This document shows, one piece after another, positions 1 through 64,000 of a stretch of DNA of 64,000 bases (within the stretch, counting starts at the first letter, position 1; each line of letters starts with the position of its first letter). Origin of the DNA: Cyanophora paradoxa CCMP329 (taxonomy: Eukaryota > Plantae > Glaucophyta); contig QPMI01000129.1 of the NCBI GenBank assembly GCA_004431415.1, positions 248,001 to 312,000 of the forward strand, given 5' to 3'. A program made the position numbers and the translations under genes. The notes below the pieces were generated by a model, which saw nothing but the letters and a program-made list of their open reading frames with translations, made no database searches and was not told the origin of the DNA.

Positions 1-2398
1 TTGACCTTCACCTCCGCCGCCGCCTTCAGCGCCGCCTCCCGCAGGCCCGCCATCTCCTCCCCGGCGCTCGCCAGGCGCGCCTCGGTCGCCCGGTGCGCCG
101 AGGCCGAGGCCGAGGCCGAGGCGCGGGCCTCGCGGAGCTGGCGCTCGGCCTCGGCGAGGTCCTTGGGGGGGGCCTGCGGGGGGGCCCCGGCGGCCCGCCA
201 GTCGGCCTTGGGGGCGCCCCCGAGCTCGGCGAGCTTGCCCTCCAACGCCGCCACGTCGGCGTCGCGGCGGGCGAGGCGCTCGCGGGCGTCGGACTCGGCG
301 TTGCGGAGCTGCAGGAGGGCCTCCTTCAGCATCTCCACCTCGTGGACGAGGGCGACGACGGCCGGGTCGCGCTTGTTCCGCAGCTCGGTGATCCGCGCCG
401 CCGTCTCCTTGTCGCAGTCCAGCACGAACGGGTCCAGCTTCCGCTCGCTCTCCATCCGCTCCACGCTCCCCGGGGAGCCCTTGCCGGACCCGAGGCTGCT
501 GACCCAGCCGAAGATGCCGCCCCCGGCCTTCTCGGCGCGGGCGGCCTGTGAGGTCTTGAAGGAGGTGGGCGTCGTCGGGCGCGCGGGGGGGGCCTCGGAG
601 GAGAGCGAGCTGGGCGAGCCGCCCAGCGTTGGCTGCGCGCTCGAGCTCCGGTGCGCCGAGAAGGCGCTCTTCGCCGCCGAGTTCGGCGACGCCACACCCG
701 CCCGCGGGCCCGCTGCACCCCCGCCCCCGCTCGCCTCGGCTCGCGCGGGGCGGGGCGGGCGGGGCGGGGCGCACAGGGGGAGAGGGTCCGCTCGCTCTGC
801 GTCCCGGTGAAGTCCAGCTGCCTCCGCGCGTCCGGCGCGCTCACAGCCAGCGGCGGCAGCTGCCCCCGCGTCAGTCGCGCCCGCAGGGGGCGGGCGGGGA
901 GGCGGGCGGACGTCGTTGATCGGGGGCGGCTGGGCGCCGGCGCGCGGGGAGGCGGTGGGGGTCGTGGGGCGGCTGCCGGAGCGGCCCTCGAGCTTGGGGG
1001 TGAGGGGCCGCATGACGGCCTCGGCGGCTGCCGCGAAGATGCGGATGACGGGGTTGCTCGACTTCTCCTCCCCCTCGGCCTCGCTCCCCGGCGTCGAGTC
1101 CGAGCGTCCGCGCTCCTCGCTGATCGTGTCCAGCCCCGCCGTCCCCGCGCTGCCCCCGCATAAGAAGAAGGAAGGAAGGAAGGAAGGAAGGAGAAGGGGC
1201 GGGGGCGCGAGTACTTGAGGTTGCGGACGACGGGGACGAGGCGGGAGGTGCGGGGGAGGAGGCGCCCCTCCTCGGGCACCAGGATGCCGTCCTGCAGGCA
1301 CATCGCCCGGAAGCGGTCGAAGGGCACCCGCAGGCAGTTCAGCATGTGGTAGCGCCACCGGCACAGCGCCATCGCGTCCTGCCCCCGCCCCTCAGCCCCC
1401 GCCCTAGCTCAGCCGAGCGAGGCACGAGCTACCTTGACCGTCGAGACCTCGATGAGGACGTGCACCGGGTCCTTGTTCCGCAGCGCCCACTGCCCCCCGC
1501 CCCGCCCGTGAGCCGCCGCCGGGGCGGGGCGGGGCGGGGCAGGGCGGGGCAGGGGCGGGGCAGGGGGCGGGGCGGGGCAGGGGGCTGGGCGGGGCGGCGC
1601 GCACGTCGTAGTTGGGGCCCCAGGAGTAGTCCCCGTTGAGGATGGGCCGCTTCTCGATGTCCGTCACTGCGCGCCGGCCGCGTCGGCCCGGGCCGCCGGC
1701 GGGCGAGGGCGGGGCGGGGCGCGGACCCTCGCCGAGGAAGAAGGAGACGTCCATGGTGCGGCGGAAGGGCGCGGCCTGGATCTGGATGTCCTGCCCCTGG
1801 TGCCTGCCCCGCAGCAGGCGTCACGCAGGGCGCCGGATGAGCAGCACCTCCCGGGCCCGCGCGCCGGCGCACCAGATGACGGAGTTGGGGCGGCGGATGA
1901 CGAACTTGAAGCGCATCGGGAAGTCCTCCTTCGACACGTGCACGAAGACCACGCCGTCCCCTGGCGCACGCCAGCCGTCGGGCCGCCGCCGGAGGAACGG
2001 GGCCGGCGGGCGGCGCACCGGGGACCTGCGCGGCCTCCTGGAGCTGCCAGCGGCCCAGCGCGCTCGGGCCGCCGGTGAGGCACGGCATGATGCCCTGGTG
2101 GAGCGCGTCGGACCGCACGACCTTCACAGCCAGGATCAAGTCCTTCTGCGCGCCCGGGGATCACTCTCTCTCCGGCACACGCGCGCGCGCCGCAAGGGAA
2201 GGAAAGAAAAGGAAGGGAGGCTGTAATTCAGTTATCCGCACCTCTTCAAAGTAGCCGCGGAACGAGACCTGCAGACTTCGATGTGAGTCGGGCTCGGAGC
2301 TCAGAAACCGAGCCATATCGCACCATCGGGTCTTTGCCAGCACATTTCGAGCAGTCGATGGGGAGGCCCGGCGCGGGCGAGGAAGGTTTGTCCGCCAT
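1..2398 (-). CDS. Multi-exon hypothetical protein, 3' end runs off the window
   Basis: ATG at 2398 (MADKPSSPAPG). Coding-biased exons (VHVSKEDFPMRFKFVIRR, DAMALCRWRYHMLNCLRVPFDRF) are separated by short introns. No family recognised. Confidence 0.55.
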
Positions 2399-3013
2399 GC
2401 TGGAATTGCGACGGGGCTGAAGAACGAAACGCTTCACGGAACCGCCGAAACCGCGAGCCTGGAGAGCATTTGTGATATCAGAAAGAAGCGGCCGGATAGA
2501 AGGGAAAGTATGCTGGTCGCCCTCCTAAGCGCGGTTGCCTCGCGCAACTCTCGGGCTCGGAAACTTCCGGCCAGGCTCGGGGGGCGGCGAGGCGACAAGG
2601 TCTAGTGCACAAACCTGAGCTAGCTCCGAATCAGAAACCGTGGACAGCCCGCGTGGCCGGTTAGGAACCGTCAAGGCTCAATCAGCACCGGGGGTACTGT
2701 CGACGAGAGTTCGAGACCTCGCGGCTGAGAGAAGAGGAGGCGAAGGAGCTCTTCTGACTCAGTTCTGAGTTCCTATCAAGGGACTCTACGTCTGTTAAGC
2801 TTCCGCGCATCGCGCACCATCAGGTTGCGGGTGTATTGGATCAAATCCGAGGGGAAAGAAGTCCAGGGCGGGTACGGGGCCCAAGAACGATCTGCCGCCG
2901 CCGGTCATGCCGAAGGGAGCGTAGGGAGTGCCGCTTTTGCGGTTTAGTTCATCCTTACGAGCCCAGTTCGCGCGGCATGCTCGGCGGAGACGGAGGCGGA
3001 CGGAGACGGATTC

Positions 3014-5586
3014 ATGCAGAAGCAGAAGCGGGGGCCCAGTGAGACCGCTTCCGCCACATCCACAGCCCATTCAGAATTCGAAGGGAGGCGTACAAGGAGC
3101 CGGTCCCGCAAGGTGAACGCGTGGGGCTCGTGGGCCATACAAGTTTTTGTAGCGCGTGACCTGGCTCTGTCGAAGGCGGCTGGCATGCAGGAGGCCTCCT
3201 CAAGCATGGGAAATCAATCTCTCTCACGTACGCGGGACGTCGACGCGGGAGAGGCCGCGAGAGAGGCCGCGACGTCCGCCGAGATATTACCCGAGACCGG
3301 CGCCGAGAACCTGCGGTACGAGCGCCAGCCCGCTCAGACCAGTTTGGATGAACGTACTTACGCCGAAACAGCTTTGAGAACTTCCCTCTCCTGCCCGCGG
3401 ACCTGCAGCACCTCGTTCTCTCATTTCTGCCTCCGGAGACGCTCTGCCGGTTTGTCCCCGGCCAGGCCCCTCTCGGATTCCATCTAGACTCAGAAGAATT
3501 ATTTGCATCGTCAAACAACGCACTCCACCGATCGCGACTCACGGCGCGCTGCCGGCTGTTTCTGAAACGGCTGGTGTCTGCTCGGGCGGGCGCAGGGCGG
3601 AGCAGGTGTCGAAGCACGTGCGGGAGCTGGTCCTGAGCGACGCGCCGTGGAGCCTGTGGGAGGTGTCAGTGCGGCGGGAGGTCAAGGGCCGGCGCGGGGA
3701 GCTGCTGCGGAGCCTGCCGCCCGACCTCGCGCGCGCCCTCCTCGACGACCAGTTCGACGAGAAGGACGCCTCCACCGACAACTGGCGCGGTGCGCTCCTC
3801 TTCCCCCGCCGCCTCCCGCCCCGGGGCCCACGCTGATGCGCGCGCGGGGTACGCGGCGCGCAGGGCTCTACCGGCGGATCAAGGGCCACGGGCAGGTGGA
3901 GGCGCGCCTGCGGACGGGCACGCCCCGCGTCGGCTTCCCCGCGGGCCCCTTCCGCGGCCCGCCGCACCAGTCCACCATCTGGCGCGTCAGCCTGCGCGGC
4001 CGCCGGTCCGCCCGCCCGCCCCTCACCAACGCTCAGCGGCACCCCGCTGAGCCGTCGCAGCTTCCTCTCCTCCTCGCACGACGGGACGGCCATCGTGTGG
4101 GAGTTCCGCGAGCAGGAGGCCGGGCAGGCGGCTGCTCCTGCGCCGGCCGCGGGGGCGGGGGCGGGGGCGGCGGGGGCGGGGCCATCGGGCGGGGACGCCG
4201 TGATCAACGAGGACGAGGGGGCGGGGGAGGACGACGACGAGGCCGACGAGGACTACCGCCCCGAGGAGGACGACGAGGAGGAGGAGGAAGAGGAGGCGGC
4301 CTCCGCGTCCGCCGGCAGCAGCGGCGGCCCGCCCGAGGGCCCCACCGGCGCCCCGCCGGAGGCCGCGAGCGACCCGCCGACGCCAGCGGCGCCCGGATGC
4401 GGCGGAAGGCGGGGCGAGCGGGGCGGAGGAGGGGCGGGCGGGGCGGGGCGGGGAGGGCCCGTGCGTGGCGCGGCACGTGCTGCGGCACACGTCGCTGATC
4501 TGGGGGCCTCGGTGGACGGGACGTGTGCGCGACGTCGACGTGCGTGGACGAGATCGTCGTGTGGGACGCGCGCAGCGGCCGCCGCCTCGCCACCCTCACC
4601 GGCCACCGCGGCGAGGTCAACGCCGTCTGCCTCCGCCGCGCCGGGCCCGGTGCGCCCCCGCCCGCCCTCCCCCCCGCCCCGTCCTTCTGCAGGCTCGGCC
4701 GCGCTGACCGTCGGACGGGGGGGCGGGGCGCAGGGACGCTGGGCGCGGAGACGCCGGAGCCGTGCGTGGTGCTCGTCTCGGCGTCGGACGACGCGACGGG
4801 CCGCGTCTGGCGCCTGCCGCTCGGGCCCGACGGCCTTCCCTGCCTCCCCACCGGCCCAGCCGCCCCCGGGGAGCCGGCGCCGGCCTCGCCCTGCCTGCAC
4901 ATCCTCAAGGGCCACCAGGACAAGGCGCGCGGGGGCGGGCTTCGGGGGCGGCGCGCGGGGGAGCAGCTGAGCGCGCGGCAGGTCTGGGGCTGCTCGATGG
5001 AGGGCGCCCTGTGCGCGACCTCGTCCAAGGACCACACCGTGCGCGTCTGGGGCGTGCTGGACGGGGCCTGCCGCCACGTCCTGCGCGGCCACGTGCGCGG
5101 CGTGCTCTTCTGCAGCCTGCACGGCGACGTCCTCGCCTCGTGCTCCCATGACGCCACGGTCCGCGTCTGGGACCTCCGCACCGGCGAGTGCACCGCCGTC
5201 CTCCGCGGCCACCGCAACAGGCGAGCCCCGACCCGCCCCGGCCCGGCCCGATCGCGATCCGATCCCATCTGATTTGAGGCGGGGGCAGCGTGTACGACGT
5301 GAGCGTGCAGGGGCGGCTGGCGGTGAGCGCCTCGGTGGACGGGATCCGCGTGTGGGACGTTGCCTCGGGCACCCTCGTCCGCCGCTTCGCGGACTTCCCC
5401 AACGTCACTTCGGTCTCCCTCTACGGTGCCCCGCCCCCTCCCGCCCCTCCCGCCCCCTTCCGCCCCGGCCGCTCCGGCCCCCCGCCTGAGCGCCGCGCCC
5501 GCTCTCGCGTGGGCCCCGCAGGCCTGCACATGGTGAGCGCCCACTCGGACTTCAACGGCGACGTCCTCCGCCTCTGGCGCTTCTGA
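3014..5586 (+). CDS. F-box/WD40-repeat protein (spliced)
   Basis: F-box-like LVLSFLPPETLCR|VSKHVRELV. WD repeats LTGHRGEVNAV, SASDDATGRVW, TSSKDHTVRVW, LRGHVRGV...SCSHDATVRVWD. Stop at 5586. Start may instead be the downstream MGNQSLS ATG (~3207). Confidence 0.8.
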
Positions 5587-5830
5587 GGGCCCCCCGCGCC
5601 CGGGCCCCCGCGCGCCGTGCGCCCCTCTCCACGGCGGTCGGCCCCAGCCATCCCGCAACGATTCGAGCTCTTCTCGCCATTTCCCCTGTATAGCACTTTT
5701 CAGACGTTTGTCCGGACTGCTCCGCAGCTCCAGCCGCGGCGGGGACGTTGTTTAGATCACTTCCGCTCGCTTCCGGTCTCTCGTTCTTGTTTCAGCCATC
5801 TCCTCGGGCTCTGCATGGCAAGCAGTCCCG

Positions 5831-5955
5831 CATAATCACTTGACCTAGTTTGGTAGGTACGGTACTTGCGCACTTGACAATGTTCGCCTTCCGCTGGCGC
5901 GCGCACGCCAATTAAAGCGGCCCCACATAATCACTTGACCTAGTTTGGTAGGTAC
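5831..5955. repeat. 30-bp exact direct repeat
   Basis: cataatcacttgacctagtttggtaggtac at 5831-5860 and 5926-5955. Confidence 0.95.
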
Positions 5956-6005
5956 TTTTCGCATTTGAGGAGATTCATTCTAGCTATAGCTATATAGACC
6001 GTCGG

Positions 6006-6067
6006 ACCATTTCAGACGCTCCGCACCTGAGCAGGTTCAGTCGCTGTACCATTTCAGACGCTCCGCA
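6006..6067. repeat. 20-bp exact direct repeat
   Basis: accatttcagacgctccgca at 6006-6025 and 6048-6067. Confidence 0.95.
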
Positions 6068-6650
6068 AGGGCCTGAACGTGTTTTCTCACAAAGCATATG
6101 TACATGTATATCATGATCAATTGCAATGCATGAATCAATCGCGCTGTATGAACACGAAGCTGCCCAGCCGGCGCCTGGCAGGCTGTGCATGAGCTCGCCG
6201 AGTCGAGCCCGGCAGCCGAATACCGTAGTACGTATACCTTAGCAATTGCAAGGACTTGATCATGAGATGTCCAAAATGGGCCGTACGCGTTATGATCACG
6301 GCGTCAAAACGGCCGCGGGCGCTGGCCGCGGCCGCGGCGCTAGCTATAGCTGTGCAGACTGGCGTCCGGCCGAAGAAAGCAGCAGGGACCAGAACCGACG
6401 GCCTAGTCTTATAGCCTGGTAGCCAGCGACCAAAAGGCAGTCGGGCGGCTGCGACGCGCGCGTGCGCGCGCGCGGAGCGCTTGAGCTTCGGGCCGGGCCG
6501 GGCGGGTTCGCTGCAGCTGAGGTCGACATGCCGAACCGGGAGAGGGACTGATGGAAAATGTCGCAGCCTCTATGCTATAGCGCTCGCGCCGCGGTGCCGG
6601 GTGCCCGGCGTGGGCGGCCGCGGCCGCGGAAAACGATTCGCCATCTCAAG

Positions 6651-7043
6651 CTAGAAGTCGGAGACGCGCCCTCCCTTCTCCCAGTCGCCGTATCTGCGCG
6701 AAATCGATCATTACGCATATCGAAGGGAGCTCTGCGCGAGTGCATCGCACCGCGTGGGCTCTGCGCCCGTGTACGCGCCCTTGGGCCCGCCGACTTCGCC
6801 CGTCTTCGGGTGCGGCAGGTGCCACGGCTTCTCAGGCTCCTCCACGTCCAGATCGTCCAGCGATTCCGGCGGCGGGGAGGCCGGCGGCGGCGGCGGCGGC
6901 GAGGGCGCCGGGTGCATCGGGTTCGGCAGGCGCGGCGGGCGCTTCTCGGTCGCAGCCGTGACACCGCTTGCGGCAGCCGAAAGCGGTGCGCGGCCGCTCG
7001 CACGCAGGGATCGGAAGAGCCCGGCGCGCGCGTGCTGCAACAT
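6651..7043 (-). CDS. SDHAF4: Succinate dehydrogenase assembly factor 4 (Sdh8/DUF1674), mitochondrial
   Basis: Arg/Ala/Ser-rich presequence MLQHARAGLFRSLRAS. Signature HPKTGEVGGPKG...EPTR|YGDWEKGGRVSDF* after removing GT-AG intron 6694-6750. Confidence 0.9.
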
Positions 7044-7160
7044 CGCTTCGAATCTGCTGTACCCTGTCCGTGCTGCTGGGCCGTGCATCAAATTTGAGCA
7101 AAACTGAGCAATTCGAGCTATTAAAACAGCGGCTATTCTGCTCTGGTGACGCCGGAGCTC

Positions 7161-9046
7161 ATGCAACGCACCCAGAAGCGGTGCGCGCGCGCCCGCATGC
7201 TTCTGTATATCCTTCGCCACGCCAGCGATAAAAAACGTGCGTAGGCAACGAAGGGACTCAGCAAAGAAAGGCGCAACGGATTCGCGAGCCGCGCTAGAGG
7301 TCCCCAGCGAGCTCGAGCTTCCAGATGAGCTCGTCGCTTCGATAATTGCACTGCTTCCAGCGCCCGAGCGCCTCAGCGCCTCGCTCGTGAATCGCCAGTT
7401 TTCGCGCGCTGTGCACAGTAACGCTGTTTGGCGCGAGCTCACCCTCGAGTGCGGTGTTGTAATCATCGAATTTCGGTGCTCCGCCTCATTCCAATCGCAG
7501 CGTGCGTCTGGGGGCCCGTGGAAGGGCGTGCAGCTTGGCTGTCGGTCCCGTCGACGTGGAGGACGCCGACGATGGGTCGGAGGAGGGCCCGCGCGACGCC
7601 CAGCAGCAGAGCGCGGGAGCCCCGATCCGCCCCCCGACGGCGTCGGCGGCGGTCTCGTTCCTCCGACGCGTACGCGTGAGCGCGCGGCTCGTTGTCGGCT
7701 CCGGATCCTGATGCGCCGCTGCAGCCCCAGCTGCAGCGCGTGGAGGTCCTCGATCTGCGCATTCGCCTCGCGCGGCGCGAGTTCGAGGGCTCCCTGGCGC
7801 GCGATTTGTTCGAGGTCCGCGCTCTGATTTCTCCAGGAGCGGCGGTCGTTCCGTGGCGCTCACTCCCCCCGCAGGCGATCCCGGCGAGCACGCGGCGCGT
7901 TGGCCTGCGCTTCGGCTCGGGAGGGGACGCGGCGGCGGTCCTCTGCGAGGCGGCGGGGCGCGTCGGCGGGGACCTCCTCCCGCGCCTCGCGTCGCTCGCC
8001 CTGCGGCCCGTCACCCCCGCCGCCTTCGAGGCCCTCCTGCGTGCGCCTCCGCCGCCTCGCCCCTCGCACTTGCTTCCCTCCGATCCGCGCCCCGGCAGGC
8101 CTCCCGGCCGTCGGCGGCTGCCCCGCAGAGGAGCTCGCCCTGGAAGGCTGGGAGCGCGCCTGCTCCGCGGACGCCGGCGAGCTGGGCGCCCTCCGCGCCG
8201 GCTTCCCCCGCCTCCGCCGCGCCTCCGCGCTCGCCCCGCGAGACTCCGCCGCCCTGAGCGCCGTCGCCGCCGCCAGCCTCCGCGTCGACCGCCTCATCTT
8301 CGAGGGGGTGCGCGAACCTGGATCGTTGACGGTGCACCCCAGGCCCGCTCAGAGAGGGACGTCCCGCAGTTCGCCTTCTCGCCCCCCGACGCCGCGCTCC
8401 TGCGCCGCTGCATCGACGCAGGCACCCGCGCGGTGCCTTCCGCCCCGCCCCGCCCCGCCCTCCCCGCTCCTCCGCCGAGAGCGCGTCGCAGGTGGAGCTG
8501 CGCGGCTGCGAGGGCCTCGGGCGCCTGGGCGCGGGGCCTCTCGCCGGCCTTCGCTCGCTGCTCCTCGCCGGCGCCCCCGAGGCCTCTCCCGCCGACGACC
8601 GTGCTGCCCTCGCCTGGCTCGCCGGTGACGCCGTCGACCCCGCCTCTGCCTTCCCGCGCCCAGCGCCCCGCCCCGCCTCGCAGGCGCGGGGGCGAGGGAC
8701 GTCGAGGAGGCGGAGCTCGAGATCGGGCAGGGGCTGCTGGACTCGCAGGGCCGCTCGCCGCCCGCGGCGCTCCTCGCCGCCCTCGCCGCCCTCCCGCGCC
8801 TCGTTGCGCTGCGCCTCCGTCTGCGCGTCCCCCCCGGAGGCCCCGCCGTGCTCGCCACAGGCACCCGGGGCGGCTTCCTGCGGGCCCTCCGGGGCCCCCG
8901 CGCCCCCGCAGGAGGAGGCGGCGGCGGCGGCGGGCGCGGTGCTCGCGGCGTGCCCCGCGCTGCGCCGCTTCGGGCTCCTGGGGGCGGGGCCCGTCCACTT
9001 GGGCGGCGCCGCAGCCGCCATCTCCCGCGCCGCCGCCGCCCGCTAG
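7161..9046 (+). CDS. F-box/LRR-like protein (spliced)
   Basis: F-box LPDELVASIIALLPAPERLSASLVNRQFSRAVHSNAVWRELTL followed by LxxLxL-type repeats. Some frame breaks in GC homopolymers. Confidence 0.7.
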
Positions 9047-9158
9047 CCTAGTAGACATAGCCACACTCTTTTTGAACTAGACAAATACACACGCGGACGA
9101 GTACTAGTGCGGTCACGCATGACGACGACGGGGCGACGGGGCCGGGTGCGCAGCCGGC

Positions 9159-12100
9159 TCAGTGCTTGTACGCGAAGTTGAGCTTCACCTGATGTTAGTG
9201 CTTAGCCGGCTTATCGGGTGCTTCGAAGTTGAGCCGAGTGCGCAGCCGGCTCAGTGCTTACCAGGTACTTGATGTTCACCTGAGCCACGTCGTACACGAT
9301 GTACCTTCGGGGTGGGGTCAGGGGGGGGGAAGCAGGTAGGGGAGGGGTACGCCGGTCCGCACTCGTTGTAGAGGAGGGAGCGGCCGCGGTTCGTGTCGAC
9401 GGGGGTACCCGTGTGGGCGACGACCCCGCCCTCCAGCGTGACGTCACCCGCGGGGTCCGGGCCCATCTTCCCCATCCCAAAGGTCGAGTGCTTGCCCTGC
9501 GCCCCCGGCGAGTGAGCAGGTGCGAGCCGAGCAACGCGGTACCCGCCCGGCCGCGCCTTGGGGGCCTTCTCCATGTACTCTGCTTCAGTGATCTCGTACA
9601 TGTTGCCCAGCGCCACCTGGGTACACGAATGCTCGGCGTTCGGATTCCCAAGCAGAGGAGAGGGGGAGTACGCGGCACCTCGGAGAGGAGCATGAGGCCG
9701 GTCGGGTTGCTGCTGCTCGTGGCGCAGTAGTTGGCGCTCTTCGAGACCTGCGCCCCGCGGCGTGAGGCGCGCCGCGCAGCGCAGGGGTACGCAGCGCACG
9801 AGGTCGGCGAAGTAGACGCCCTTGCCGAACCTGGCGCGGGGCGCGTCAGCGGGGGGTGCGGGGGGTGCGGGAGGCGGGGCGGGGCGGGGGAGCGGGCATG
9901 TAGCCGGTGACGGGGGCCTCGGGGGGCGCGATGCGGAGGCCCTGGGAGAGGATGCCCATGAAGTTGCCGAGGCGGGAGCCGTGCCAGAGCAGCCGCTTGT
10001 TCGGGATCTCCGCGGAGGCGGCGAAGCGGTCCCGCTCGCCGGCGCGGTCCACGCGGAAGAGCTCGAGCAGCTCCAGGCTGTAGCTCGAGTGCGTCGGCGC
10101 GTGCGTGTTCCGCACCATCCTGCGGGACGCTGAGACGAGCGCCGGGGGGGCGGGGGGGCGGGGCGCGGGGCGCGCTTGTCGACGAGGTGCCAGTCCTTGG
10201 AGGAGGGGTCGCAGGGGACGATGTCGGCCTTGAGGGCGCGGTACGTGCGGTCGAGGTGGTGCAGCCCCGCATCCGAGTCCTGCCCCCCGTCAGAGGCGGA
10301 GGGAGGGGAGGGGCGCGGGGCGCGGGGCGCACGGAGTCGCCGATGATCTCCTGGGCGATCTCCATGTCGGCGAGCACGGCGAGCAGCTTCAGCGGCTCGT
10401 CCAGCAGCTTCCCCGAGTTGATCACCGGCGGCCGCCGCCCGAACCCTGCCCCCCGCCCGCTCTCGGCGCCCTCCTCGGCGGGGGGTTCGGCGGGCGGGCA
10501 CCGAAGTCGTGGGGGATCTTCATGTAGAACTTGGAGGAGAGGTCCTCGAGGGTGGCCCCGCTCTCCACCGGCCGCCCCGCCAGCAGGTCCTCGATCTGCT
10601 TCAGGATGAAGTACCCCTCCTTAATCTGCCGCTTCGACAGCTTCCCTGCCCCGCCGCCCCCGCGTGAGCCCCGCCCGCCTCCTCCCCGGGGGGCGGATGG
10701 CAGACCGAGGGGCATGCGGCCGACGTCGATGTGCATGGAGACGAGGGTCTGCTCGAACATCGTGCGGTTCGAGATGAGCTCGACGAGGGACTTCACGCGC
10801 GGCTCCAGCTTGCACTCCGCCGCCGGGCCCGCCGGCTTGCCCGCCCCCGCCGCCGCCACCTTCGCCTTCTGCGGGCGCTTCAGAGGGGAGCAGAGGAGGG
10901 GGGGGGCGGGGGCGGGCGGCAGGTCGGGGCGGGGCGGACCGCGGCGTCGAGTTCGTCCTCGTCGCCCTGGTCCACCCCGTAGTCGATCTCAATCAGGTCG
11001 TACTTGCCTGCGCGGGGAAGGAGCGCCGGCGCCGCCCGGCGCGAGCTCGCGTTGGGCTCGGGCGGCGCCGGGCTCGATGGGGCGCGCGGGGCGGGGCGGG
11101 GCGGGGGCACCCTTCTTGTGGGTGAAGGCCTGCCCGAAGACGTTGGAGGTCTTGTCCTTGAACTTGGCGTTGAACTCGGCCTTGGCGGCCTCGATGGAGG
11201 AGCAGGCCTTCGTCGCCTGCTGCCCGGCGACCCCCACGCGGCCCCAGCGCGTGAAGACCGCGAACTTGCCCGGCTGCTTGTCGTGCTCCAGCAGCTGGCC
11301 CCGCCCGCCCGCTCCGTGAGCGCCGCCCCCGCGGAGTCGCAGCGCGCGAGGCAACGGGGCACCTGGATGACGTAGAACTTGTTGTGCCCGGAGACGCCGT
11401 AGCTGCGGGGCGCCGGCTCGGGCGGGGCGAGGGCGAGGGCGGGGCGGGGCCGGGGGCGGGGCACGTGATGTCGGTCTGGTTGAGCATCACGGCGTAGACG
11501 TGCGTCCCGTCGTCGTAGACGTGGTAGCTCTCCTTGTCCGGCGCGTGCTCGTCCTGCCCGCCCCGCCGGCAGCGTCAGGCGGTGCGCCCCGCAGCGCTGT
11601 CAGCGCCCCAGCTCGCACCACGACCGCGCGCCCCTTCCGCACCACCTTCTTCACCTGGCGGGCGCTGGCGCTCGGCCGGCGGGCGGGCCGGGAGCGCTCG
11701 CGGGGCCGATCGAGCCGGGCTCGCGCACGGCGGGGGAAGAGGCGGCCGGCTTCGCGGGCGGCGGCTCGTCCTTCTTGCTCTTCTTTGCGGCCTTGCCCTT
11801 CTTCGCCGGCTCTTCGTCCTCGTCCTCGTCCTCGTCCGCGGCCTTCCCCTTGCGCTTGCCGGCCTTGCCCTTCCCGGCCTTGCCCTTCGCGGTATAGAGC
11901 TCGACGGACCCGGCGTCATCGTCCTCCTCCTCCCCCTCCTCGGCCTGCAGCCGGCCTCAGATCTAGCCCGCTAGGCTGGGCGCGGAGCGGGGCAGTGAGG
12001 GGGGGTGCGTACGGGCTTCACGGCGTGCGCGGCTTCGTCAGCCTTCTTGTCCTTCGACGCCTTCACGAAGCTCGGGGCAACGTAGTGGACGCTGTCGTCC

Positions 12101-12466
12101 AACGTACGTCACAGAGTACCGGTCAACCCGCGACGGACGGGCAGGCGGACCCGGCGCGAATGTCGCCGGCGATGTCCTCCGGAGCGCAAACATAGTGCGT
12201 TGCCTGGACGCGCCCCACCGCGTCAGTGCCCAGCGTACGCGAGGGGAATGCTGGGCGTGTTGCGCTGGCCGTGCACGCCGTACCTTCTTTGTGAACGAGC
12301 GCAGAACCTCCCCGCCCGCCCCCGTGATGATGTCGGAAAGCTCAGACTTCTCGCCGGCGGCGGATTTCCCAAATGCGAATGCCAGGCCGGCCAGGTGGCT
12401 CGATTTCGAGCCCTCCTCCTCGCTGCCGCTCTCCTGCTTCTTGGCCTTGCCTCGGCGCGGCGGCAT
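9159..12466 (-). CDS. Poly(ADP-ribose) polymerase (BRCT-WGR-regulatory-catalytic; PARP1/2-like)
   Basis: N-terminal BRCT. WGR domain (HNKFYVIQ...FTRWGRVG). Regulatory domain ([24 protein letters not shown]). Catalytic [34 protein letters not shown], so the H-Y-E triad is intact. Confidence 0.95.
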
Positions 12467-13079
12467 CGCTCGTTAAGCGCGGAACTCCGACAGCCGAACT
12501 TGCAACGGGGTACACAACGGCCAAAGCTGGGCGCGCTGCGCCGCGCCGCGCCGCGCGGCCTATAGCTAATGCAACCTTTCCGATGTGCAAACGGCTCTTT
12601 GCGGACCAATTCACTCGCTCTTGTCTGGTGCACTTGCACGTGCGCTCGGCCCGGGCGGGCGGCCCGCGCCGCGGCGAGCGCCGGTCCGTGCGCTGGCCGC
12701 TCGTTGTGACATTCCACGTTGCGGTATTCGGATACCCGGAGGAACTCGATTCAAGCACTAGCTCGGCGGATTCGAATTCCGATGTCCTTTGGAGTCCCGT
12801 CCAATCTTCGGACCAGTCGGGCCTCGCCGCCCCGCTGCGGAACTTGAACTGAATTTAGAAGTTCTACACTTGTAGGCAAGCTGTAGCTTAGCACGCCGAG
12901 ACGTGAGCTGGGGCCTGTGGTGCGGCAAGATGGGCGATCAAGACATTAGGTTTTCGAATATTTTCCTGCAAACATCTATCTACGGCACGCGCTGCCGGGG
13001 CCGCACAGCCTGAGCACCGGAAGGGGCGTCGCCGGCATCCAGGGCCGGGACCCGGCTGCAGCTACTGGAGCGCTGCTGC

Positions 13080-14064
13080 TCAGAAGAAGTGCTGGGGGCG
13101 ACCCATGGGCGGGCCCTTCTTCATCGGGGGGGCGCTGCGCGGCGGCGGCCGGTTCTTCTTCTTCTTGGGCCTGTCGTCGTCATCGTCATCGTCCGAGAAA
13201 TCGTCATCTCCGGCTGCTTCACGGGGGAGAGGGCAAGCGCGCCCCACAACGTCAGGGCCAGCGCATGCGGGGCGAGCTCAAAGGCTACGACACGCACTGA
13301 AATCGCGATCCTCGTTCTTGCGGGACCGCCTGCGGCTCTTGGCTGCTCGCGGCGCCCGCGGGGCGACCAGTCAGCTAATGTGGCGGCGAGAAGTTCGAAA
13401 TCGCGCGCGGAACGCACGCGGCTCGTCATCCTCCTCCTCCTCCTCCTCCTCTTCCTCCTCCTCCTCCTCCTCGGGCTGTCGGGTGCAATATCTTCGTGAG
13501 CAGGCCGCGACACTCAAACGGCGTGAAAACACGAACCAGCGGCCCAACAAGGTATGTGTCCTCAATCTGACGAGCACCAGCAGCACAGCTCTGCCTCACG
13601 TAGTCGGCGTTGACGAACTTCACACTGCGGCCACCGATGGTCGGCGGGAGGCGCGCATGCGCCGCGCGGAAACTGAACCTGGGCCTCGTGTCGACTTGTG
13701 CTGGTGTAATATCCTCAGGAACGCACACATAGTGGGTCACCTGCGGCCCGACACGGTCATCTCGGATTCAAACGCGATCCTCGGGAAATTCGATCGGGAG
13801 CCCCGGCCGGCCATGATTTCGCACCTTCTTGTTGAATGTCTTCTCCAAAGCACCCGAATGCAGCGCAATCAGCTTGCTGAGCTCGTCCTTGAACTGCTTG
13901 GCAACGGTCCTCGAGAGCGCGAAATGGAGGCCCTTTAGCGTGTCGGAAATCGGCTGGATTGGTGGAGGCGGCGGCGGAGGAGGTGCCACGGGCGCTGGAG
14001 GCAGCACGGGCGGCGGGATGACCGCGCCAGGAGCCGGCGGAGCGGGCGGGGGAGGGGCCGACAT
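13080..14064 (-). CDS. Small Pro-rich/BRCT/acidic protein, paralogous to the N-terminus of the neighbouring PARP
   Basis: LKGLHFAL...KDELSKLIALHSGALEKTFNKK|VTHYVCVPEDI...VKFVNADYV (BRCT), then a poly-E tract and a KKKK stretch. Confidence 0.7.
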
Positions 14065-14323
14065 TTTGCCGGGTACACTGATGCGTGGGGGGGATCAAGC
14101 GGGGCCTTCAATTTTCGGCCGCTAGCTAGCGCTCAAGCACGTTGGCGAGGCGCCGGCCTGCCGACGCGCGTGCTCGTGGGCTCGAACTCCAGATGCCGCT
14201 CGCGCATTGCGCACTGCCGCAATTCGTTGCGCACGCTCAGCTATTTAGCGCTTGCGCATGCTATATGCTAGCGCTGGCAGGCCTGTCTGCGTGCCCGCTC
14301 TAGATCTGGATCGATATCCAGTA

Positions 14324-15293
14324 CTAGTAGATCTTGGCATGCGCACCGACTAGCGCTTGGCCTGCGTGCCCTCCTGCGCGCCTCCTGTGGTCTTCATCCC
14401 GGCGAAGCAGATTCGTATTGAAGGCTGCATAAGTAAATCTCCTGTTGAAACTGCGGCTAAGCTGCCCTACCCTGCCTGCTCTACACTGTCTGCCCCGACC
14501 TGCTTACGTGTTTGCGAACCATCGCGCGAATGTCCACGTTGCCGGGCAGTCGGGAAAGGGCACGCCCGGCTCTATTTGGGAGATGGCGTCGAAAGGGTTG
14601 GAGCAGAGCTGCGTGGTGCTCCGGCCGCGGATGCCGTAGTACGCCGCGCAAGTGTGAGTGGAGTAACTGGCATTCACGTGAGGGGCCGCGGCAGCGTGAG
14701 AAGCGGTGGCAGGCGCCTGGCGCACGCGAACGTGACAGTGGATGCCGTCGGGACGATAGCGAGACCGCGCCTGCGATAAGCTTGCCTTCAGGAGCGGAAA
14801 GCGCTGCAAGAAAGCATGGAGCACTTTGTCCACTTGATGGATGCGCCCGACACGGGCGCGATCTGCGAGAAGATGCTCGTGGGCAGAGGCCGCTCCACCT
14901 GGTCGGTCGCGTTCCTGCGCCGCCGGTCGGCTGGGCCCGACCGATGGCTTTTGTTCGCATGCGCACCGTCCTGCGTAGTCCCAGAGCGGGTAGCAGACCC
15001 CGGGCTTGCATCTCCTTAGCGTGACCGTGCAGTTCGTCTCTGCGGTTGAACTTCAGCAGCGCGTAGCTGGCGGAAGCGCCAAGCTCACCGCCGAATCTCA
15101 GCTTCAGAGCATTCTTGAAGCCCGTTCCAGCAGAGCTGATGAGCTGGCAGGCGCGCACGGCGGGTTCAGACGAGTCGTTGTCGTCGGTCCCCCGGAGCGA
15201 GCAAGGATGGGTGGCGTAGCGGGAGGCAAAGAACTGTGCTCCGAGCGCTCCAGAAACCGCCGCCAGCAACAGCAGCGCCGCCAGGGCCCGCAT
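14324..15293 (-). CDS. Putative secreted Cys-containing hypothetical protein
   Basis: Signal peptide MRALAALLLLAAVSGALG. Exon structure and 3' end uncertain. Confidence 0.45.
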
Positions 15294-15573
15294 TTTTTCG
15301 AAAGCGGTCTTGTCTGGGTACGCGTATTTAGCGCCACGACTTGTAGATAGCCTCGCGGCCAGCCTTCAGGCTTCAGCTAGCCAGGCTTCGCTGCTCTGCA
15401 AGCGCAGCGCGGGCGCTCCATCGTACACCAGCCGTTACCGGTTGTGAAGCGGATTGCGGAGGATGACAGCTCTCCACGCTTCAGCGCTTCAGCGCTTCTA
15501 GTCCGAGCGTTTCAGCGACGAGGAAGAGGCGCCAGCGCCCGCGCCGCCCGGCGCCCCGCCGCGGCGCGAAGCG

Positions 15574-18500
15574 ATGGAGAGCAGGGGGTCCTATCGGAGG
15601 TGCGCCACCGTGCTAGGCTTGCCGCGCGTTGCGGTTCGCACTCACAAGCGTTCCTGCAGCTTGTTCGTCAGGTACGCGTCTTTTGCGGGAACGGAGCACA
15701 ACCGATGGTCCTTGTCCTTCAAGGTTCCCTTGCGGGCGTCTCGCAGCGCCCCGGCAAGCTCACGGCGCTCCCCGGTCGCAGGATCGTCGTCTGGAGCGGC
15801 GGTACCGCGCCTATGTCTGCGCTCAGGTGTGCTGCGCGCCGACCCGCCGGCGCCGGCCCCCGCGTGCTGCGGCCGCGTCCGACGCCGCCGGCCGGCCCCC
15901 GCAGCGGCTGCCCCTCCAGATGGCGATGTGCATGCGCTCTGCGCTGCCCCCTGCGGGGGAGGGAGGAAGCTAGATCTGACGCGGGGCGCCGGGGCCGCCA
16001 GGACCTGGGCGGCCGCCCTCGCCCTTTTTCTCATGGCTTGCGCCGGCTACTTCGATACGGCCGCCTACACGCGCCTTCCCAGGCCATCGGCGGACTTTGT
16101 GGCTCCGGTCCCGACCGCCCCCCCCCCCCCCCCCCACCCCCCCCCTTCCGCAGCGGCGTAACCTCCTTCCGCAGCGCTCTGCGTGGCAATGGTGATCTAC
16201 CGGTACCCCTGGGTGCCCTGCACGGCGGGGATACGGCGCTTCGTGGACCGGCGGCTGGGGGTGCACATCTACTTCCCCCTCACGGTGCTGGCCCTGTTCG
16301 CGGAGCAGGCCGCCTTCTTCCAGGCCATGGGCTGCACCGTCCGCACCCCCCGCCCCGCCCCGCGTACCCCCCTAGCTCCGCCCCGGCCCGAGGCGGGCAG
16401 CTGACTCTCGCGCGCAGAGCCGGGGGCCCCCGCTCGCGACGATGCTGCTGGTTTGGGGGATGGCGGTGGGCCCTGTACCCCCCTGCCCCCCCCCCCCCCT
16501 GCCTCCTCTTAGACCCCTCTCCGCAGGTGGCCGGCTCCGCCACGTTCATTCAGGTACCCCGCATGCCCTTGCGCGCGCCTTCGCGGGCGGAACCGGACCT
16601 CCCATGAGGGCTCCCAAAAGAGAGACTAGCGAGAGAGGAAGGAGCAGAGGGACGGGGAGAGCTTCGGTTGCCGCCAGCTGACGGCCGGGCGGGGCGGGGG
16701 CAGCACTTCTTCTTTCTGCTGGCGCTGCTGGCGATGTTCCTCGCGGGGACCCTCCCCTGCGCCGCCACCGCCGACGGCGACCCCCTCGAGGCCGCCCGCC
16801 CCGCGGCGACGCTGCTGGGGACGATCCTCGTGTCGACGTACACAAACTTCCGCCGCGAGGTCGAGTCCCGCTTCACGTGCGCCCCGCCCCCGCCCCGCCC
16901 CCGCCCGCTCTCAGCTCACAGCAATGACCCGGATCTCGATGCCGCCCCGTTGATCTTCCTTCGCTGCAGGTTCCTGGTGGGGGAGCGCTTCGCGCGGCCG
17001 CTGCGGCCCGTCCTCTCGCGCCGCGCTATCCTCAGCGAGCGCCGCCCCGAGGCGGCCGCCGAGGAGGAGGCCAGCGGCGCCGAGGAGGAGGAGGAGGAGC
17101 GCCGTGCCGGCCCGGCCGACGGGGACACGCCGGAGCCTGCGGAGTCGGTCGCCGGCGGCAGCGCCCGCGGGGGCGCCGGGGCCGGCGGGTCGCGGCTGGA
17201 GCCGCTGAAGGCCGCGCAGCCTCAGGCGCAGTCGCTGGCGGTGCGGGCGGCGCTGGCGCGGCTGGCGGCGCCCGTGAGCCTCGCCCCGCCGCCACCGTCA
17301 TCGTGCCGGCGCTCCCGCCCCGCCTCGCCGCCGCCCTCGCCGGCAGCGCCCCCGGGGAGGCCCCCGAGGAGGACGCCGAGGCGGCGTGCTTCGCCGACGC
17401 CCTCGCCGCCCGCGCCGGCATCGCCCGCCGCTTCTCCGTCGGCGGCGACTCCGCCGGCTCGGGGTGCGGGCCCCGCGGAGCGCGTGGGGGGCGGGTCGAG
17501 CCGGCGCGGGAGCCGGGAGCAGGGGCGGGCGCAGGCGGCCCCCGCGTCGTTCGTGAGCGACGGGGAGCTGGGGCCGTCGGCCTCGGAGGCCGGCGGCGCG
17601 CCCCGCTCCGTGGAGAGCGGGCTGGGCGGGGGCGAGGCCCCGAGAAGGGCGTCGCCTGGGAGGAGGCCCCCTCCCCAGCCGCCGCCCCGCCCGCTCCGCC
17701 GCCGCCGCCGCCGCCGCCGCCCTCCGCCTCGCTGCCGCCGGGGGCGCCCCGCTGAACGCCCCGGGGAGGCCGCCGCCGACCGCTCGGCGCGCCTCTCGCA
17801 GCGCTCCGCGGGGGCCGCCTCCTCCTCGGCGGCGACGAGCGTGGCGGTGGAGGCGGGGCGGCGCGCGGGGGCGGCGCGCGCGGCGGCGCTGGAGGAGACG
17901 GAGGCGGCGTGGCAGCTGCGGCGCGCCTCGCTCGCCTTCCGCGGGCGCCTCGTCGAGTCGATCTTCCGCGAGTGGTACCGCCTGCGCAACTTCGAGCGGG
18001 CGCGGCGCCTGGCGCTGGCCGGCACGCTCATCTACGCCGCCGCCGTCCTCGTCGTCGTCTTCGCGCCCTGGGGCGACGACGCCGTCGACCGGGCCGCCCG
18101 CCGCGCCGCTGGGCTCCCGAGGCCCCGCCCCGCCCCGCCGAGCGCGCAGGCGGGGGCGCTCCTCGCCGTGCAGCTGGGCGGCGGCGCGGGGGCGATGGCC
18201 CTCCTCGTCGCCGCCGCGTACGCCGCCCCGCGCTTCGTCGAGCGCGCCTACGAGTGGGCCGTCGCCGCCGGCCTCCTCGCCGCCGCCCTCCCCTGCCTCC
18301 TCGCCCTCCACCGGTGCCCGCACTACGGCGTGTGGGCGACCTACACGGGCATCGTCGTGAACGCCCTCCTCGCCTCGGTCACCTTTCGCCTCCGCTTCGT
18401 CGTCGTCGCGGCCCTCGTGGCGGCCCTCGCGGGGGCCTCCGGGGCGGTGCTGGTGGCGCTGGGGGCTGGCGCGACGGGCCCCGTCCTCTACGCCGAGTTC

Positions 18501-18606
18501 GTCTTCGGGGCCGCCGTCCTCGCCTGCACCGCCGCCCGCGCCCTCGAGCGCGAGTCCCGCCTCCAGTTCAAGATGGCGCGCCCCCCCCGCCCCCGCCCTC
18601 CCCCTC

Positions 18607-18637
<31 letters not shown>

Positions 18638-18901
18638 GCCTCGCGTGCTGATCGGGGTCGCCGGCAGCTGATGGGGAAGGAGCGGGGCAAGATCCACGCC
18701 CTCGAGCTCGAGTCCCGCCACGCCTCCTTCAGGACCAGCACCCGCGCCCTCCGCCCCGGCCCCGGCCCCGGCCCCGCCCCCGCTCCGTCCGACCCCGCGC
18801 CGGCGGGGCCGCGGCCCCCGACGCCCCTCGAGGCCACCCCCTGCGCCCCGGGACCGCCCTCCGGCTCCCCGGGCCCGGGCCCCCGCATAGATCTGCTTTA
18901 G
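15574..18901 (+). CDS. Polytopic membrane protein with two TM clusters resembling membrane adenylyl/guanylyl cyclase anchors; no catalytic domain seen
   Basis: Motifs WSLSFK and SLAFRGRLVESIFREWY precede hydrophobic helices that end in RREVESRF and LERESRLQF. Confidence 0.55.
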
Positions 18902-19832
18902 TGTTTCGCGTTTTCCTTCTTTGAATTTGCTTCCTTCTTTCGATTTCTTTGCAATTGTGGTCCGGATCCGTGTACGAGTGCTTCCACTTCCAGGGCCTTT
19001 CCGTCCTCCGCGCGCGCTTGTTCATCATTCGAATATGCACATTAGTCCCGCACACGTAGTCAAGATGTATAGATGCCCTTCTTTGACAATCTAATGTAAC
19101 CGAGCTTAAGATCACGCTGTGTGCCGCAGTACTACTATAGCTAGTGCCACGTGCACGGTGCTCTCGTTTGGTGACTTCGTGCTTTTTCAAACTTGATCAT
19201 GAAAGGCTCAGGCGGCGCAACTTGCGGCAACTCGGTCAAATTTAAATCATGACCGTCGGATTTCGTGCCACGGTGGCACGTGCACGCGTACTACGGTACC
19301 GTACTATAGCTACGGTACCGTAGTACCGTAGTACGGGGCCCCCCGGGGTCCCCCGGTCCCCCCCTGCTGGGCCAAAAGGCCCGGGGGGGCCCGGGGGCCC
19401 CGGGCCGGGGCTCGGGGCAGGACCGCCCGCATGCGCACCATCATGCCATGATGGCATGCACCATGCCTGTCACAATGTCACCCTGGCACATGGTGGCCTG
19501 TCACAGATCCCGGCCGCGGGGTCCAACGTTAACGCATGGTGGTCTAGATCTGTCACAGATCCATCGACCCGCGCCCGACGATCGATTGCAAGAGATATAG
19601 AATCGTGCCACGCCGAGCACCCCAGGCCCCCCCGGGGCCGGTTGATCATGACCAACTTCATTTGAAAAGTCGACGGATTCAAAGGCACATCCTATTGCTA
19701 CACACTGCTCACTGCAGCTGAGGGCGCTAGCGCTGACTGCCTACCCCACCCCACCGACCTGCCCCTAGACCTCGCTCCTACCCTGCGAACACCTGCTGCT
19801 GCGTGCGCGCCTGCCTAGGGCTCCTCGCCGAG

Positions 19833-22800
19833 TCACTGGGCCGGGGCGGGGGCTGCGGCTGCGGGGGCCCCGGCCCCGGCCCCGGGCGCGGGGCGGGCGA
19901 GGTTGAGGAGGCGGCGCTCGGCCCCGAAGACCTCGTCACGGATGGACTCGCGGAGGGCGAGGGCGGCGCGGCGGGCGCGCCCCGCGCACAGGCAGCCGCC
20001 GGCGAGGCCGAGCCCCGCCAGGTGCCCGTACCGCTCCGCCACCAGCAGCACCCGCCCGTCCGCAGCTGCTCGCCCCGAGTCAGGAGGGGCGGGGGCGGGG
20101 GCGGGGGCGGGGCGGGGGGGACCGAGGAGGGGGAGGATGGTGCGGGCGAGGACGAGGGGCAGGGAGAGGGCGAGGGCGAGGGCGGCGACGACGGGGAGGA
20201 TGACCTCGCGGAAGGTGAGCCACGGCCGCAGGTTCGCCAGCCCGTCGTTCATCACCCGCTGCACCCGCGCGGGCGTCAGCGGTCGATCGAATCGAGGCCA
20301 CAGCGATCCGCCCTGGAGGAGACTACACGGCGGACCTGGAAGCGAGCGCGCCAGGGGTTGTCGGGCCCGCCGGCGGCCTCGGCGAGGCAGAGGCGGAGCC
20401 AGACCTTGACGCAGAGCAGCCCGACCGCCCACGTCTGGTACTGGTACAGCAGCGGCGTCTGCGCGACGAGGAGGGGGGCGAGGCGGCTCAGAGGGCGGCT
20501 CCCTGGGGCGGGGGCTCGAGGGGGTGCGGGGCGGGCCTGGTTGAGGGGGACGCGGAGCGGGGTGAAGAGGGTGAGCTCCACGAGGAGGCCGGCGAGGAGC
20601 GGGGCAAGGAGGAGCCAGAGGGCGGCCAGCGAGGCCGCGAGCAGCAGGCGCACGCCCCGCCGGAGGGCCAGCCCCGCCGCGTGCACCAGCGAGCGCTGCC
20701 GCGCGAGGGCCTGGCACGCCGCGTGCAGGCCCCACAGGAAGTAGCCCCCCAGGAAGCCCGTGTACACGTCGTGGCTCAGCGGGATCCCCACCGCCCGCAC
20801 CAGCGCCCGCCCCGCCCCCACTGCGCACCGCATCGCATCGGATGGGACGGGATGCGGGGGGGTGCGGCGGGGGCGGACCGGGGAGGGCGATGAGGGAGCA
20901 GGAGAGGAGGACGAGGGAGGTGACGGCCGCGCAGACGAGCGCGCACGCCGCCAGCCACACCCGCCCCCGCGAGAGCGCCCCGCCCCCGCCCCCGCCGCTC
21001 GCCTCGCCCGCCTCGTTCGCCTCGCCCGCCGCTGGAGCCGGCCCTGCCCCGCCGGCGGGGCCGGGGCGGCCGCCTCGTCGCGCAGGACGAGGGGCGCGAT
21101 GCCGAGGGGCCCCGCCACTGCCCTGCGCCCCCCGACGCTCGAGCCTGGGCTCGCGAGCGCTCCGAGGGGGCGGGGGGCGGGGGCCGGGCACCGGAGCCAG
21201 GCCTTGGTGGCGGCGCGGGCGGCGGCGCGGGGCGAGTAGCGCTCGACGGTGAGCGGGAGGCAGACGTGGAAGAGCAGCATGTCCGCCGGGATCTGGCGCG
21301 CAGCGAGCGCCTCAGCGGTGGGGCACACGGGCGGCGGGCGGGGGGGCGGGACCTCGACGAAGGGTCGGAGAAGGAGAGGGTGAGGGGAAGAGGAAGGGGA
21401 AGGCGGCCCGGCAGAGGCGCGCCGGCGCGTACACCTGGCCCCGCCCGTGAGGCGCGCCCCGCCCGCGCTGCCCGGGCCGGGCGGGGCGGGGCGCACGAAG
21501 GCGCCGGCGAGGGGCGCGTAGAGCAGCGCGCTGCAGAGGACGCGCCGGATGTGCGTCCAGAAGGGCTCCTGGGGGGGTTGGGGAGGGCGGCGCTCAGATC
21601 AGATCAGATCAGATCAAAAGATCATATCGGGTGGGGGCGTACGTAGAGGAGGTCACGGAAGGGGGAGTAGGCGGGGTCGTCGGGGTCCCGCAGGAACGCG
21701 AAGAGCTCCGGCCGCGCCACCTGCCCCCGCCCCGCCCCGTCAGCCGGCCCCGGGGCCCGCGCGGTGGGACCGCCCCGCCCTCGGGCCCTCGCTCGCCTCG
21801 CGGAGGACAGAGAGGGCGCTCCCGAGGTAGAGCCTGCGGCAGCCAGCCCGGCCGGCGTGAGCGGGGCGGGCGGGGCGGGGGGCGGGGCGGGGGGCGGGGG
21901 TCACATGAAGACGACGCCGAGGAACCAGTGGAGGGTGAGGCAGGCGACGGGCGCCGCGCGGAGGAAGGCGAGGCGGGCGGCGGGGGAGCCCTCGACGAGG
22001 CCCCCCTCCAGCGTGCAGAGGTCGATCAGCGCCCCGCACAGCAGCGGGAACGCGAAGAGCTCCAGCAGCGCCAGGAAGATGCCCTTCGTCCTGCCGAAGG
22101 TTCAGAGGGAGCGAGGAGAGGGGTGGCAGGAGGGGGAGCGCGGGGGCAGACAGGAGGAGGGCGGCGCGGGCGGCGTGGGCGATGTGGGCGCGCGGGGAGG
22201 CGTGGCGGGGGCCCCAGAGGGGGGCGGTGAGGGCGACGAGGGCGAGCGAGGCGAGCAGCGCGGCGTAGCCGACGGCCATCGTCCGCACGTTCTCCGCGAT
22301 CGGGCCCAGCGGCAGCGACGCCTCCCACACGCCCCCCTGCAGCTCCGCCGCCGCCGCCGCTGCCGCCGCCGCTGCCGCCGCCTCCTCGGGAGCGGGAATC
22401 TCTCCGCCTGCCCCCGGGGGCGGCGGGGCGGGGCGGAGGAGGGCGAGGGCGGAGCGGGTGAGGCGGCCGAGGTTGAAGGGGGCGAGGGCGAGGGCCGCGA
22501 TGCAGAGCGCGTTCGAGGCGAGGACCGTCGCCGCGTTCTCCAGGATGGGCCAGAGGGGGCCCGTCAGCCCGATGAGCTCCCCGATCGGGGCCTCCTCCGC
22601 GTCCGCCCCGTCCGGCCCCGCCACCGCCGCGGGGTCCGCCACGTCCCCCAGCGGCGGCGCCTGCTGCTGGTCCTCCTGCTCGCCCGCCTGCTCCGGGCCG
22701 CCGCCGCCGGCTGCGTCGCCTTCGGCCTGCTGCTGCTGCTGCGGGGCGTGCTCCCGCAGGTGCTCCCGCATGAAGGAGATGCCGAGAAAGAGCAGGATGA

Positions 22801-23499
22801 TCGTGGCGCTCACGAAGGAGCCCAGCACGCAGTCCGTCGCCACGTCCGCGGCGCCCAGGCGGGCCCGCAGCACGCCCGCCGCGTCCGACAGCGTCCGCGC
22901 GAAGCACGCGCGCAGGCACCACACCGTCGCCAGCGGCACCAGCACGAGCCACACGAAGACGACGAGCGCCAGGCGCCCGACCCGCTGGAGCACGCCGCCG
23001 AGCCGCCGCAGAAGGCCGCCGAGGAGCTTCGCCGGCGGCAGACGCGGCGGCTTCCCGCTGCCGTCCACGTAGACCGACTCGTACCTGACGCGCGCGTCAA
23101 CGCGAGCGGGGCGCAGCCTTTCTCGTTGACAGGCGACGTGTCCGCACCTAATTTCGCTGAAGCAAAGCTCGCAGGTCGACCTGTCGGTCTGGGTCAAGCG
23201 AGCACAGGGCCGCAGAACATACACGCTGCGCCGGCGCACCGCTTCGTACGCGCCAGCCACATCGTTAAACACTTCTCGTGGACGTACTTGATCGACCCAG
23301 TGCAGAGGCACGGGTGATAAAGGGGCCCGTTGTCCTCATCGTTCTCTCCGCCTCTGCAAATCCTGCACACACGCTCCTCCTCCTCCTCTCCGCTGGCGGC
23401 GGCCGGCGGCGGGCTGGCGGATGGCGGCGGGCTTGGCTGAATATCATCGCCCCGGCCGCCCTGCGGATCCACGGCTGGCAGTGCCTCCCCCTCTGCCAT
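19833..23499 (-). CDS. MARCHF6: MARCH6/Doa10-like RING-CH ERAD E3 ubiquitin ligase
   Basis: RING-CH CRICRG...PLYHPCLCTGSIKYVHEKCLTMWL...CELC. Many TM segments. HWFLG, IPADMLLFH, C-terminal ESIRDEVFGAERRLLN. Confidence 0.92.
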
Positions 23500-23630
23500 C
23501 GCGTGCCGGCGCCTGAAGCCTGGCCAGCTGCTGGACGGCGACGGAGACGCGCTTGCGTGGTCTTGTACCCCTTCTCCGCATCGGCGCCGGCGAGCATTTC
23601 TCCGCATTCCCGCGACGTATATACGAATCG

Positions 23631-25056
23631 ATGTCCGAGGAAGAGTTAGAGTACGGTGCGAACCCGTCCTCGCGCCCCGCACTCGCAGCGCCGACCGTCG
23701 CGCAGAACTTGTTTACTGGCCGAGCATCATCGGTCGCGGGTGCGCTCTCTTGAGCATGAAGGCGTTCACCGAGCCCTTTAGACGCACGGGACTACGGCGC
23801 CGGCGCCGTATTGACGAGCGTGCGCAGCGAGTTTGTTCGGCTGCTTTTCGAGTCGGCCGGCGTTCCGTACAAGGACACGCGTTCAGCTGAGGCCTGCATG
23901 GCCATCATCAAGGCGCGTACGCTGGGTTTGCCATCGCGCGCGCGCGGCCTGCAGTTGAGCCCGGCCGCGGTCGCAGGGCGAGAGCACAGAGCACTTTCCC
24001 GCCTTCGCGCCGCCGGTGCTGCGCAAGGTGCGCGACCCGAGCTTCATCCTGTGGCAGACCCCTGCCATCCTGGAGTACCTGGTCCGCCCCCTCGAGCCGC
24101 TGCCGCGCCCCGGCCCAGGCCGGCCTGTAGCTGCATGCGCAGCTGCAGCTGTGCGCGCCTGTTCGGACGGGACCAACCGGTGGCGGCACGTGCAGGGGAA
24201 GCAGTTCGGGATGTACCCGGGGCCGGATGAGGAGGCGCGGGCGCAGGCGTTGAACCTGACCATCGCCGACCTCTTCGTCGAGGGCCGCGCCTGCTTCCAC
24301 ATGCAGGCCCGCCACCTCCCAGAGCCTCATGGTGCTCCGAGCTCTGTACCCTCTTATCCGATGCACGCGACAGGAGCCGCTGGGGAGCTACTACAAGCAG
24401 GTGGAGTACACGACGCCCTTCGTGCGGGCCTTCGAGGCGACCCGCCTGCCCCGCTTCTTCGCATACTTCGAGGCGCGCCCGCACCGTACCCGGGCCCCGC
24501 CCCTCCACCCCGAGGCGCGGACCTCTGACGCCGGCGCCGCGGCGCCGCCTCCCCTGCAGCGAGCCCTGGCGGCGAACAGGGGAGGCTCAGGGTACCTCGT
24601 TGGCGACAAGGCGAGCCGCCGCCCCTAGGCCTGCGCCGGCGCTCCGACGCGTCCGGGCCGCGCGGGCCGGGGCGTGAAGGCGGCGGGGGCGCAGCTGACG
24701 TACGTGGACGTGGCGCTGCTGCACGGGCTCATGGCCGCCGAGTCCCAGTTCCCCGAGGCCTTCGCCGTCCGCCCCGCCCCGCCCCGCCCCTCCGAGGCCT
24801 CGCCCCGAGCTCGCCCCGCTGACTCCGTCAGGCTCGGCGGGGGGCAGAAGCTGGAGATCCCGCTGCTGCGGGCGTACGGGGCGCGCCTGCGCGCCCTCCC
24901 GCGGATAGCAGCGTACCTCGCCTCCGACCGGTCCGACACGCCGCCCACACGCCCCGCCCCGCCCCGCCCCGCCCGGCCGCCCAGGGCCCTCGACTTCCCG
25001 CCCACGGGCCGCGGCCGCGCAGGAGGGGGAGCTTCGAGGGCAATTCCATGATGTGA
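23631..25056 (+). CDS. Glutathione S-transferase
   Basis: YELVYWPSIIG|RSEFVRLLFE, FAPPVL, LWQTPAILEYL, GYLVGDK|LTYVD, LPRIAAYLASDR. About 9 short introns. Confidence 0.88.
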
Positions 25057-25183
25057 GCTCCCTGTCTGTCAGCTGCGAATACAATAAGAGATCGGTGCCA
25101 CTAAGCTCTATAGTACAAGTTCCGGACTGTGCATCTGGCGGGAAGGTGGGGGCGGGCCGGGGGGAGGGGGGGCGGGGGCGGGG

Positions 25184-26140
25184 TCAGCAGCAGGCGGAGC
25201 GCTTGGGCGCCTGTTGGCTGGCCTGCTGCCCGACGGGCAGGCCGGTGTTCCGAACGGGCTCCACCGTCCGCGGCAGCTTCCGCGCTGTGCGTCCGCGGCG
25301 CGGGGGGCGCGAGTGAGCGGGCGAGCGAGCGAGCGGCACGGGGGCGGGGCCTCGAGCTGCGGGCGCCGGCGGGCACCGATCTCCTCGAAGATCTCCTTCA
25401 CGTTGAAGGCCGTCTTCGCGGACGTCTCCTTGAAGAAGATCCCGCTCTCGTCCGCGTACGTCTGCGCCTCCTGCCGCCGCGGCGCTCGGCGGGGCCCGGC
25501 CGGCAGGCGCGCTGCGGCGGAGGCGGCAGCGCTCACCTCGGGGGAGACCTTCCGCTTGGCCGTGAGGTCGACCTTGTTGCCGGCGAGGGCGATGATGCAG
25601 TTGGGCGACCCTTGCCGCTGCAGCTCCTTGACCCAGTTCTTCGCGCGCTCGAAGGAGTCCTGCGCGGCCGGCCTCGAAATGAGCGCCTCAAAGGGGCTGC
25701 GCCGCGCGGCGGCCCGCGCACGGGGTTCGTCACGTCGTAGACCACTATCGCAGCGGCCGCTCCTCGGTAGTACATCGGCGCCAAGCTGTGGTAGCGTGCG
25801 GCGCGGCGGTCAAGGAGGCTCGCATGCGCACAGAGAGGCTCGAGAGCTCCGCGGCGGGCGGCGGGGCACGCCGCGCGCCGGGCCGGCGTGTGAGCCAGCG
25901 GTCAAGGATATGTTCCTGGCCAGCGGTGTCCCAGATCTCAAACTTGATGGTTACCCCGTCACCGAGCGGCACTGTCTGCGTGAGGAATGCCGCGCCGATG
26001 GTGGACTCCTGGTATTCGAAGAACTGGCCGCGCACGAAGCGCAGCACCAGGCTAGACTTGCCAACCGCGCTATCTCCGAGCAGAACGAGCTTCACTGGTA
26101 TGATCCGACCGCTTGGCGCGGCCGCCGACGAGCTCGCCAT
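25184..26140 (-). CDS. RAB5: Rab5 GTPase
   Basis: [25 protein letters not shown]|[24 protein letters not shown]-terminal CC prenylation motif. Confidence 0.96.
25796..25911 (-). other. U12-type (minor spliceosome) AT-AC intron in Rab5
   Basis: Minus strand: donor ATATCCTT, branch TCCTTGAC, acceptor AC. Removal restores GQE-R-YHSL in frame. Confidence 0.93.
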
Positions 26141-26313
26141 GTTCGGCCTCGGGTGCTTGCGAACGAAGTCTGAGGGGTATCGGAGACGCAGGCCAGGCCT
26201 TCACCGCAGAACACGTGCACGTACTGTAGCTCATGCATCAGTGCTAGCGGAAGCACCGTTATTATTGAAATTGCAATCTATAGCTATGATAACAAGATCA
26301 AGGGAACCCGAAT

Positions 26314-28314
26314 TCAAGGGAACGCGAATTCGAAATCTAAGTCGAGGGGGAACTCGAAATGGGGCCCGCCGGCGCCGGCGCCGCCGACCTGGCCTCCCCG
26401 GTCGTCGCGCTCCTGCCGCGGGGATCCGACGCTCCAGTCGAGCCCGCGGGGCCGCGGGGAGGACGGGAGCGGCAGGAGCCCGACGGAAAGGCGGCCGCGC
26501 CAGCCGGCGAGGGCCGCCTCCGCCTCCTCCCGCATGGCGCCGCCCGGGACGAGCAGGTCGATGCGGGAGGCGGCCCAGCGCGCGCAGGCCGGCCGAAGCA
26601 GCGCGTAGGCCGCCAGGTCGGCGGGGCGGCGGGCCGTGTGCAGGAGGGAGAGCTCGCGGAGGCGCGGGGCGGCGGCGAGCGCGTGAGCCTCGTCGGCGGT
26701 GAGGGGCCCCGGGTAGCGCGCGGCGAGGCTCCAGGAGGCGAGGCAGGGGCGGGCGGCGCGGAGGAGAAGGAGGGCCGCCGGGCGGTGCGGGGGCAGCCCC
26801 TCGAAGGCCAGCTCCAGGGCGCCGAGGGCGGGCAGCGCCGGCACGGCCCCCGCCAGCGCCTCCAGCGCCTCCCGCCCGTTCCCCGAGGCGCCCCCGAGGG
26901 ACAGGGAAATCGTGAGCCGCTCCAGGCGGGCGCAGGGCCGCAGGGCCGGGGCGAGGGCGGCGGCGCAGGGGCTCTGGAGGGCGGCGCGGAGGGCGCGGAG
27001 GCGGGGCCCGGCGGCGCGGGCGAGCTGGGCGAGGGAGGGCCCGCAGCGGGCGGGGCCCTCGACGGAGAGGCGGACGTCGCGGAGGGGGGCGGGGGCGGCG
27101 GGGAGGGCGCGGGCGAGGGCGGCGAGGGCGGCGGGGCCCGAGGGCTGCTCCAGGCAGAGGGCGAGGGAGAGGGCGCGCAGGGCCGGGAGGGCCGGGAGGA
27201 GGCCCGCCAGCTCCTCCCCCTCGCACTCCTCCGGCAGAACCTGCGGCGTACGCGAGTGAGGGTGGGACGGGAGGGGCGAAGCGGAGGGGGGATGGGGCCG
27301 GGGGGTACCGCGATCTCGAGCTCCTCGAGGGCGGGTAGGCGGGCGAGGGCGCGGATGGCGGGGCCGCCGAGCTCGAGGCCGCTTCCGAATCTCGAGGCGC
27401 CCTCCACGGCCGCCCCGATGGACAGGAGGCAGAGGGCGGGGCAGGCGGCGGCGAGGCGCTCGAGGGCGGGCGCGAGCTGCGGCCGCTCCTGGGCGAGGCC
27501 GGGGCACGGGAGGACGCGCAGCTCGTGCAGCTCGCGGAGCGCGAGGGCGGCAAGGGCCGCCGGGCTCTCTGGGGCGGCGGAGAGGGCGGAGAGGTAAGGG
27601 AGGCCGCGAGAGAGGGCCAGGGCGGCGGGGGCGGGGAGGGGCCCCCGGGGCAGGCGGAGCGAGGCCAGGACGAGCGAGGCGAGGAGGCGGGGGGTACACT
27701 CGTCGATGGCCGGCTCCGGGATGTCGACCTCGAAGTGGAGGGGCCGGGGTTCGAGCCCGCGCTTGAGCACGCGCCGCTGCCCCGCGGCCGCGAGGCGCAC
27801 GACGGTCTGCACGAAGCCGGGCGCGTCGGCGTCGCGCGGCGGCCCGCGCGCCCCCGGCGGGCCCGCCTCCAGCTCGTTCGCGTGCTCGGCGGGGACGATG
27901 GCCAGCCGCTCGAGCTGGGGCCGGCGGCACAGGGCCGCCAGCAGGTCGACGTTCGCCGTCCCCATCGTGAGCTGCAGGCCCGCGGGGGTGCCCCCGTACG
28001 CCACGCGTACAGCCAGCGCGCCGCCGAGGGCACCCCCGTTGAGGGCGCGGCACAGGGCCGCGATCCGGCCCCGGTCGCGGTCGTTGTCCCCTATCGGCAC
28101 GCAGACCTCGTCCCACTCGGCCCCGCGAAGCACGTCGCGAAACAGACGCGAAACCTGCGCATGGCTAGCGCTCATGGGGAGGCTCTGGTGCAGGTCTCAA
28201 GAGGCTGACCTGCCAGAGGCGAGAGGCGGCGACCTGAACGAGGCCCAGGCGGGCGAAGATCTGCCGCTTGATCACGTCCTCGTCCAGCTCGTTGAAGATG
28301 TTGAGCTGAGCCAT
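26314..28314 (-). CDS. F-box/LRR-like protein (spliced)
   Basis: FNELDEDVIKRQIFARL...WQ|VSRLFR...W F-box-like start. Repeated LxxLxL motifs (LPALEELEI, LERLTISL). Confidence 0.7.
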
Positions 28315-28829
28315 CCGGGCGTCGTGCCCAGGCCGGAGATCGACTGGCGCTGGGATCGAGCGAATACGCCTGGCATGCACAGCCTGACCCTAACAGCGAC
28401 AGGTGTCGTACGCAACTTGGGTTGGTTGCGCTGCGGACGCTGGTGGGCCTATCCGCTGTTGGTCTATCAGCGCTAGCGCCACAGGAGTGCTCTCCTGCGC
28501 AGGGCGCTGATCGGAGAGTCAGCTGACTGGCCGGCTGGTGCTGGGCCTGGTAGCCTGTACCCCGATCAACCACTGACACCTCAAACCTTTGCAGATACGC
28601 AGCGATCCGAGAGCGCCAAAAGCTCTATTCACAGGGCGATATTGTCTTGGAACTGCTCGGCAGCGACCCGACCAAGTGACGGCCGCCGTGACGCGTAATC
28701 GGTGAGCCAGCCGAGCCACAACTCCGCCCCCAGCCGCCCCTCGCAGACGGTAGAGGCGAGGATCGCTGCGACGAGTTTGCAGACAGCACCAGCCGATCGC
28801 AGCCGGATGCAGTTCTAACAGCCGACCAG

Positions 28830-31681
28830 ATGCTCGTCAGGAACGAGTCAGAGGCCAGCAGCACAGAGCAGTCCAGTGGCCTAGACCAGCTCTGCTCTTC
28901 ATTTCAGCGGTCTTCGATCGACGATATCATGACGACCGCCCACGGTGACGCCCGCGACGTGCTCGAAAGCCTTCGGGCGCCAACACTGTGGAGCGGAGTG
29001 TGTAGGGTAGGCGAGGGTGGATCGTCTAGCCGAGGAGAACATGTGCGTCTTGCCATGCACGTACGCGTGCCTGCCGCACCCTCCGGCTCACACTTCCTTC
29101 CGATCGCACAAAATCAGGATGAGAATCAGCCAGCCGGTGGAGCGTCGGGCTCCGGAAACAGTGGATCGGGAGCATCCAGCAGTGGCCGACCAGAAGCTGC
29201 CGGTCCTAGTGGGCTGAGCAGGCCATCCGACACAAAAGACGGCCTCAACAACGCTGCCCCCGGTAAGAACCGCCCTGGCCGACTCAGCAACAGCTATAGT
29301 GCAAAAGCTAACCTTATAACTTCCGCCAAGGGCATTAGAAGCGACTCGCACGCGCCGGTTGCGCGTCTAATGAACCGACCACAGGAACGAGCAAGGACGG
29401 CGCGGCTCAGCAGACCTTCAGGGATGCCAAGACCGGGATCCTCAGGAAGCTCAGCGTTAACTTAATAGATACGTATCAGTTGATCAATCAGGTCCGATAT
29501 GGCAATCGGCTCAGCTAAGTTGCGGCGCCGAGACTGATTCCCTCGGGCAGGTATACTATGCAAACAAGAAGAAGCGACAGCTTGCACAAGCGGAGAACAA
29601 GCAGCAGGTCAAGCAGCAGTCGAATAAGAAGCACAAGAACGAAGTGCTAGAGAATCACAACTGCACCGACGAAGAGGGTTCGCGCGCCCCCCCCCGACCC
29701 GTGGCGCGCAACCGCTGATCGTGCCCTGCAGGCTTCTATGTGGAGCAGATCGGAGAGACAATAGCCGATCGCTACGCTATCGAAAGCCTTCTTGGCCAGG
29801 GCTCTTTTGGCAAGGTCTGGAGGGCCGCCCGCACGCGCGCTCGATTCCTTCTAACCCCCGCGCCAGGTCTTTAAAGCGCAAGATTCTGTGGGCAACGAGC
29901 ATGTCGCGCTCAAGGCGAGCCGCCGTCCCGTTTTGCTGGCCTTCCCTCCTGACTTCCATGTCCCCACAGATTATCCGGGCGTCGCGGCACTTCTACGTGG
30001 CGGCCCAGCAGGAGATCAAAATCCTGAAGCTTATCAATGAGCACGACAAGCACGACCAGTACCACTGCGGTTCGGCCCCCGCGTCCCACCCGCTCCACCC
30101 ATTCGATCTCCGTCCGAACGCCGCCGCGCCGGCAGTGCGGATGCGGGAGCACTTTATGTGGAGGGGGCACCAGTGCATTGTGTTCGAGCTGCTCTCGTAC
30201 AGGTCGGCCGCCCCCGGCGCTCCCCGCACGCCCCCTTCCTGAGCCTTCCCCCTGCACCCGCGCAGCCTGTACGACCTGCTGCGGCACACGAAGTTCAAGG
30301 GCGTGTCCCTGAACCTCGTGCGCACCTTCACCCGCCAGGTCCGCATCTCCGCCGCTCGCCCTGCGCCGCGCCGCCCCGCGCGACCCGGCCCGCCCGCAGA
30401 TCCTCATCAACATGGCGTACCTGGGGCTCAAGGAGATTACCATCATGCACTGCGGTCCGCCGCCCCGGCCCGTCCCTCCCTCCCCCGCTCCTCCGACGCG
30501 CCCGCTCTCCGCAGACCTGAAGCCGGAGAACGTGCTGCTGATGCACCCGCGGAAGAGCGCGGTCAAGGTCGTCGACTTCGGGAGCGCGTGCCCGGAGAAC
30601 GAGCAGGTGTACAAGTACATCCAGTCGCGCTTCTACCGGGCGCCCGAGGTGATCCTGGGCTACCCGGCGTACACGCGGGCGATCGACATGTGGAGCCTCG
30701 GCTGCATCATGGTCGAGATGCACACGGGGGAGCCGATCTTCGACGGGCAGGACGAGTTCGAGCAGGTGCACAAGATCTCGGAGGTGCTCGGCAAGCCGCC
30801 TCGCCACATGATCACCGCGACGAGCAAGGCCAAGGAGTTCTTCTACACGGACGACCACGGCCTCACCTGGAACCTCAAGCCCGAGAAGAAGCACTCGCGG
30901 ACGCCGGGCGGGCGCCCACTCGGCACGGTGATCGGGACGATGACGAACGGGCCGCGGGGGAGCCGGAAGGGCCAGCCGGGCCACACCTTCTTCGACTACC
31001 TGACCTTCGAGGACCTCGTCAAGCGCATGCTGGCGCGCCCCTCTCCTCCTCCTCCCTTTCCTCCTTCCTTCCTCACTCTCTTGCAGGTGTACGACCCGAC
31101 CAAGCGGATCACCCCGCACCAGGCGCTGCAGCACCCGTTCATCACGGGCCAGCAGGCCCCGGCGCTGGGGAGCCCCGCCTCGACGCCGAACCCGGGGGGC
31201 GTCCCGGAGAAGGACACCAAGTCGCCCATCCCGCAGGACCGCGCCTGCTGCAACCACCACAAAGGCGGCATCCTCCCCGTGCGCGATACAGTACCCCTCC
31301 TTCGCCCGCCCGCCCGCCGGCCCTTCTTCCAGCCGGCCGATGCCCGCGGCTGCCCGACAGGGCGACGGCTCTAAGACGTGCTGCGTGCTGCCCACGGGGA
31401 CAGTCGACGTCGACACCAACTCGGCGCCCACCACCGAGCTCTCCCAGCTCTCCCTCCAGGGTCCGCGCGCGCGCCCCGCTCTCCGCCCCTTCCGCGCCTC
31501 ACCCGCGCGAGCAGCAGGCTACGCGGGGGCGGCATTCGACGACGACGAGACGAACGCTCCTCCTGTTCTCGGCGCCGGTGCGGTTCCTGGCCGCAGCGCC
31601 GGTCGCGGCGAACCCCTATTCACCCTGTTCGGTGAAGGCGTCTCGGGGCCGTCGCAACTCGTGCGGACTGCGGCCGCATGA
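28830..31681 (+). CDS. DYRK1: Dual-specificity tyrosine-regulated kinase, DYRK1 class
   Basis: LRKLSVNLIDTYQLINQ|VYYANKKKR (DYRK1 N-terminal motif), GQGSFGKV, HCDLKPEN, DFGSAC, YKYIQSRFYRAPE. Start uncertain. Confidence 0.93.
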
Positions 31682-32973
31682 GCTGGGTCTCGGCCTCCCT
31701 CTGGATTCGACGCTCGCCACACCCCCCTCCCCGCTGGCCAGGCCCGAGCCCCCCCGCGGACCTATCCCACCCCCGCCTGTAACTATCAAGCTTCGCCACG
31801 GACCTCTCTTCTCTCATTTGTCCTCGCTCCATTTTCAGAATAGCCTCATGCTGTGGGCAGGCGTTCCAATTTTGTGGCCCCGAGTTTTGTTCCACCTCCT
31901 CTCTAAGCCTTCCCCGGCTCACACTCCATCTTATCCCTTCCTACGCAGACGGCGGCCGGCTGTTGGCCGCTCGTTTTCACACTTGTATAGCTCTTCAGCG
32001 CATTTTTCCGTATGCCATGGCCATCGTGTCTCGGCGTAGGGGTTTTCAATTGGTTAGTTTGCAGGACCATTTAGGCCTCGGAGCAGTGCGAGTGCAAACA
32101 ATTGATCTCTGTATCGTATCTTAGTATTCCAGTTGTAACATCTGCATCTTTACTCGCCGCCGCACACCTGCACTGCAGCTGTAGCATGCGCAGCCGGGGT
32201 GCTGGTAGTCTAGATCTAGATCTGCTGCATGGCGGCGGATCCCGGATCCGGACGACGTCTCCAGGGCCGCGTGCCATATCATGGCCCGCGCCGGACGCCG
32301 GCGCCCGGGCCGCCGCTGCCAGCGCCGCATGCATATGCATATGCGCAGTGCAGCCGGCACCGGCCGCGGGCCGCCCGCGCCACCCCGCGCCGCGCGCACC
32401 GCTTCGCATGCAGCGCTAGCCGCGCCGCGCCGCCCCGCCGCGCGGCGCCGCCGGGCCGCGCCGGGCTGGCCACGTGCACAGCCCTGGCCGCGGGCCTGGC
32501 CCGGCGGCGGCCTACGTGGACCGGAGAACGGGTCCGGTCGCGGGCGGCCGCGGGCTACAGCTCGATATCGAGCTTGATCAAGAGTGCGCGCGAGCGCTAG
32601 CGCTAGCGCTGGAGCTTTGTTGAGTGACTGAGGGGTACAGTTCTTCGTGGTGTTCTTGGTCCGCCTGAGCTTCCAGATTCTTCCGGCACCAGGCCAGCGG
32701 ATCAGCAGCGCCGTTCCTTGTAGTTAGGCCCCCAGAGCCGGTCGCCCCCGCGGCCCGGCATTGAATTTCACCCGGAATCTTCAGACGTGGCGATGCTTTA
32801 AGTTCATCCCCAGTTCCACCCGGGCGCCTCCTCCAGCCCTTCTATATCCTCTCCCCGTCCATTTTCTCACGCGGAAGCCCCTCGGCGCATCCCGCGGTGC
32901 GCGCCGAGCATATCCCTGTCTCTCGGGGAACCTCCTTGGCTCACCGGGGGGAGTCGCAGATCTTAACACAAAC

Positions 32974-32994
32974 ATGGCAACGATGAACTACTAA
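32974..32994 (+). promoter_or_regulatory. Short upstream ORF (MATMNY*) ahead of PI4K
   Basis: ATG in acaaacATGG context, stop at 32992-32994, next ATG at 32996. Confidence 0.4.
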
Positions 32995-33086
32995 GATGCC
33001 GCGACGCTGGTTTCCAGCGCCAAAAAACAACCTCAACAACTCACCCATCGCGGGGCGCGCGACCACCTCGTTCGCACCATCCTCCA

Positions 33087-34560
33087 ATGGCCTCGACAAC
33101 CTACCACGCCTGCGACTCGTCCCGGCTTTCGACCTCGCGTCGACCCAGCCGGGACGGGGCGCTCACGGCGCTCCTGAGGTGCGCTCGCCTGTCCCACATC
33201 GCATCCCGTCCCCTCATTCTTTAATGTCTTTCTCAGGTCCCTCGACATTAACAGCACGAAGTCGGCGTGTGGCGCCTCGTCCTCTCGGGAATCCGAGCGC
33301 CACCACCGACCGATCCTCCAGGAGCACAACAACCGGCCATGCCAGCTCCAGCTGCCCAGCGCCACTCGCGGCAACCGTCCACTATCTGCACCCCCCACCG
33401 TCGATCAGCCTCCTGTGGTTTCGCCCAAGGCGTCAAAGGCGGTCGAGCTTGTCAGCCCGTCTGACAACTCGCCCGCCCTGCGCGCGGCGGTGCAAGCGGC
33501 TGCAGAATCCCTCTCGACTGGCAAGAATGCTCCCGAACTCTGCGCCGAAGGTCTCTCGGGCTCCTACTTCCTTCGTGATGTCGCGGGCAAGGTTGTCGGC
33601 GTTTTCAAGGTGAGGGAGTCGCACCTCCTTCGCAACTCTCCTGCGGCACGCATAATGATGTTTTCGAGCGCAGCCCCAGGATGAGGAAGGCGCGAAACCC
33701 GGCACCCAGGTCGAGCACAGTGTTTTCTTCGCTTCCACCTGGCGCAAGGGGATTCCCAAGGGCCAGGGATGCATGCGCGAACGCGCTGCCTACGTTCTCG
33801 ATCATGGCAGCTTCGCTGGTTTGCCTCCCTTTTCGAACGAACGCGATTCCGACTCTGATCCTTCCGCAGGCGTCCCCGCGACCGGCCTCGTGAATTTCCG
33901 CGCCAAGCTGGAGGTCGAAGAAGAGAGCTCGCCGCGATCGTTCAGAGCGCATCGGTCTCCTTGATCTTCGGATGTGCGTTTGTAGCTCGCCAGTGCCTCG
34001 AGCCGCGCTGACCCTCACGCGCGCAGCCTGAACGTGGACCGCCACGCCGGAAACATCCTCTGGAACGCAAAGACGAAGCAGCTCATCCCGATCGACCACG
34101 GCCTGTGCCTGCCCGAGTACCCTCACCTCGACGACATCTGGTTCTGCTGGCTGGGCTGGCCCCAGTCGAAGGAGCCGTTCGGGCCCGAGGAGATCGCGTA
34201 CGCCCAGTCCCTCGACGCCGATCGCGACGTGGAGCTGGCCAGCAAGGAGCTCAACTTTCCGGCGAGCACCCTCCTCACCCTTCGCATCGGCACCATGCTG
34301 ACCAAGAAGGGTGTTGCCGCCGGTGCGAGCCTCGCCCGCCGCTCCGCCCGCTGCTTCCCCTGAGCGCCCCCGCAGGTCTCACTCTGTACGAGCTTGGCCA
34401 GATCGTGTGCTCAACGAACGACGACTCGGAGTCGGAGCTGCAGCGCCTTTGCGCCGCGGCTGAGAAAGCGGGCGGAGAGCCCGGCTCTCCCTTCTTCATG
34501 GAGGCGCTGGAAGCCGAGCTCGACCGCGCCTTCGCAGCCGTCATCGCCTCTCGGAAGTGA
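33087..34560 (+). CDS. Phosphatidylinositol 4-kinase type II (gamma-like); appears frame-broken with an internal deletion
   Basis: EGLSGSYF, VGVFK|PQDEE, RERAAYVLDH, GVPAT, LDLRI|LNVDRHAGN, LIPIDHGLCLP, WLGWPQ. Confidence 0.85.
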
Positions 34561-35560
34561 ACGTTTTGTCAGCTAGGGCAGTGCACGCCGGCCGCACGGC
34601 GCGCCCGGAGCGGTGCTTCGTTCGTCCGTTCGTCTCGTTCTATCCCCTGCTCCTCGGCGCTCGTCCGCCGGCCCGCGTGCACTCGGCATTACTTGTAGGT
34701 TGCACAATCCTCTCGGTTGCGTGCTTGGTTGCCATACTTAACCCCGACCCCCCTTCCCGTCCTCTCCATCATATTTCACTGTAACAACCTCTTGAAAATA
34801 CTTAAGCTGTACGTAGATAGAGTAGGCCATTGCGACGTCGATCTGTCGCAAATGGGGTCATTATTCTAACTTCTGCTCTTCGTCGACCTCCATTTCTGAT
34901 CCTTTCAAAACCTAGGTAGCCCGATCGCACAAAAAATATTCGCTCTCGTTTCTCGGCGCAGGGGCGCCGTCTCGAGTCCTGTATGTCTTCGCGGAATTTT
35001 GGTTGTGTTTGTACAGCATCGGAGTAGCATTTCTATCTTGTCGATTACTGGAGCTAGCACTAGCTATTGTGGTCGGTTCTAAAGCTTGGAACGAACTCTC
35101 CCCACTACCGTTCTTTGTATGAGCGAAACAGTTCGTCGCCATCTTTTTTTCGACCAGGTTAGTCTTGGCAATGAAATCTATCCTCATGTCTCTCGAAAGC
35201 TGTGTGCGAATGAGGTTTTTTGTCAGCTCAGTAACGACAGTGTTGTCTTCTTTCAATTGCAAATTCGATCCGATTATACTGGTCTGGGCTGGGTCTGGGG
35301 CCGGGCCCTGGGGCGGGGGGCTGGGTACCGGTCTGGGGCCGGGCCCTGTGCATGCGGACGGGCCCCGCGGCGGGGCCCCGCCGCGGAGAGCTTCATGATC
35401 AAAGCCTCGCGTATACGTAGCTATAGCTATAGTAGCCGGCGCCTAGCAATTGCCTAGCAAAGCCATATATATATGCATCATCGGATGTGCATATGCATAT
35501 GCATAAGCCTAGCCTAGGCACTGCGGCATCGACAAGCTAGCGCTAGCGCTAGCGCTATAG

Positions 35561-36983
35561 CTAGCTGGCAGCGTCGAGGAAGGAGGGGTCCACGCAGAAC
35601 TGCCGCATGTACTCCCGCTCCAGATCATGCAGGGCGGAGACGGGGCACCCTGCCAGGACCTGCAAGGGCGAGCCCGCCGCGCCCCCGCGATCAGCTAAAG
35701 GCGTGGGGCGGCATCACGGGGCCGCACGAGGGAGTGCAGCGGGGGCCCCAGGTCGGAGGCGGCGAGGTCCTTGAGCGGGGCGCACACGATGCGCTGCTCG
35801 TCCGTCCCCACCCGCGCCATGCCCAGCGCCAGCGTCTCCGGCCCGTACGCTGCAGTGCAGCAGCCGCGCGCGATCAGCGAAGAGGCGCCGGGGAGCGGGG
35901 GAAACGGCGCCAGGCCGCGCCGCGCACCGCCCTGTTTCCTCTTCTCTTCGACCTCGAGCAGCTGCTCTGCCGCCTGCGGACCGGAGCGGGTTATTATCAG
36001 CGATGAGATCCGGGCCAAAGCGGGAGCTCCAGGCACTGATGCACGCGCCTGGGCTACAGTCATGAAGCGAGGCGGCTCGTAGACCTTCTTTCCCCTAGGG
36101 GGCTGCGCCTCAGCACGAGAATGCCGCAAGAGGGGAGAAGGGGCACCTCGCGAGGCTCTCCAGCGACGGCTCCTTGACCTTGATATCTGAACGCGGTGCT
36201 CCGCTCAGCGAGAGGGGTGCGGGGGATTTGCGGGGAGGGCGAACCCAGAAGGCACAGCGTGTGGAGCCCGGCGTTCGTATTGGCGAGGATCTTGTCGTAG
36301 AAGCTGTCGGGCCGCCACGTTTCGGTAAAGAAGACAATGGAAACGGTCTGCCCAAACTTGTACAGCTGCAGGGCGTCCCGGCGGCCGCGAGGCATCACAA
36401 AAACGCCGCAGCCGAGCGCCAGTGAGCGGGCACCTGCAGGCCGCAACAGCCAACGGCGTTCATGATCGAAGCGTTGTGGATCGCTTTAACCGGTATTTTC
36501 AGCTCCTTTGCCCGCAGCACGATGTCGGTGTGGGTCGTCGCGCTGGATCAAATTTGAGGGTCGCGGGGCCGCGCCGGGAGGACGAGAAGGGGAGCGGCGC
36601 GCGTACCCGAACGGGTCGCCAACGACGAGCAGAGCCACGTCCTCCTTGTCCGCGTTCGCGAGGATCTCGTCCGACGACGACTCGATCATCTCGCGGTCAG
36701 CCACGACGACCGATCGGCCGTAGTACTCTTCCTGCGAGCAGAAATGCTTAGCTACGCGCAATGATGCGACGCGCACGGCGCCCGGCGCCGGGGGCGCCTC
36801 CGCGACACGATCGATTCGGTCGAGGGGCAAGCTGCACGGCGCGCGCACCAGCCTCTCCTTGCCTACGGTCAGGATGGATGTATACGCTTCCAAATACACG
36901 CGCGTGCACTTGCGGACCGCCTCCAGGCCCTTGACTGTGATGTCCTTCTCATCGCCCAGTCCGAGCCCGATTAGGTAGAACAT
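35561..36983 (-). CDS. DPH5: Diphthine methyl ester synthase
   Basis: [40 protein letters not shown]|[22 protein letters not shown]|[23 protein letters not shown]. Confidence 0.97.
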
Positions 36984-37716
36984 GGCGCAGCGCGGAAGGC
37001 GGTGGCGGCAAAGATCCTGTGTCTTTGCACGCTCGACGCCTGCGCTGTGGCTGAGGGTGGAAGGCTGGCTGACGCTGGCAGGCTGCCGCTGGGGGGATAC
37101 GTGCAGTCGTGCGATGCAGTTGGCGGGTGACCGGCTCCTTGCCCAGGCGTGGCCGCTGTCCTCTGGACTCGGCTAACCCTAAGGTTGATAGGGCGCCTCT
37201 GGCGCCCTATTCATCGCCTCTGGGCGATCGGGCGATGTCCGGCAGTGTTCTTGAGCCCGTGCAAACCAAAGAGCCTGCCACTGGCGGAGCTCGGTCGTTC
37301 GCGCATCGCCGGAAGCGCTGGCAGGCTGTGGGCGCCGGTTGACTTGCTGCCGCTCGTCGGCCCGCAGTCTTGAAGGGTTCGCCCTGTACCGAGCGTCCGC
37401 GCTGCTGTGCCGATGGCAACGCACGACTGCCCCTCATCGAATTAAAGAAACGCTGCGCTTTCGCAATCGCGCGCTCCGCTGACCGCGCAGCTGCATCGCT
37501 TATCGGGGCTCGAGTGGTGCGACCGCCCCGGCCTACGAACTGCCTGTCTGTCCTGACTTTCGATGTAGATCGTCCTCCGATCGTGCTGGCCTAGGTTGGA
37601 TCAACGTCACGTCGCTGGTCCTCCCTCGAGCTCGTAGCCCGCACAGCAATCCCCGACTCCCGCCCCCACGCCCATCCTTCGTGAATTTGTGATAGTTTCT
37701 TATCAATAGCTACTCG

Positions 37717-40704
37717 CTACCTGAGCGCTGTACTGTGAAGGATTTCCGTTTTGGACGCCTCGGCCTCGGCCGCGGGGGCCTCGGCCTCGCCCTTGCCCTT
37801 CTTCTCGTCCTCCTTCTCCTTCTCCGCGGCGGCATGCTTCTCGGAGGCGGCGGGCTCCTTGGCGGCGAGGGCGGCGGTGTCCGGGACGCAGGGGCAGAGG
37901 CGGGAGGTGATGGGGTGCGAGGCGCCGCACTCGGAGACGCTCTCCGTGACGACGCAGCGGCGGTAGTTCTTGTCGGCGGGGTCGGAGACCATGCAGGGGA
38001 TGTCCGACCCGATCTCCATCCCGCACCCCCCCTCGCACCCGAAGTGCTTCTGCAATTCGGCGCAGTCGTTGAGGAAGTCGAAGTGGTCCTTCTGGCACTT
38101 CATATGCTTCCCCGCTGCGCACGCCTCAGCCGCGCGGGAGGGCGGGGCGGGGCGGGGCGCGCACAGCAGGCGGTGTCGCAGCTCTGCCCCCGCTCGCTCT
38201 TCGTGGGGAGCATCGCGGCGTTCCGGTGGACCTTCAGCGAGTCGTGCAGGAAGGGAGAGCGCCGCGCGTCCGCCAGCAGGAACGTCTGCCCGCCCCCCCG
38301 CCCGCCCGCCCCTCAAGGACTCTTCTACGCGACGCGCCGGCCCCGCAGCTGCGCCGGCCCCGCACCTTGGACTTGTAGGTGATGATGGCCGTGTTGCGGA
38401 AGTAGGCGCGCGGCACGGGCCAGATCTTGAAGACCTCTGCGCCCCGCGTCAGCGGCTCGTGCGGGCCAAGGGGCAGCGCGCGGGGTCCAAGGGAGGGGAC
38501 CGGAGAGGGGCCGGTACTGCTCGCGGAGGTACGGGATGACGAAGACTGTCTTGTCCTCCCGCCCCGCCGCCTTCTCCACCTGCTCCCCGGGGCGGATGAG
38601 GGCGGGGAAGGGGCGGGAAGGCGGGGAGGGGTGCGCGGGGGCCTCGTGGGGGTGGCGGATGGCCTCGGCCTGCTGGACGAGGCCGGCGACGTGCTTCTCG
38701 TAGGCGCGCGCGTGCAGGTAGGAGAGGTCCCCCAGGTCCACCTCCGCCTCCTGCCGCCCCCGCCCCCGCCCGTCGGCGAAGAAGGCGGGGGCGGGGGCGG
38801 GGGCGGCGGAGCAGCGCTCGGCGAGACCGAGAGGCGGGGGGCGCGGGCGGGGGGCGGGGGGCGGGCGGACCTGGTTCCACTCGATGTCCTGGAGGTACTT
38901 CTCGTACTCGTGCTGCTGCATGTCTGCCGCCCCGCCCCGCCGAGTGGGGGGCGGGGAGCAGGCGAGTACGGGGAGGGAGGGGAAGGGGTAGCGGCCGCAC
39001 TCTCGCCCTGGTTGCCGATGTTGTAGTTGCGGGATATCTCCGGCACGACGCAGTCCCGCCCCTGCACGAAGGAGGGGAAGGCGCGTCGCGAGGAGCAGCG
39101 GGGCACGCGTGGAGGGGCGCCGAGAGAGGGGGCGCGGGCGCACCTTGTTGGTGGTCGAGAGGCGCATCCAGTGATCCCAGTGCTGCTTGGGGAAGATCGG
39201 GCTGAGCTGCGCGCTGGTCTGTTGGAGACGGCCGCAAAGGGGCCAAGCGGGGGGCGGGGCGGGGCGGGGCGGGAAGGGTACGGGCCTCCTCCCAGAGCTC
39301 GCGGCGCAGCATCCAGCCGAGGCCAGGGAAGTAGCTCGTGCGGAAGAGCCGCTTGTTGTCGCTCACCTGAGGCGCCGGCTCGGAAAGGGGCGGCGGGCGG
39401 GTGGGGTCGGGGGCCCACCAGGTGCTTGAAGCCGTTGTCATTCCAGGACGAAATGCACCTGGGCGCGGGGGCGAGCGCAGGGCGGTTGGCGGGGCGCGGC
39501 GGGGCGGGAGGCAACGAGGGCCAAGCGGGGAGCGAGCGGGGAGAGGGGGGGGGGTACCAGATGGTGGGGTCCTCATCAAGGAGCCGCCCCGTCTGCTCGA
39601 AGTAGGGGAGAAAGTCGGGCGAGAAGATCATGTCTGCGGCGGCGGAGGCTCAGCGGGGTACGCGCAGGGAAGGAGTGAGGGGCAAAGTACGCGCCGTCCT
39701 CGACGATGATGACGCGCTTGTGTTTGAACTCTTTGAAGAGCCGATCCAGGGCGTGCCTGCGCTCCGACCGCTCGCACGCGCCGCGGGGCGCAGCGGGGTG
39801 GGGCCGCGCTTGTAGTGGATGGCGATGTGCTCGTGGCCGGCCTTGTGCCCGTCGGCGCGGTCCTTCTGCATGTGGTTGATTCGCGCCTTCTGCACGTACT
39901 CCTTGGCCGCGGATGCCACCCCGTCGTGGTGCCCGTCCTGCGAGACGTGGATCCGGAAGCGCTCGATTCCCGCCAGCTGCGGCAAGCCACGGTCGCCGCT
40001 CGGCGGAGGCGCAGGCGCTGCAGCGGCGGAGGCGGGGGCGTGCCTGCAGCAGAGAGTCCAGCGTGCGTCGGAGGAAGTGCGGCCTGTTGTACGCGAGCAC
40101 GAGGATGCCATTCTCTGGCTCCGGGCCCTCCGGAACAGGCGGCGCGTCCTGGCCCGGCGCGGCTGCAGCGCCCGTCGAGGCGCCTACCTGCTCAGAACTG
40201 CCTCCTGCGGGTTCGGGAGGCTGCTGCACGCTCGGCTTGGTGCGAATGGCAGCAGCGCCGAGTGAGGGGCCCACTGACCTTCTCCTCCTTGCGCGGTTGC
40301 TCTGGCTTCGCGTGCGGCTTCCCATGCTCATTCTTCGACGGAATCGCGACGGGATTCTCTACTTTCCCACCTCCCGCAGCGGGCATCGCTGGCGCTGCTG
40401 GGGGCTTTGGTTGAGTTGCGGGCTGCGCCGCAGGCTTGGCGGTCCCCTGCTGAACATTCTTCGCAGATTCGACGGCTCTATCGACCGCATGCGGCTGTTC
40501 GGCTGCCGGAGCTGTGCTGTTGCTGCCCGCTGACGCGCAGTTGGCCCCGTCGCACACCTCGTACGACGGGCCGGGCACTCCAAACAGCAAAATGGACAGA
40601 ATGAACAGCCCCGGGACGGCGTATAGCGCCCACGGGTAGCGCCGCCTCACGAGCCGCAAGCGGTGGCGAAGACGAACCATGTACCGCAGGGGCATCGGCC
40701 TCAT
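37717..40704 (-). CDS. GT13 N-acetylglucosaminyltransferase I (GnT-I/MGAT1-like) with C-terminal Cys-rich domain
   Basis: Type II TM anchor. LVLAYNRP, VSQDG, IAIHYK, VIIVED|DMIFSPDF, ISSWNDNG, RTSYFPGLGWML, WDHWMR. Confidence 0.9.
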
Positions 40705-40965
40705 TCGCTGCCCCCTACCGCAAGCGCTACCGGACCCCGACCCCGCTAGCGCTCGCAGGGCCAGCAGCTACACGGCGCTGGAGTTCGCTCAGCTTCGCTG
40801 CGACCTGCGGGTACAGGGACGATAGGGTCTGATTGAGGGTACACGCGACCCAGGAATCACCAACGCAGACCGACGACCGCGCCCCGGAGGCTCCTGAGCG
40901 TTAGCTATCTGGTCACTCGTAGTAGCGCGACAGCAGCGCCTTGGGTTGAGCCACGCCTCAGCACA

Positions 40966-43900
40966 ATGGCCGACGCGAAGGCCGACGCGAAGCCAACTGC
41001 AGAGACAGCTCCGACCCCGGCCGAACATGGCAACAACCATGCGTTAGCGTCAGCGGGATCCGCCGGCGCTCCAGAGAAGAAGCTCGGTGCGCCCGCGATC
41101 ATCCAATCTGCATCGCGCGCCTCGGAGCGAGGAGAGGGAGTCGCCTCGTCCGATGCATGACGCATAGCGCTGATAGTTTTGCATCAGTAGAGCCCCTTTC
41201 TCTTCGCCACCCGCGCACGATTAGCGCCGGTGGGAGACGGGACTCGTCATCACTTCTCCGCCGCGCCTTAAGCTTCGCCTATCGTTTCCCGATCTGGAGC
41301 GCTTAGCGTTAAAGTGATCGCTCCTCCTCTGCCCGCCACGTCGCCCACCGTTGGGTCCTACGATCTCCGTTGTGGGTTTCCCGGCGCTGTTGGTCCGAGC
41401 CAAGAGATAGATCGCGCTGTTCCATTAGCTGCTTTGCATCTTCTCTCCAAGCAGCCGAGATTCTTGCTTCTGTACAGCCGCGGCGGTGAATTTGCCACCT
41501 TGCAGATACTGACCTCTTTGGTCTTCTCGCTGCGCAGAGGGCGAGGCGCTCCGGGAAGCGATTCTGAAGCAGGTTGAGTACTATTTCAGCCGACAGAACC
41601 TTTCAACGGATGCGTTCCTTGTGGGCCAGATGGACGCGGACATGTATGTGCCGATCGCGACCATTGCGTCGTTCAAGATGGTCAAGACGCTTACCGACGA
41701 CGTTGCGCTCATCACCGACGTGATGCGCGCCTCGAAGAATGTGATCATAGATCCGACTGGCTCGAAGATCAAGCCCAACATTCAGAACCAGCGCAACACG
41801 CTGATCCTTCGCGACATCGACTCCAATGCGAACCCCGACGTGCGCCATTGTTTTGATATACACGCTACCTGCTCTAGAAAGCGCGTTGGGGCCTTGCGCC
41901 TTTCCGCTCCTTTTTCATTTTTCTCTTGCGCCTTGCAGGATGTCAAGGCGATTTTTGAGCCTGACTTCTCTAAGAAGATTTCTCACATTCACCCTGATAT
42001 TGGCAACACCTGGTTCATCTCGGTGCGCTGCTTGAGCTGCCCGCCGAGCTCGCTTGGCGTCGATCCACCAACCCTCTTGACGGTCCCGCCCGTCCCCCTC
42101 CCGTCCCCCCCTTCAGTTCGAAGATGAGAACGCCGCCCTGGATGCCCTCATGTACTCCAGGAGCCGGCAGTTCAACGGCCAGCCCGTCAAGGGTCGTATG
42201 AAGTCCGAGTCGAACATTCGCAACTTGTGCGGCGCCACCCGTCGCCGCCGCGTGTGCTCTCCGTGATCTCTCCACGATGCAGGATCGCGACCACGATGGA
42301 TTCGTCGACCGCGGCCCCGGCTGGCGCTCCTGGGGCGCCCCCGCGCCCTGGCGTGCCCTTCTTCCCGCAGCCGATGGCGGGAGGCCAGCCCTACATGGGC
42401 GGCCAGCAGCGCTACATGCGCGCGCCCTACCCCGCCTACCCTGGAGCCGAAGGTGCGCTCTTGTTCCTGCGCTGCGAGCCCGCCCGCCGCTTATCCACAG
42501 TGCAGGCTACGCTCCTTACTACGGCCAGCCCTACCCCGGCGGCGGCAAGCGCGGCGGGAGCCCGCAGAATCAGCCGGCCGGCGCCCCAGGCGCTCCCGGC
42601 GCCCCAGCACCCAACGCCGGCGCCAAGGGTGCGCACCTTCGTCGTTTCTTGCCGCCGGCCGGGGCCGATGTGCGATCTCCGCAGGCGGCCCGGGGTATGG
42701 AAAGCACTCGCCGACACAGTACCCGGTCAACGTGACGGCGATGAACTTCCCGCCGCTGCCCTCGCGCCCCAAGACGAAGCGCTCGCGTGCGCACTCCGGC
42801 CCCGCGGTCGCCTACCCCCCCGCCGGCCTGCGCCTCTGACGTTTCGCGCGAGCAGCGTCGGAGCCGGTGAAGAAGATCACGAAGGAGGAGTTCCTGAACG
42901 TGTGGCAGAAGCTGCTTGCGGAGGGCCTCAAGGCCCCCGAGGCGCTGACCAAGGTCACCGACTGCCCCGTCGTCCTCGCCGAGGCACGCAAGGTCGTCGA
43001 GTCCACCAAGGCCTGGCCCGCGTGCGTGCAGCTGTGCCCCGTCGCTGCGATGCGCGGCCGACGGCGCCGCGCCGCGCCGCGCAGGCCGCCGCACGACGAG
43101 AAGAGCGATGAGGGGGAGGACGACGGGTTCGAGCGGCAGCGGACGCGGACGAACAGCCGGGGCGGCAAGCAGGCGCCGCACGCACAGCACAGCGCCCAGC
43201 GGAGGACCAACTCGAGGGGGGGGCCGCCGCCGGGGGTCGGTCAGGCCCCGCCCGTCCCTGAGGCCCCCGCCGGCGCGGAGGGCGAGGCGGACAAGGAGAA
43301 GAAGGGCGAGCACAAGGAGGCGAAGAAGGCGGAGGGCGGCAAGGGCGGCAAGGGCGGGCACCCGCACCCGCACCAGCACCCGCACCCGCACCCGCACCCG
43401 CACGGCCAGCCGCACCCGCAGGGCGACCAGGCGGAGAAGCGGAGGCCATCGCGCGGCGCCCCCGCCGCCCCGGGCGCCCCCGCCAACGGGCCCCGCCCCG
43501 CCTCGGCCCACCACCCCAAGGTCTGCCCGCCCTCTCCCCCCAGCTCGGTGCCGGGGGCTGACGCGTTCGTGCGCAGGCGCCGGCGCAGAAGTCGTACGCG
43601 GAGATGCTGAAGAAGAACGAGGAGAAGAAGGAGGGCGTCGCGGGAGGCGAGGAGAAGAAGGCCCCCGCCAAGGAGGCCGCCCCAAAGAAGCAGGACAAGC
43701 AGTGGGCCCAGAAGGGCGCCGCAGGCGACGCGGCGGCGGCCCCGGCGGCCGGTGAGGCCAAGGAGGGGGCGGCGGAGGCCAAGGAGGGCAAGGAAGCGTC
43801 CAAGGAGGCGGCGGCGGCGGGCCCGGCGCCGGTGGCGGCGGGCAAGGAGCGCCCGCTGGCTGGCGCGTGGGGCAACAAGGCGGCCGGCAAGGCGCCCAAC

Positions 43901-44089
43901 GGCAAGCCGGCGGCGGGGGCCCAAAAGGAGGCGAAGGAGGGCAAGGAGGCGCCCAAGGAGGCCAAGGAGCCGAAGGAGAAGAAGGGGGAGGCGCAGCCCA
44001 AGAAGAAGGCCGAGGGCGCCGAGGGCGAGGCCCCGGCCGCCCCCGCCCCCGCCCCCGCCCCCGCCCCGGAGGCCGTCGCCTCCAACTGA
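40966..44089 (+). CDS. La-related RNA-binding protein (LARP4-like)
   Basis: La motif ILKQVEYYFSRQNLSTDAFL...VPIATIASFKMV. RRM-like NTLILRDI...NTWFIS. NFPPLP motif. His-Pro repeat and Lys/Glu/Ala-rich tail. Confidence 0.88.
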
Positions 44090-44885
44090 GCGCCCACGCT
44101 AGGAGTTCCCAACCTTTCCTGCTTTCTTCCCATCCGAACTCACCTCTTCTCGCTGATTCCTCCCTCTTCCCTTCCCCAACCTCTCCCACCAAAAAATACA
44201 AATCCGCTAAAGAGTGCAGCACCCTCGCACGTTCTTCCTTTCTGCTTGCTTCATCCGATCGTTCGGTATGTCAGAAAAACAATTTCAAACAGAACTTAGT
44301 ATGCCCCTCCCCTTCCCCCGCCCCCCCTTCCCATAAGTCTTCGGCCCGAGACACGTGTACAGACGCGCGAGCGGCTGCCCCAGCTACGAATGTCGGGCGC
44401 CTTGATTTTTTTTGCCTTCGCCGTCGGCAGCATCCACTTCTCGATTCAAGCGTAGCTAAATAGATTGTTGCGCAGAGCCTTGAGTTTCTCTCACGCTTCT
44501 CCGCTTTTAGGCGTGATGCTTCGTATTCTATACTGAGTTGCTTGCTGGTTTCGGACGTAATCTGTGACCCGTCGAATTCACAGGTAACATGGTCAGGGTG
44601 ATATCTCAAAAGTACATGATTATAATATGGGGCGTCTGCTCTGTAACCCCCCGAAACCGCTGGGCTGGGCCTGCGCATGCGTGCAGTGCTCCTCCCGGGC
44701 TAGCGCTTCAAGGCTTCGATCTAAATCTACAGCTAGATGTGCGACATCGCTGCACTCTGAATACCGTAGTACGCTGGCGCTCCCCCACATCCGGATCCGC
44801 GGCCGTCTGGAAACGGGAGATCTTACTAAGTTAGCATAATATATAACTTAGTAGCAATGTGGGACAGAGGTGAATTCGAAACTGT

Positions 44886-46226
44886 CTAGACCAGGGAGAC
44901 CACCGCGTCGGCCTCTGCGGCGGAGTCGGCGGCGGCATCGCAGGCCTCGATCCCCGCCTCCGGTGCCGGGCCGGCGTCGAACGCGGCGCACTGCGCGGGC
45001 GAGTGAGTCCGTGTCGGCGGCGACGCGCGCCGACTTGTTTGCGGGAGCCGCAGGGCGGGCGGGCAGACGCGCGCACCGCATCGCTGTCCGGGGCGCAGCA
45101 CGCGGCCGCCGCGTCCTCCTCGAGGGACTCAGCCAGCGCGCTCGCCACCTCCTCCGCCTCCGTCTCCGCCGCCTCCGCCGCCTCCGCCGGCAGGCCGCCC
45201 CGCACCGCCGCGCCCTCCGCTCCAGCATCCGCCTCCTGCGCGCACGCGGCCGCCCACCTCAGCTCGAGCGGACCCGAGGGCGAGCTGCTTGTCGGTGGGG
45301 CGCACCGCGGCGGCCTCGAGGATTGCCTGGGCCGAGAGGTCGTCGAGCTGCCTGTCCCCGTACTCCGGCGGCGGCCCGTCGTGGTAGCGGTACTGGCCCC
45401 GCGAGTGGGCGGGCGAGCGTCGCAGCGGGCGGGGTGCGGCGGGCACCTGCAGGTACCTCCAGGCGTGGTCAACGCCCTCCTTCTCGTAGAACTTGGCGAG
45501 GCTCTTCACGCTGGCGCCCCGCGGGAGCACCACCGAGTACGTGTCGAGGAACTGCGCCCCGCCGGCCGCCGTCAGCGCGGCGCGGCGCGGCACGCCCGGG
45601 GAGGGCTTACGATCTCGATCTCGTCCACCGCCCTCGCCATGTCGCTCGCCGCCAGGAGCTGCGGCGGTCGCTCAGGGGCGCCCCAGTCGGCAGGCCCAGG
45701 CAGGGCCGCACCACAGATCGATCCGGCAGGGCGCGCAGCTTCACCGCCTCGTCCGGCAGTTCTCTACCCATTTCGACCATCTGCGGGAGCGCATGAGCGC
45801 CAGCGGGGGCACGTATGGGCCCCCGCTGCCGCGCTAAGCCACGTCGGTTATAGAGATTGAGTCGGTTAAGCGCTCCTCGCGCGCGCTGCAGCGCCCGCTG
45901 CGTCTCTTACAGCGTGGAGTTGACAAGAATGACCAGAATAGACCTTCTCCGTGCACCCACGAGCCGCTGAACGCGCACCGCTTCTCGTATCGCCCGGTCA
46001 ATTTCAGAAGAAAAGCGCTCTTTCGCCTGCGGGTCGCGCATCGTGTCTAGCTTGTCCAGCGCGTGTTGGTATCTATCTTGTGTAAATTCTTGATAAGAAT
46101 GAAGCAGAGCTTGGCTGTCCAGAGGCTACGAAGTGTGAAACGCCGAGCTCAGCGTCGGGCGCTAGGCGAGCGCACCGGTCCAACTGGATCGAGCTCCTCG
46201 GGAATGTCCTCTGGAAAGACGGCCAT
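44886..46226 (-). CDS. Multi-exon hypothetical protein
   Basis: MAVFPEDIPEELDPVG and spliced coding exons (FLDTYSVVLPRG, HAWRYLQ|YRYHDG). No family recognised. Confidence 0.5.
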
Positions 46227-46457
46227 GGCTAACTGCAGCCGCCGGGATCCCGAACCGCTTCGACGAGTCCTCTGCACTTGTACCCCAGCCTTCCCAACTA
46301 CGCCAGCCTACGCAGGGGGCATACGAACCTGTTTGAGGCTCCGTGGTACGTGCATCACCGATCCATACTGATCTCGCGAGGCGGAACCTCGCCTGACCTG
46401 CAACGCAGTCATCGCCCGACCTCGCTCATCGGGGCCGCGAGCGTTCGCACCGGCACG

Positions 46458-49400
46458 ATGGCAGTCAACCAGCACCTCCCGTACGCGCTAGAGGACTGCG
46501 CGTCGTCGAGCTACCCATCGCTGCTGGAAGGCCTCTCGGCAGCCGTGGAGGCGAATGACGACGCGGAGCTCCGATACGGCATCCGCGCGATCACAAGGTA
46601 ATGCCGCGCGTGCAGGCCCGGAATGACCACTCGCTCCTCCCAATGACTGAACCGGCTTGCCCCCAATGACCGCGTGCATCAGGTGCCTCGATTTGCGTTA
46701 CAAGCTCGACCCCTCGACACGTGCGGGCATCGCGCGCGTACTCCTCGGCCGAATCCTCTCCGACCCATACGACGTACGTTCAGGACCCTTAATTGCTGCG
46801 GTGCTGCTGACACCGCTCTACGCCCTTGCAGCATGTCCGCCAAGCAAAGCGGATCGGTCTGCTCACCCGTATCCTCAAGAAGCGCCGCAATGTCCCGCTC
46901 GAAATCGCCTGGAGACCGGTTCGCGCCCGCGCGCTCTTTCTTGGCGCACGATGGATGTTGCCCCACTGGGCCAGGCGGTATTATGACGCCGCACCCTCGC
47001 AGCTGTACGACCTCGTGCAGGACACGGTGATCGCTCGCGCGGACAGGGGCTTCGCGGGGCGAGGGATCAGGGAGGTGTACGGCTCGGGCCTGCTGCAGCT
47101 CGTGGAGCACGCGCGGCGCTTCTTCCCGGCGAGCGCGGCCGCCGAGATCGTGGCGGAGCTGAAGCCGCAGTTCTGCCCGCACGACTGGCACGCGTCCTTC
47201 CGGGCGCAGGCGCTCCTCGTGACGTTCATGCCGACGCACCAGGGCCTCCACGAGCCCTGGTTCGCCGACGTCCTTCACTGGCTCGAGTACTACGGTCCGC
47301 CCTGCCCTGCCCCCGCCCCCGCGGAGAGCCGCGCCCCGCTCACTCCTGTGCGAGTAGAGACGGCGTCCGAGTGGATGTCTGTCTGGCTCGGCCTGTGCGG
47401 CCCCGCCCCGCGCCCCCGAGCGCCGGTCGGCCGGCGTGACCGGGCGGGCGTGCAGGCTCTCGCGGCTGGCGAAGGACAGTTGGCGGCTGCGTGTGCCGGG
47501 GGGCGAGGCGGACGCGGAGGAGGACGGGGACGGGGAGGGCGAAGGCGAGGACCCCGACGCCGACGCCGAGGGCGAGGAGCCCGTCCCCGTCCCCGCCCCC
47601 GCAGCCGCCGGCCCGCCCGGCCCGCCGCCCCCGCCGGACTGGGCGCCCCTCGTGCCCTGGCTCTTCGCGCGGCTCCTGCGCGACCTCGAGCTGCCCGTCG
47701 GGGGCGGCCGCGTCGGCAGCGCCAAGATCGACTCGGCCGTGCGCCCGCCCGGCCGGCCCGCCCCGCCCCCGCCCCCGCGCCGACGCAGGGCTCCCAGGGC
47801 GTGCCGGCGGAGACGCGCGCGTGCCTGGCGCACGTCTACCGAAGCGCGCGGGACCACCGCGTGAGCCGGTGCGCCGATCCGCCCGCCCTGCCCCGCTCGC
47901 TCCCGGGGGGGCGCCGGTTGAGGGGCCGGCAGGGTGGTGAAGATCCTGGTGTACACGATGAAGCCGGCGGGGCCCGACGGGAAGCCGACGGCCGTCCTCG
48001 GGGGCCTCGAGCGCCTCCTCGGCACCGTCGGGTGCGAGGACCCTCCCGCGCGCCTGCCTGGGGGCGCTTCGGGCGCCTCAGACGAGCCCGCGCAGGCCGT
48101 ACTTCCACCCGTCGAACAGCGGGGGCCACTCGAACAGCCTCGCGCGCCTCGTCTCCGCCCTCGTCGACACCTTCGCCGCCCGCCTGCAGGCTCGCCCTCC
48201 CCCGCCCCGCCCCCTCTCCCCCGAGCGCGAGAGTGAGGCCCCAGCGCAGGTCGAGCGGAAGCACGCCGCCAGCCCGCTCGCCGCCGCCTACCCGCACCCC
48301 GACGGTGCGCGCTTGCCCGCGCGGCGGGGGCGACGTGGGCGGGGATGACGGCGGGGGCAGCGCTGGGCGAGGCGGACGTGGCGGCCTTCGCGGAGCTCCT
48401 CCTCCCGCACCTCAACCTCTCCCTCTTCTCCAAGGCCCGCCCCGCCCCGCCCCGCCCGCCCCGCACCCCGCTGACGCGCATCGCCCCGCAGAGCGGCTCG
48501 TTGTCGCAGGCAGCGATCGGGTGCATGCGGCAGATGGCGTACCTGGCCCCGCAGGCGGCTCTCGCCCCGCTCCTCGCCGACCGCATCCTCCCCGCCCTCG
48601 GCCTCGGCCCCGCCCTCGACGAGCGCGTCCTCGCCGCCGCCCACCACGTGCCCGCCCCGCCCGCGCCCTGCCCCGCCCGCCCCGCCCGCCCCGCCCGAGA
48701 GCGCGGGCAGACGATCGGGGCGATCGAGGCGCTGAGCGCGCTGGCGCACGCGCTGCTCTGGCGCGACCTGCGGCCGCGCGTCCCCGTGCCCCTCCTCGAC
48801 CTCCTCAACGCGACGTGCGCCCCTGAGGCCCCGGCCCCGCGCCGCACGTCGCCCCTGATCCGCCGGCGGCCTTCACCAGGCTGCCCGGCATCGACGCGAA
48901 CGACCCCTCCAAGACCCGCGCCACGCTGCGCTTCTACACCAACGTGCTCTACTGCGCGCCGCTCGTCCCCGCGCCCCGCGGCGGCGGCGGCGGCGGCGGC
49001 TTCGACGGGATGGAGATCGACGGGGCCGGGGACGAGGCGGAGGAGGAGGCGCGGCGGGCGAGCCACGGGTTCGGGGAGTGGGCCGAGGGCTTCCTCGGGC
49101 GCCTCCTCGAGATGCTGGGCCACGCCGAGAAGCCCAAGAAGGGCAAGGACGCGCAGGAGGCGCGCCGGCCCGCCCTCGCCCTCGCCCCCCCCCCGCCCGC
49201 CCCGCTTGACGTGGCGGGGGCAGGAGTGGGACGCGTTCCTGCTGCAGCGCGCGGCGGAGCTGCTCTTCGCGCAGCTGGCGTCGGGCGGGGCGGGCGGGGG
49301 CCTGTACGACTCGGCCCTGGACCGCGTCGTGGCCCTCGTCTCGGACCGCGAGCTCCCCAACGCCCGCAAGCAGGCCCGCCCCGCCCCGCCGCCCCGCCCC

Positions 49401-52400
49401 CGGCCCCGCCCTGACCGCCCCGCGCGGCAGGTCTCGCTGGTCGTGGGCGCCGCGGTCGCCGCGCACCCGGAGCGCGCCCTGCCCCGCTTCCTCCGCATCG
49501 CCGAGCGCGCCCTCGACCCCGCCTCCCACCCCGCCGACTCGGAGTGGACCGTGCGCCCGCCCTCGCACCGCCCCGGCGCGCCGCGCTGAGCTCGGGCAGT
49601 GGCACGTGGGCCTGCTGGCGCAGGCGGTGCGGCGGGCGGGGGCGGCCCTCCTCAAGCACCTCCCCGCCCTCCGCCGCCTCCTCGACGCCGCCTTCGCCGA
49701 CGCCGGCAAGAAGAAGGCCCGCCCCGCCCCGCCCCCCCCCCCCCGCTCCTCGGCGTCCGAGGGGCGGCCTGCGCAGGTGGTCAAGGCGGGGGGGAAGCTG
49801 CTGCGGCGGGTGCTCTGGGCCCTCACCGCCGTCTACACTACCGACCTCCGCTCCCTCCCGCCCTCCGCCTGGAAGGTCCGCCCCCTCTCCCTTCCTTCTC
49901 CCCCCGCCCCTTCTCCCCTCTCTTTCGTCCTTTCCTCCATCCGTTCGTTTGGGAGGGTACCCGCGCCGAATCACACGCGCGGCCGCTCCTCCGTGCGGCC
50001 CCGGTGCAAAACGCGCGCGGCGAGGGATTCCGTGCTATTGCTTTACGCTGCGCCCTTTATCTGTGGGCCCCGCGTCAGTTTCGGCCGGGACAGGTCGTCT
50101 CCTCTTCTTTTCTCGCTCGTGCAACCCGCGCCGAATCACACGCGCGGCCGCTCCTCCGTGCGGCCCCGGTGCACAACGGCCGCGCAAAGGGAATCCGTGC
50201 TATTGCTTTACGCTGCGCCCGCTTCGTGGGCCCCGCGTCAGTTTCGGCCGGGACACCCCTGCTCGCCCCCTCCCCTTCGACTCCCCTCCCGCTCCCGACA
50301 GAAGGCGGCGCCTTCTCCCGTGGCGCTGCCTTCGCTCGTGGAGCGCACATTCCCGGAGATTGCATGCGCCGGCTTCTCTCAGTGGGCTCAGGCGCCTATT
50401 GCCCTCCGCATATCCTCCCCTCTCCATCTAGAGACGCCCTCCCGCGCCCTGACACGGACGGCGGCGCTTCCCACATAGCGCCTTCGGTATGGTGTGCCGC
50501 GGAGAGGACGCTAGGGGGGTTTGTTGCAGCGGAGAGCCGCCTCTGTGGCTCCGCCCGCACAAGTAGGCCCCCACATCGGACGCGCCCGCGCACCCCTCCT
50601 AGGGCGCCCTGCCTTCCCCCCCCCCCGGCCCCGGCGCCACCGTCCCTCGGTGCTAGATCCCCTCGGGCGCCCCCTCCGCCGGGCGCCGCCCTGGCCCCGT
50701 GCGCAAGATGACGCCCGGACATAAACATTCTTCACTCTCACTCTATTAGCCTGACTTTTCTAATTATGTGCGGGCGTCCTTTCTTCGTCGCCCTCATCTC
50801 TGATAGCCGGCGGGGGCACCCTCCACGGGCGTGGCGCCCCTCTGGCGCCCCGCCTTTCTTTCGCGGTGTCAGATCGCCCGTGTGGTATTTTACGCCGGCC
50901 GCGACCCCCGTGCGGCCGGGGTCAGATGACACTCGAACATTCTTTTCGTCCTTCTCCTCCTCGTCTTTTGCCCGCTTCAATTTCGCCCTCGCCTGCGCGC
51001 CGCGCTCTGAGCCGGGGCGCGCAGGAGGAGGGGGAGCTGTGGAAGGAGTGGGGCCGCCGCTTCCGCATGAAGGACGAGCTGCAGGTCACCTGGCACGTCC
51101 CCTCCCCCGAGGAGGCCGCCGCCGTGCGCCCGCCCCGCCCCGCCCCGCCCCGCCCTCTTCCTCCCCTCACCTCCTGCGAAGGCGCGGGCGCTCGCCGGGG
51201 CGTACCTGGCGGGCCCGCTGGCGACGCTGCGGGACGGGGCGGCGACGGCCCCGCGGGAGGCGCTCTACGCGGCGCTGCAGACGCTCGTCGCCGTCGCCCG
51301 CGGCTCGACCGCCATGCTCGACGACTGGCTCCCCGAGGGCGACGCCGCCGCCCCGGCCTCCCCCGAGGAGGAGGGCGGCGAGGGCGCGCACGCCCGCCCC
51401 AAGCGCCTCCTCCCGCCCCTCCCCGCCGGCCAGCTGCCCCGCGCCGCCCCGAGCTCCTACCCGGGGCTCCCCCCCGAGGGCCCCGCCGCCTTCCTCCCCG
51501 TCCTCTCCGCCCTGGCGCGGGGCGCGCTGGGGCGGGGCGGGGCGCGGGAGACGGACGTGGCGGGGGCCGTACTGGTGACGAAGCTCTGCCACGTGCTGCT
51601 CAACGTGCGGGGCGGCGGGGAGCACGAGCTCTCGCAGCACTACCTCGGCACCCGCCGCCGCGCCTGCTCCTACTTCCGGGGCATCCAGAAGGAGCTCGTC
51701 TTCGAGCCCCGGGCGCAGCCGCGGGCCCTCCTCGTCGAGCAGGCCTACCAGCAGCACCAGCGCCGCCTCGACTACAACGGGATGTGCGTCCCCTACGGGG
51801 CCGCGCAGCGCGCGCTGCTCGCGGACCTCGAGGCCCTCTCCGCGCACCCCTTCGCCAAGGTCCGCAAGAAGGCGCAGGGGAGCCTCCTGGCGGCGGCCCG
51901 GCGCTACCCGCCCGCCCTCAACGCCCTCGTCCCCCGCCTCATCGACGCCCTCCGCGAGCGGGCCCCGCCCCGCCCCGCCCCCGCGGCGGCCGCGGCGGCC
52001 CCGGCCCGGGCGAGGGCGGGCAGCCGCAGCAGCGGCAGCTGGCGGTGCCGGGCGGCGGCGCGCGGTCGGGCTCGCCGGCGGTGGGGGCGGCGACGCCGGA
52101 GGAGCGGGCGGTGGAGGACCGGGTGACGGCGGCCTGCTGCCTGCTCCAGTCCGTCCACCTCGTCCGCCGCATCACGCGCGACTGGCGCCTCGCCGCCCGC
52201 TTCGCCCGCGCCATCCTCGCCACCTCGCACCACGAGAAGCTCTCCCTGCAGTCCCGCCTCGCCAACCTCTTCTTCATCGTCGCCATCGGCACGCGCCCGC
52301 TGCCGCTTGCCGACGAGGCCGACCGGCGCGTCCGCTCCGACCTCTTCCACCACCTCCTCGACCTCCTCGACGCCTCCTGCGCCCCCGCCCCCGCGCCGGC

Positions 52401-54162
52401 CCCGGCCCCCGCTTCCTCCGACGCTGCGGCGCCCTCCTCCTCCTCCTCCTCGGGGGCGGCGGCGCCGCTGCACTGGCGGTACCAGCTGATGGCGCTGACG
52501 TCGGCCTCGCTGCTGCTGCGGCCCGACGACGCCGAGCCGTGCCCGCCGCGCGCCGTCGCCACCTTCTTCCGCCTCGCCGCCTCCGACCTCGCCCCGCTCC
52601 GCCAGGCCCGCCCCGCCCCGCCCTCGGCCCCCCGCCCCCTGCTTCGCCCTGATGCGGGCGCAGGTGGCGCTGCACGCGGTGACGGCGCTGCTGCGGGCGT
52701 ACCGCCCGCCCCCGGCGGGGCCGCTGCCGGCGGGGGCCGAGGAGCCGGGCGAGCCGGACGCCGCCCTCTTCGACGAGGACCCGCCTCGGACCCCGCCCGC
52801 TGGGACGGTCCGCCCCTCCCCGCCCTCCTCCCGCGCTCCCTGCGTTGCCGACGGGCGGGGCGGCAGGGACGGACTTCCTGGAGCACACTTTCGAGGGCTG
52901 GCGCCCGGCTCGCGCGCCGCGGGGGCCCGCATGCGCGCCCGCAAGGCGGCCCGCCTGGGGGCGCGGGGCGGGGCGTCGGAGGGGAACCGGGCGGCGGTGC
53001 TCGCGGCGGTGCGGGGTGCGTGGAGGACGGGGCGCTGCTGGACCGCGTGGTGGGTTCATGGCCCGCGACCACCACTACGGCGACGCCGAGGCGGCGGCGG
53101 CGCCGCCCTCGGCCGCCTCGGCAACGGCGGCGGCATCGGTCCGCCCCGCCCCTCCCGCGCCCGTCCTGCGTGTGCGCCGAGCTGAGGGGGCGGCAGCGGA
53201 CGTGCTGGGGGACGTGCTGGCGTCGGCGGCGGGGGGGCGGGGCCACCGGGCGGCCTCCTCGCAGGAGGCCTTCGTGGCGCTCCACGCGGGGCTCGCGCAG
53301 GGCATCGCCCGCACCGCCGGGCCCGACGCCGCCCTCGGGCACCTCTGGCCCCTCCTCGAGAAGCTCGCCAGGACGACCTCCGAGCGGGACAACCAGTGCA
53401 CCTCCGCCGAGCTCGTGCGCCCCCGCCCCGCGCCCTCACCCCCTCCCTTCGTTCTTCCTTCCGCCGAGCCGGCCGCCAGTTCGCGGGGATCGTGCGGGGG
53501 AGCCGGCGGTGGCCCCTGGAGCGGCAGCGCGAGCTCTGGGGCCGGGCGCGGCCCCTGCTGCGCGCCTGCCTGGACGCGGCCGGCGGGGCGGAGAGCGTGG
53601 CCGACTGGGCCGGCGCCATCCGCTTCCTCGTCCACAACCGCGACCCGCGCCGCTTCCGGGTCCGCCCGCCCGCCCGCCCCGCCCCGCCCCGTCCTCACGC
53701 TCCCCCCTCCCCGCCCAGTGGCTCGCCGAGGAGCTCGTGTCCGCCGTGGAGGGCTCCCCCTCGACGTCGACGGCGGCGGAGGGCGCGGGGGCCGGGGCGG
53801 AGGCCGGGGCGGGGACGGCGGCGGCGCAGGCGAACCGCCTCAAGTTCCTGCAGCCGCTGCTCGACGAGTTCGACTGGAAGGCCCGCGGCCTCGCCGCCCG
53901 CCTCGTCGCCGCCCTCGTCCCCGGCCGCCTCCGCCACCCCTTCAAGCAGGTCCCCCCTCTCCTCTTCCCCTCCTCCTCCCCTCTTTCCCTCTCTCTCCTT
54001 TGGTCGGCTTCGTGCTTCCCTCGCGTCCCACTCGACGCCGGCGCTTCCTCGTAGCGCCGGCGTTATAGAGGGCGCGGAGAGGGACCTCGGGGGACCACCT
54101 TTGCGCCGCCCCGCTCCCCCCTCGGGCGCGGCGCACAAATGCACCCCCACAGCCCTCCCATC

Positions 54163-54204
<42 letters not shown>

Positions 54205-55601
54205 CCTCGGATGGACGCCCCGGGGCGCCTCGCTCACTGCCGCCGTGCAGGTGCGGGAGGAGATCGGGCGGTCGGTGATGTTCATCTCGTGGGGGGCCTG
54301 GGACCCCGTCGCCCCGGGGCGGCCCCCCGTCACCCGCCCCTACATCGCCGCCCTCTTCGACGCCCTCGCCCAGTGCGCCCCGCGCCCCGCTCCGCTTCGC
54401 CGCCCCCCGCTCACCCTTCTGCGAAGGGGCCTGGCGCGGTGCGAGGCGGAGGAGGCGCAGCCGGGGGCGACGGACGAGTCGCCGGAGGGGCGGGAGCGGA
54501 CGGCGCTGCGGGAGACGGCGCTCTTCGCCCTCATGCACTCCTTCCAGGCCGCCTGCGGGCGCTGCCTGCTGCCCTACCTGCTGCCCCCCGGCCCCGCCCC
54601 GCCCGCCCCGGAGGCCGCCCCCAGCGCGCGCTCCCTGTTCCTGCACGTGCTGCGGACGTGCCGGAAGCAGGGGCGGCCGGACCTGGTCGCGCAGGCCGAG
54701 TTCTTCGGGGGCCTCGTCGCGCACTCCAACTTCGCGGGGGGCGAGGCCGGCGTCGATGCCCTCCTCGCCTCCCTCCGCGCCCTCCTCGCCGACGAGGCCT
54801 GGCACGCCCGCGCCGTGCCCCTCCCCATCCTCCAGGCACGCCCCTTCCCCGCCCCGCAGCCTCCCCCTCCCCTCCCTCTCACACTGCACCCCCGGCGCAG
54901 ATGCTGCTGTTCACGCACCTGTTCCTGCTGCCGGCGGAGCAGCAGGCGGCGGCCCTCGACATCGTCCTCGCCCTCCTCCAGGACCCCCAGCTCGAGGCCC
55001 GCCCGCCCGCCCGCCCGCCCGCCCGCCCCTGCCCTCACTTGCGCCGGCGCCTCACCGCCGGCTTCAGGTCCGCGAGGCGGCCGGCCTGGCGATGGCGAGC
55101 CTGGCCCGCATGCGCGCCACCGCCCCCGAGCTCCAGGTCCGCCCCCCGCCCCCGCACCCCACGCGCCCGCGGGGGCGCGCTGAGCGCGGGGCAGCGGGAG
55201 GCGCTGGTGCGGCGGTTCGGGAAGCTGGCGGAGGGGGCGGGGGCGGGACCGGAGGCGGAGCGGAGGCGGCACGCGGGGTGCCTGGGCCTCGTCGCCGTCC
55301 TCCACTCGTCCCCCTACGACGTGCCGCCCTGGATGCCGCCCCTCGTCGCCCGCATCGCCCGCATCGGCACCCAGGACCCCAGCGTCCGCCCCTCCCCTCG
55401 GCGGCCTTCGACCGCTTTCGCGCAAGTGCCTGACGTGCGCCCCGGGCGCGGCAGGCGGTGGTGCGGGCGTCGGCGCGCAAGGGGCTGCAGGACTTCAAGA
55501 AGAGCCACGTGGACGACTGGGCCAACGACAAGCTTAAGTTCGACGAGGAGCAGCTCGAGGCGCTCCACTCGGTCGTCCTCCAGCACAACTACTTCTGTTA
55601 G
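46458..55601 (+). CDS. PSME4: Proteasome activator PA200/Blm10
   Basis: PYFHPSNSG, LPGIDANDPSKT, TWHVPS, HWRYQ, LRHPFKQVRE, RRHAGCLGL...SSPYDVPPWMP, C-terminus NYFC*. About 27 introns and a few probable homopolymer frameshifts. Confidence 0.95.
49959..50095 (+). ncRNA. Candidate H/ACA-like snoRNA A (PSME4 intron)
   Basis: Two hairpins with internal pockets. ACA at 50090-50092. Paralog of B. Confidence 0.7.
50124..50258 (+). ncRNA. Candidate H/ACA-like snoRNA B (tandem paralog of A)
   Basis: ~130-nt near-copy of A, differing mainly in the apical loop and hinge region. ACA at 50253-50255. Confidence 0.7.
50290..50415 (+). ncRNA. Candidate H/ACA-like snoRNA C
   Basis: cgctcc/ggagcg basal stem and 12-bp upper stem. 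ACA at hinge 50347-50349. Second hairpin cggag/ctccg followed by AUA at 50410-50412. Confidence 0.6.
50442..50578 (+). ncRNA. Candidate H/ACA snoRNA D
   Basis: Hairpin, canonical H box AGAGGA at 50503-50508, second hairpin ggggg/ccccc, ACA at 50573-50575. Confidence 0.75.
50590..50724 (+). ncRNA. Candidate H/ACA-like snoRNA E
   Basis: gcacc/ggtgc hairpin, AGA at 50655-50657, cgggcg/cgcccg hairpin, ACA at 50719-50721. Confidence 0.62.
50816..50942 (+). ncRNA. Candidate H/ACA-like snoRNA F
   Basis: gcacc/ggtgt hairpin, AGA at 50871-50873, hairpin with ccggccgc/gcggccgg upper stem, ACA at 50937-50939. Confidence 0.62.
54021..54154 (+). ncRNA. Candidate H/ACA-like snoRNA G (second long PSME4 intron, 53950-54250)
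   Basis: gacgccggcgct/agcgccggcgtt stem, AGA at 54078-54080, ggggg/ccccc hairpin with pocket, ACA at 54149-54151. Confidence 0.7.
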
Positions 55602-56842
55602 AGCAGCTCGTGGGACTCTCTTCTCATGGGACTCGAGCGCTGACTTCTTAATTTCCCCGCCCGATTTCCGACCCGTCGCCCCACCCAAGTTGACTTCACC
55701 CCCATCCCTCCGCGCCCTCCCGCCACCTCCGTCGGACGGAATTTGTAAAATATAGCGACACCGGCAGAAGTCAACGGGATGCGTGCTTTGAGGCGTGCAT
55801 TCACGGGCAAGAGGGCCCGGGAGAACGGGGGGTTCGGGTGCTAGAAGGTCGAGAAGGAATAAAAGGAAAGATAAGCGGAGGTGAAGTCTAGGCTCATTAC
55901 CAAGCTAGCCGATCTAGATCTACACATCTGGATGGCATGCGCGAAGGAGCCGCAGACAATTGCGCGGCAGCAAATGGCTGCGCCAGACCGTCCGAGGGCG
56001 GCGAGCGCCCTGGAGACTGCACGACGAACGGGGACTTTAAATGAAAGGGTTCAAATGGGATGCATGTGCCTATGGAACGCGTCGCAAGTGAGGGAGGCCG
56101 CTAGGAGTTCCAGCTAGGTCCCGAGTGCGGCAGATCAGAAGGATCGGCGATCGCGCGCTTCCGGGCGGTAACCGGGTACTTGGAGTGATCTTCAATCCAC
56201 ACGTTCTACGCGTACACCGGGTTGGAAGGACTGTAGACCCACTGCCGCCTCACGATCGCCGGCCTACACATGGGTGCGAGCTGACGATCGACAAGATGGA
56301 GAGCCGCGCCTTCGCGAGGGATGCGGCGGTAAGACCCGAAGATTGCCGCCGGTCCCCAGCGTCGGACGAGGCCAGGCTTGGTGCCGCAAGCGACACCAGT
56401 CCCGGGGGCCCCAGGAAGGGCCGCCCTTTACTTGGAGCGCTGACGCATCTTCCTGCGCTTGCGCTTGAGGCGCCGCATACGCTTCTTACGCCACTGCGCA
56501 GAGATCGCGCGTCAGAATCGGACGGACATGGGGATCGCGACTCCCGAGCGCTATCGGGCGGCTCTGGACACGCCAAAGCGACGCCTAAGGGGCGAGGGGC
56601 CCACGCCGGGCGCGGGGGCGCCCGCGGAGGAGGCTGCGGACCTTGGCACGCATTCTTTCAGTCCTCCTGGGTCTGGCCGGCGGGGGTACCGGTTCCGAGC
56701 CCGATCGCCTGTACCCCCGACCACTGCTTGGGCACTGACACACAGGGCACGGCATACCCCGTCTCCCCGCCGAGTCCCTCTGACAGTTACTCGGGGCGGC
56801 GAGCGTACGCGGGCCGGCGCGCATCGGGGAGCGCTGACGGCG

Positions 56843-58417
56843 ATGGGGCTGCGCCCGGGCGGCCCGCGGCTGTGGGCGCTGCTGGCAGTGCTCGCGGCGC
56901 TGCAGGCGGCCGCGCGTGGGGCGCCGGGCACCCCAGGGGGGCATCTGGAGCCGCTCGAGGACCTCTCCGCGCTAGAGGCGGTTGCGATCGGCGAGGAGCG
57001 CAGGTTCAGGGCGCGCGCGCCCGGCGGCGAGCCGCTCGCGCTCCGGGTCCAGGTGCGTTCCAGCGGCCCGTCGTGGTATACGTACGGGCCACTGAGCTAA
57101 ATGCGAGCAGCGGTTCCTCGAGCTACCGGCCGCAGGCCACGACTGCCCGGCGGCAGCCGGCTACGTATACGAATTCGAAGCGAGCTCGAGCGCGAGCGTG
57201 GGGAGGACGGAGCTGAAGCTCTCCTGGCTGCCGCGGGCGCTGAACGTGAGCTACTTTCTGGCGGACGGCGCCAACGCGCAGTTCGTGGCGCTCGAGCACG
57301 AGCGCGACGTGTACGGCCTCCGCGACCTCTCCGTCGTCCTTGGGTGCGCGGCGGCCCCCCCGGCCCGGGCTCCGGGCCGGCGGCGAGGGCGCGGGCGGGG
57401 CAGGGACGTGATCGTGGACGTGGGGGCGAACATCGGGATCTTCGCGATGGCGGCGGGGCTCCTCTACCCGCACGCCACCGTCGTCGCCCTCGAGCCCGTG
57501 CGCCGCGCATGCGCCGCCGGCCCCGCCGCATCCCCCTCCCCGCCTCGAGCCCCGGCGGCGCAGGTGGCGGAGACGTTCGGGCTGCTGTGCCGGAACGTGC
57601 GGGAGAGCGGGCTGGGGAACGTGCGCGTGCTGAACGTCGGCCTCACGGCGGACCGGCGCGACGTCGAGCTCTCCTTCGTCGAGTCCCGCACCATCCACGC
57701 CTCCCACGCCTGGGTGCCCCTTTCCGCGCGATCCGAACTCGAGCTCTGAGCTCTCATTCCTCGCAGCGGCAGTTCTTCCTGGAGGCGGGGAGCGGGCGGG
57801 AGGTGCACCGGGCGCGCATGGTCCGCGCCAAGACCTGCACCCTCACCGACGGCCCGCCCCGCCCCGCCCCGCCCGTAGCCTGCCCGGCTCGCAGCGCCTG
57901 AGGCGCGCCGCGGGCCCGCGGGCGGCGGGCGCAGTGCTCCTGAGCTACCTCCCCGCCGAGGCGAGCGTAGCGCTCATCAAGGTACCCCCCGGCGCCCCCG
58001 CCCCCGGGGGCAGCGGGGCGGCGAGGGGTGGACCTTGGGGCAGATGGACTGCGAGGGGTGCGAGCACGAGGCGCTGGACGAGCCCGGGGCCGCCTCGCTC
58101 CTCCACCGCGTCCGCTCCCTCCGCGGCGAGCTCCACCGTCCGCCCCGCCCCACCCCGCCCCGCCCGGCGTGCCCCGCCTGCCTGAGGCTAGGGCGGGGCA
58201 GTGCCGCGGGAGCTCGCGGAGGGGGCCGGGGGCCCCGCCCTCCGCGACCGGGCCTCCCGCCCCTCCCACCTCCTCCGCTGCCTCGAGCGCGTGCGCCAGA
58301 CAAGGGCAGGCGAGAGACGGGCCGGCCCCCGCCCCGCCTGACGGACGCGCGCCGCAGGAGCTGTCGGAGGACCCGGGCCCTTCCGGCCTCAGGCTCTTCC
58401 GCTGCGACGAGCCTTGA
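56843..58417 (+). CDS. FkbM-family SAM-dependent methyltransferase with N-terminal signal/anchor
   Basis: VIVDVGANIGIF, VVALEP|V, IK|MDCEGCE, GELH. Hydrophobic N-terminus. Confidence 0.88.
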
Positions 58418-58702
58418 GGCCCCGCCCCCGCCCTTAAGCTTCCGTGGCCCCTAGCAATTGCTTATCTAGAAACAGCATGTATAGAAGCCGGCGCCCTCGT
58501 CACGGCCCCGGCGTATGCGTATTAACAACAGTACAAAACAACCTTAAAGCGGCCGGCGCCGCCGTGAGGCGCCCCTCCCCGCGCATTCTCCCCCCGCACC
58601 GCCCCCGCCCGTCCCGCTCCCGCCCTCCAGAGGAACGCGCGGCCGTGCAACGCGTCGCCCTGCCTTTGCACACAGAGAACTACGCTGCGGGGGGCCGGGC
58701 CC

Positions 58703-60218
58703 TCAGTCCTCGTACTGCGCAAAGTTGCCCCGCATCTGCGCGATGCTGCCGCCGACCCGGTGCGTCAGGCGGGAGGAGGTGGGGCGGGGCGCGGGGCGCG
58801 GGGCGGGGGCGGGGGCGGACCAGGGCATGCAGGCGTTGGAGAGGGACTGCCAGGAGAGGCCGAGGAGGAGGAGGGAGAGGTAGTTGCCGAGGCCCGGCTC
58901 GCGGATGTAGGCGTGCCTGAAGAACTCGGGGAAGGACATGCGGAAGGCGGGGTTCCGCTTCAGCAGCCGCCGCAGCAGGTCCATGCACTCGTCGCTCTGG
59001 CTCCGCAGCAGGCCCCACCGGATGTCCCCCCGCTGCCCCGCCCCCGCCCTCAACCTCGCTGCCTGGGGGGAGGCCGGAGGGGGGCACCTGGACGTTGCGG
59101 ACGAGGTCGGTGAGGTTGCGGCCGGTGACGGGCGACTGCCCCGTGAGCATCTCGAAGAAGATCACCCTGCGCCAGCGAGCGAGCCCCGGTGAGAAGAAGC
59201 CGCGGCGCGGCGGGGGCGGGTGCGGGTGCGGGTGCGGGTGCGCGCCCGGTGGACCAGAGGTCGGCCTTGGCGGTGTACGTCTCCTCCCCCATGAGGATCT
59301 CGGGGGCGGTGTAGAGGGGCGTCCCGCAGAGCGTGTACGCGGCGAGCGTCTCGTCGCTCACGAAGCGCGCCAGGCCGAAGTCCGCCAGCTTCAGCACCGC
59401 CCCGTCGCTCTTCTCCGTCAGCAGCAGGTTCTGCGGCTTCAGGTCCTGCCCCCGCCCACCCTCAGGCCCCCGCCGGGGCGGGGCAGAGGGCGCTCTGGAG
59501 GGCGGGCCCTGTGCATCATCTTGAGGTTGTATATGTGCTGGAGGGCGCTGGCGAGCTGCTTGAGGAAGTGCTGGGCGGCCGGCTCGGGGAGGGGCCCGCG
59601 GCGCTTGAGGTAGGCGGCGAGGTCGCCCCCCGCGCAGTACTCGAGCACCAGGAAGATCGACGACTTCGAGGTCAGGATCTCGTACAGCTCCACGATGTTC
59701 GGGTGCCTGCGCGCCGGCCCCGGCCCCGCCCCCTCGCACCCTCGCCCCCCGCCACTCCGCCCCGCGCCCGCGGCGCGGCCCCGCCCGGCCGGCGCACCGC
59801 ATGCGCTTCAGGATCTCTATCTCCAGGTCCAGCAGCTTCTGGTTCACCTGGGGGCGCGCCCGGGGCTCGGCGCCGCGCCGCGGGGCCGGGGCGCGGACGG
59901 CGGCGGCGGCGCACCTTCGACTTGTCGATGATCTTCACGGCGACCTGGATACGCGAGCGGACGTGCTGCGCCATCCACACTGTCGAGAACGCGCCGTCGC
60001 CGATCTTCGACTGGATTATGTACTCTCCTGCGCGTTGCGGCGGGCGCCGTTAGCGCCCGCCGGGCATCGGGCTCCCCGCAGAGCTGACCGATTTGCCTGC
60101 CAGCTGCGCACGGGACGGGTGAGGCGTCAGCGCGAGGCCGGATGTTCGGTTAGCCAGAGCGGGAGTTGCGACTAGGAGGCCGCTAGGCGCGAGCCTCGCA
60201 GGCGGCACGGAGCGACAT
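58703..60218 (-). CDS. ATG1/ULK-like Ser/Thr kinase, kinase domain only
   Basis: [30 protein letters not shown]|[33 protein letters not shown]. Stop about 35 aa after the domain. Start inferred. Confidence 0.82.
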
Positions 60219-60707
60219 TCGCTCCGTCGACCACAGCGATCGAGTACGCGACGGATACTGGACCGAGGCACGGGGGTCGCCTGGCCTTTTCGGCTCCCGC
60301 GCACGAGAAGCGATGCTAACGGACGACGCGCCACGGCTTTGCCGCTGGTGGAAACTAACAGCGATCATCGTACGCAGCCAAACGCACCGAAGCGTGTCGC
60401 CGAGAGGTCCTCCTTCGTCATCTGTTGTCTAGGGTTCTTTAGCTGCATCATTTTGAACGCCTGCGATCTACCGTACGAATCCGCTACTGTTCTATGGGCG
60501 GCGCTGCAGGGGCTCGCTCGTTCCTTCCGAAACCGCGCTGGCGCTCGACGGTGTCGAACCCTCGCTCGATCGCAAGGGGGGAGGGAGCGGCGAAGGGGGG
60601 GGCGGAGGCTTTCGTTGCAGCGAAAACGAAGTGCACGTGGTGCTTGCATCGAATCGTGGGCTCGAGCTCTCTCGGCTGCGCAGCGCATGCGCAGCAGCAG
60701 CACAGCC

Positions 60708-63700
60708 ATGAGCTCCAGCATGGCGCCGATCAAGGCGGAGTATCTCGTTGCGGGCGAGCGGCTCTCGCGCGACGACGATGCGCTCACCGCGGACGACGCT
60801 GCGGTGCGCTGCCTTCCCCGCCCGCTCCCGAGGAGTGCGGACGCAGCAGCTCCGATCCGCTCGGCGCGGGCGATCGCACAGGCGGCAGCTCGGCCCCTAG
60901 CGCGAGGCTGGCACCGATCGATACCGATCGATTGGGGCAGGCGATCGAGCGGGATCTCGACGTAAACCATAGCTTAGCTTTCCGCGCAGGAGGCGAGCGA
61001 TGGGGATCGCCGGGGACGGAAGCGCGGCCAGAACAAGGACCGGGGACCGCAATCCTGGTGGCGCTCCTCGGTGGCCCTGTGCGAGTACGTTATCCGCGGG
61101 GACGCTTGCCCGTACGGAGAGGCGTGCAAGAAGAGCCACGACGTCGGCTCGTACGTCGGCTCCAAGCCGGCGGACATCTCGACGCGCTGCCCGAACTGGG
61201 AGGCGACGGGCGCCTGCCCCTTTGGCGCCACCTGCCGCTTCGCCTCGGGCCATGGCGCCGGCGGCGTCCTCACTCCCGCGTCGGTGCGCGCCAGGCAACC
61301 CCGCGCCCGCCCGCCCGCCCGCCCCGCCCCTCACACGGACCGGCGCGGCAGCAACGGCCGGCGGAGCCGAACGCGCTCCCGGGCGAGCTGCGGAACGCGC
61401 TGCGGGCGAGGCGGGTGCTGTACCCCGCGGCGGACAGCTTCGTGGAGCAGTGGAAGGAGGAGCTGCGGCGGCGCCAGGCGGAGCGCGAGGCCGCAGCCGG
61501 CGGAGGAAAAGCACCGGAGGCGGAGGCGGCGGCCGCGCCGCCCGAGCCGGCCCCCAGCGCCCCGGAGAGCGGTGCGGCCTTGCCCGTGCTGGCCGTGCTC
61601 AATGCCGGCTCACGCGCCGGCGCCCGGCGGCCTGCAGATGCGGAGTCGGAGTCGGCGGCGAGCGAGAGCCCGCGGGTGCATGTGGAGGGGCGGGGCGGGC
61701 CGGCGGCGGGCGCGGCCCCCCGCGAGTTCGTCCGCATCGACGGCGGCGACTTCAACTTCACGTACTCCGATCTCCGCGAGGAGCGCAGGCGCGCCCTCCG
61801 ATCCCGACCTGCATGTACCCCCGCGTGCGACGGCCCCGGCGCCCCTGCACGGCGCGCAGGGAGCGGGCGCGGCGGCTGCAGTGGCGCGGGGGCAAGCTCT
61901 ACCTGGCGCCCCTCACCACCGTCGGCAACCTCCCCTTCCGGTGCGCCCGCCGCGCCCGAGCTCCGCCGGCTGCCGCCGCTGAGTCGCAGGGGCGCAGGCG
62001 CCTCTGCAAGGACCTCGGGGCGGACATCACCTGTGCGCCGCCCCGGGGCGCGGGGAGGGGGGGGCGCACAGGGCTCTGGGAGCTGGCCGCACGGCGGGGC
62101 CTGAGGGGACGGGGGGCCAGGCGGGGAGATGGCGTTCGCGAGCGCGCTGCTGCAGGGCAAGGCCGCCGAGTGGGCCCTCCTCCGGCGGCACGAGTCGGAG
62201 GACCACTTCGGCGTGCAGGCGCGCCCCGGCGGACCCGCGCCGTGGGCCGTGCGCGCGCCCCGCTGAGCAGCGGCGGGCGGGTGCAGATCTGCGGGCGGGA
62301 CCCCGACATGATGGCCCAGGCCGGCCCCTCCACCTCGCCGCCCCCCCTCGTCCCCGCGCTGACCCCACGCAGGCCGCCGAGCTGCTCGAGCACGCCGCCC
62401 CCGAGATCGACTTCGTGGGTGCCCCCAGCTCGATTCCAGTGTGGCCATCGGAATCGGAATCGAGCTCCGATATCGGACGCAGACGTGAACATGGGGTGCC
62501 CGCTGGACGCGGTGGCGAAGCGCGGGGCCGGCTCGGCGCTCCTCGACAACCCGCGCCGCGTCGAGGGCATCGTCCGCGGCATGTCCCAGGTGCCCCGGAG
62601 GCTCTGGCGTGTCTCAAGTGTCTGAAGGGGCGGCATCGCTGACGTCGCGACCGGCGCTCTCTCTTCCCCCGCCGCGCGCGCGGGCAGATCCTCTCGGTGC
62701 CGCTGACGGTCAAGATGCGGGTCGGGTGCAAGGAGGCGAGCCCCGTGGCCCACAAGCTCATCCCCGCCATCGCCGCCTACGGCGCCGCCGCCATCGCCGT
62801 CCGCCCGCCCCGCCCTTCGAATTCGCCCGGTCCCCTCCAGACTCGCCGCCCCCGCAGCTGCACGGGCGCTCGCGCCTGCAGCGCTACTCCCGCGCCGCCG
62901 ACTGGGGGTACATCCACCAGTGCGCCGCCACCGTCCCCGACACCCCGGCGCGCCCCGCCCCTCCTCCACCCCCCCCCTCCCCCCCCCCCCCCCTTGATCC
63001 TCCCCCCCAGGTGTTCGGGAACGGGGACATTTTGTCGCAGGAGGAGGCGGCGGGGCACCTGGAGGGGGGCGACCTGGCGGGGCTCATGGTCGGCCGCGGC
63101 GCCCTCGTCAAGCCCTGGCTCTTCCGGTGCCCCCCCGCCCCGCCCCCGATCCCGGCCCCGGCCCCCCGCCCACTCTCGCCCCGCCCCAGGGAGATCAAGG
63201 AGCGCCGCACGTGGGACATCAGGCGCGCGTGGGCCGCGCTCGCACCGCCGCCGGCGAGGGCCTTCGGCTGAGAGGGGCGGGGCAGCGCTGGGGAGCGGCT
63301 GGAGCTGGTGCGGCGCTTCTGCGACTACGGCCTCACCCACTGGGGCTCCGATGACCGCGTCCGCCCCGCCCCGCCCCCGCCCCCGCGCCCCTCCCCCCGC
63401 CCTCCACCCCGCTGAGCGCTCGCAGGGCGTGGAGACCACGCGGCGCTACCTCCTCGAGGTGCCGCCTGCCGGCGCTACGCCGAGGCGCCGGGGGCCGAGC
63501 GGGGGGCGCTGAGGGCGGGGGGCGGGAGCAGTGGCTCTCGTTCGCGCACCGGTACATCCCGGCGGGGCTCCTCGAGGTCCTCCCGCAGCGCATCAACCAG
63601 CGCGCCCCCGCCTACCGCGGCCGCGATGAGGCCCGCCCCTCCCCCTAGCCCTCGTACTCCTCTCTCATCTCCCCTCCCAGATGGAGACGCTGCTGGCGGG

Positions 63701-63899
63701 CGAGACGGCGGCTGACTGGGTGAAGATCAGCGAGATGTTCCTCGGGAGGGTTCGCCCCGCCCCTCCCCTCCCGCCTCGCCCCGCGCCCCGCTTTCCTCCA
63801 GCCCGATCGCTCCGGCTTCGGGATCTGAATTCGATTCGCGCGGATACGCAGGTCCCCGAGGGCTTCGTCTTCATCCCCAAGCACAAGTCGAGCGGGTAG
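60708..63899 (+). CDS. DUS3L: tRNA-dihydrouridine(47) synthase DUS3-like
   Basis: APIKAEYL, two CCCH zinc fingers, [52 protein letters not shown]. Confidence 0.95.
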
Positions 63900-64000
63900 C
63901 CCCGCATGACTGTACATATGCATGTGGATCTAGATCTCCGCGTGCGGCTTGCGGCTCCAGGCATCTGTTGCGACAAACAGAACCAGTTAGCTTAGCTGTA

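Follow-up and report, generated by a model that had tools for sequence, protein, structure and literature searches.

A predicted polycistronic cassette of box H/ACA snoRNA genes in an intron of PSME4 from the glaucophyte Cyanophora paradoxa

The PSME4 host gene and its two long introns

The window analyzed here, a 64,000-nucleotide stretch of contig QPMI01000129.1 from Cyanophora paradoxa CCMP329, carries on its forward strand the gene encoding PSME4 (PA200/Blm10), which spans approximately 46458–55598 from start codon to stop. The host model was searched exon by exon against Pfam and against database proteins. The former search placed PSME4_C at 55195–55595 and gave a weak match of HEAT_PSME4_mid at 51025–51117. 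In the latter, the exon piece at 51182–51958 was shown to be 100% identical over 250 residues to the EukProt protein EP00741 Cyanophora paradoxa g1675.t1 (P0001), and the next homologue (P0002, 39%), a transcriptome-derived protein, aligned along 47003–55595. As for a genomic copy of the intron in relatives, the homologue search gave only one close homologue, this intron-less transcriptome protein.

The mapped introns of PSME4 were about 49–95 nt in length, except for two. The longer of these, at 49876–51024 on the forward strand (1149 nt, GT..AG), contains a branch-like CTGAG near 51007, and its splice joint is supported by X18 and X19, two RNA-type runs from a single sample, which skip exactly these 1149 nt. 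A DNA run showed no differences from the window. An earlier reading made from the sequence only had singled out this intron as unusually long and had named PSME4 (PA200) as the host of a snoRNA cluster; the exact RNA splice joint confirmed the former, and the latter was backed by the splice joint, the Pfam matches, and the EukProt match. The second long intron, at 53950–54250 (301 nt), was deduced from the sequence and the contiguous homologue alignment, not from reads; the seventh unit, which lies in it, was absent from the earlier reading.

The public gene model of PSME4 is wrong in this region. It continues to 50004, inserts an additional 12-codon exon at around 50874–50909, and stops within 53950–54250, so that it runs into the snoRNA DNA and drops the C-terminal exons together with their domain. 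These dropped exons were backed by both the P0002 alignment and Pfam.

Layout, boxes, and folding of the units

Within the 1149-nt intron, six units designated A to F were identified on the sense strand, each 127–142 nt in length with the order hairpin, hinge, hairpin, and ACA or AUA. The GC content of the units was 67–79%, and the spacers between them were 56–87% pyrimidine. Unit A (49959–50095) has the hinge CGAGGG at 50021, which contains no ANA, an ACA box at 50090, and loops of the BIO type (described below) on both hairpins; its 5' end and its 3' end, three nucleotides past the ACA, are predicted ones. Its tandem paralogue, unit B (50124–50258), has the hinge AAAGGGA at 50186 and ACA at 50253, and shares with A an identical 3' pocket and, save for one change, the 5' pocket. 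In unit C (50289–50415), whose targets are uncertain, the hinge ACAUUC at 50347 is followed by AUA at 50410, and the 5' loop is again BIO-type. Unit D (50440–50578) shows a canonical H box, AGAGGA at 50503, and ACA at 50573, its loops lying 26 and 28 nt from the box. Unit E (50588–50724), with a poly-C 5' loop, has AGAUCC at 50655 and ACA at 50719, and unit F (50813–50942) has AGAUCG at 50871 and ACA at 50937. Unit G (54020–54154) stands alone in the 301-nt intron, with the hinge AGAGGGA at 54078 and ACA at 54149. All seven lie on the forward strand. An inverted repeat was also observed at 50710–50778 of this strand, in which the 3' end of E, including its ACA box, pairs with the E–F spacer in 14 of 15 positions (folding z-score of −4.4, matched in 1 of 300 shuffles).

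The units folded with two single-stem hairpins each, and in all seven the ACA or AUA box adjoined the basal stem, 0–1 nt after it; the hinge box likewise came within 0–1 nt of the 5' hairpin. Folding z-scores were −5.6 for G, −4.3 for C, −2.8 for F, −2.1 for D, −1.6 for B, −1.1 for E, and −1.0 for A, those of A, B, and E being not significantly better than shuffles. For C and G, the two-hairpin fold had the minimum energy; for E, it lay within 0.5 kcal/mol of the minimum. That of A, B, D, and F was obtained under constraint, 4.5–10 kcal/mol above the minimum, the unconstrained minimum of A and B being a different fold about 7 kcal/mol lower. In most hairpins, the first nucleotide 3' of the upper-stem base was located 13–15 nt before the box, and this interval was 14 nt in the 3' hairpins of A and B (A3 and B3). 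Paralogues A and B, 165 nt apart, differ at three hinge positions, four in the 3' loop, three in the tail, three in the 5' lower stem, and one pocket nucleotide.

Most of the architecture proposed from the letters thus held on folding, namely the six two-hairpin units with internal pockets, every ACA or AUA box right after its stem, the interval of about 14 nt from pocket top to ACA in A and B, and the tandem duplication of these two. The statement that their differences fall mainly in the loop and hinge was roughly right.

With respect to the hinge, a strict ANANNA H box was present in D only among the seven units. The hinges of B and G conform to ANANNNA, an accepted H-box variant (PMC12218528), those of C, E, and F retain ANA without the sixth A, and that of A lacks ANA. 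Fungal H boxes vary at their sixth position and carry G at the second in nearly 80% of cases (PMC5824354), so that the AGA hinges are not exotic; AUA is likewise an accepted variant of the 3' box (PMC6984369). The earlier reading had made no mention of these non-canonical hinge boxes. No CAB box (ugAG), the feature by which scaRNAs are recognized, was found in the apical loops of the units. The Rfam search that the earlier reading had proposed matched no family, over the whole window at the gathering score and over the intron by E-value, and returned noise only; this result rules out assignment to a named family while leaving membership of the class untouched.

The apical loops displayed a characteristic composition. 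Of 12 independent hairpins, 10 had U as their last loop base, compared with a frequency of 0.23 in shuffles; five of the 12 loops ended in GU (background 0.027), and four both started with U and ended in GU (0.011 in shuffles), all three comparisons being post hoc. The terminal U by itself is ordinary, since it already occurs in 55–64% of ordinary human hairpins and U is enriched at this position in human and yeast H/ACA RNAs (PMC5207380). Beyond this, the loops of A5/B5, A3, and C5 conform to the BIO motif of telomerase RNA and AluACA RNAs, in which the first loop U pairs with the penultimate G, the last U is unpaired, and two G-C/C-G pairs close the loop (PMC5207380), and those of G5, D3, F3, C3, and B3 do so in part. 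The BIO motif is described as probably an optimal site for Nhp2, of greatest importance where the 5' hairpin is suboptimal (PMC5207380).

A loose two-hairpin H/ACA grammar was run on the whole window and on 150 dinucleotide shuffles of the intron. The intron gave four hits, in comparison with none in 149 shuffles and one in the remaining shuffle. The whole-window scan recovered five of the seven units (B, C, E, F, and G) together with about a dozen weaker matches elsewhere on both strands, and the two strongest of the latter, at 28718–28818 and 40770–40841, were rejected as they did not give two clean hairpins on folding. Measured to the last loop nucleotide, the loop-to-box distance was 25–28 nt in all 14 hairpins, a test that is partly circular because the hinge boxes were picked at the hairpin base; the corresponding distance in human H/ACA RNAs is 24–28 nt (PMC5207380). 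DNA depth was flat over most of the intron, was doubled on the 50 nt common to A and B, and showed extra partial matches near unit E. A box C/D reading was dismissed, no RUGAUGA being present in the intron.

RNA pieces and predicted rRNA targets

In run X20, whose RNA label is a guess, the flanking exons had no coverage, and two pieces of the intron were recovered, one at 49979–50084 (unit A, depth 26) and the other at 50144–50247 (unit B, depth 39). The contigs of A and B each run into Illumina adapter. The inserts appear to stop at homologous places in the two units, because the 8-letter loose ends fit contigs merged on a shared 22-nt end plus adapter. The predicted ACA+3 end lies 11 nt further downstream of these insert ends, which adjoin the single-stranded pocket, and the contigs cannot define ends. 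Given the lack of exon signal and the adapter at homologous ends, A and B look like discrete small RNAs, and the pieces fit discrete short molecules, perhaps primed inside the pocket. Moreover, each contig passes from the 5' hairpin through the hinge and into the 3' hairpin, which favors two-hairpin RNAs. Runs X18 and X19 contained low-depth pieces of the intron including spacers, as expected of a precursor; their extra depth near E was discounted because the DNA run has partial matches at the same place. Units C to F were not seen as discrete pieces in the X20 contigs, which show presence, not absence, and G lies outside the stretch covered. These observations suggest stable accumulation for A and B only, with X20 being a probable RNA library.

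Targets were scanned on surrogate rRNAs, namely eukaryotic rDNA contigs from metagenomes found with a short universal pattern; a search for rRNA patterns in viral contigs found none. The aligned surrogates comprised 35 SSU, 34 LSU, and 7 5.8S sequences, and three contigs were verified with Rfam. On the surrogate consensus, the 12 independent pockets reached a summed best score of 94.5, compared with 79.0 ± 8.4 when the pockets were shuffled (p about 0.03). Individually, A3/B3 (p = 0.018) and A5 (0.035) stood out, followed by F5 (0.06) and E3 (0.095), and the others were not significant. The comparison of pocket strands with rRNA that had been suggested as a check was suggestive for the units as a set on these surrogates, most of the pockets being not significant one by one.

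The best single match of A3/B3 was 18S GAAACU[U]AAAGGAAU (GAAACU[U]AAAGG), with 6 + 6 pairs and one G-G mismatch. The sequence-only reading had proposed the 18S stretch GAAACUUAAAGGAAU for this pocket; it was indeed the best conserved match at the p-value given above, but with the mismatch and in a tie with a second site. The latter, 18S GAAGUU[U]GAGGCAAU, emerged from the per-species scan and pairs with no mismatch and three wobbles. We take its U to be yeast U1415, counting back from Gm1428; U1415 (Ψ1415) is a target of yeast snR83. The best match of A5 was 18S AUUUG[U]CUGGUU, a site equivalent to Ψ1309 of Arabidopsis and Ψ1308 of soybean, in a tie with a second 18S site; the one pocket change of B weakens the former match. 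Both pockets of unit E matched a single 18S stretch, CUUCU[U]AGAGGGAC[U]: E3 was aligned to CUUCU[U]AGAGGG, and E5 paired 7/7 on one side, 9 nt further on. The E3 target U presumably corresponds to human Ψ1445, as placed through the equivalence of human Um1442 with Arabidopsis Um1381 and the sequence context.

For unit F, the predicted targets lie in LSU rRNA, at CGAAAGA[U]GGUG (7 + 3 Watson–Crick pairs) and at CAUCUG[U]UAAAA (6 + 4 in some surrogates). A possible target of D3 is LSU GGCUUG[U]GGCAG, 3 nt beyond the Ψ2826 site of yeast, a match that is not significant alone; like the plausible LSU matches of F5 and F3, that of D3 falls at a position absent from the Arabidopsis list. G3 formed 7 + 4 Watson–Crick pairs at an 18S position occupied by C in 34 of the 35 surrogates. 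On conserved rRNA, the scores of C3, D5, E5, and G5 did not exceed the mean of shuffled pockets, and no convincing conserved target was apparent for them; such poor scores may reflect the variable rRNA regions masked in the surrogate consensus. Two further assignments were rejected: F3 reached a good score at human Ψ1367 only with three extra nucleotides unpaired, which ranked it below the LSU site, and G3 did not explain Arabidopsis Ψ950/951. Target scans with loose geometry gave many near-ties. Three best or tied-best matches coincided with known Ψ sites (Arabidopsis Ψ1309, yeast Ψ1415, and human Ψ1445); because three of 12 is near what chance could give, the targets are to be read as predictions only.

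Interpretation and comparison with known systems

We consider it highly probable, at roughly 0.88, that the 1149-nt intron contains box H/ACA snoRNA genes arranged as a polycistronic cassette, with PSME4 as host, whose RNAs are predicted to guide rRNA pseudouridylation. The splicing, the folds, the grammar test, and the RNA pieces all bear out the intronic H/ACA cluster proposed in the earlier reading. The units exhibit the structural features of the class (two-hairpin fold, ACA or AUA after the 3' hairpin, pocket spacing, and loop ruler) and appear to be canonical-type H/ACA guides in all but the strict H box; and where an intronic polycistronic cluster calls for at least two sense units in one spliced intron, this intron holds six.

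According to the proposed mechanism, the PSME4 pre-mRNA is transcribed and spliced, as the reads demonstrated, and the excised intron would be cut in its pyrimidine-rich spacers and exonucleolytically trimmed to RNAs of ~130–140 nt that end ~3 nt past ACA/AUA, as is known for the family and partly indicated for A and B. Each hairpin would then bind one set of Cbf5-Nop10-Nhp2-Gar1, with Cbf5 presumably located at the ANA/ACA triplet and Nhp2 at the apical loop, whose terminal U or GU was found 25–28 nt away. The pockets would pair with both sides of an rRNA uridine 13–14 nt from the box and direct its pseudouridylation, as the surrogate-rRNA predictions suggest. A and B arose by recent tandem duplication, and PSME4 is a putative, constitutively transcribed carrier.

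Several alternatives were weighed against this reading. GC-rich DNA can yield hairpins by chance, and the GC content of 67–79%, the weak z-scores of A, B, and E, and the dozen background matches in the rest of the window could be taken to mean that the units are such hairpins or transposable-element fragments. The shuffle test and the uniform hairpin geometry contradict this, as do the discrete RNA pieces and the failure of the two strongest background matches to form two clean hairpins. The single-copy DNA depth rules out a high-copy repeat, which answers the check proposed with the earlier reading. A chance or transposon origin is therefore largely refuted and, in our estimation, scarcely credible. 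A different division of the units, in which each hairpin is a single-hairpin ANA-box guide of the kind found in trypanosomes and Euglena and a hinge box would serve as the 3' box of a separate RNA, draws on the hinges of C, E, F, and G, where ACA or AGA precedes a non-A sixth position. This position is known to be variable in H boxes, with the second mostly G in fungi (PMC5824354). Furthermore, the hairpins are strictly paired about 6–11 nt apart, the long pyrimidine spacers occur only after ACA/AUA, and the X20 contigs of A and B continue across the hinge from one hairpin into the other, contrary to one hairpin per mature RNA. Such a division is accordingly very improbable.

The reading with by far the most merit among these alternatives, and one that partly overlaps the H/ACA cassette, accepts the units as H/ACA-family RNAs and holds that some hairpins or units (A5, E5, and the C, D, and G pockets) are orphan, decaying, or directed at snRNA or other RNAs. 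Unit A has lost the first A of its hinge box and differs from B in the 5' pocket, E5 bears a poly-C loop, and the scores of C3, D5, E5, and G5 were no better than those of shuffled pockets. On the other hand, A was recovered in X20 like B, the loops contain no CAB-like UGAG, the low scores may be due to the masked variable rRNA regions, and G3 retains its 7 + 4 pairs at an 18S site. We give this reading a little less than an even chance. A last proposal concerns the host: the sequence-only reading held that PA200 ties proteasome-activator transcription to rRNA modification, for which nothing was found beyond co-transcription by position. That PSME4 was chosen as host to couple the two might be argued from the presence of seven units in one gene and from the repression of ribosome biogenesis by yeast Blm10 through Sfp1 turnover (PMC3046052). 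No paper linking PSME4 with snoRNA hosting was found, however, and in Ostreococcus the abundance of a snoRNA cannot be predicted from that of its host mRNA (PMC7671301); we regard the coupling as improbable.

Returning to the H/ACA cassette, the hinges and loops of the units allow a more speculative proposal, which we put forward tentatively and hold to be rather doubtful: glaucophyte H/ACA RNAs may follow a shifted assembly code in which the hinge is cut to ANA, or lost as in A, and BIO loops make up the shortfall in affinity through Nhp2. The BIO motif described from CR7 of human telomerase RNA and from AluACA RNAs (PMC5207380) recurs here in loops of 8–9 nt in A5/B5, A3, and C5. It differs from the human cases in occurring in apparent guide snoRNAs, on 5' as well as 3' hairpins, and without a CAB box; the literature places the motif in human telomerase and Alu RNAs, and no report of the complete motif in algal guide snoRNAs was found there. 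If the proposal is true, BIO would be an old and general element of H/ACA assembly instead of one peculiar to vertebrate telomerase and Alu RNAs. In this single pair of paralogues, A combines a hinge without ANA with a perfect 3' BIO loop, B combines a retained ANA with an imperfect 3' loop, and both are present as RNA. Provided that BIO-type loops are functional, the pair would constitute a natural test of the trade-off between Nhp2 and Cbf5 contacts in H/ACA assembly, a question relevant to the biogenesis of telomerase RNA.

The present analysis adds seven unannotated H/ACA genes in six families from an early-branching lineage of Archaeplastida, for which no snoRNA survey of Cyanophora paradoxa or of glaucophytes was found in the literature, and it also corrects the public PSME4 gene model. 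Units D, E, F, and G resemble the single-hairpin AGA-box RNAs of trypanosomes and Euglena in having AGA right after a hairpin, whereas the units here are two-hairpin RNAs ending in ACA or AUA, with RNA contigs that cross the hinge. With canonical H/ACA RNAs such as yeast snR83, human SNORA67, and Arabidopsis snoR160, the units share the layout, the pocket spacing, the loop-to-box ruler, and the terminal loop U, and some predicted targets equal theirs (Ψ1415; Ψ1445; TAIR U1306, that is, BID-seq 1309), a shared predicted target being no proof of orthology. They depart from these RNAs in the hinge, which is mostly ANA without the sixth A and is absent in A.

As to genomic organization, snoRNA genes are intronic and polycistronic in plants, Chlamydomonas, Euglena, and Ostreococcus (PMC7671301), and intronic polycistronic clusters have been described in Chlamydomonas reinhardtii (Chen et al., 2008, as cited in PMC7671301 and PMC5122169). 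The layout itself is thus already known from green algae and plants and is no surprise to specialists. The Cyanophora cluster resembles those of C. reinhardtii and land plants in that a single intron of a protein-coding host carries multiple snoRNA genes, tandem isoforms among them, and also in the presumed release of these from a common precursor; it differs in its glaucophyte lineage, its PSME4 host, and the lack of homology to Rfam families, most Chlamydomonas families being likewise lineage-specific. The comparison points to an occurrence of intronic polycistronic clusters outside green algae and land plants as well.

A second long intron and the public gene model

Within the PSME4 gene, a second long intron of 301 nt was predicted at 53950-54250, and this intron was found to hold one strong H/ACA unit, designated G. 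By eye, several of the PSME4 introns (those at 49159, 49373 and 49717, among others) seem to start with GC instead of GT. The public protein model of C. paradoxa, g1675.t1, was shown to read intron and snoRNA DNA as coding sequence (49876-50004, 50874-50909 and 53950-54054 of the window), and to end within the second long intron, the exons encoding the C-terminal PSME4_C domain (54251-55598) being missing from it.

Background matches of the H/ACA pattern

The loose two-hairpin H/ACA pattern, scanned over the whole window, also gave background matches at 28718-28818 and 40770-40841. Upon folding, neither formed two clean hairpins, and the terminal loop U was absent; both are probably chance matches.

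Loop and inverted repeat of unit E

In unit E, one of the H/ACA units in the 1149-nt PSME4 intron, the 5' loop (50614-50626) consists of a run of C, where no difference between the reads and the window was listed; every other loop has a U in the final position or close to it. At the 3' end of the unit, 50710-50724 was found to form an inverted repeat with 50764-50778 (14 of 15 positions paired; 1 of 300 shuffles), which is extendable to approximately 50701-50791. In the precursor, this repeat would sequester the ACA box and the 3' strand of unit E. It could represent a stem that serves processing, an alternative fold, or a short stretch duplicated in inverted orientation.
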